Source of the DNA: a virus
Taxonomy: Duplodnaviria > Heunggongvirae > Uroviricota > Caudoviricetes
DNA: 14,865 nucleotides
Reading direction: 5' to 3' (one strand)
IMG/VR virus record: IMGVR_UViG_3300022073_000076
The position numbers were made by a program, and so were the translations under genes. Positions 1 through 14,865 of the stretch are shown here, piece by piece. The notes under the pieces were generated by a model. That model ran no database searches, had not been told where the DNA came from, and was given only the letters and a program-made list of their open reading frames with translations. Within the stretch, counting starts at the first letter, position 1. Each line of letters begins with the position of its first letter.

Positions 1-655
1 GCCCGCTGCCGCAGATATTCCCGTGGCGAGCGATAACCCAGCGCACTATGCGGATGCCATTCGTTATAATGCTCGAACGCCTCTGCAAGGTTCTTTGCTG
101 CCGTTAACCCGTCTGGTTTGGGCATGATACTGATGTAGTCACGCTTTATCGTTTTCACGAAGCTCTCTGCTATTCCGTTACTCTCCGGACTCCGCACCGC
201 CGTGTTCTTCGGTTCAAGTCCCAACATCCGGGCGAACTGGCGTGTTTCATTAGCCCGGTAGCATGAACCATTATCCGTCAGCCACTCCACTGGAGACGAC
301 GGAAGATCGTTGCCGAAGCGGCGTTCCACCGCTCCCAGCATGACGTCCTGTACTGTTTCACTGTTGAAGCCGCCGGTAGTGACCGCCCAGTGCAGTGCCT
401 CACGATCACAGCAGTCCAGCGCGAACGTGACACGCAGTCTCTCTCCGTTATCACAGCAGAACTCGAACCCGTCAGAGCACCATCGCTGATTGCTTTCTTT
501 CACGGCCACTCTGCCTGTATGTGCCCGTTTCGATGGCGGTACAGCAGGTTTTCGCTCAAGCAACAGCGCATTCTGGCGCATGATCCGGTAAACACGTTTG
601 GCATTGATCGCAGGCATACCATCAAGTTCTGCCTGTCTGCGAAGCAGCGCCCATA
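1..655 (-). mobile_element. insD: Truncated IS2 copy: 3' portion of the transposase insD (orfB) coding sequence, running off the window start; the insC side of the element is absent
   Basis: Reverse complement of 1-655 matches the IS2 insD sequence I know (..[25 protein letters not shown].. through ..[19 protein letters not shown]). Identity breaks at about 655/656, where ydfE-derived sequence begins. No in-frame start for a full transposase lies inside the window. Confidence 0.85.
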
Positions 656-1420
656 GGCCAGTTCGTCATCCAGTGTTTTCCATGTCTGCTTGTATTCGCG
701 ATGAATGGCAGCAATGACCGGGCTGATTTTTCCTGTTGAATTTTCAGTGTACTGTTGATTGGCTCTGGCGCGGGCGAGATCAACAACAGACGTGTATTTT
801 CCGGTTTCCTTGCGTTCACCTTCGCGACGTTTTTTCCAGATGCGCATCTCTGCCTGAATTTCGGGCCATTTAGCACCAGGAATACATTTATGCTTAACCC
901 ACCCAATGGCGTGCAACTTAAGCTCCGGATACATGGCGTTAACTTCTGGCATTTTCATCAACGCTTCAACGATATGTCCGTCGAATGTTGCCATGTCTTC
1001 CTGCAACAATTCCTGTGCGCTAATAACCATATCAACGGTGATGTTTTCACATGTGTCGAACTTAACCATGACAGCGTTCTGTACTTCAGGGGCCAGCTTG
1101 TCAAAAGTGACGTTCATCGGATCGGATTCAGTCTCAACCGGGACAAAAGAAGCAGACTCCTCATCCCAGCGGTTTTCCTGCATATATTCAGCATCCCATG
1201 AATCGAGGGCAGGGCGGGGTATGCCAGGTTTATCCTCGCAGACAATAAATTTATAAGCGCAGTCCTGAGCAGCCGGATAATGTTCCAGGAATTGCCAGTG
1301 AAATTTTGCTCGAGCACGGCGTTCGTCGCCAGCTTCAATGGCTGTGGCTACAGCCACAGCGCCTTCTTCCCTTGTTGCCAGTTCGTCAGGAATAGCGGCG
1401 CAAATAAAGACTTTACTCAT
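656..1420 (-). pseudogene. ydfE: ydfE-like prophage protein, 3' end replaced by IS2 sequence (C-terminal truncation); N-terminal ~255 codons retained
   Basis: ORF track 500..1456 (-). Likely start is the ATG at 1418-1420 (MSKVFICAAIP..) with GAGG 7 nt upstream. The reading frame continues out of frame into IS2-derived sequence after ~656, giving a chimeric C-terminus. Confidence 0.7.
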
Positions 1421-1512
1421 TTGTTTTAACCTCATGACAGATTTAAGGATGAACAAATCCCTGCCATTGCTGGCATATAAGAATGAAACCGGATATTTAT
1501 TACGGAACTGTT

Positions 1513-1704
1513 TTAAAGACCTGCCGGGATTTCGATATTATCCTGGTGAATAACTTTATCGACCGGGTAACAGTTACCGGGAATTTTCTGTTCGGTTGCT
1601 GCAGTCATACACTCCTGCATTGTCCTGTGAACACTGACTGCAATATCAACTGGCTCTCCGGAAACAAGAAAAACTGTCAGAACAAGCACAAATGCTGAAT
1701 TCAT
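1513..1704 (-). CDS. ydfD: YdfD, 63-aa prophage lysis protein
   Basis: Internal start of ORF 1513..1758 (-): MNSAFVLVLTVFLVSGEPVDIAVSVHRTMQECMTAATEQKIPGNCYPVDKVIHQDNIEIPAGL. Its start codon overlaps the dicB stop (ATGA overlap at 1701-1704). Hydrophobic N-terminal segment. Confidence 0.85.
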   Translation of the reverse strand: MNSAFVLVLTVFLVSGEPVDIAVSVHRTMQECMTAATEQKIPGNCYPVDKVIHQDNIEIPAGL

Positions 1705-1889
1705 TGTGCACATCCTTTTGGCATCAGACGTAAACGAGCCAGCATTGAAACAATGCATATTTTATTTAATAGCTCCCGTTCTTGTTTTCTCTTGTTAATG
1801 GCATCTTCAGTAAATACTGGGTTACTGATAGTGACACCAATTTCAAAACAACCTTCAGACGTATTAACGTTTGGTAATAACGTTTTCAT
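1701..1889 (-). CDS. dicB: DicB, 62-aa cell-division inhibitor (acts through MinC)
   Basis: Internal start of ORF 1701..1994 (-): MKTLLPNVNTSEGCFEIGVTISNPVFTEDAINKRKQERELLNKICIVSMLARLRLMPKGCAQ, recognised as DicB. GAGGA 8 nt upstream of the ATG at 1887-1889. Confidence 0.9.
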   Translation of the reverse strand: MKTLLPNVNTSEGCFEIGVTISNPVFTEDAINKRKQERELLNKICIVSMLARLRLMPKGCAQ

Positions 1890-2058
1890 TATCGCGTCCT
1901 CAACAATGAATTTTGTGATGCAGTGCCTGGTGCCTCCAGGTGACGTTAACCAGTTAACAATTAACGCCGGATACAGAGAATCCACCCATAACACTGTTTT
2001 TGGTTTTAACTGTTCCGCGTGCGCTCAGCCGCATTCACCACATCACAAAATTCACTTT

Positions 2059-2116
2059 AAAAAGGGCGGCAGAGCAGTCACGGAGTAAAACTGATACCGC
2101 CAAACGTCACCAGAAA
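2059..2116 (-). ncRNA. dicF: DicF small RNA (antisense inhibitor of ftsZ translation), processed from the dicB-operon transcript; 3' end is an intrinsic terminator
   Basis: Reverse complement of 2059-2116 reads TTTCTGGTGACGTTTGGCGGTATCAGTTTTACTCCGTGACTGCTCTGCCGCCCTTTTT, which matches DicF as I recall it: GC stem (GGCGG..CCGCC) followed by a U-run. Lies between ydfC and dicB as expected. Confidence 0.8.
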
Positions 2117-2456
2117 ATTGATAACAGAGGGCGTTGCAGCGGGGTTGTCACTTAAGCGTATGGTCAACCTGACAACCCGGTGTCCTCAACGGGGAAGGAA
2201 TAACCCCGCCATACTTACCGCCGCGCCATTTCGCGGGTTGCCACAACCGGAAGCGCACGGTCGACGAAAATTTAACGACAGGCTATCTATGAACCAGCTA
2301 CCTCGCCATGCGCTTTCGCGTTATGGTCTGACTTTTCAGGGAAATATCCTTTCAGTAAACTGTCAGTTCCGGATGCGCACCCGTGTCCGGCGCACGCACT
2401 CCACCTCACCCGTGGAGAACTCCTTAATTACTAACCTTAGCTTTGTTGATTAGCTA

Positions 2457-2675
2457 CTAACGCGGGTATGTAATCATTCTGGCAATGCTTAATGCCGCTG
2501 CTTTTTCCAGATTGGTGATATCCTGCTCCAGAGCGGACAGATTTTCAGCCTGCTTAGCCCTGGCTTCATTAGCCCATTTCAGATCCTGCGCTGCATTAAT
2601 TTTCTGGCGCATCCACTCATAAAGTTCATCATCGGTATAGTCTGGCGCGATGATGACGGGTTCTCGTTTCTGCAT
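2457..2675 (-). CDS. ydfC: YdfC, 72-aa prophage protein of the dicB operon
   Basis: ORF 2457..2675 (-): MQKREPVIIAPDYTDDELYEWMRQKINAAQDLKWANEARAKQAENLSALEQDITNLEKAAALSIARMITYPR. GAGGA 7 nt upstream of the start. Confidence 0.8.
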   Translation of the reverse strand: MQKREPVIIAPDYTDDELYEWMRQKINAAQDLKWANEARAKQAENLSALEQDITNLEKAAALSIARMITYPR

Positions 2676-2704
2676 ACTGATTCCTCGCGGTGCTGTTTCG
2701 CTTA

Positions 2705-2833
2705 TCAGCCGTTAGATTTTGCCGAACTGGAAAGCGCCTGTTTAAACTCACTGAAGCTGAGAGCTTCTTCGCCTTCGGCAAGGCCTTCGAAGTATTCTTC
2801 GTAAGCCTTTTCCATGATTGTGTCGAAATCCAT
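2705..2833 (-). CDS. ydfB: YdfB, 42-aa acidic small protein of the dicB operon
   Basis: Hand translation of the minus strand from the ATG at 2831-2833: MDFDTIMEKAYEEYFEGLAEGEEALSFSEFKQALSSSAKSNG, stop TGA at 2705-2707. Too short for the ORF track. Start lies 2 nt after the ydfA stop. Confidence 0.7.
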   Translation of the reverse strand: MDFDTIMEKAYEEYFEGLAEGEEALSFSEFKQALSSSAKSNG

Positions 2834-2834
2834 A

Positions 2835-2990
2835 TCACTCACCTGAGTTTCTTTCCAGCCAGCGACGGGCACCATTTTCGGTTTTAAACGTTTTGCTTTT
2901 GGTATACGTCATTGCGGTGAACGTGCCGTCCTGGTTTGGAAACACGCCGTACACCAGAGATTCGTTGTTGCCAAGATCGATAGTATCCAT
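2835..2990 (-). CDS. ydfA: YdfA, 51-aa small prophage protein, first gene of the dicB operon
   Basis: Internal start of ORF 2835..3068 (-): MDTIDLGNNESLVYGVFPNQDGTFTAMTYTKSKTFKTENGARRWLERNSGE. Confidence 0.75.
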   Translation of the reverse strand: MDTIDLGNNESLVYGVFPNQDGTFTAMTYTKSKTFKTENGARRWLERNSGE

Positions 2991-3067
2991 GCTGACCTCA
3001 TTTCCCCTTAACGCTGGGGTAGCGGAACTGTTTGCTGAGAACACCGTGCGGTGTGTTGATGCAAACA

Positions 3068-3096
3068 AGATTAGCCATGACTAACATATCGGTCAA
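3068..3096 (-). promoter_or_regulatory. Putative sigma-70 promoter of the ydfABC-dicF-dicB operon with an overlapping DicA-type operator
   Basis: On the minus strand: TTGACC (complement of 3091-3096), 17-nt spacer, TAATCT (complement of 3068-3073). The spacer contains TTAGCCATGACTAACA (3071-3086), which matches at 14 of 16 positions the motif TTAGTTATGACTAACA in the dicA-dicC intergenic region. Confidence 0.4.
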
Positions 3097-3156
3097 GTGA
3101 TTTTGTATGCTATAGCTAACATAATTGATGTGGTAAAAGATAACTCATTGATGATG

Positions 3157-3564
3157 TTATCTTTTATTTGTCCGCTGACGGGCTTTTAGTAATTCTTCAA
3201 AGAGTTTATTGAAGTTTTTTACTCGAGCTCGCATTTCGGCGAGCTGGGTATCCTGTTCTGATTCTGGCAGTGCATTAAACAGCTCAAGGAGCTCTAGTTC
3301 TTTGGGGGATAAGGCAACTGGCTTCTCAACAGGTGGTGTTGGTTGCTTGTCTTCATCGCCAAATAGAATCCATGTTGGTGAGCATTGCAATACTTTACTG
3401 AGGGCAAAAAGGTTCTTCCCTGTAGGTTCACTATCACCCCGTTCCCATTGTGATACAGACACATGGGAGATTTTCAGGGCTTTAGCAAGAGACCTTTGGG
3501 TGTGTTTGAGGTTTTTCCGACGATACCTGATGCGTTCGCCGATAGTTAAATTTTTTGTTTCCAT
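3157..3564 (-). CDS. dicA: DicA, 135-aa HTH (Cro/C1-type) repressor of the division-inhibition operon
   Basis: ORF 3157..3564 (-): METKNLTIGERIRYRRKNLKHTQRSLAKALKISHVSVSQWERGDSEPTGKNLFALSKVLQCSPTWILFGDEDK.., recognised as DicA. Divergent from dicC. Confidence 0.9.
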   Translation of the reverse strand: METKNLTIGERIRYRRKNLKHTQRSLAKALKISHVSVSQWERGDSEPTGKNLFALSKVLQCSPTWILFGDEDKQPTPPVEKPVALSPKELELLELFNALPESEQDTQLAEMRARVKNFNKLFEELLKARQRTNKR

Positions 3565-3586
3565 AGTTAGCTAATGCTAAATCGTA

Positions 3587-3633
3587 TTGACTATGTTTTT
3601 GTTAACATCTATCTTGTTAGTTATGACTAACAA
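3587..3633 (+). promoter_or_regulatory. Putative dicC promoter with an operator-like inverted repeat (dicA/dicC divergent control region)
   Basis: TTGACT (3587-3592), 17-nt spacer, TATCTT (3610-3615). Inverted repeat TTGTTAGT-TATG-ACTAACAA at 3614-3633 overlaps the -10/+1 region. The palindrome TTAGCTAA at 3569-3576 lies just upstream of the dicA start. Confidence 0.4.
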
Positions 3634-3647
3634 TAAAGGTGTTTTAA

Positions 3648-3878
3648 ATGCTTAAAACTGACGCTCTTTTGTATTTCGGTTCAAAAACAAAACTTGCACA
3701 AGCAGCAGGTATTCGTTTGGCTTCGCTTTATAGCTGGAAAGGGGATTTAGTTCCCGAAGGTCGCGCGATGCGTCTACAGGAGGCATCTGGCGGGGAGCTT
3801 CAGTATGATCCCAAAGTTTATGATGAATATCGTAAGACGAAGCGGGCGGGGCGGTTGAACAATGAAAATCACTCCTGA
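3648..3878 (+). CDS. dicC: DicC, 76-aa Cro-like regulator
   Basis: ORF 3648..3878 (+): MLKTDALLYFGSKTKLAQAAGIRLASLYSWKGDLVPEGRAMRLQEASGGELQYDPKVYDEYRKTKRAGRLNNENHS. Divergent from dicA, as in lambdoid immunity regions. Confidence 0.85.
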   Translation: MLKTDALLYFGSKTKLAQAAGIRLASLYSWKGDLVPEGRAMRLQEASGGELQYDPKVYDEYRKTKRAGRLNNENHS

Positions 3879-4152
3879 ACAGGCTCGTGAGGCTCTGGAT
3901 GCCTGGATATGTCGACCAGGAATGACACAGGAGCAGGCGACGATATTAATCACTGAAGCATTCTGGGCTTTGAAAGAGCGCCCGAACATCGATGTTCAGC
4001 GTGTCACATATGAAGGTGGCGCGATTGATCAGCGAGCGCTTGGCGTTAATCGAGTGAAGATATTTGAACGCTGGAAGGCTATCGACACCAGGGATAAGCG
4101 TGAAAAGTTCACGGCGCTAGTGCCTGCAATTATGGAGGCTACCACTGGATGA
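3862..4152 (+). CDS. ydfX: YdfX-like 96-aa prophage protein, probably a remnant of the early/replication region
   Basis: ORF 3862..4152 (+): MKITPEQAREALDAWICRPGMTQEQATILITEAFWALKERPNID.. Overlaps the dicC 3' end by 17 nt. No clear Shine-Dalgarno; function unknown. Confidence 0.5.
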   Translation: MKITPEQAREALDAWICRPGMTQEQATILITEAFWALKERPNIDVQRVTYEGGAIDQRALGVNRVKIFERWKAIDTRDKREKFTALVPAIMEATTG

Positions 4153-4376
4153 TGAAAAGAGTGTCCATGAACGAGTGGATAATGCCCGTATTGATTTACG
4201 CTCAAAATACTATGTTAAACCTAAAGCTGACCATCCCTGGCTTACGCGCCGAACGCAAAGTCATCAGCAAGTTAAGCCCCCGAAGTTACCTAAAAAGAAG
4301 CCTGATCCCGATAAAAAAGATTGAAACCAAGATCGATTCGGTTGAGTGCATATCCATTCATAGGGTAGATTCTTAA
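4149..4376 (+). other. Degenerate ORF(s) downstream of ydfX (possibly the ydfW locus); two overlapping frames are open and neither is convincing
   Basis: Frame A 4149..4376 (75 aa, MMKRVSMNEWIM..) starts on an ATGATG overlapping the ydfX stop. Frame B 4175..4324 (GTG start, 49 aa, ..VDNARIDLRSKYYVKPKADHPWLTRRTQSHQQVKPPKLPKKKPDPDKKD) is Lys/Pro-rich. Looks like decayed early-region sequence. Confidence 0.3.
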
Positions 4377-4721
4377 GTCGCGTTTCTGGTGTTCATTTTC
4401 GGGTGGTTTGTTACTTGTTTTACCGGGGATATGCCAGAAACGCGCTGAGTCAGTCTGGGCGGTGCGCGTAATGAGGCGTTATGGTAAATAGCCTATGCTA
4501 ATGTCCGCTAAGAGCAAGAAGCGGAAGTTGGCAGTTTTGTGGACTGTCCCCACAAAAGTGACTACAGAAATAGTTGCAATTCATAATTGATCATGGGTTG
4601 TCAGTTAAACTCGTGGCGATTTAAATAGACTAATTGGGAGTGCGTCCATTACTTATATCTTGTAATGTTAACTATCAGAAATGATACAAAGATAATATGT
4701 CTTTAAAGAAAAGGCTGATGG

Positions 4722-4746
4722 CGAAAAGTGGCCCGATGAGGGCCAC
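4722..4746 (-). terminator. Putative intrinsic terminator downstream of flxA
   Basis: Inverted repeat GTGGCCC-GATGA-GGGCCAC at 4728-4746. On the minus strand it is followed by TTTTCG (complement of 4722-4727). Lies 15-40 nt past the flxA stop. Confidence 0.45.
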
Positions 4747-4760
4747 AATACGGCTGTCAC

Positions 4761-5093
4761 TTAGACGTAAATATCAATGGTGCCAGCGGTATTTGTATCG
4801 TCTTTTTTCTCTTCTTTTTTATCAGGCTGAACTGTCGCGTCTTCATTCTTTTTCTCTGCCTGCTGCCTTAACAACTGCTCCAGTTGAGCCCAGAGGCTTT
4901 CAATTTGCTTCTGTACCAATGCAGCCATTTCTTTTTTCTGCTGTGTCGTCATCCCCTCTTCCGATGAGATTTTCCCAAGCTTTTCAGTCAGCACCTGAAT
5001 TTGTCTTGTGATTTTGGCTATTTCTGATGTTCCTTCCGGGGCGGAGTTGTTTGAAATAACGGTTGAGGTATTTCCCTGAATTGTGACAGACAT
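4761..5093 (-). CDS. flxA: FlxA, 110-aa flagellar-regulon (FliA-dependent) protein
   Basis: ORF 4761..5093 (-): MSVTIQGNTSTVISNNSAPEGTSEIAKITRQIQVLTEKLGKISSEEGMTTQQKKEMAALVQKQIESLWAQLEQLLRQQAEKKNEDATVQPDKKEEKKDDTNTAGTIDIYV. GGAGAAA-type Shine-Dalgarno upstream. Confidence 0.9.
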   Translation of the reverse strand: MSVTIQGNTSTVISNNSAPEGTSEIAKITRQIQVLTEKLGKISSEEGMTTQQKKEMAALVQKQIESLWAQLEQLLRQQAEKKNEDATVQPDKKEEKKDDTNTAGTIDIYV

Positions 5094-5114
5094 AGATTTC
5101 TCCTTTTAAAAAAG

Positions 5115-5146
5115 CACTATCGGCATGCACAAAAAAATCTTTAATC
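5115..5146 (-). promoter_or_regulatory. Sigma-28 (FliA) class promoter for flxA
   Basis: Minus strand reads TAAAGATT (complement of 5136-5143), 11-nt spacer, GCCGATAG (complement of 5117-5124), against the consensus TAAAGTTT-N11-GCCGATAA. Sits about 25 nt upstream of the flxA start. Confidence 0.7.
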
Positions 5147-5295
5147 GTATTTCTTGTGTCATTAATTGTTTGATGTTCAGATTGTTTTCCTCGCGGGCTG
5201 GCGCGCCTCAGAAAGTAAAGCTTGTTGACAGGGGTAAACGTTCGGCAATAATTTTCTGCCGCATGCGGGTGTTGCATAAAACGTGTTACGTTCCT

Positions 5296-5601
5296 TTATC
5301 GACAGGTCAGGTCACCGCTCACCCGCCGACGAGAAAGCAACACTGACATGCTAAAGCAAAAAATAGATGAATAAGTTGAGTTGTGCATATGTAGCCTGAC
5401 CGTCACAAAGTATATGGTGTCTGTACCAGTAAGATGATGGCCGGACTCTTTAAAAACGAGCTGACCTGCACAATACAGGATGGACTTAGCAATGGCTGCT
5501 CCTGGCACAAAGCGGACAGTGATCACCGTTCTTACGACTACTTTCTGACTTCCTTCGTGACTTGCCCTAAGCATGTTGTAGTGCGATACTTGTAATGACA
5601 T
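5296..5601 (-). CDS. ydfV: YdfV-like 101-aa ORF; coding status doubtful
   Basis: ORF 5296..5601 (-): MSLQVSHYNMLRASHEGSQKVVVRTVITVRF.. Its start lies inside the relB operator/promoter region and the composition is not strongly protein-like. Confidence 0.4.
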   Translation of the reverse strand: MSLQVSHYNMLRASHEGSQKVVVRTVITVRFVPGAAIAKSILYCAGQLVFKESGHHLTGTDTIYFVTVRLHMHNSTYSSIFCFSMSVLLSRRRVSGDLTCR

Positions 5602-5614
5602 TTGTAATTACAAG
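5589..5614 (+). promoter_or_regulatory. relO operator of the relBE promoter
   Basis: CTTGTAATGACATTTGTAATTACAAG at 5589-5614, containing the perfect palindrome TTGTAATTACAA, immediately upstream of the relB Shine-Dalgarno/ATG (AGAGGTGTAAGACATG). A candidate -10 GATACT lies at 5585-5590. Confidence 0.65.
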
Positions 5615-5625
5615 AGGTGTAAGAC

Positions 5626-5865
5626 ATGGGTAGCATTAACCTGCGTATTGACGATGAACTTAAAGCGCGTTCTTACGCCGCGCTTGAAAAAATGGGTGTA
5701 ACTCCTTCTGAAGCGCTTCGTCTCATGCTCGAGTATATCGCTGACAATGAACGCTTGCCGTTCAAACAGACACTCCTGAGTGATGAAGATGCTGAACTTG
5801 TGGAGATAGTGAAAGAACGGCTTCGTAATCCTAAGCCAGTACGTGTGACGCTGGATGAACTCTGA
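5626..5865 (+). CDS. relB: RelB antitoxin, 79 aa
   Basis: ORF 5626..5865 (+): MGSINLRIDDELKARSYAALEKMGVTPSEALRLMLEYIADNERLPFKQTLLSDEDAELVEIVKERLRNPKPVRVTLDEL, recognised as RelB. Confidence 0.95.
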   Translation: MGSINLRIDDELKARSYAALEKMGVTPSEALRLMLEYIADNERLPFKQTLLSDEDAELVEIVKERLRNPKPVRVTLDEL

Positions 5866-6152
5866 TGGCGTATTTTCTGGATTTTGACGAGCGGGCACTA
5901 AAGGAATGGCGAAAGCTGGGCTCGACGGTACGTGAACAGTTGAAAAAGAAGCTGGTTGAAGTACTTGAGTCACCCCGGATTGAAGCAAACAAGCTCCGTG
6001 GTATGCCTGATTGTTACAAGATTAAGCTCCGGTCTTCAGGCTATCGCCTTGTATACCAGGTTATAGACGAGAAAGTTGTCGTTTTCGTGATTTCTGTTGG
6101 GAAAAGAGAACGCTCGGAAGTATATAGCGAGGCGGTCAAACGCATTCTCTGA
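5865..6152 (+). CDS. relE: RelE toxin (ribosome-dependent mRNA endonuclease), 95 aa
   Basis: ORF 5865..6152 (+): MAYFLDFDERALKEWRKLGSTVREQLKKKLVEVLESPRIEANKLRGMPDCYKIKLRSSGYRLVYQVIDEKVVVFVISVGKRERSEVYSEAVKRIL. Start ATG overlaps the relB stop (TGATG). Confidence 0.95.
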   Translation: MAYFLDFDERALKEWRKLGSTVREQLKKKLVEVLESPRIEANKLRGMPDCYKIKLRSSGYRLVYQVIDEKVVVFVISVGKRERSEVYSEAVKRIL

Positions 6153-6223
6153 ACCAAAGCATGACATCTCTGTTTCGCACCGAAGGTGACACTTCTGCTT
6201 TGCGTTGACAGGAGAAGCAGGCT

Positions 6224-6379
6224 ATGAAGCAGCAAAAGGCGATGTTAATCGCCCTGATCGTCATCTGTTTAACCGTCATAGTGACGGCACTGGTAACGAG
6301 GAAAGACCTCTGCGAGGTACGAATCCGAACCGGCCAGACGGAGGTCGCTGTCTTCACAGCTTACGAACCTGAGGAGTAA
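6224..6379 (+). CDS. hokD: HokD (RelF), 51-aa Hok-family membrane toxin, third gene of the relBE operon
   Basis: Hand translation from the ATG at 6224: MKQQKAMLIALIVICLTVIVTALVTRKDLCEVRIRTGQTEVAVFTAYEPEE, stop TAA at 6377-6379. GGAGAAG Shine-Dalgarno at 6211-6217. Too short for the ORF track. Confidence 0.9.
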   Translation: MKQQKAMLIALIVICLTVIVTALVTRKDLCEVRIRTGQTEVAVFTAYEPEE

Positions 6380-6447
6380 GAGACCCGGCGGGGGAGAAAT
6401 CCCTCGCCACCTCTGATGTGGCAGGCATCCTCAACGCACCCGCACTT

Positions 6448-6476
6448 AACCCGCTTCGGCGGGTTTTTGTTTTTAT
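6448..6476 (+). terminator. Intrinsic terminator of the relB-relE-hokD operon
   Basis: AACCCGC-TTCG-GCGGGTT stem-loop followed by TTTTTGTTTTT. Confidence 0.7.
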
Positions 6477-6595
6477 TTTCAACGCGTTTGAAGTTCTGGA
6501 CGGTGCCGGAATAGAATCAAAAATACTTAAGTAGCGCGCAGGGATAAGAGGGATGGTCCCTTAAAGGGGAGAGCTAATTATCCGGAAGGATTCTG

Positions 6596-6847
6596 ATGAT
6601 GAACATCGAAGAACTGCGTAAAATTTTTTGTGAAGATGGCCTCTATGCTGTGTGCGTTGAAAATGGAAATCTTGTTAGTCATTACCGCATTATGTGTTTG
6701 CGAAAGAATGGGGCTGCGTTAATTAATTTTGTGGATGCTCGGGTCACGGACGGATTTATCTTGCGCGAAGGTGAGTTTGTCACTTCATTACAGGCATTGA
6801 AAGAGATCGGAATAAAAGCTGGCTTTTCTGCTTTTTCAGGAGAATAA
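6596..6847 (+). CDS. rem: Rem, 83-aa prophage protein of unknown function
   Basis: ORF 6596..6847 (+): MMNIEELRKIFCEDGLYAVCVENGNLVSHYRIMCLRKNGAALINFVDARVTDGFILREGEFVTSLQALKEIGIKAGFSAFSGE. GGAAGGA Shine-Dalgarno upstream; tandem ATG ATG start. Confidence 0.8.
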   Translation: MMNIEELRKIFCEDGLYAVCVENGNLVSHYRIMCLRKNGAALINFVDARVTDGFILREGEFVTSLQALKEIGIKAGFSAFSGE

Positions 6848-6913
6848 ACTCATCTACAATCTTGCGCGGGGCTGAACTCCCGCTGAGTAACACCGTGCCA
6901 CCGGAGAAAACCG

Positions 6914-7192
6914 ATGGCACGCAACGCAAAATATTACAATTCTGATAATTCGCCCGTTCTTGCCTGCACGCACGGGCGGTATTCTCACGCATTCAAGTCT
7001 GAATGGTTCCAGCACCCTCCATGCACTGCAGAACAGGCCGAATGGCTGATTCATTCTTACCGCAGGCGCGGGTTCGAGGTTAAGAAAGCTCTCAGTCTCG
7101 ACTATCGGCACTGGATAATCTCTGTCAGGCTGCCTTATTCCGAACGCCCACCACGTGCGTCCCGCACTTTCCAGCAACGGATCTGGAGGTAA
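6914..7192 (+). CDS. Hypothetical 92-aa Cys/His-containing ORF immediately upstream of and translationally coupled to ydfU; not a gene I recognise
   Basis: ORF 6914..7192 (+): MARNAKYYNSDNSPVLACTHGRYSHAFKSEWFQHPPCTAEQAEWLIHSYRRRGFEVKKA.. GGAG 7 nt upstream of the ATG. Its TAA stop (7190-7192) sits inside the GGAGGTAACGTG ribosome-binding site/start of ydfU. The C-terminal third is Arg/Pro-rich and less protein-like. Confidence 0.35.
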   Translation: MARNAKYYNSDNSPVLACTHGRYSHAFKSEWFQHPPCTAEQAEWLIHSYRRRGFEVKKALSLDYRHWIISVRLPYSERPPRASRTFQQRIWR

Positions 7193-7193
7193 C

Positions 7194-8243
7194 GTGCGGG
7201 TATTACTTAGACCTGTTCTGGTGCCTGAGCTTGGGCTGGTGGTCCTTAAGCCGGGCCGTGAATCCATACAGATATTTCATAATCCTCGAGTGCTGGTGGA
7301 ACCGGAACCAAAAAGCATGCGTAATCTGCCATCCGGAGTCGTTCCTGCCGTTCGCCAGCCGCTGGCGGAAGACAAAACATTGCTGCCGTTTTTTAGTAAC
7401 GAACGGGTGATTCGTGCTGCTGGCGGCGTTGGCGCATTGTCCGACTGGCTATTACGTCATGTTACATCCTGCCAGTGGCCTAATGGCGATTACCATCACA
7501 CTGAAACAGTCATTCACCGTTATGGTACCGGCGCAATGGTGTTGTGCTGGCACTGCGACAACCAACTGCGTGACCAGACATCGGAATCACTGGAGCTGCT
7601 TGCTCAACAAAATCTGACAGCATGGGTGATTGACGTCATCCGTCACGCAATAAGCGGTACGCAGGAGCGGGAATTATCTTTGGCTGAATTATCCTGGTGG
7701 GCGGTCTGCAATCAGGTGGTGGATGCACTACCTGAGGCTGTATCGCGTCGTTCGCTGGGATTACCAGCGGAAAAAATCTGCTCGGTGTACCGCGAAAGCG
7801 ACATCGTACCGGGAGAGCAGACCGCCACCAGCATATTGAAACAACGCACAAAAAATCTTGCACCGTTGCCTTACGCCCACCAGCAACAAAAATCACCACA
7901 GGAAAAGACGGTGGTAAGCATCACCGTTGATCCAGAGTCTCCGGAATCTTTCATGAAGCTGCCTAAACGTCGCCGCTGGGTTAAGGAGAAATACACACGT
8001 TGGGTTAAGACACAGCCGTGTGCTTGCTGCGGTATGCCAGCCGACGATCCGCATCATCTGATTGGTCACGGGCAGGGCGGAATGGGAACAAAAGCACATG
8101 ATCTCTTTGTGTTGCCTTTGTGCAGAAAGCATCACAACGAGCTGCATACGGATACAGTGGCATTTGAAGATAAGTATGGCTCCCAACTGGAGCTGATATT
8201 TCGTTTTATCGATCGCGCGCTGGCAATTGGCGTACTGGCGTAA
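7194..8243 (+). CDS. ydfU: YdfU, 349-aa DUF968-family prophage protein with a C-terminal HNH/zinc-finger-like motif (nin-region analogue)
   Basis: ORF 7155..8243 (+). Preferred start is the GTG at 7194 (VRVLLRPVLV..), preceded by GGAGG at 7186-7190. C-terminal CACCG..HHLIGHGQGG..CRKHHNELH motif. Confidence 0.8.
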   Translation: MRVLLRPVLVPELGLVVLKPGRESIQIFHNPRVLVEPEPKSMRNLPSGVVPAVRQPLAEDKTLLPFFSNERVIRAAGGVGALSDWLLRHVTSCQWPNGDYHHTETVIHRYGTGAMVLCWHCDNQLRDQTSESLELLAQQNLTAWVIDVIRHAISGTQERELSLAELSWWAVCNQVVDALPEAVSRRSLGLPAEKICSVYRESDIVPGEQTATSILKQRTKNLAPLPYAHQQQKSPQEKTVVSITVDPESPESFMKLPKRRRWVKEKYTRWVKTQPCACCGMPADDPHHLIGHGQGGMGTKAHDLFVLPLCRKHHNELHTDTVAFEDKYGSQLELIFRFIDRALAIGVLA

Positions 8244-8256
8244 GTGGAGAACGAGC

Positions 8257-9009
8257 ATGAACCTTGAAGCCTTACCAAAATATTACTCCCCAAAATCTCC
8301 AAAATTGAGCGATGACGCTCCAGCGACAGGCACCGGTTGTTTAACAATTACGGATGTAATGGCAGCGCAGGGGATGGTGCAGTCGAAAGCACCACTTGGG
8401 TTGGCCTTATTTCTGGCAAAAGTTGGTGTTCAGGACCCTCAGTTTGCGATTGAAGGCCTGCTAAATTACGCGATGGCACTGGATAACCCGACATTGAACA
8501 AATTGAGTGAAGAAATCCGGTTACAGATTATTCCTTACCTCGTGAGTTTTGCCTTTGCTGATTACTCCAGGTCTGCGGCAAGTAAGGCTCGCTGTGAGCA
8601 TTGTTCAGGTACGGGATTTTATAATGTATTGCGCGAAGTGGTGAAACACTACAGACGCGGGGAATCTGTAATCAAGGAAGAATGGGTGAAGGAACTATGT
8701 CAGCATTGCCATGGTAAGGGCGAAGCCAGCACAGCGTGCAGAGGGTGTAAGGGTAAAGGGATTGTTCTGGATGAAAAAAGAACCCGGTTTCATGGCGTAC
8801 CGGTATATAAGATTTGTGGGCGTTGTAATGGAAACCGGTTTAGTCGTTTACCGACCACGCTGGCACGACGTCATGTCCAGAAGCTGGTACCAGACCTGAC
8901 CGATTATCAGTGGTATAAGGGGTATGCGGACGTCATTGGTAAACTGGTAACAAAGTGCTGGCAGGAAGAAGCATACGCGGAAGCGCAATTGAGGAAGGTG
9001 ACGAGATAA
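8257..9009 (+). CDS. quuQ: QuuQ, 250-aa Q-family late-gene antiterminator with Cys-rich zinc-binding motifs
   Basis: ORF 8227..9009 (+). Preferred start is the ATG at 8257 (MNLEALPKYYSPKS..), preceded by GGAGAACGAGC. Motifs CEHCSGTG, CQHCHGKG, CRGCKGKG and CGRCNG are typical of lambdoid Q proteins. Confidence 0.85.
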   Translation: MNLEALPKYYSPKSPKLSDDAPATGTGCLTITDVMAAQGMVQSKAPLGLALFLAKVGVQDPQFAIEGLLNYAMALDNPTLNKLSEEIRLQIIPYLVSFAFADYSRSAASKARCEHCSGTGFYNVLREVVKHYRRGESVIKEEWVKELCQHCHGKGEASTACRGCKGKGIVLDEKRTRFHGVPVYKICGRCNGNRFSRLPTTLARRHVQKLVPDLTDYQWYKGYADVIGKLVTKCWQEEAYAEAQLRKVTR

Positions 9010-9040
9010 ATGATTTTTGCTGAAGATGGCGACATGATGT

Positions 9041-9069
9041 TTGCATTTTTCAAAAAATATGGATAAAAT
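9041..9069 (+). promoter_or_regulatory. Putative late promoter (PR' analogue; likely site of Q-dependent antitermination) directly downstream of quuQ
   Basis: TTGCAT (9041-9046), 17-nt spacer, TAAAAT (9064-9069), a near-consensus sigma-70 promoter starting 32 nt after the quuQ stop. Confidence 0.55.
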
Positions 9070-9114
9070 TTTTTCAACGATGGGCTTTGTATACCCGACG
9101 TTAAGAAAAAGTAG

Positions 9115-9140
9115 AAAACCCGCTGATGAGCGGGTTTTGT
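9115..9140 (+). terminator. Intrinsic terminator (tR' analogue) ~45-65 nt downstream of the late promoter
   Basis: AAAACCCGC-TGATGA-GCGGGTTTTGTGCTTT: GC-rich hairpin plus a U-run. Confidence 0.65.
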
Positions 9141-9430
9141 GCTTTAAATGGGGCAATGGTAATGTTGAATCTCATCCCGGGACTCATGTCTGTTAACTTA
9201 TTATTTAGCTGGTGACTTGGTTATTTGCCTGATGTTTAAAATGTTTTCTTCCAGTACAATGTCCCTAAACACAATGAGTCTGCTTATTATATTATTAGCA
9301 GAGCTATTACGGCCAAAGTACAGCATAAGCTTTTAAAGCCAATCAACCAGTCATCAAGACAGACGGGGTTATTCATAAAAACTCTCCATGTGTGATCCGA
9401 TGGGGCCTGAAATTAAAGCTTTAATATAGC

Positions 9431-9643
9431 TCATGAAAGGTAAACATTGGCAGCTGAAGGGCCACGCAGACCATTTATCCGGCAAAATTCCACGCGTAAT
9501 CCGGTGGTAATTTCTTCTGCATCGCGGAGATTGAGCGCTGAAACATGAAGCTGGACATCGATACGACCATCGGATGGGGTGATAAGACCCTTGCCGCTTT
9601 TGCCGTCAAAGGTTTTGACAATTCCTGTCATTTTACGGGACAA
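9431..9643 (-). CDS. cspF: CspF, 70-aa cold-shock-domain protein (CspA-family paralogue)
   Basis: ORF 9431..9643 (-): [70 protein letters not shown]. Divergent from cspB. Confidence 0.9.
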
Positions 9644-9770
9644 AAAAATTCCTTAATACTGATAACTTGGCGCACTATACACACGTTCCTGAAGAAAGCT
9701 ATAGTTTTTTGATGGGGTTGAAGATGGCTGGATGTCTAAAATAAACATTGCTTCATATGTTCAACTATGC

Positions 9771-9800
9771 GTTAATGATTGCGTCGGTTTGAAGAACAGA
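9771..9800 (+). promoter_or_regulatory. Putative cspB promoter -10 element, transcription start and cold-box-like element at the 5' end of a ~160-nt 5' UTR
   Basis: GCGTTAATGATTGCGTCGGTTTGAAGAACAGAC resembles the cspA -10/start/cold-box arrangement as I recall it (GCTTAATGCACATCAACGGTTTGACGTACAGAC). It lies ~160 nt upstream of the cspB ATG. Confidence 0.4.
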
Positions 9801-9943
9801 CGATATACGAAGTAGTTTACTAAAGCAGTTCTCATTTCAGGTGTTATTCACTTATTCCTTCTTTGAGTCTCTCCAATTAAGTACGAAGTCGTTTCTGTTA
9901 TGCAAACCATTTATGCCGAAAGGCTCAAGTTAAGGAATGTAGA

Positions 9944-10159
9944 ATGTCAAATAAAATGACTGGTTTAGTAAAATGGTTTAACGCAGATAAAGGTTTTGGC
10001 TTTATTTCTCCTGTTGATGGTAGTAAAGATGTGTTTGTGCATTTTTCTGCGATTCAGAATGATAATTATCGAACCTTATTTGAAGGTCAAAAGGTTACCT
10101 TCTCTATAGAGAGTGGTGCTAAAGGTCCTGCAGCAGCAAATGTCATCATTACTGATTAA
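9944..10159 (+). CDS. cspB: CspB, 71-aa cold-shock protein
   Basis: ORF 9944..10159 (+): [74 protein letters not shown]1/RNP2 motifs KGFGFI and VFVHF. AAGGAATG-type Shine-Dalgarno. Confidence 0.95.
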
Positions 10160-10440
10160 AATTCATCGCTCGTCTGTATACGATAACGAAGAAGGCTGAT
10201 GCCTGAGTAGAGATACGGACAGAGTAGTGAATATTGGATCTCTTTAATAAAAAGTAAGGAGGTCCAATACATGAAACAATGGCTAGCATATTTGGCAAAA
10301 TCTTAATCAGGAAAAGTATGCTAACCATTGTGGTGAAGTGCAGGTTTGCTGCATGAATAGTTTTACAGCAGAAGCTAACTGCTGGCATGGCAAAACAAAG
10401 TGCGTAAGTGGATGACTCCCACAAAAAGCACCACAATCTC

Positions 10441-10466
10441 AAACCCGCTCAGGCGGGTTTTTTATT
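10441..10466 (+). terminator. Intrinsic terminator ~280 nt downstream of cspB
   Basis: AAACCCGC-TCAG-GCGGGTTTTTTATT. On the opposite strand the A-run would not give a U-tail, so it acts mainly on plus-strand transcripts. Confidence 0.7.
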
Positions 10467-10522
10467 ATCTGCTTTAAATATATTATTAAAATATAAAAAA
10501 TACTTGTTACTAATAAAATCAA

Positions 10523-10693
10523 TCAGGCTACAGCTTTAAGATTTGTCTGGAATACTTTGTTGCAATGAGGGCAGATCAAAAGGGCACCTTTTTGTACTCT
10601 TGAAAAACTGTGTTCTGACTCTTGGGTGCAGTTTGGGCAGGAACATTTAACGAGATAATTACGGCGTGATTTTGAGTTTTTACGTTCTGACAT
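10523..10693 (-). CDS. ynfU: 56-aa small zinc-ribbon protein (two CxxC pairs), probably YnfU
   Basis: Internal start of ORF 10523..10744 (-): MSERKNSKSRRNYLVKCSCPNCTQESEHSFSRVQKGALLICPHCNKVFQTNLKAVA. AGGAAA 6 nt upstream of the ATG at 10691-10693. The name is from memory and is uncertain. Confidence 0.6.
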   Translation of the reverse strand: MSERKNSKSRRNYLVKCSCPNCTQESEHSFSRVQKGALLICPHCNKVFQTNLKAVA

Positions 10694-10912
10694 AGGCTTT
10701 TCCTGTATAAATGGCCGTATACAGTACACTAAATATGAAAACATTTCTCGTATTATTATTTTATATATGACTTTCTTTCAAAATAATTACCCACATTTTT
10801 AATGTGTATGTTTTTTTAGCGCCGTTGAGAACAACGTGTGCTGTCAAAACTACCCCGTAGACTCCGATCTTTTCAAACATATTGCACCATCCGTGTACAT
10901 CGGGGTGAGGAT

Positions 10913-11128
10913 ATGAAATCAATGGATAAGTTAACAACAGGTGTTGCCTATGGCACATCGGCGGGTAATGCTGGTTTCTGGGCATTGCAGTTACTCGATA
11001 AAGTAACTCCGTCACAGTGGGCTGCAATCGGTGTGCTGGGTAGCCTGGTATTTGGCCTGCTGACGTACCTGACAAACCTTTATTTCAAGATTAAAGAAGA
11101 CAGGCGTAAGGCTGCGAGAGGAGAGTAA
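10913..11128 (+). CDS. essQ: EssQ, 71-aa class II holin (phage-21 S / pinholin-like) with dual start codons
   Basis: Internal start of ORF 10838..11128 (+): [76 protein letters not shown] upstream. Met1 and Met4 form the holin/antiholin dual-start motif; two transmembrane segments and a charged C-terminus. Confidence 0.85.
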
Positions 11129-11132
11129 TCCA

Positions 11133-11440
11133 ATGACTCAAGACTATGAACTGGTTGTGAAAGGAGTCCGTAATTTTGAGAATAAAGTTACGGTAACTGT
11201 AGCCTTACAGGACAAAGAACGCTTTGACGGTGAAATTTTTGACCTGGATGTCGCCATGGACCGTGTTGAAGGAGCTGCGCTGGAGTTTTATGAGGCAGCA
11301 GCCAGAAGGAGCGTCCGGCAAGTCTTCCTGGAAGTAGCAGAAAAATTGTCAGAAAAAGTTGAGTCTTATCTGCAGCATCAGTACTCCTTTAAGATTGAAA
11401 ATCCTGCCAATAAGCACGAGCGTCCTCATCATAAATATCT

Positions 11441-11444
<4 letters not shown>
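11133..11444 (+). CDS. ydfR: YdfR, 103-aa prophage protein (DUF1327-like) between holin and endolysin
   Basis: ORF 11133..11444 (+): MTQDYELVVKGVRNFENKVTVTVALQDKERFDGEIFDLDVAMDRVEGAALEFYEAAARRSVRQVFLEVAEKLSEKVESYLQHQYSFKIENPANKHERPHHKYL. GAGGAGAG Shine-Dalgarno. Its stop overlaps the rrrQ start (ATGA). Confidence 0.8.
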
Positions 11445-12468
<1,024 letters not shown>

Positions 12469-12673
12469 GGTAATATTAAATCGGAACATTTACATCGCGG
12501 AATGTAAAATTTAAATAAAAAGGACTCTTCCATGAGCCAAAATTCCTGAAATCTTAAGGGTAAGATAAAAGGTCTTAATCAGAATGACACGTTTTATTAA
12601 TAAATAAAGCTATTCTTTCATTGCTGTGTTTTTCTTTACAAAAGTAATCCTTGCTATGGGTGGTTAATCATGC

Positions 12674-12700
12674 GTTAATGGTGTTCTGGTTTGTTACAAA
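12674..12700 (+). promoter_or_regulatory. Putative cspI promoter -10/start region, paralogous to the cspB promoter motif
   Basis: CATGCGTTAATGGTGTTCTGGTTTG (12669-12693) shares ATGCGTTAATG..GGTTTG with the cspB upstream region (9768-9789). It lies ~140 nt upstream of the cspI ATG, consistent with a long 5' UTR. Confidence 0.35.
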
Positions 12701-12830
12701 TTTATCTGAAGCAGTCATTGTTATAATTTTATTATTTGTACCTCTTGAGATTTCCTTGTTGGTTTTTCTCTCTGATATTTTTTTTCGGACCATTCTGCCC
12801 AAGGGCTAATTTCTTCAAAAGGTAATAATT

Positions 12831-13043
12831 ATGTCTAACAAAATGACTGGTTTAGTGAAATGGTTTAACCCTGAAAAAGGTTTTGGTTTCATCACGCCGA
12901 AAGATGGCAGCAAAGATGTGTTTGTCCATTTCTCAGCAATTCAGAGCAACGATTTCAAAACATTAACTGAGAATCAGGAAGTTGAATTTGGTATTGAGAA
13001 CGGACCTAAAGGTCCTGCCGCTGTTCATGTAGTGGCGCTTTGA
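12831..13043 (+). CDS. cspI: CspI, 70-aa cold-shock protein
   Basis: ORF 12831..13043 (+): [70 protein letters not shown]. Confidence 0.95.
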
Positions 13044-13131
13044 GGTAGACAATATTACAAACCATATTCACTTTAGATGCCCGTGTTGTCATGGTTCCCA
13101 GTATAGAACATCATCTTTTGATGTTTCTGAC

Positions 13132-13242
13132 ATGAATCCTTTCGGGGCAAAATGTATCTTTTGTAAATCAATGATGATTACATTTGATAATATTTCACAA
13201 TACTTAAATGCCAGCCGTCTGTCGTTGGATTTAAAAAAGTGA
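13132..13242 (+). CDS. Small zinc-ribbon-like ORF downstream of cspI (possibly the ynfN locus); start uncertain
   Basis: The open frame from 13033 to the TGA at 13240-13242 encodes ..HIHFRCPCCHGSQYRTSSFDVSDMNPFGAKCIFCKSMMITFDNISQYLNASRLSLDLKK. The only in-frame ATG is at 13132 (36 aa, losing the first CxxC). No ATG/GTG/TTG precedes the first CPCC pair. Confidence 0.35.
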   Translation: MNPFGAKCIFCKSMMITFDNISQYLNASRLSLDLKK

Positions 13243-13247
13243 AAATG

Positions 13248-13270
13248 AAGGCTCCTTCGGGAGCTTTTTT
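13248..13270 (+). terminator. Putative intrinsic terminator after the cspI / zinc-ribbon ORF
   Basis: AAGGCTCC-TTCG-GGAGCTTTTTT hairpin with TTCG loop and U-run. Confidence 0.55.
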
Positions 13271-13352
13271 GCTTGGTGTCTATTCGATGGATACTCACAT
13301 ACTACGGTAACATCATGAAAAAAATCATAGTTTTTTTAACTCTGAACCAGCA

Positions 13353-13544
13353 GTGGTAGTGCCAGCGATGACTGGAGTTAACACCATCATGCGTGAATAT
13401 CCAAATGGCGAAAAAACACACCTTACTGTAATGGCCGCAGGGTTTCCATCTCTGACCGGAGATCATAAAGTCATTTATGTAGCCGCGGATCGACATGTTA
13501 CTTCAGAAGAAATTCTGGAAGCAGCAATAAGGCTCTTGAGTTGA
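13353..13544 (+). CDS. 63-aa small ORF (possibly YnfQ, a cold-shock-associated small protein); precise start uncertain
   Basis: ORF 13353..13544 (+): MVVPAMTGVNTIMREYPNGEKTHLTVMAAGFPSLTGDHKVIYVAADRHVTSEEILEAAIRLLS. Candidate starts: GTG 13353, GTG 13359, ATG 13368, ATG 13389. Preceded by a 14-codon upstream ORF whose stop overlaps GTG 13359. Protein-like composition. Confidence 0.45.
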   Translation: MVVPAMTGVNTIMREYPNGEKTHLTVMAAGFPSLTGDHKVIYVAADRHVTSEEILEAAIRLLS

Positions 13545-13715
13545 TTTGATGCTATTGCATTGATAATTCAGGAAAATTCTCTTTGTCTGTTTGTGTAAAA
13601 TTTAGACTATCGTATGTTGATTATTGCGATGTTTCATCTTATCTTTTACACGTTTGCACCATATAATCGACTTACTGTGTAACTGGAAAGTCATAACAGA
13701 CTAAAAGAGGAAATG

Positions 13716-13889
13716 ATGAATATTGAAAACTTAAAAACAAAAGCAGAAGCAGATATTTCTGAATATATAACAAAAAAAATTATTGAACTTAAGAAAAAGA
13801 CCGGGAAAGAAGTTACCAGTATTCAGTTTACCGCACGGGAAAAAATGACGGGTCTTGAAAGCTATGATGTCAAGATTAATTTAATCTGA
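13716..13889 (+). CDS. gnsB: GnsB, 57-aa GnsA/GnsB-family small protein
   Basis: Hand translation from the ATG at 13716: MNIENLKTKAEADISEYITKKIIELKKKTGKEVTSIQFTAREKMTGLESYDVKINLI, stop TGA at 13887-13889. AAGAGG Shine-Dalgarno at 13705-13710. Closely resembles GnsA/GnsB as I recall them. Confidence 0.9.
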   Translation: MNIENLKTKAEADISEYITKKIIELKKKTGKEVTSIQFTAREKMTGLESYDVKINLI

Positions 13890-13916
13890 TGTATTCAATA
13901 ATAAAATTTATCCATA

Positions 13917-13942
13917 AACCTCGTTTTTACGGGGTTTTGTTA
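13917..13942 (+). terminator. Intrinsic terminator after gnsB
   Basis: CCTCGT-TTTT-ACGGGG hairpin followed by TTTTGTT. Confidence 0.6.
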
Positions 13943-14040
13943 TATTTGAATGGTTCCGAATATCTAAATCACAATTGTTGATGGTTTTTATTAAACCAAT
14001 GCAGTCCGGCTCAGGAGTGAGAGAAGCCGGACGTTATGGT

Positions 14041-14451
14041 TTAGCGTGGTAAGATCTGTGTAGTTTTCTGGATGCTTTCAGTAAATAGTAATGAATTATC
14101 AAAGGTATAGTAATATCTTTTTTGTTCGTGGATATTTGTAACCCACCGAAAAACTCCTGCTTTAGCAAGGTTTCTTCTGTATTCCTGAAATGTGATCTCT
14201 CTGGATTTCAGCTTATTAGAGGTCGTTTCTATAAGATGCCTATCCTTTGAAAATTTGACAGACACAATGTTTTTTAGGCCCTTTAATAACACTGTATTAT
14301 CATTTTTTAATACAATATGAACATTCTCTGTGGCTAAATAGTAAATGTAATGTGAGACATTGTGACGTTTTAGCTCAGAATAAAACCATTGATAGTTTAA
14401 ATCGTTTCGAACTTTATCAAATATTTGTTTAAAAATGACTACCTGATCCAT
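14041..14451 (-). CDS. ydfO: YdfO, 136-aa DUF1398-family prophage protein
   Basis: ORF 14041..14466 (-). Preferred start is the internal ATG at 14451 ([52 protein letters not shown]..), preceded by GGAAGG. The upstream ATG at 14466 lacks a Shine-Dalgarno. Confidence 0.8.
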
Positions 14452-14508
14452 AGATAAACCTTCCATGTGATATGAGGGGGCGTAGTCTGCACGATTATCT
14501 AAATTGCT

Positions 14509-14742
14509 TCAATCTGGTCTGACCTGTTTTCTGAGCAATTCAGTAATGTCACTCTTTTCTTTGTTTGCTTCAGAAGAAACTCTTTTTTCTGAGCACAGTC
14601 TCCGGCGGCAGGCTTCAATGACCCAGGCTGAGAAATTCCCGGACCCTTTTTGCTCAAGAGCGATGTTAATTTGTTCAATCATTTGGTTAGGAAAGCGGAT
14701 GTTGCGGGTTGTTGTTCTGCGGGTTCTGTTCTTAGTTGACAT
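14509..14742 (-). CDS. ynfO: YnfO, 77-aa small protein with a ribbon-helix-helix (Arc/MetJ/CopG-like) DNA-binding signature
   Basis: ORF 14509..14742 (-): MSTKNRTRRTTTRNIRFPNQMIEQINIALEQKGSGNFSAWVIEACRRRLCSEKRVSSEANKEKSDITELLRKQVRPD. Basic N-terminus, then a beta-strand-like RNIRFP, helix, Gly turn, helix pattern. Lies 57 nt upstream of ydfO on the same strand. Confidence 0.7.
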   Translation of the reverse strand: MSTKNRTRRTTTRNIRFPNQMIEQINIALEQKGSGNFSAWVIEACRRRLCSEKRVSSEANKEKSDITELLRKQVRPD

Positions 14743-14865
14743 GAGGTTGCCCCGTATTCAGTGTCGCTGATTTGTATTGTCTGAAGTTGTTTTTACGTTA
14801 AGTTGATGCAGATCAATTAATACGATACCTGCGTCATAATTGATTATTTGACGTGGTTTGATGGC

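Follow-up and report, generated by a model that had tools for sequence, protein, structure and literature searches.

A small conserved phage protein gene between rem and ydfU in the Qin prophage of Escherichia coli

In the Qin cryptic prophage of Escherichia coli K-12, what occupies the interval from rem to ydfU: a gene, a fragment of one, or an untranslated leader? The window considered here, a stretch of 14,865 nucleotides from a Caudoviricetes record, carries this region in the reverse of the MG1655 orientation, with the gene order dicC, ydfX, ydfW, flxA, ydfV, relBE, hokD, rem, the open reading frame (ORF) of interest, ydfU, ydfT (Q antiterminator), cspF and cspB. A 1648-nt query spanning rem to ydfU is 99.9–100% identical to K-12-type genomes. 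A first-pass annotation of the window had pointed to a complete ORF in this interval, and had suggested that it was either a real small protein of the nin region or the frameshifted N-terminus of a longer ancestral gene of the ydfU type. Here, we weigh these and other readings of the locus.

The reading frame, its signals and its annotation

As read from the sequence, the ORF starts with ATG at 6914, stops with TAA at 7190–7192 and encodes 92 amino acids. It carries its own Shine–Dalgarno (SD) sequence and runs directly into ydfU. The relevant features are as follows.

6903–6906, plus strand: SD sequence GGAG of the small gene, 7 nt 5′ of its ATG, read directly.
6914–7192, plus strand: the small gene, 92 codons, the same as RefSeq WP_012304870.1 ('hypothetical protein') and a member of PHROG 1212.
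7185–7196, plus strand: putative coupling junction GGAGG-TAA-C-GTG, made up of the ydfU SD, the small-gene stop, one base and the ydfU start.
7194–8243, plus strand: ydfU, 349 aa, the downstream, putatively coupled gene; residues 160–346 form a DUF968 nuclease domain of the His-Me finger (HNH) type.

The coordinates, the translation and the 7-nt spacing of GGAG are exactly those given by the first-pass annotation. This SD is found in about half of the sampled Escherichia-type loci, the rest having a weaker GCAGAG. At the other end of the gene, the final two sense codons, TGG AGG, supply the GGAGG at 7185–7189 that is the sole SD for the ydfU start; the stop codon and a single base, C7193, then lead into GTG at 7194, the RefSeq start of ydfU. 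The stop therefore sits inside the ydfU ribosome-binding site, just as had been described.

Whether the gene counts as unannotated depends on the record consulted. In the curated MG1655 sequence, NC_000913.3, there is no feature between rem (b1561) and ydfU (b1560), where the ORF corresponds to complement(1644306..1644584). In other genomes the PGAP/RefSeq pipeline calls the identical ORF, under the accession WP_012304870.1 and the name 'hypothetical protein', so that it is unannotated solely in the K-12 reference record; the first-pass description holds for NC_000913.3 and fails for PGAP-annotated genomes and phage records. A 279-nt homologue is annotated in O157:H7, the exact protein sequence is present on at least 1000 contigs under the labels 'hypothetical protein' or 'Prophage protein', and megablast against 5426 complete E. 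coli genomes places a copy, annotated 'hypothetical protein', in 2391 of them, with every match at 80% identity or above. The gene is thus already catalogued, in RefSeq and as part of PHROG 1212, and has been omitted only from the curated MG1655 record.

Coding evidence and the relation to ydfU

An Escherichia-type set of 166 full-length copies was drawn from viral contigs, genomes and phage records, and comprises 69 distinct nucleotide sequences. Protein identity within the 69 versions goes down to about 70%, and database homologues extend this to 63%. The frame from ATG to stop is intact in every one of the 69. Variable alignment columns fall at codon positions 1, 2 and 3 in the ratio 37/45/77, and the pooled Nei–Gojobori (NG86) dN/dS in the ORF frame is 0.21 (codon-bootstrap 95% interval 0.14–0.32). 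The other two sense frames give 1.86 (the ydfU frame) and 1.12, while the antisense frames give 1.27–1.48 in two cases and 0.31 in the mirror frame. The dN/dS comparison proposed at first pass thus sets 0.21 in the ORF frame against 1.1–1.9 elsewhere, the mirror frame excepted. As a side observation, that mirror frame has its third positions in common with the ORF. An antisense ORF of 137 codons (6854–7267) was also considered as a gene; with a dN/dS of 1.48 in its frame, it is a shadow ORF.

Judged by its pattern of substitution, 6914–7192 is a bona fide, selectively maintained protein-coding gene for a small basic phage protein, which bears out the first of the two proposals, that of a real gene in a nin-type region. 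The interval has also been left without a gene in curated MG1655, and it could be viewed as a non-coding leader of ydfU, consisting of a Rho-dependent terminator and hairpins, in which the 92-codon frame arose by chance or is decaying and has been over-called by pipelines. The leader is indeed structured, and the Rho-dependent terminator upstream of ydfU has been reported to rank with the strongest of its kind in E. coli (PMC9160355). A frameshifted copy is present in one strain, L092, as expected from occasional prophage decay. A Rho site can, however, coexist with a coding gene, and a mere leader would not account for purifying selection specific to one frame with all distinct copies intact, nor for a confidently predicted fold and a protein that is conserved across genera, at identities down to 30–48%, in phages with other gene contexts. 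This evolutionary signature makes the non-coding reading very unlikely. Searches for direct expression evidence for the K-12 copy (ribosome profiling, proteomics), including the supplements of PMC12350097 (PIRT-Seq) and a Ribo-RET preprint, returned none.

The second proposal, that the ORF was once the N-terminal part of a longer ydfU-type gene and became detached, took its cue from the ydfU frame, which is open from 7119, as the first pass had observed: TAA at 7116–7118 lies just before it, and the resulting 25 open codons upstream of 7194 are kept in 65 of 69 variants. A related possibility is a +1 frameshift at AGG-TAA-C, which would yield a 442-aa fusion. A +1 slip at the stop gives AAC-GTG, in the ydfU frame, and the GGAGG before the stop loosely recalls prfB. 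The re-pairing of AGG to GGU is poor, and the SD here overlaps the P-site codon, whereas in prfB it lies 3 nt upstream. The ydfU frame 5′ of 7194 carries no coding constraint: its dN/dS is 1.9–2.8, and 2.8 over the last 24 codons. Nor is YdfU missing anything at its N-terminus. It is a DUF968 protein (Pfam PF06147, E 1.4e-76), and its residues 1–349 match positions 1–334 of 334 in PHROG 96, 'HNH endonuclease', over the full length. An alternative ydfU GTG at 7155 is absent in 109 of 157 loci. Among 129 + 325 homologues and 107 representative clusters, there was no protein in which the ORF and DUF968 are fused; in other phages the small gene stands alone beside unrelated genes, and the frame offset to the next gene varies among family members (−4, −10, +1, +2). 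That the ORF is a piece of ydfU, whether detached or joined by frameshifting, is scarcely credible, and the suggestion is set aside.

One further idea concerned YdfU itself. Had its N-terminal 165 residues formed a DUF1367/Orf-like domain, Qin would have held a permuted Orf–small gene–HNH module; a BLASTP E of 24, an hhalign probability of 0.2% and the lack of a Pfam match led to this idea being dropped.

The protein and its family

The small protein can be divided into three parts, with the following coordinates.

6914–6991, plus strand: N-terminal extension, codons 1–26, Escherichia-specific, predicted to be disordered, weakly constrained.
6992–7129, plus strand: beta-alpha-beta-beta core, codons 27–72, recognized from dN/dS (0.11), alignments and AlphaFold.
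7130–7189, plus strand: basic C-terminal tail LPYSERPPRASRTFQQRIWR, codons 73–92, conserved, ending in the TGG AGG that provides the ydfU SD.

The core contains conserved residues W31, F32, H34, C37, T38, Y49, R50, R52, G53, L60, D63 and W67. An AlphaFold model built from a 55-sequence alignment predicts a strand at 29–33, a helix at 39–52 and strands at 55–60 and 67–74, with pLDDT of 90 or more over about residues 31–70 and a lower-confidence helix at 84–90. The tail is the most conserved segment, with dN/dS 0.08 (0.03–0.16) and L73, P74, R81 and W91 invariant. Residues 27–92 hold 13 Arg/Lys and 6 Asp/Glu (a direct count on the translation), which makes the protein strongly basic. The first-pass annotation had suspected that the Arg/Pro-rich C-terminal third was out-of-frame sequence; it has turned out to be the best-conserved part, and PHROG 1212 spans residues 27–92 fully. 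Conversely, the N-terminal region that had looked protein-like is the least conserved, with dN/dS 0.60 (0.34–1.04) in the extension and pLDDT below 50 at residues 1–23. The C-x-H and C motifs seen there are present, as Cys18-x-His20 and Cys37, of which Cys18 and His20 vary among homologues (S, I, H and Q, R, respectively).

The extension is missing from every non-Escherichia homologue, in which the Met of the 66-aa forms aligns with Phe27, and around codon 27 the window offers no other in-frame start. The best explanation for the extension is therefore that the ancestral start was lost and that the nearest ATG on its 5′ side took over. The Met codon of the short forms is replaced in the Escherichia lineage, so that the frame now begins 26 codons upstream and a disordered, weakly constrained leader has been added to the protein.

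The protein belongs to PHROG 1212, residues 27–92 aligning to positions 1–66 of the 66-position profile (E 1.7e-35, 121.9 bits). By tblastn it was found in 59 phage records from at least 10 genera. Within these phage records, the full 92-aa form occurs in Escherichia phages only, whereas the 66-aa form, equivalent to residues 27–92, is found in Gifsy-2, mEp237, SPN3UB, PY54 and N15-like phages, and also in phages of Cronobacter, Citrobacter, Klebsiella, Hafnia, Edwardsiella, Erwinia and Pantoea. Members already named include N15 'Orf QD1', Gifsy-2 STM1021.1n, mEp237 gp051, PY54 ORF47, phiES15 gp17 and Edwardsiella GF-2 ORF72. When 1.84 billion representative proteins were searched with a profile, just 107 clusters matched, mostly of 66 aa; the family is accordingly small and taxonomically narrow. 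By these sequence searches, PHROG 1212 occurs solely in Enterobacterales, in their temperate phages and prophages. Its ancestral form is a basic protein of about 66 aa, with a compact beta-alpha-beta-beta core and a conserved Arg/Pro/Trp C-terminal peptide.

Members share the core, a tail ending in W-(G/R), a tight stop/start junction with the next gene and a position in the early or nin regions of temperate phages. The Qin/Escherichia form differs from the short forms in three respects: it has an extra 24–26 N-terminal residues; it has Rem or HokD upstream, the DUF1367/Orf-like neighbour having been lost; and the gene that follows it is DUF968, where the short forms have NinG or YbcO. N15 Orf QD1 (UniProt O21966) gives the only significant viral structure match in Foldseek (E 4e-4, 29% identity), and the C-terminal motif PSRTYQQKIW is nearly identical in Orf QD1 and its homologues in N15-like/Ravinvirus phage-plasmids. 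Orf QD1 departs from the rest in lying after a Q-like antiterminator and before a 3′–5′ exonuclease, with no lambda-type nin region, in being annotated as longer (142 aa in N15) and in having Met in place of Cys37.

Other affiliations of the protein were examined and found wanting. Searches of Pfam, NCBIfam and PADLOC with the 92-aa protein gave no match, and Pfam searches with the 55 alignment members gave only weak Glyoxalase matches below threshold (best E 0.013, 7 of 55). A sequence profile search of the PDB returned nothing below E 0.14, and apart from the homologue N15 Orf QD1, no significant structural match to the core was found in the fold search. R3H domains, which bind single-stranded nucleic acid through a beta-alpha-beta-beta-alpha fold, resemble the protein in the order of secondary structure and in basic composition and appear in both structure-search lists; the combination of a significant fold match and a conserved R-x3-H motif was not found. 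Zinc binding by Cys and His would require three to four conserved ligands. Of the Cys and His positions, just H34 and C37 come close to invariance, and PY54 and N15-like members have Met in place of C37, so a zinc site is not supported. Finally, QQRIW was considered as a beta-clamp-binding motif, and this was dropped since its Gln positions vary across the family.

Coupling, silencing and possible role

The arrangement of stop, SD and start at the end of the small gene is the classical anatomy of termination–reinitiation coupling. All 166 Escherichia-type copies have retained the architecture TGGAGG-TAA-N-(G/A)TG, in agreement with the coupling anatomy claimed for the junction at first pass. 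The arrangement also extends beyond this gene type: throughout the family the gene ends in TGG-(GGG/AGG)-stop, with the next start 1–2 nt further on, whichever gene follows, and TGG-GGG/AGG-stop-N1-2-ATG precedes NinG, YbcO and RusA in other genera. Ribosomes that finish the small gene would re-initiate on ydfU, and with such re-initiation ydfU translation would depend on translation of the small gene; we infer this dependence from the junction spacing.

At the 5′ end of the gene, the start codon is itself part of a predicted structure.

6895–6920, plus strand: leader hairpin GUGCCA-CCGGAGAAAACCG-AUGGCAC, identified from its predicted fold and the conservation of its stem.

In the hairpin, an upstream hexamer is paired with codon 2 and with two bases of the start codon, U and G, and the SD is partly covered. 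The segment 6845–6920 folds with −25.9 kcal/mol (z −3.84 versus shuffled controls). Every one of the 14 distinct leaders keeps the 6 bp of the outer stem paired, and one stem pair varies between C-G, U-G and U-A; on the 3′ side this is a GCA/GCG exchange, which is synonymous. With one covarying or compensatory pair only, the evidence for the hairpin is no more than suggestive. No Rfam family or intrinsic terminator was found in the interval. In rho mutants ydfU rises and rem does not (PMC9160355), which fits a poorly translated small gene in a silent prophage. In K-12, both genes would be silenced by a hairpin that occludes the AUG together with the Rho-dependent termination that has been reported upstream of ydfU.

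These features raise the question of whether the peptide matters at all. The ORF might be mainly a translated spacer, which shields the transcript from Rho and brings ribosomes to ydfU while its product hardly functions; the conserved junction, the weakly constrained N-terminal extension and the termination reported within the interval are what such a spacer would look like. The low dN/dS of the core and tail given above is unexpected for a mere spacer, as are the confident fold and the residues that stay invariant over 66 positions and across genera, and we consider this account improbable.

What that protein does can be approached through its neighbours. Loci of the long (Escherichia) type have DUF968 ydfU next in 158 of 168 cases, with rem, hokD or other genes upstream. 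Of 99 loci of the short type, 89 follow DUF1367 with a 5-nt gap, and 89 precede YbcO (PF07102, formerly DUF1364) or NinG. DUF1367 is Orf/NinB-like according to an HHpred note in the Eho59 record, and the 66-aa forms lie directly after an Orf/NinB-like gene (DUF1367 or YbcN). The sampled loci are highly redundant, with many near-identical Klebsiella-type and E. coli-type examples, and amount to about 15 independent contexts. Exceptions downstream include a Dcm methylase (Eho59), RusA followed by YdfU (Chris1), a 3′–5′ exonuclease (N15-like phages) and unidentified genes. The proteins encoded by the usual downstream neighbours are nucleases: DUF968 and DUF1364 (YbcO) form one His-Me finger group and NinG another, and a role in phage recombination is thought likely (PMC5714182).

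The position of the small gene, between Orf-like and His-Me nuclease genes in an operon upstream of Q, is like that of the lambda genes ninD, ninE and ninF, which encode small proteins and are flanked by orf/ninB and rap/ninG; in the lambda ninR region Orf and Rap/NinG are encoded in one operon (PMC4118853). The likeness does not extend to sequence, for which similarity is absent: the Pfam families NinF, NinE and NinD do not match the protein (E up to 1) or the 55 members (E up to 5), and phages Eho59 and PA-1 carry the small gene plus a separate NinF.

Its anatomy would place the gene in the early-right operon of the phage, of nin type, a short way 5′ of the Q antiterminator. On the strength of neighbourhood and composition, we tentatively suggest, as the likeliest of the roles considered, that the protein may be an accessory factor of the nin-region module for DNA recombination or processing, whose basic tail would bind nucleic acid or a partner protein. 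The neighbourhood argument is a weak one, of guilt by association and not proof; nin regions conserve gene order anyway, and members that precede a Dcm methylase, an exonuclease or unidentified genes fit an accessory role less well.

The protein might also act on the host, as a small toxin, an anti-defence factor or a binder of a host factor that docks through its C-terminal peptide. A conserved tail of low predicted confidence with an invariant Trp is typical of a docking peptide, modules of the hokD/relBE type adjoin the gene in Qin, and one phage record (ON470583.1) labels a homologue 'toxin to Rem'. Literature for that label was not found, however, and neither PADLOC, Pfam nor NCBIfam gives a toxin or defence match; moreover, Rem or HokD is upstream in the Escherichia type only, DUF1367 taking that place in other genera. 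Action on the host is, on balance, rather unlikely. A more specific version of the accessory role takes the C-terminal P-R-P-S-R-x-aromatic-Q-Q-R/K-hydrophobic-W to be a docking motif that recruits or regulates the adjacent His-Me nuclease or a host factor such as SSB. This is quite doubtful; if true, the recombination module of the lambdoid nin region would possess a small regulatory subunit that had so far escaped recognition.

Taken as a whole, the account preferred here, of a PHROG 1212 phage gene that is apparently coupled to ydfU, is very probably correct, although about half of the Escherichia-type leaders are without a good SD. Its firm part is the existence of the gene; the silencing in K-12 is a proposal, and the accessory role a possibility. 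What it offers in practice is above all a correction for curators: a gene at complement(1644306..1644584) belongs in the MG1655 reference annotation. The finding adds one conserved small protein to the lambdoid nin region, and no new kind of system. For the prophage, it means that the small gene probably gates the translation of ydfU; for the wider family, the usual place of the gene before that of an HNH-type nuclease makes its product a concrete candidate for studies of phage recombination of the Orf/Rap type.

Rem and the leader of the small gene

Window 6596-6847, + strand: rem
Window 6845-6920, + strand: intergenic leader between rem and the small gene, with two hairpins

Rem, encoded immediately upstream of the 92-codon small gene, matches PHROG 340 (unknown function; E 4e-21) and has no Pfam family, and its match to the NCBIfam model of the SocB toxin is only sub-threshold (E 0.01; 14.9 bits versus a cutoff of 210). 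In Escherichia phage vB_EcoS-689R5 (ON470583.1, locus L268, 1801-2079), the homologue of the small gene is labelled 'toxin to Rem'; neither a paper nor a model was found to back this label.

The leader that separates the two genes folds at -25.9 kcal/mol (z -3.84). Its second hairpin (6895-6920) sequesters, in the predicted fold, the AUG of the small gene and part of its Shine-Dalgarno sequence. The 6-bp stem of this hairpin is present in all 14 distinct leaders, among which one pair varies in a compensatory manner (C-G / U-G / U-A).

Competing reading frames and the ydfU start

Window 6854-7267, - strand: antisense ORF of 137 codons, spanning the entire small gene
Window 7155-7193, + strand: in-frame upstream extension of ydfU from an alternative start, GTG 7155

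The antisense ORF was rejected as a gene and is regarded as a shadow ORF, because dN/dS in its own frame is 1.48. Initiation at GTG 7155 would yield a YdfU of 362 aa; this codon is missing in 109 of 157 related loci and no coding constraint is seen in the ydfU frame across 7155-7193, which together support the annotated start, GTG 7194.

Other RNA elements and further copies

Window 2064-2115, - strand: DicF sRNA
Window 9783-10175, + strand: cspA-type thermoregulator leader
Window 12685-13070, + strand: cspA-type thermoregulator leader

All three are Rfam matches; DicF is expected in Qin, and one of the two cspA-type leaders sits upstream of cspB.

In E. coli ECMA0423 (CP178302.1, locus L092, 3001-3271), frameshifts break the copy of the small gene into three frames, a pseudogenisation in a single strain. 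An E. coli-type copy (91% identical) lies on a 22.9-kb contig binned as Veillonella (JAGZPX010000007.1, labelled a Veillonella parvula MAG), probably a mis-binned Escherichia prophage contig. The Salmonella enterica protein P0123 (96 aa), a variant of the 66-aa short form, carries an internal tandem duplication of ~30 residues (HHHDCTTEQADTLISDYQKRG... repeated).

The junction with the following gene

Window 7185-7196, + strand: stop/start junction of the small gene and ydfU, with equivalents in loci L003, L004, L006, L095, L097, L098, L262, L266 and L267

Throughout the family, here and in these nine loci, the final codons of the small gene are TGG-(GGG/AGG) followed by the stop, and the following gene starts 1-2 nt beyond it, whether its product is NinG, YbcO, RusA or YdfU. 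The TGG-(GGG/AGG)-stop sequence serves family-wide as a putative ribosome-binding site for whichever gene comes next.

Follow-up and report, generated by a model that had tools for sequence, protein, structure and literature searches.

How is a compact reading frame with two CxxC pairs translated when no canonical start codon lies ahead of the first pair? This question is raised by the frame at 13033-13242 (plus strand) of the 14,865-nt stretch of DNA analysed herein (the window), which opens after a TAG at 13030-13032 and closes at a TGA at 13240-13242. The first ATG, GTG, or TTG in this frame is the ATG at 13132, between both Cys pairs; as the list of open reading frames starts the frame at that codon, none of these three codons occurs between 13033 and 13132. 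The translation and the list of reading frames together bear out the preliminary description of a CPCC...CIFC frame without a canonical start before its first Cys pair, and the two ATT codons at 13054 and 13066 both lie in this frame. The Cys module is a real feature, because its count in the window is well above shuffle chance: a module of the form C..C-(10-35 residues)-C..C was matched five times in the six-frame translation of the whole window (the frame studied here and ynfU account for one match each, and the Q antiterminator gene for three that overlap), compared with a mean of 0.14 and a maximum of 2 over 200 shuffles. The Q-antiterminator-like gene ydfT/quuQ (8593-8830, plus strand), with its cluster of CEHC, CQHC, CRGC, and CGRC, is the only multi-CxxC region of the window besides ynfU and ynfQ.

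Judged by sequence identity, the frame belongs to a known, annotated E. coli small-protein gene, ynfQ (b4724), a member of the YmcF-like family with 62 codons plus stop at 13054..13242 (plus strand), which is real but not new. Specifically, 13054-13242 is byte-identical to MG1655 ynfQ (NC_000913.3, 1638256-1638444, complementary strand), and the ynfQ coding sequence in two MG1655 records (WP_071524604.1; b4724, YP_009518790.1) maps to the same positions. By megablast, the region was present in 2147 of 5426 complete E. coli genomes, and E. coli records label the stretch either "ynfQ: cold-shock protein" or "ymcF: cold shock small protein YmcF", the latter being PGAP naming. The encoded protein, with Met replacing the initiating Ile, matched the Pfam profile PF23641 (YmcF-like) at 111.8 bits (cut-off 27, E=1.7e-32) from end to end, with residues 1-62 on profile positions 1-62 of 62. 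We make no claim to discovery, because RefSeq, EcoCyc-derived annotation, and Pfam already cover the gene, its ATT start, and its family. In 2017, D'Lima et al. (J Proteome Res 16:3722) reportedly used proteomics to discover YmcF and YnfQ, two microproteins that had lacked annotation and are induced by cold shock, and are said to have mapped the ATT start codons of both by mutagenesis. Explicit wording of the ATT start for ynfQ was not found in the literature searched, in which ynfQ is still placed among the uncharacterised y-genes (PMC11551758). The name itself is a source of confusion: the "ynfQ" of VanOrsdel et al. 2018 is another sORF of 37 aa, between ydfJ and ydfK (PMC6001520), which begins MNSILIITSLL and is identical to ynaM, such that text-mining on the name mixes both genes; being a different sORF, it was rejected as evidence for the gene studied here. 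Taken as a whole, the explanation that we favor, and in which our confidence is high, is that ynfQ is translated from ATT 13054; it would be part of a cold-inducible cspI-ynfQ mRNA, with the AUU probably fed largely by translational coupling.

The placement of the start codon rests on several observations that converge on the ATT at 13054..13056, which is the start of the RefSeq coding sequence and aligns with position 1 of PF23641. The cspI stop codon precedes this ATT by 10 nt, and the sequence contains a Shine-Dalgarno (SD) element, GAGGU, at 13042..13046, which overlaps the cspI stop UGA (13041-13043) and stands 7 nt before the ATT. For comparison, one genome per species was scanned, which gave 277 loci, and the best 80 of these were joined by the window and two K-12 loci to form a set of 83 copies. 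Across this set (best 80 of 277 loci plus these three), the codon at the start position, eight before the first Cys, was ATN in every copy: ATT in 58, ATG in 21, and ATC in 4. Each of the 25 coupled loci that were aligned has an AGG before the start at a constant register, and the stop-plus-GG motif T(A/G)AGG was seen across genera. In the lineages that use ATG (Klebsiella, Raoultella, Enterobacter, Leclercia, and Silvania), the protein begins at the codon homologous to 13054, and this exact homology fixes the N-terminus of YnfQ. The ATT start is kept in Escherichia, Citrobacter, Kosakonia, Scandinavium, Yokenella, Trabulsiella, and Dickeya. On this comparative evidence, translation of ynfQ begins at ATT 13054. 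Of the two ATT codons that had been proposed as a non-canonical start, the first thus stands, given its RefSeq annotation and its conservation as ATN in 83 of 83 copies, while the second (13066..13068) is an ordinary codon 5 (Ile) and no start; among the homologues drawn from the best 80 of 277 loci, this codon was ATT in 49, ATC in 15, CTC in 9, and ATA in 1.

The frame also carries a clear coding signal, including the part that precedes the internal ATG. Among 67 distinct 62-codon sequences (2211 pairs), the mean pN was 0.189 versus a mean pS of 0.774, so that the Cys-containing frame is conserved between homologous loci with less nonsynonymous than synonymous change; the mean pN/pS was 0.24 and was lower still in the N-terminal two thirds. 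Over codons 2-26, comparison of the window with eleven representative copies gave a pN of about 0.03-0.15 (zero against the near-identical copy L007) and, except against L007, a saturated pS of about 0.7-1.1. Positional entropy over codons 2-47 was 0.38, 0.20, and 1.21 for codon positions 1, 2, and 3, respectively. The pattern of substitution in these aligned copies shows that the ynfQ frame, with the codons upstream of the internal ATG included, evolves as protein-coding sequence.

These data bear directly on the suggestion that only a truncated 36-residue form is made from the ATG at 13132..13134, leaving the upstream Cys pair untranslated. That ATG is the sole canonical start codon in the frame, which is the attraction of the idea, yet the Met27 that it encodes is a substitution peculiar to the K-12-type allele, present in just 6 of the 74 full-length copies from the best 80 of 277 set, where K (37 copies) and R (12 copies) are the usual residues; ymcF lacks an ATG there, and no SD-like sequence precedes 13132. 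Further, the part upstream of the ATG is the most conserved of the protein: residues 5-20 head the family in conservation, with synonymous sites saturated and nonsynonymous sites not, and the lone CxxC pair that would be left could not make a four-ligand metal site. We thus consider the truncated product highly improbable as the sole product and discard that part of the preliminary description.

The same holds, with even less room for doubt, for the view of ynfQ as a decaying pseudogene that recently lost its ATG or that arose by a frameshift relative to cspI. The missing canonical start, the location in a cryptic prophage, and the failure of automatic phage-genome annotation to call the gene would all suit such decay, but a decaying gene is hard to reconcile with an ATT kept across genera, a constant length of 62 codons, the low mean pN/pS given above, and the presence of the region in so many complete E. 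coli genomes. Strong purifying selection together with the conservation of ATT across genera refutes a recent start loss or frameshift, and we rate this alternative as extremely improbable. A third possibility is a CspI-YnfQ fusion produced by programmed +1 frameshifting near the cspI stop; indeed, relative to cspI, ynfQ occupies the +1 frame, which in many loci stays open for a long way upstream. In Citrobacter sedlakii (locus L009), a frameshift mutation has even made a single open frame of csp and the ymcF-like gene (...QGPRGPHFKVTVMTPHIHFRCPCC...), and the start position there is ATG. In the window, however, the TAG at 13030-13032 closes the ynfQ frame and leaves three codons for a shift, csp-less lineages encode a free-standing protein that starts with ATG at the same codon, and the 25 aligned coupled loci share no conserved slippery motif. 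The three-codon room and the free-standing protein make a frameshift fusion very unlikely, to the point of being scarcely credible.

With the start at ATT 13054, ynfQ follows cspI (70 aa; 12831..13043, plus strand), the upstream cistron in both the list of reading frames and the RefSeq annotation. A match to the cspA-type mRNA thermoregulator (Rfam RF01766) covers 12685..13070 on the plus strand over model positions 1-428 of 428 (112.8 bits, gathering score 78, E=4e-29), which spans the cspI 5'UTR and reading frame and extends past the ynfQ start codon. Downstream, an intrinsic-terminator hairpin, GGCUCC-UUCG-GGAGCU with a U6 tract, lies at 13247..13274 on the plus strand (fold energy -14.9 kcal/mol, z -2.7) and probably ends the cspI-ynfQ transcript; the terminator pattern scan listed this stem on the minus strand only. 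A comparable hairpin and T-run follow ymcF. From this arrangement, we infer that cspI and ynfQ share a cold-inducible mRNA in which ynfQ comes second. Such a bicistronic mRNA would run from near 12685 to the hairpin at 13247-13274, with a thermosensor of the cspA type in its 5'UTR, and YnfQ would be made as the cspI mRNA accumulates in the cold, its cold induction being inherited from the csp promoter and UTR. Published data are in line with this arrangement: ynfQ tracks cspI in RNA-seq tables (5.9/4.0/42 vs 6.5/4.3/38; PMC11228462), cspG and cspI share their regulation at the RNA level with ymcF and ynfQ (PMC11728337), and ynfQ is listed as "Qin prophage, cold shock induced" (PMC11228462, PMC11728337). 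Beyond the ynfQ stop, the 21-aa gene ynfR (13245-13310, plus strand) starts 3 nt past that codon, and its reading frame includes the hairpin and U-tract at 13247-13274. YnfR-SPA is strongly cold-induced per VanOrsdel et al. (PMC6001520), which would need either read-through of the terminator or translation of the terminated 3' end.

Why should such a gene keep an AUU start? A striking aspect of the sampled loci (best 80 of 277) is that all 49 in which an intact csp reading frame ends 9-10 nt upstream use ATT or ATC, while all 21 ATG loci lack an intact csp reading frame ending just upstream; the loci are phylogenetically non-independent, and the split may represent perhaps four to six independent losses of csp. 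Between the csp stop and the start lay 10 nt in 43 loci, 9 nt in another 6 (best 80 of 277), and 11 nt in Dickeya, where ATT follows an intact csp and fits the pattern. Among the lineages without an intact csp, all that is left upstream in Klebsiella, Raoultella, and Shimwellia pseudoproteus is a remnant of the csp C-terminus, and in Enterobacter, Leclercia, and Silvania, the ymcF-like gene stands directly behind a csp-like promoter/UTR. Citrobacter sedlakii, with its fused csp and ymcF-like frames, is also among the ATG loci. Kluyvera (ATG, no csp) and Atlantibacter (ATT-ATG, with no intact csp reading frame detected upstream) also fit, and Shimwellia blattae has kept its ATT and, since losing csp, has gained an ATG in frame six codons ahead of it. 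Two cases run against coupling: Pseudescherichia keeps ATT without a csp gene upstream, and in Morganella phage IME1369_01 an ATG start stands 9 nt behind an intact csp.

One potential explanation is that the weak AUU of ynfQ would be used mostly by ribosomes coming straight from termination on cspI, through coupling or reinitiation as at thrS-infC. Under coupling, YnfQ would be made in a low and constant proportion to csp translation, and once csp is lost, selection would favor an AUG start. Previous work makes this plausible, since mRNAs with AUU are translated and compete poorly in vitro, especially at low temperature (He et al. 2017, PMC5499595), and about half of second-cistron translation at an infC-type UAA-GGU-AUU junction occurs by reinitiation (Osterman et al. 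2013, PMC3592434). The other half, however, is initiated de novo at such infC-like junctions (PMC3592434), and the AUU of ynfQ could likewise be used by ordinary de novo 30S initiation via the GAGGU element, independently of cspI translation, with the weak codon merely keeping YnfQ low or placing it under IF3 control as in infC. With five matching bases and an ideal 7-nt spacer, the SD could suffice alone, and both Pseudescherichia, with ATT and no upstream csp reading frame, and the Morganella phage, which combines ATG with an intact csp, sit comfortably with de novo initiation. The perfect split in the sampled Enterobacteriaceae (49 ATT/ATC loci with csp and 21 ATG loci without, from the best 80 of 277) does not, and the particular weakness of AUU at low temperature in vitro (PMC5499595) is a poor fit for a cold-induced protein that relied on de novo initiation alone. 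We regard de novo initiation as a serious possibility that falls short of probable.

An SD-sequestering hairpin was also considered and was rejected: a fold of 13015-13100 pairs the SD with downstream sequence at only z=-1.5, and the alignment of 25 diverse coupled loci held no conserved SD-sequestering RNA structure (consensus -0.55 kcal/mol, no covariation). Returning to coupling, the broader evolutionary proposal is that an AUU or AUC start persists only where a csp stop lies 9-11 nt upstream, embedded in the SD, and gives way to AUG, or gains an AUG beside it, wherever csp is lost; this we advance tentatively, at somewhat less than even chances. The correlation between start codon and csp may be the only new element of this analysis; to our knowledge, within our limited coverage of the literature, no prior report has linked the two. 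If coupling is correct, the non-canonical codon would be more than a simple attenuator, in that it would gate YnfQ on ribosome traffic through the csp mRNA as a cold-specific translational relay. Should the correlation hold, it would offer a natural example of why bacteria keep AUU starts, in the cold where AUU is expected to be weakest.

The protein that starts at ATT 13054 retains the hallmarks of its family. The family motif, HFRCPCCHGSQYRTS ... GAKCIFCK, with four candidate metal ligands, is present in the window protein. The residues invariant in 21-29 diverse members (C9, P10, C11, C12, G14, S15, Q16, R18, and S20 around the first knuckle, and G31, A32, K33, I35, F36, C37, and K38 around the second) are all found in YnfQ. 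The putative first zinc knuckle, C9-P-C11-C12, is encoded at 13078..13089 (plus strand), with C9 and C12 invariant and likely ligands, and the second, C34-I-F-C37, at 13153..13164 (plus strand), with C37 invariant and C34 nearly so. Copies from Pseudescherichia and Tenebrionibacter have H or R in place of C11, and given this replacement in a few genera, the metal ligands are probably C9/C12 and C34/C37. An AF2 model (mean pLDDT 73) has short strands at 17-19 and 32-34 and a helix at 44-58, and the best matches in a fold search were zinc ribbons, at non-significant scores. YnfQ is predicted to be a 62-residue protein with a four-Cys zinc-ribbon-like module (C9, C12, C34, and C37) and a C-terminal helix. 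As a low-confidence guess, it might serve as a metal-stabilised small adaptor for RNA, the ribosome, or a larger protein in cold adaptation.

The window is the late part of Qin, a cryptic prophage of E. coli K-12, with its genes in the order dicB ... relBE, hokD, ydfT (Q antiterminator), cspF, cspB, ynfU, essQ, ydfR, rrrQ, rzpQ/rzoQ, cspI, ynfN, gnsB, ydfO, and ynfO. Relatives of YnfQ are encoded by 388 IMG/VR viral contigs; the viral contig scan returned 80 copies, all near-identical, of the Qin type with GAGGT, ATT, and Met27, and hence they add no phage diversity. A search of PHROGs gave no family matching YnfQ. Elsewhere among phages, a csp plus ynfQ-like module is present in phage 2H10 (L083, 1522-1710) and in Morganella phage IME1369_01 (L084, 1189-1329), and the ynfQ-like reading frame is unannotated in both. 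Automatic annotation systematically misses ynfQ-like genes in phages and outside curated E. coli records, and ynfQ is a clean positive control in that a reader of sequence alone can flag a genuine gene with a non-canonical start. Annotations of the same sequence also disagree for the neighboring ynfN, which is a 230-nt frameshifted pseudogene at 13315-13544 (plus strand) in one PGAP record of MG1655 and an intact 51-aa coding sequence in NC_000913.3 (window 13389-13544). In addition, two public MAGs, labelled Veillonella parvula (L004) and Mucilaginibacter sp. (L058), contain E. coli-type cspI-ynfQ or cspG-ymcF sequence, the former being identical to the window, over the stretch examined, in the 30 nt upstream of the start and in the encoded protein; both are most likely mis-binned Enterobacteriaceae contigs.

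How do these features compare with those of known systems? Within the window, a parallel had been drawn with ynfU (b4776; 10523-10693, minus strand; ATG start, PF23499), on the view that a pairing of csp with a zinc-ribbon gene is repeated in the cold-shock locus. YnfU (comparison based on Weaver et al., bioRxiv 10.1101/511675) and YnfQ are alike as small Qin proteins with two CxxC pairs near a csp gene, but YnfU belongs to other Pfam and NCBIfam families, has an ATG start, and is encoded on the opposite strand, convergent to cspB, and is thus not co-transcribed with the csp gene. BLASTP between the two proteins gave no alignment at E<=100, on which basis homology was rejected; the YnfU profile (PF23499 / NCBIfam NF038384) matched neither YnfQ nor YmcF, and YnfQ and YnfU had in common only sub-threshold matches to one generic CxxC NCBIfam model. 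Hence, the apparent repetition does not reflect a duplication. In Shimwellia blattae (L167, 504-671 on the minus strand and 801-998 on the plus strand), a YnfU-family gene lies between a CSD gene and the YmcF-like gene, so that these two unrelated families of small CxxC proteins may share a loose association with csp loci. In the window, the cspB mRNA (9783-10175, plus strand) gives a second, stronger RF01766 match (152.7 bits), and no YmcF-like reading frame follows cspB.

At the level of fold, the top matches of YnfQ were Cys4 zinc ribbons, namely the TFIIE-alpha zinc finger, the MqsA N-terminal domain, and eL43; the matches are non-significant, and a spacing of about 21 residues between its two CxxC knuckles agrees with such a fold. 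The nearest known relative is YmcF (b4723), encoded after cspG in E. coli K-12, which also has 62 residues, is about 65% identical to YnfQ, and belongs to PF23641. Like YnfQ, this paralogue carries the CPCC...CIFC module. Its gene likewise starts with ATT at a distance of 10 nt from a csp stop built into the SD, a terminator hairpin lies downstream, and the parallel extends to the wider gene order (cspG-ymcF-ymcE-gnsA vs cspI-ynfQ-ynfR-ynfN-gnsB). The two differ in that the upstream sequence is TAAGGT in ymcF and TGAGGT in ynfQ, and ymcF has CTC at the position of the second ynfQ ATT and CGA at that of the internal ATG, such that the Met27 of the K-12-type ynfQ allele creates a misleading ATG that ymcF lacks. 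As the prophage (Qin) copy, ynfQ has also diverged from ymcF in the C-terminal 15 residues (pN 0.46).

With regard to initiation, ynfQ recalls infC (IF3), the classic E. coli gene with an AUU start, located just after thrS, where the AUU likewise follows soon after the preceding stop, with a GG directly behind that stop. The ynfQ junction, UGA-GGUAGACAAU-AUU, places AUU close behind the upstream stop, as in infC-type genes. Specifically, the junctions read UAA GGU AUU for infC (PMC3592434) and UGA GGU AGACAAU AUU for ynfQ, with a gap to the stop of 3 nt and 10 nt, respectively, and the proteins are unrelated. Whereas IF3-dependent autoregulation is established for infC, the likeness of ynfQ to it is one of junction sequence.

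Follow-up and report, generated by a model that had tools for sequence, protein, structure and literature searches.

Two short genes lie next to each other on the minus strand near the end of a 14,865-nt window of tailed-virus DNA (the window being the whole stretch that was analysed), and they raise the question of whether the two form one functional unit. The initial annotation had read them as a coupled two-gene module with a toxin–antitoxin (TA)-like architecture, a small ribbon-helix-helix (RHH) protein being encoded upstream of a larger one. As a type II TA or abortive-infection system, the pair would work by YdfO inhibiting growth, the tail of YnfO neutralizing it and the RHH domain repressing the operon. 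The analysis below leads us to consider ynfO and ydfO as probably two separable accessory genes of lambda-type prophages and not a TA pair.

The arrangement itself was reproduced: there are two co-oriented reading frames, ynfO upstream of ydfO, with 57 nt between them (Table 1). The gene names are also right, as bases 13900–14865 are 100% identical to DNA of K-12-derived strains, in which this segment is annotated as ynfO and ydfO of the Escherichia coli Qin cryptic prophage. The length of the gap is counted from the start of a 136-aa ydfO product. The longest open reading frame at ydfO spans 14041–14466 on the minus strand (141 aa); the 136-aa start is the ATG at 14449–14451, a Shine-Dalgarno-like GGAAGG is located 7 nt upstream of it (14459–14464), and YdfO homologues begin with MDQ or MAQ, in agreement with the shorter form. 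A small DNA-binding-type gene placed upstream of a larger one on the same strand, at such a distance, is what first speaks for a TA system.

Table 1 Features of the ynfO–ydfO locus, in coordinates of the window.
Feature	Position	Strand	Description
GC-rich hairpin	14004..14032	-	Just past the ydfO stop, between convergent gnsB and ydfO
ydfO CDS	14041..14451	-	136 aa, DUF1398, orphan (alpha2-beta3)x2 fold
ynfO–ydfO spacer	14452..14508	-	57 nt, in frame with ynfO, stop-free after the ynfO TGA
ynfO CDS	14509..14742	-	77 aa, YlcI/YnfO (DUF3950) family; phrog_949; annotated ynfO in K-12
PdhR-like box	14512..14528	-	AACAGGTCAGACCAGAT; overlaps the last ynfO codons, 61–77 nt upstream of the ydfO ATG
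ynfO codons 50–77	14512..14595	-	Hypervariable C-terminal tail, Qin class (CSEKRVSSEANKEKSDITELLRKQVRPD)
Qin-specific junction segment	14526..14579	-	54 nt; 613 nt in lambda (YlcI-type tail and lambdap79/ybcW-like gene)
ynfO codons 13–49	14596..14706	-	Arc/Mnt-like, putative ribbon-helix-helix core
ynfO codons 1–12	14707..14742	-	Basic N-terminal arm
Imperfect inverted repeat	14812..14844	.	ATCAATTAATACG / CGTCATAATTGAT; 13-nt arms, 7-nt gap; candidate operator

Along the plus strand, the lysis genes, cspI, ynfN and gnsB are followed by ydfO and ynfO, both on the minus strand, and then by nohA, a Nu1-type small terminase gene, again on the plus strand. The pair, lying on the minus strand amid plus-strand neighbors, is thus antisense to the late operon. 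The earlier placement in a moron zone, with the lysis genes on one side and packaging on the other (here nohA), proved correct, and the region is AT-rich, the GC content being 30–36% over ydfO compared with 45–51% in the lysis genes. Prophages hold defence and addiction genes in this zone, and the neighboring gnsB carries an addiction-module toxin annotation, both of which favor a TA assignment; RelBE is also encoded within the window. The genes and their families are already known. The statement that neither has an established function holds as well, in that a 2024 survey of the y-ome still lists both as uncharacterised (PMC11551758).

YnfO scores above the curated cut-offs of two family models, with 75.6 bits for Pfam DUF3950 (cut-off 25; E = 2.7e-21) and 36.6 bits for NCBIfam YlcI_YnfO_N (NF041551; cut-off 30). 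Proteins of this family are 61–77 aa long. Residues 1–49 are almost invariant in all classes of tail, both sequence and length vary after residue 49, and the tails differ by phage class. A conserved core followed by a variable tail resembles a type II antitoxin. Among variants, the first 49 codons include up to 22–23 with synonymous-only differences against 5 with amino-acid changes; between Qin and a divergent Stx-associated prophage the counts are 22 and 5 of 49. Because synonymous-only codons far exceed amino-acid-changing ones, the core is conserved as protein and not merely as DNA. Judged by this codon pattern, ynfO is a real coding gene with a core under purifying selection at the protein level.

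The initial annotation had ascribed a clear RHH pattern to YnfO, which is borne out in part. The core can be read as a basic arm and the strand motif NIRFP, followed by two helices that a glycine-containing turn connects; helices are predicted at residues 20–31 and 35–50, and a further one in the tail at 57–73, in a low-confidence AlphaFold2 model that was computed on a YnfO–YdfO fusion as a single sequence (pLDDT 37). However, the similarity to known RHH proteins is faint. Using hhalign with a small set of RHH sequences (Arc, Mnt, CopG, NikR, ParD and RelB), YnfO aligns with them in register, although the score is low (E = 0.007, probability 5.5%); no RHH match came from HMM searches, either of the PDB or, at E ≤ 10, of Pfam, and BLASTP of YnfO against Arc gave no match. 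Since the core is nearly invariant, the alignment has no depth and yields no reliable 3D model. We regard the RHH fold as likely.

The assignment of ydfO to DUF1398 also stands: YdfO passes the curated cut-off of this Pfam family (PF07166; YdfO/YbcV/YcgX) with E = 1.7e-46 and is essentially what the NMR structure 2HH8 shows, so that a DUF1398 structure has been at hand since 2006. The structure predictions that had been proposed for both proteins came out unequally, with a poor model for YnfO (above) and a confident one for YdfO, an orphan fold of two alpha2-beta3 repeats (AlphaFold2 on a 28-sequence alignment, pLDDT 90). The fold of 2HH8 has no structural relatives, toxin-like or otherwise, YdfO has no match at E ≤ 0.001 in the viral structure library BFVD, and neither YnfO nor YdfO matches a defence model of PADLOC-DB v2 at E ≤ 1. 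The positions of YdfO that are at least 90% conserved among the 28 sequences are L, G, Y, T, N, A, V, W and M, with no Asp, Glu, His, Cys, Lys or Arg among them, which argues against an enzyme. This lack of conserved catalytic-type residues, together with the lack of a toxin fold or family match, weighs against a TA system, as do two observations that bear indirectly on toxicity: YdfO itself was produced for NMR (2HH8), and an over-expression clone of ybcV, a 79%-identical paralogue, was scored in a viable-cell screen (PMC2853380). The lambda homologue of YdfO, lambdap78, is non-essential, as CRISPRi knock-down leaves lambda plating unchanged (PMC10695390). Of the complete E. coli genomes, about three in four carry DUF1398. 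In a set of 1.84 billion, 200 cluster representatives match it at E ≤ 0.001, many of them fragments; the detectable family is therefore small.

Whether the two families travel together was addressed by a survey of viral contigs. A homology-based sample of loci for YnfO contained near-identical loci only and was dropped as biased. The contigs were instead scanned with a degenerate DNA pattern derived from the conserved ynfO core, which avoids Qin-biased sampling, and the resulting unsorted sample comprises 77 complete DUF3950 genes, 72 of them at loci informative for DUF1398. A DUF1398 gene is adjacent at 22 of these 72 loci, about 0.5 kb away at 7 and absent from 43. The tails of the 77 genes fall into six classes. 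In the Qin class (77 aa), DUF1398 is adjacent downstream in every case (22/22), a constancy that again favors TA; in the lambda class it is found about 0.5 kb downstream in 7 and is absent in 2; and in the other four classes it is absent throughout (41/41), and what follows there is bor, a small ORF on the opposite strand, or directly Rz with the lysis genes. Searches of the phage collection gave 43 records with DUF1398 and 155 with DUF3950, and Stx/HK97-type phages carry DUF3950 without DUF1398, adjoining HNH-terS-terL.

DUF1398 also occurs without a YnfO partner. A 134-aa E. coli paralogue, presumably ycgX next to bluR, follows BLUF-EAL and MerR-family genes, and two more distant members are located in unrelated chromosomal contexts with no YnfO-type partner. 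Thus, the co-occurrence and synteny on which a coupled module depends are not found: the families are separable in both directions. Because they are not co-inherited, an outcome that the initial annotation had itself named as speaking against it, the TA reading is unsupported. A natural YnfO–YdfO fusion (P0122, 233 aa, 761 member sequences) was considered as well, but the contigs from which it derives keep the TGA between the genes, so the fusion is a gene-calling artefact of two ORFs that are merely in frame.

A comparison with lambda and the DLP12 prophage points to the origin of the tight spacing. Lambda holds both families, in the form of the DUF1398 gene lambdap78, whose annotation uses an over-long GTG start (177 aa), and a YlcI-type ORF of 64 aa (NC_001416, complement 48109–48303) located roughly 200 nt away from the right-hand cohesive end, which bears no annotation in the reference records J02459 and NC_001416. 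Between the two, on the opposite strand, sits lambdap79. DLP12 carries the same set as ybcV-ybcW-ylcI. In lambda and DLP12 the two families are therefore separated by some 0.65 kb that includes a gene on the other strand, compared with 57 nt in Qin, and this split is difficult to reconcile with a TA operon.

Qin and lambda align by blastn in two blocks, window 14865–14580 with lambda 48426–48141 (97.6% identity) and window 14525–14022 with lambda 47527–47023 (84%). The second block starts within the last ynfO codons (QVRPD, stop), so that the end of the Qin tail and the whole 57-nt spacer are homologous to the region upstream of the lambda DUF1398 gene. Given the 54 nt between the blocks in Qin and the 613 nt in lambda, the comparison suggests that the close ynfO–ydfO spacing is the scar of a deletion or replacement relative to lambda; either arrangement may be ancestral. 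This, too, argues against a TA pair, as part of the supposed antitoxin tail would come from former DUF1398 upstream DNA.

The regulatory sequences around the pair bear on whether it is a single transcription unit. The PdhR-like box in the 3' end of ynfO is homologous to a box found upstream of ybcV in DLP12 and lambda. A gSELEX study assigns this sequence to ynfO/ydfO as a PdhR site and gives one for ybcV/ybcW as well; the mRNAs of ybcV and ybcW are down about tenfold in a pdhR mutant (PMC7660256). On the basis of this homology, ydfO probably retains a regulatory region of its own. No sigma-70 consensus promoter for ynfO or ydfO was found in the scanned region 13600–14865, and no terminator-like site was found in the 57-nt spacer, the RNA fold of which is no more stable than that of shuffled sequences (z +1.45) and includes no stable hairpin. 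With neither a terminator nor a stable structure in the spacer, co-transcription of ynfO and ydfO in Qin is probable, and read-through from ynfO into ydfO is plausible beside any start inside the 3' end of ynfO. The hairpin just past the ydfO stop (-21.9 kcal/mol, z -5.6, 0 of 200 shuffles as stable) is the probable end of the transcript, although it lacks a canonical U-tract on the minus strand. Upstream, the inverted repeat begins about 70 nt from the ynfO ATG; it is kept in all lambda-type cos loci, whereas HNH-type phages have no such repeat in front of the gene. Such a repeat could serve as an operator, as a TA operon would have. Probable co-transcription and the 22/22 adjacency in the Qin tail class run counter to separability, and a functional link could have been acquired.

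Expression data from the literature concern both ydfO and its paralogue. ydfO is up 116-fold by qPCR, transiently, after ionic-liquid shock (PMC4077768), it is among the Qin genes altered by DicC induction (PMC11430063), and ybcVW is raised after DNase intoxication. Some further reports were set aside. A published claim of protection from oxidative stress by over-expressed YdfO (PMC4077768) is rejected as a gene-name mix-up, because the paper cited for protection treats YfdO of CPS-53 and ydfO is unmentioned in it. The ylcI mutations that two evolution studies list resemble noise from the mapping of paralogues.

Our preferred explanation is accordingly that of two separable genes, which we consider probable. 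In this explanation the right end of a lambda-type prophage would carry ynfO and ydfO as morons, both read in the direction opposite to the late operon. The traits of morons seen here are the inter-module position, the AT-rich composition, the hairpin past the ydfO stop, the presence of DUF1398 at only 29 of 72 loci and the dispensability of lambdap78; variable presence applies to ydfO alone, ynfO being near-constant. ynfO would encode a small, probably Arc/Mnt-like DNA-binding protein kept almost constantly at the packaging-gene boundary. ydfO would encode a non-enzymatic, orphan-fold protein and would be one of several cargo genes that can replace one another in the interval from the lysis genes to ynfO. 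The slot beside ynfO holds DUF1398 in Qin, lambda and DLP12. A deletion or replacement of about 560 bp relative to lambda and DLP12 would have produced the in-frame juxtaposition at 57 nt in Qin-type prophages, removing the opposite-strand ybcW-like gene and allowing the ynfO frame to run on into DNA that had previously preceded the DUF1398 gene. YnfO may then be a repressor made in the lysogen, acting on itself, at the boundary of the packaging module, or both. ydfO may still be transcribed from its own PdhR-linked region, plus read-through from ynfO, and YdfO may bind a host or phage partner, as opposed to being a toxin.

Of the alternatives, the one that survives best is that YnfO is a dedicated regulator of the ynfO–ydfO transcript, the pair forming a small, autoregulated and non-toxic accessory module. 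The shared strand, a spacer free of terminator and hairpin with the only hairpin after ydfO, the candidate operator upstream of ynfO and the strong, transient inducibility of ydfO (PMC4077768) are all consistent with such a module, and its compact arrangement is common, with at least 80% of a 966-bp query covered in 2663 of 5426 complete E. coli genomes. However, most of the YnfO homologues that share the invariant DNA-contact residues lack a downstream DUF1398 gene, and regulation of ydfO therefore cannot be the core job of the family. In addition, the candidate operator is absent in HNH-type phages, and ydfO keeps the PdhR-box region that also lies upstream of ybcV, the mRNA of which depends on PdhR. 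We therefore regard this alternative as unlikely.

A second alternative places the function of ynfO at the packaging boundary. YnfO as an Arc/Mnt-like repressor expressed in the lysogen, or simply the antisense transcription of its gene, would insulate the terminase or HNH gene and cos, or would act on superinfecting relatives. The insulation would be against leaky late transcription, and ydfO would be an unrelated neighbor. Several pieces of evidence suggest such a role: (i) A packaging gene lies divergently upstream of the ynfO homologue in 59 of 60 loci; 48 of them have a Nu1-type small terminase gene there, at a typical distance of about 385 nt, and 11 an HNH endonuclease gene at 17–29 nt, and annotated phages of the Stx and HK97 types are organized likewise. 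(ii) The ynfO start codon is about 200 nt from the cohesive-end site (cos) in both Qin and lambda. (iii) Strong purifying selection acts on the core in phages that differ in their type of packaging. (iv) A YlcI/YnfO protein is listed in capsid-forming satellites with their own terminase (PMC13612085). However, the lambda-type and HNH-type loci share no common upstream DNA motif, no promoter is predicted, and a constant position could simply mark a boundary of mosaic recombination. A packaging-boundary function is rather improbable in our estimation.

We also considered a broader proposal, in which YlcI/YnfO, the product of a gene invariably adjoining the packaging module, is an unrecognised Arc/Mnt-like lysogen repressor of the lambda family that silences the terminase, HNH or cos cleavage or hinders superinfecting relatives, and that has captured control of YdfO in Qin-type prophages; we hold this to be doubtful. 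The idea of YnfO as an Mnt-like repressor of a nearby antirepressor gene was rejected as a general rule, because KilA-N/antirepressor genes are found only in some loci and are absent from most classes. Weakest of all is the original claim of a functionally coupled TA-like module, which is not supported in view of the separable families, the lambda layout, the spacing scar and the absence of a toxin-like fold in YdfO, and which we regard as very unlikely.

A tidy pair of a small RHH-type gene and a larger gene in a prophage is thus insufficient for calling a TA or defence system. Compared with lambda, the ynfO–ydfO layout is a scar between two independently distributed genes, and the main practical value of the present analysis is that it averts mis-filing of this pair under TA or defence. 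Two points remain of mild interest, namely that lambda-type phages encode, at their packaging boundary, a small protein that is strongly conserved, its lambda copy being unannotated in the reference record, and that DUF1398, with a structure from 2006, is widespread in E. coli and has no structural relatives. Neither touches a long-standing open question.

With type II TA systems that have an RHH antitoxin, such as RelBE, the pair shares the order of genes, a small DNA-binding-type gene before a same-strand gene of about 130 aa, and with their antitoxins YnfO shares the conserved N-terminal core and variable C-terminal tail. Unlike in these systems, the YnfO and YdfO families are not co-inherited, the spacing in Qin arose by deletion or replacement, and the orphan fold of YdfO bears no relation to those of known toxins, while indirect evidence (the NMR production, lambdap78 and ybcV) speaks against toxicity. 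Another parallel for YnfO is provided by Arc and Mnt of phage P22, which are likewise small, with a basic N-terminal arm and a glycine-containing turn between two helices (predicted ones in YnfO), and whose genes also belong to a temperate phage and lie within its late region. YnfO has the N-hydrophobic-R-aromatic-P strand motif in the form NIRFP, which corresponds to NLRWP in Arc and NFRMP in Mnt. The overall similarity is weak, as described above, and unlike Arc and Mnt the YnfO family has no consistently adjacent antirepressor gene.

For ydfO, the parallel is with lambdoid morons such as bor. Bor is an outer-membrane lipoprotein that confers serum resistance, whereas no signal sequence is seen in YdfO, judged by eye. 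ydfO lies on the same strand and in the same zone as bor in lambda, and the two kinds of gene share an AT-rich composition, variable presence among related phages and dispensability for lytic growth. The closest counterparts remain the right ends of lambda and DLP12, in which, as in Qin, both families are found between Rz/bor and cos-nu1 with order and orientation kept. The first 49 residues of the lambda YlcI-type protein are identical to those of Qin YnfO, and the lambda DUF1398 protein is 79% identical to YdfO; the Qin YnfO tail, unlike that of lambda and DLP12, is of a different sequence and longer.

In phage lambda, an ORF of the YlcI/YnfO family (DUF3950) lies close to the right cohesive end, at a distance of approximately 200 nt, and its residues 1-49 are identical to YnfO. 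Purifying selection acts on this family. The lambda reference records J02459 and NC_001416 carry no annotation for the ORF. The DUF1398 gene of lambda, lambdap78, is called 'head protein' in RefSeq, and its phrog_413 label is the same. Because its homologues begin at Met42 (MAQVAIF) and the gene was found to be non-essential by CRISPRi (PMC10695390), both the N-terminal extension of the annotated product and its name look unsupported.

A 233-aa protein cluster (P0122; 761 member sequences from metagenome-derived protein sets) appears to fuse DUF3950 to DUF1398. This candidate was rejected as an artefact: in the DNA of the two underlying contig loci a TGA still separates the genes, and the gene caller evidently took it as a sense codon. 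In several E. coli strains (H10-H12, matches among complete genomes), the DUF1398 gene is interrupted by an IS1 element and ynfO is intact. YdfO in the window differs from the solved protein (PDB entry 2HH8) by one residue, with Leu (..QILPR) rather than the Phe (..QIFPR) of the 2HH8 construct at position 134 of 136. Increased oxidative-stress resistance on YdfO over-expression has been stated in the literature (PMC4077768), citing Wang et al. 2010; we discount this statement as a gene-name mix-up, since the cited work concerns YfdO of the CPS-53 prophage and nowhere mentions ydfO.

Given the RefSeq label of gnsB, the moron zone in which ynfO and ydfO lie already has a gene labelled as toxin-antitoxin. 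The hairpin between gnsB and ydfO may serve as a bidirectional transcript end. Nearby, ynfN is intact in the window, whereas it is marked as a frameshifted pseudogene in one K-12 RefSeq record.

Coordinates of features in the window, in the lambda right-end locus (L002) and in related loci
Feature	Location	Strand	Remarks
DicF sRNA	window 2064-2115	-	Rfam, above gathering score
cspA-type thermoregulator leader	window 9783-10175	+	Rfam, above gathering score; by position that of cspB
cspA-type thermoregulator leader	window 12685-13070	+	Rfam, above gathering score; by position that of cspI
ynfN	window 13353-13544	+	63-aa ORF, GTG start
gnsB	window 13713-13889	+	RefSeq: 'GnsA/GnsB family addiction module toxin'
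GC-rich hairpin	window 14004-14032		strong (z -5.6); gnsB and ydfO convergent
YdfO Leu134 codon	window 14047-14049		residue 139 in 141-aa ORF numbering
PdhR-type box	window 14512-14528		overlaps last ynfO codons
lambdap78	L002 2543-3076	-	RefSeq: 177 aa, GTG start
YlcI/YnfO-family ORF	L002 3610-3804; NC_001416 complement 48109-48303	-	64 aa
lambdap79	lambda 47738-47944		ybcW-like; absent from window
IS1-split DUF1398 gene (example)	NZ_CP117971.1 2611147-2612889
P0122 source loci	L215 1274-1975; L216 427-1128

Lambda has an opposite-strand gene upstream of lambdap78, lambdap79, which is missing in Qin; a bioRxiv preprint of 2026 whose subject is an NADase immune domain (10.64898/2026.09.04.749371) names it six times. 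The PdhR-type box in the window is homologous to one between ybcV, the DUF1398 paralogue of ydfO, and ybcW in the DLP12 prophage, hinting that the DUF1398 paralogues are under the control of the pyruvate-sensing PdhR.
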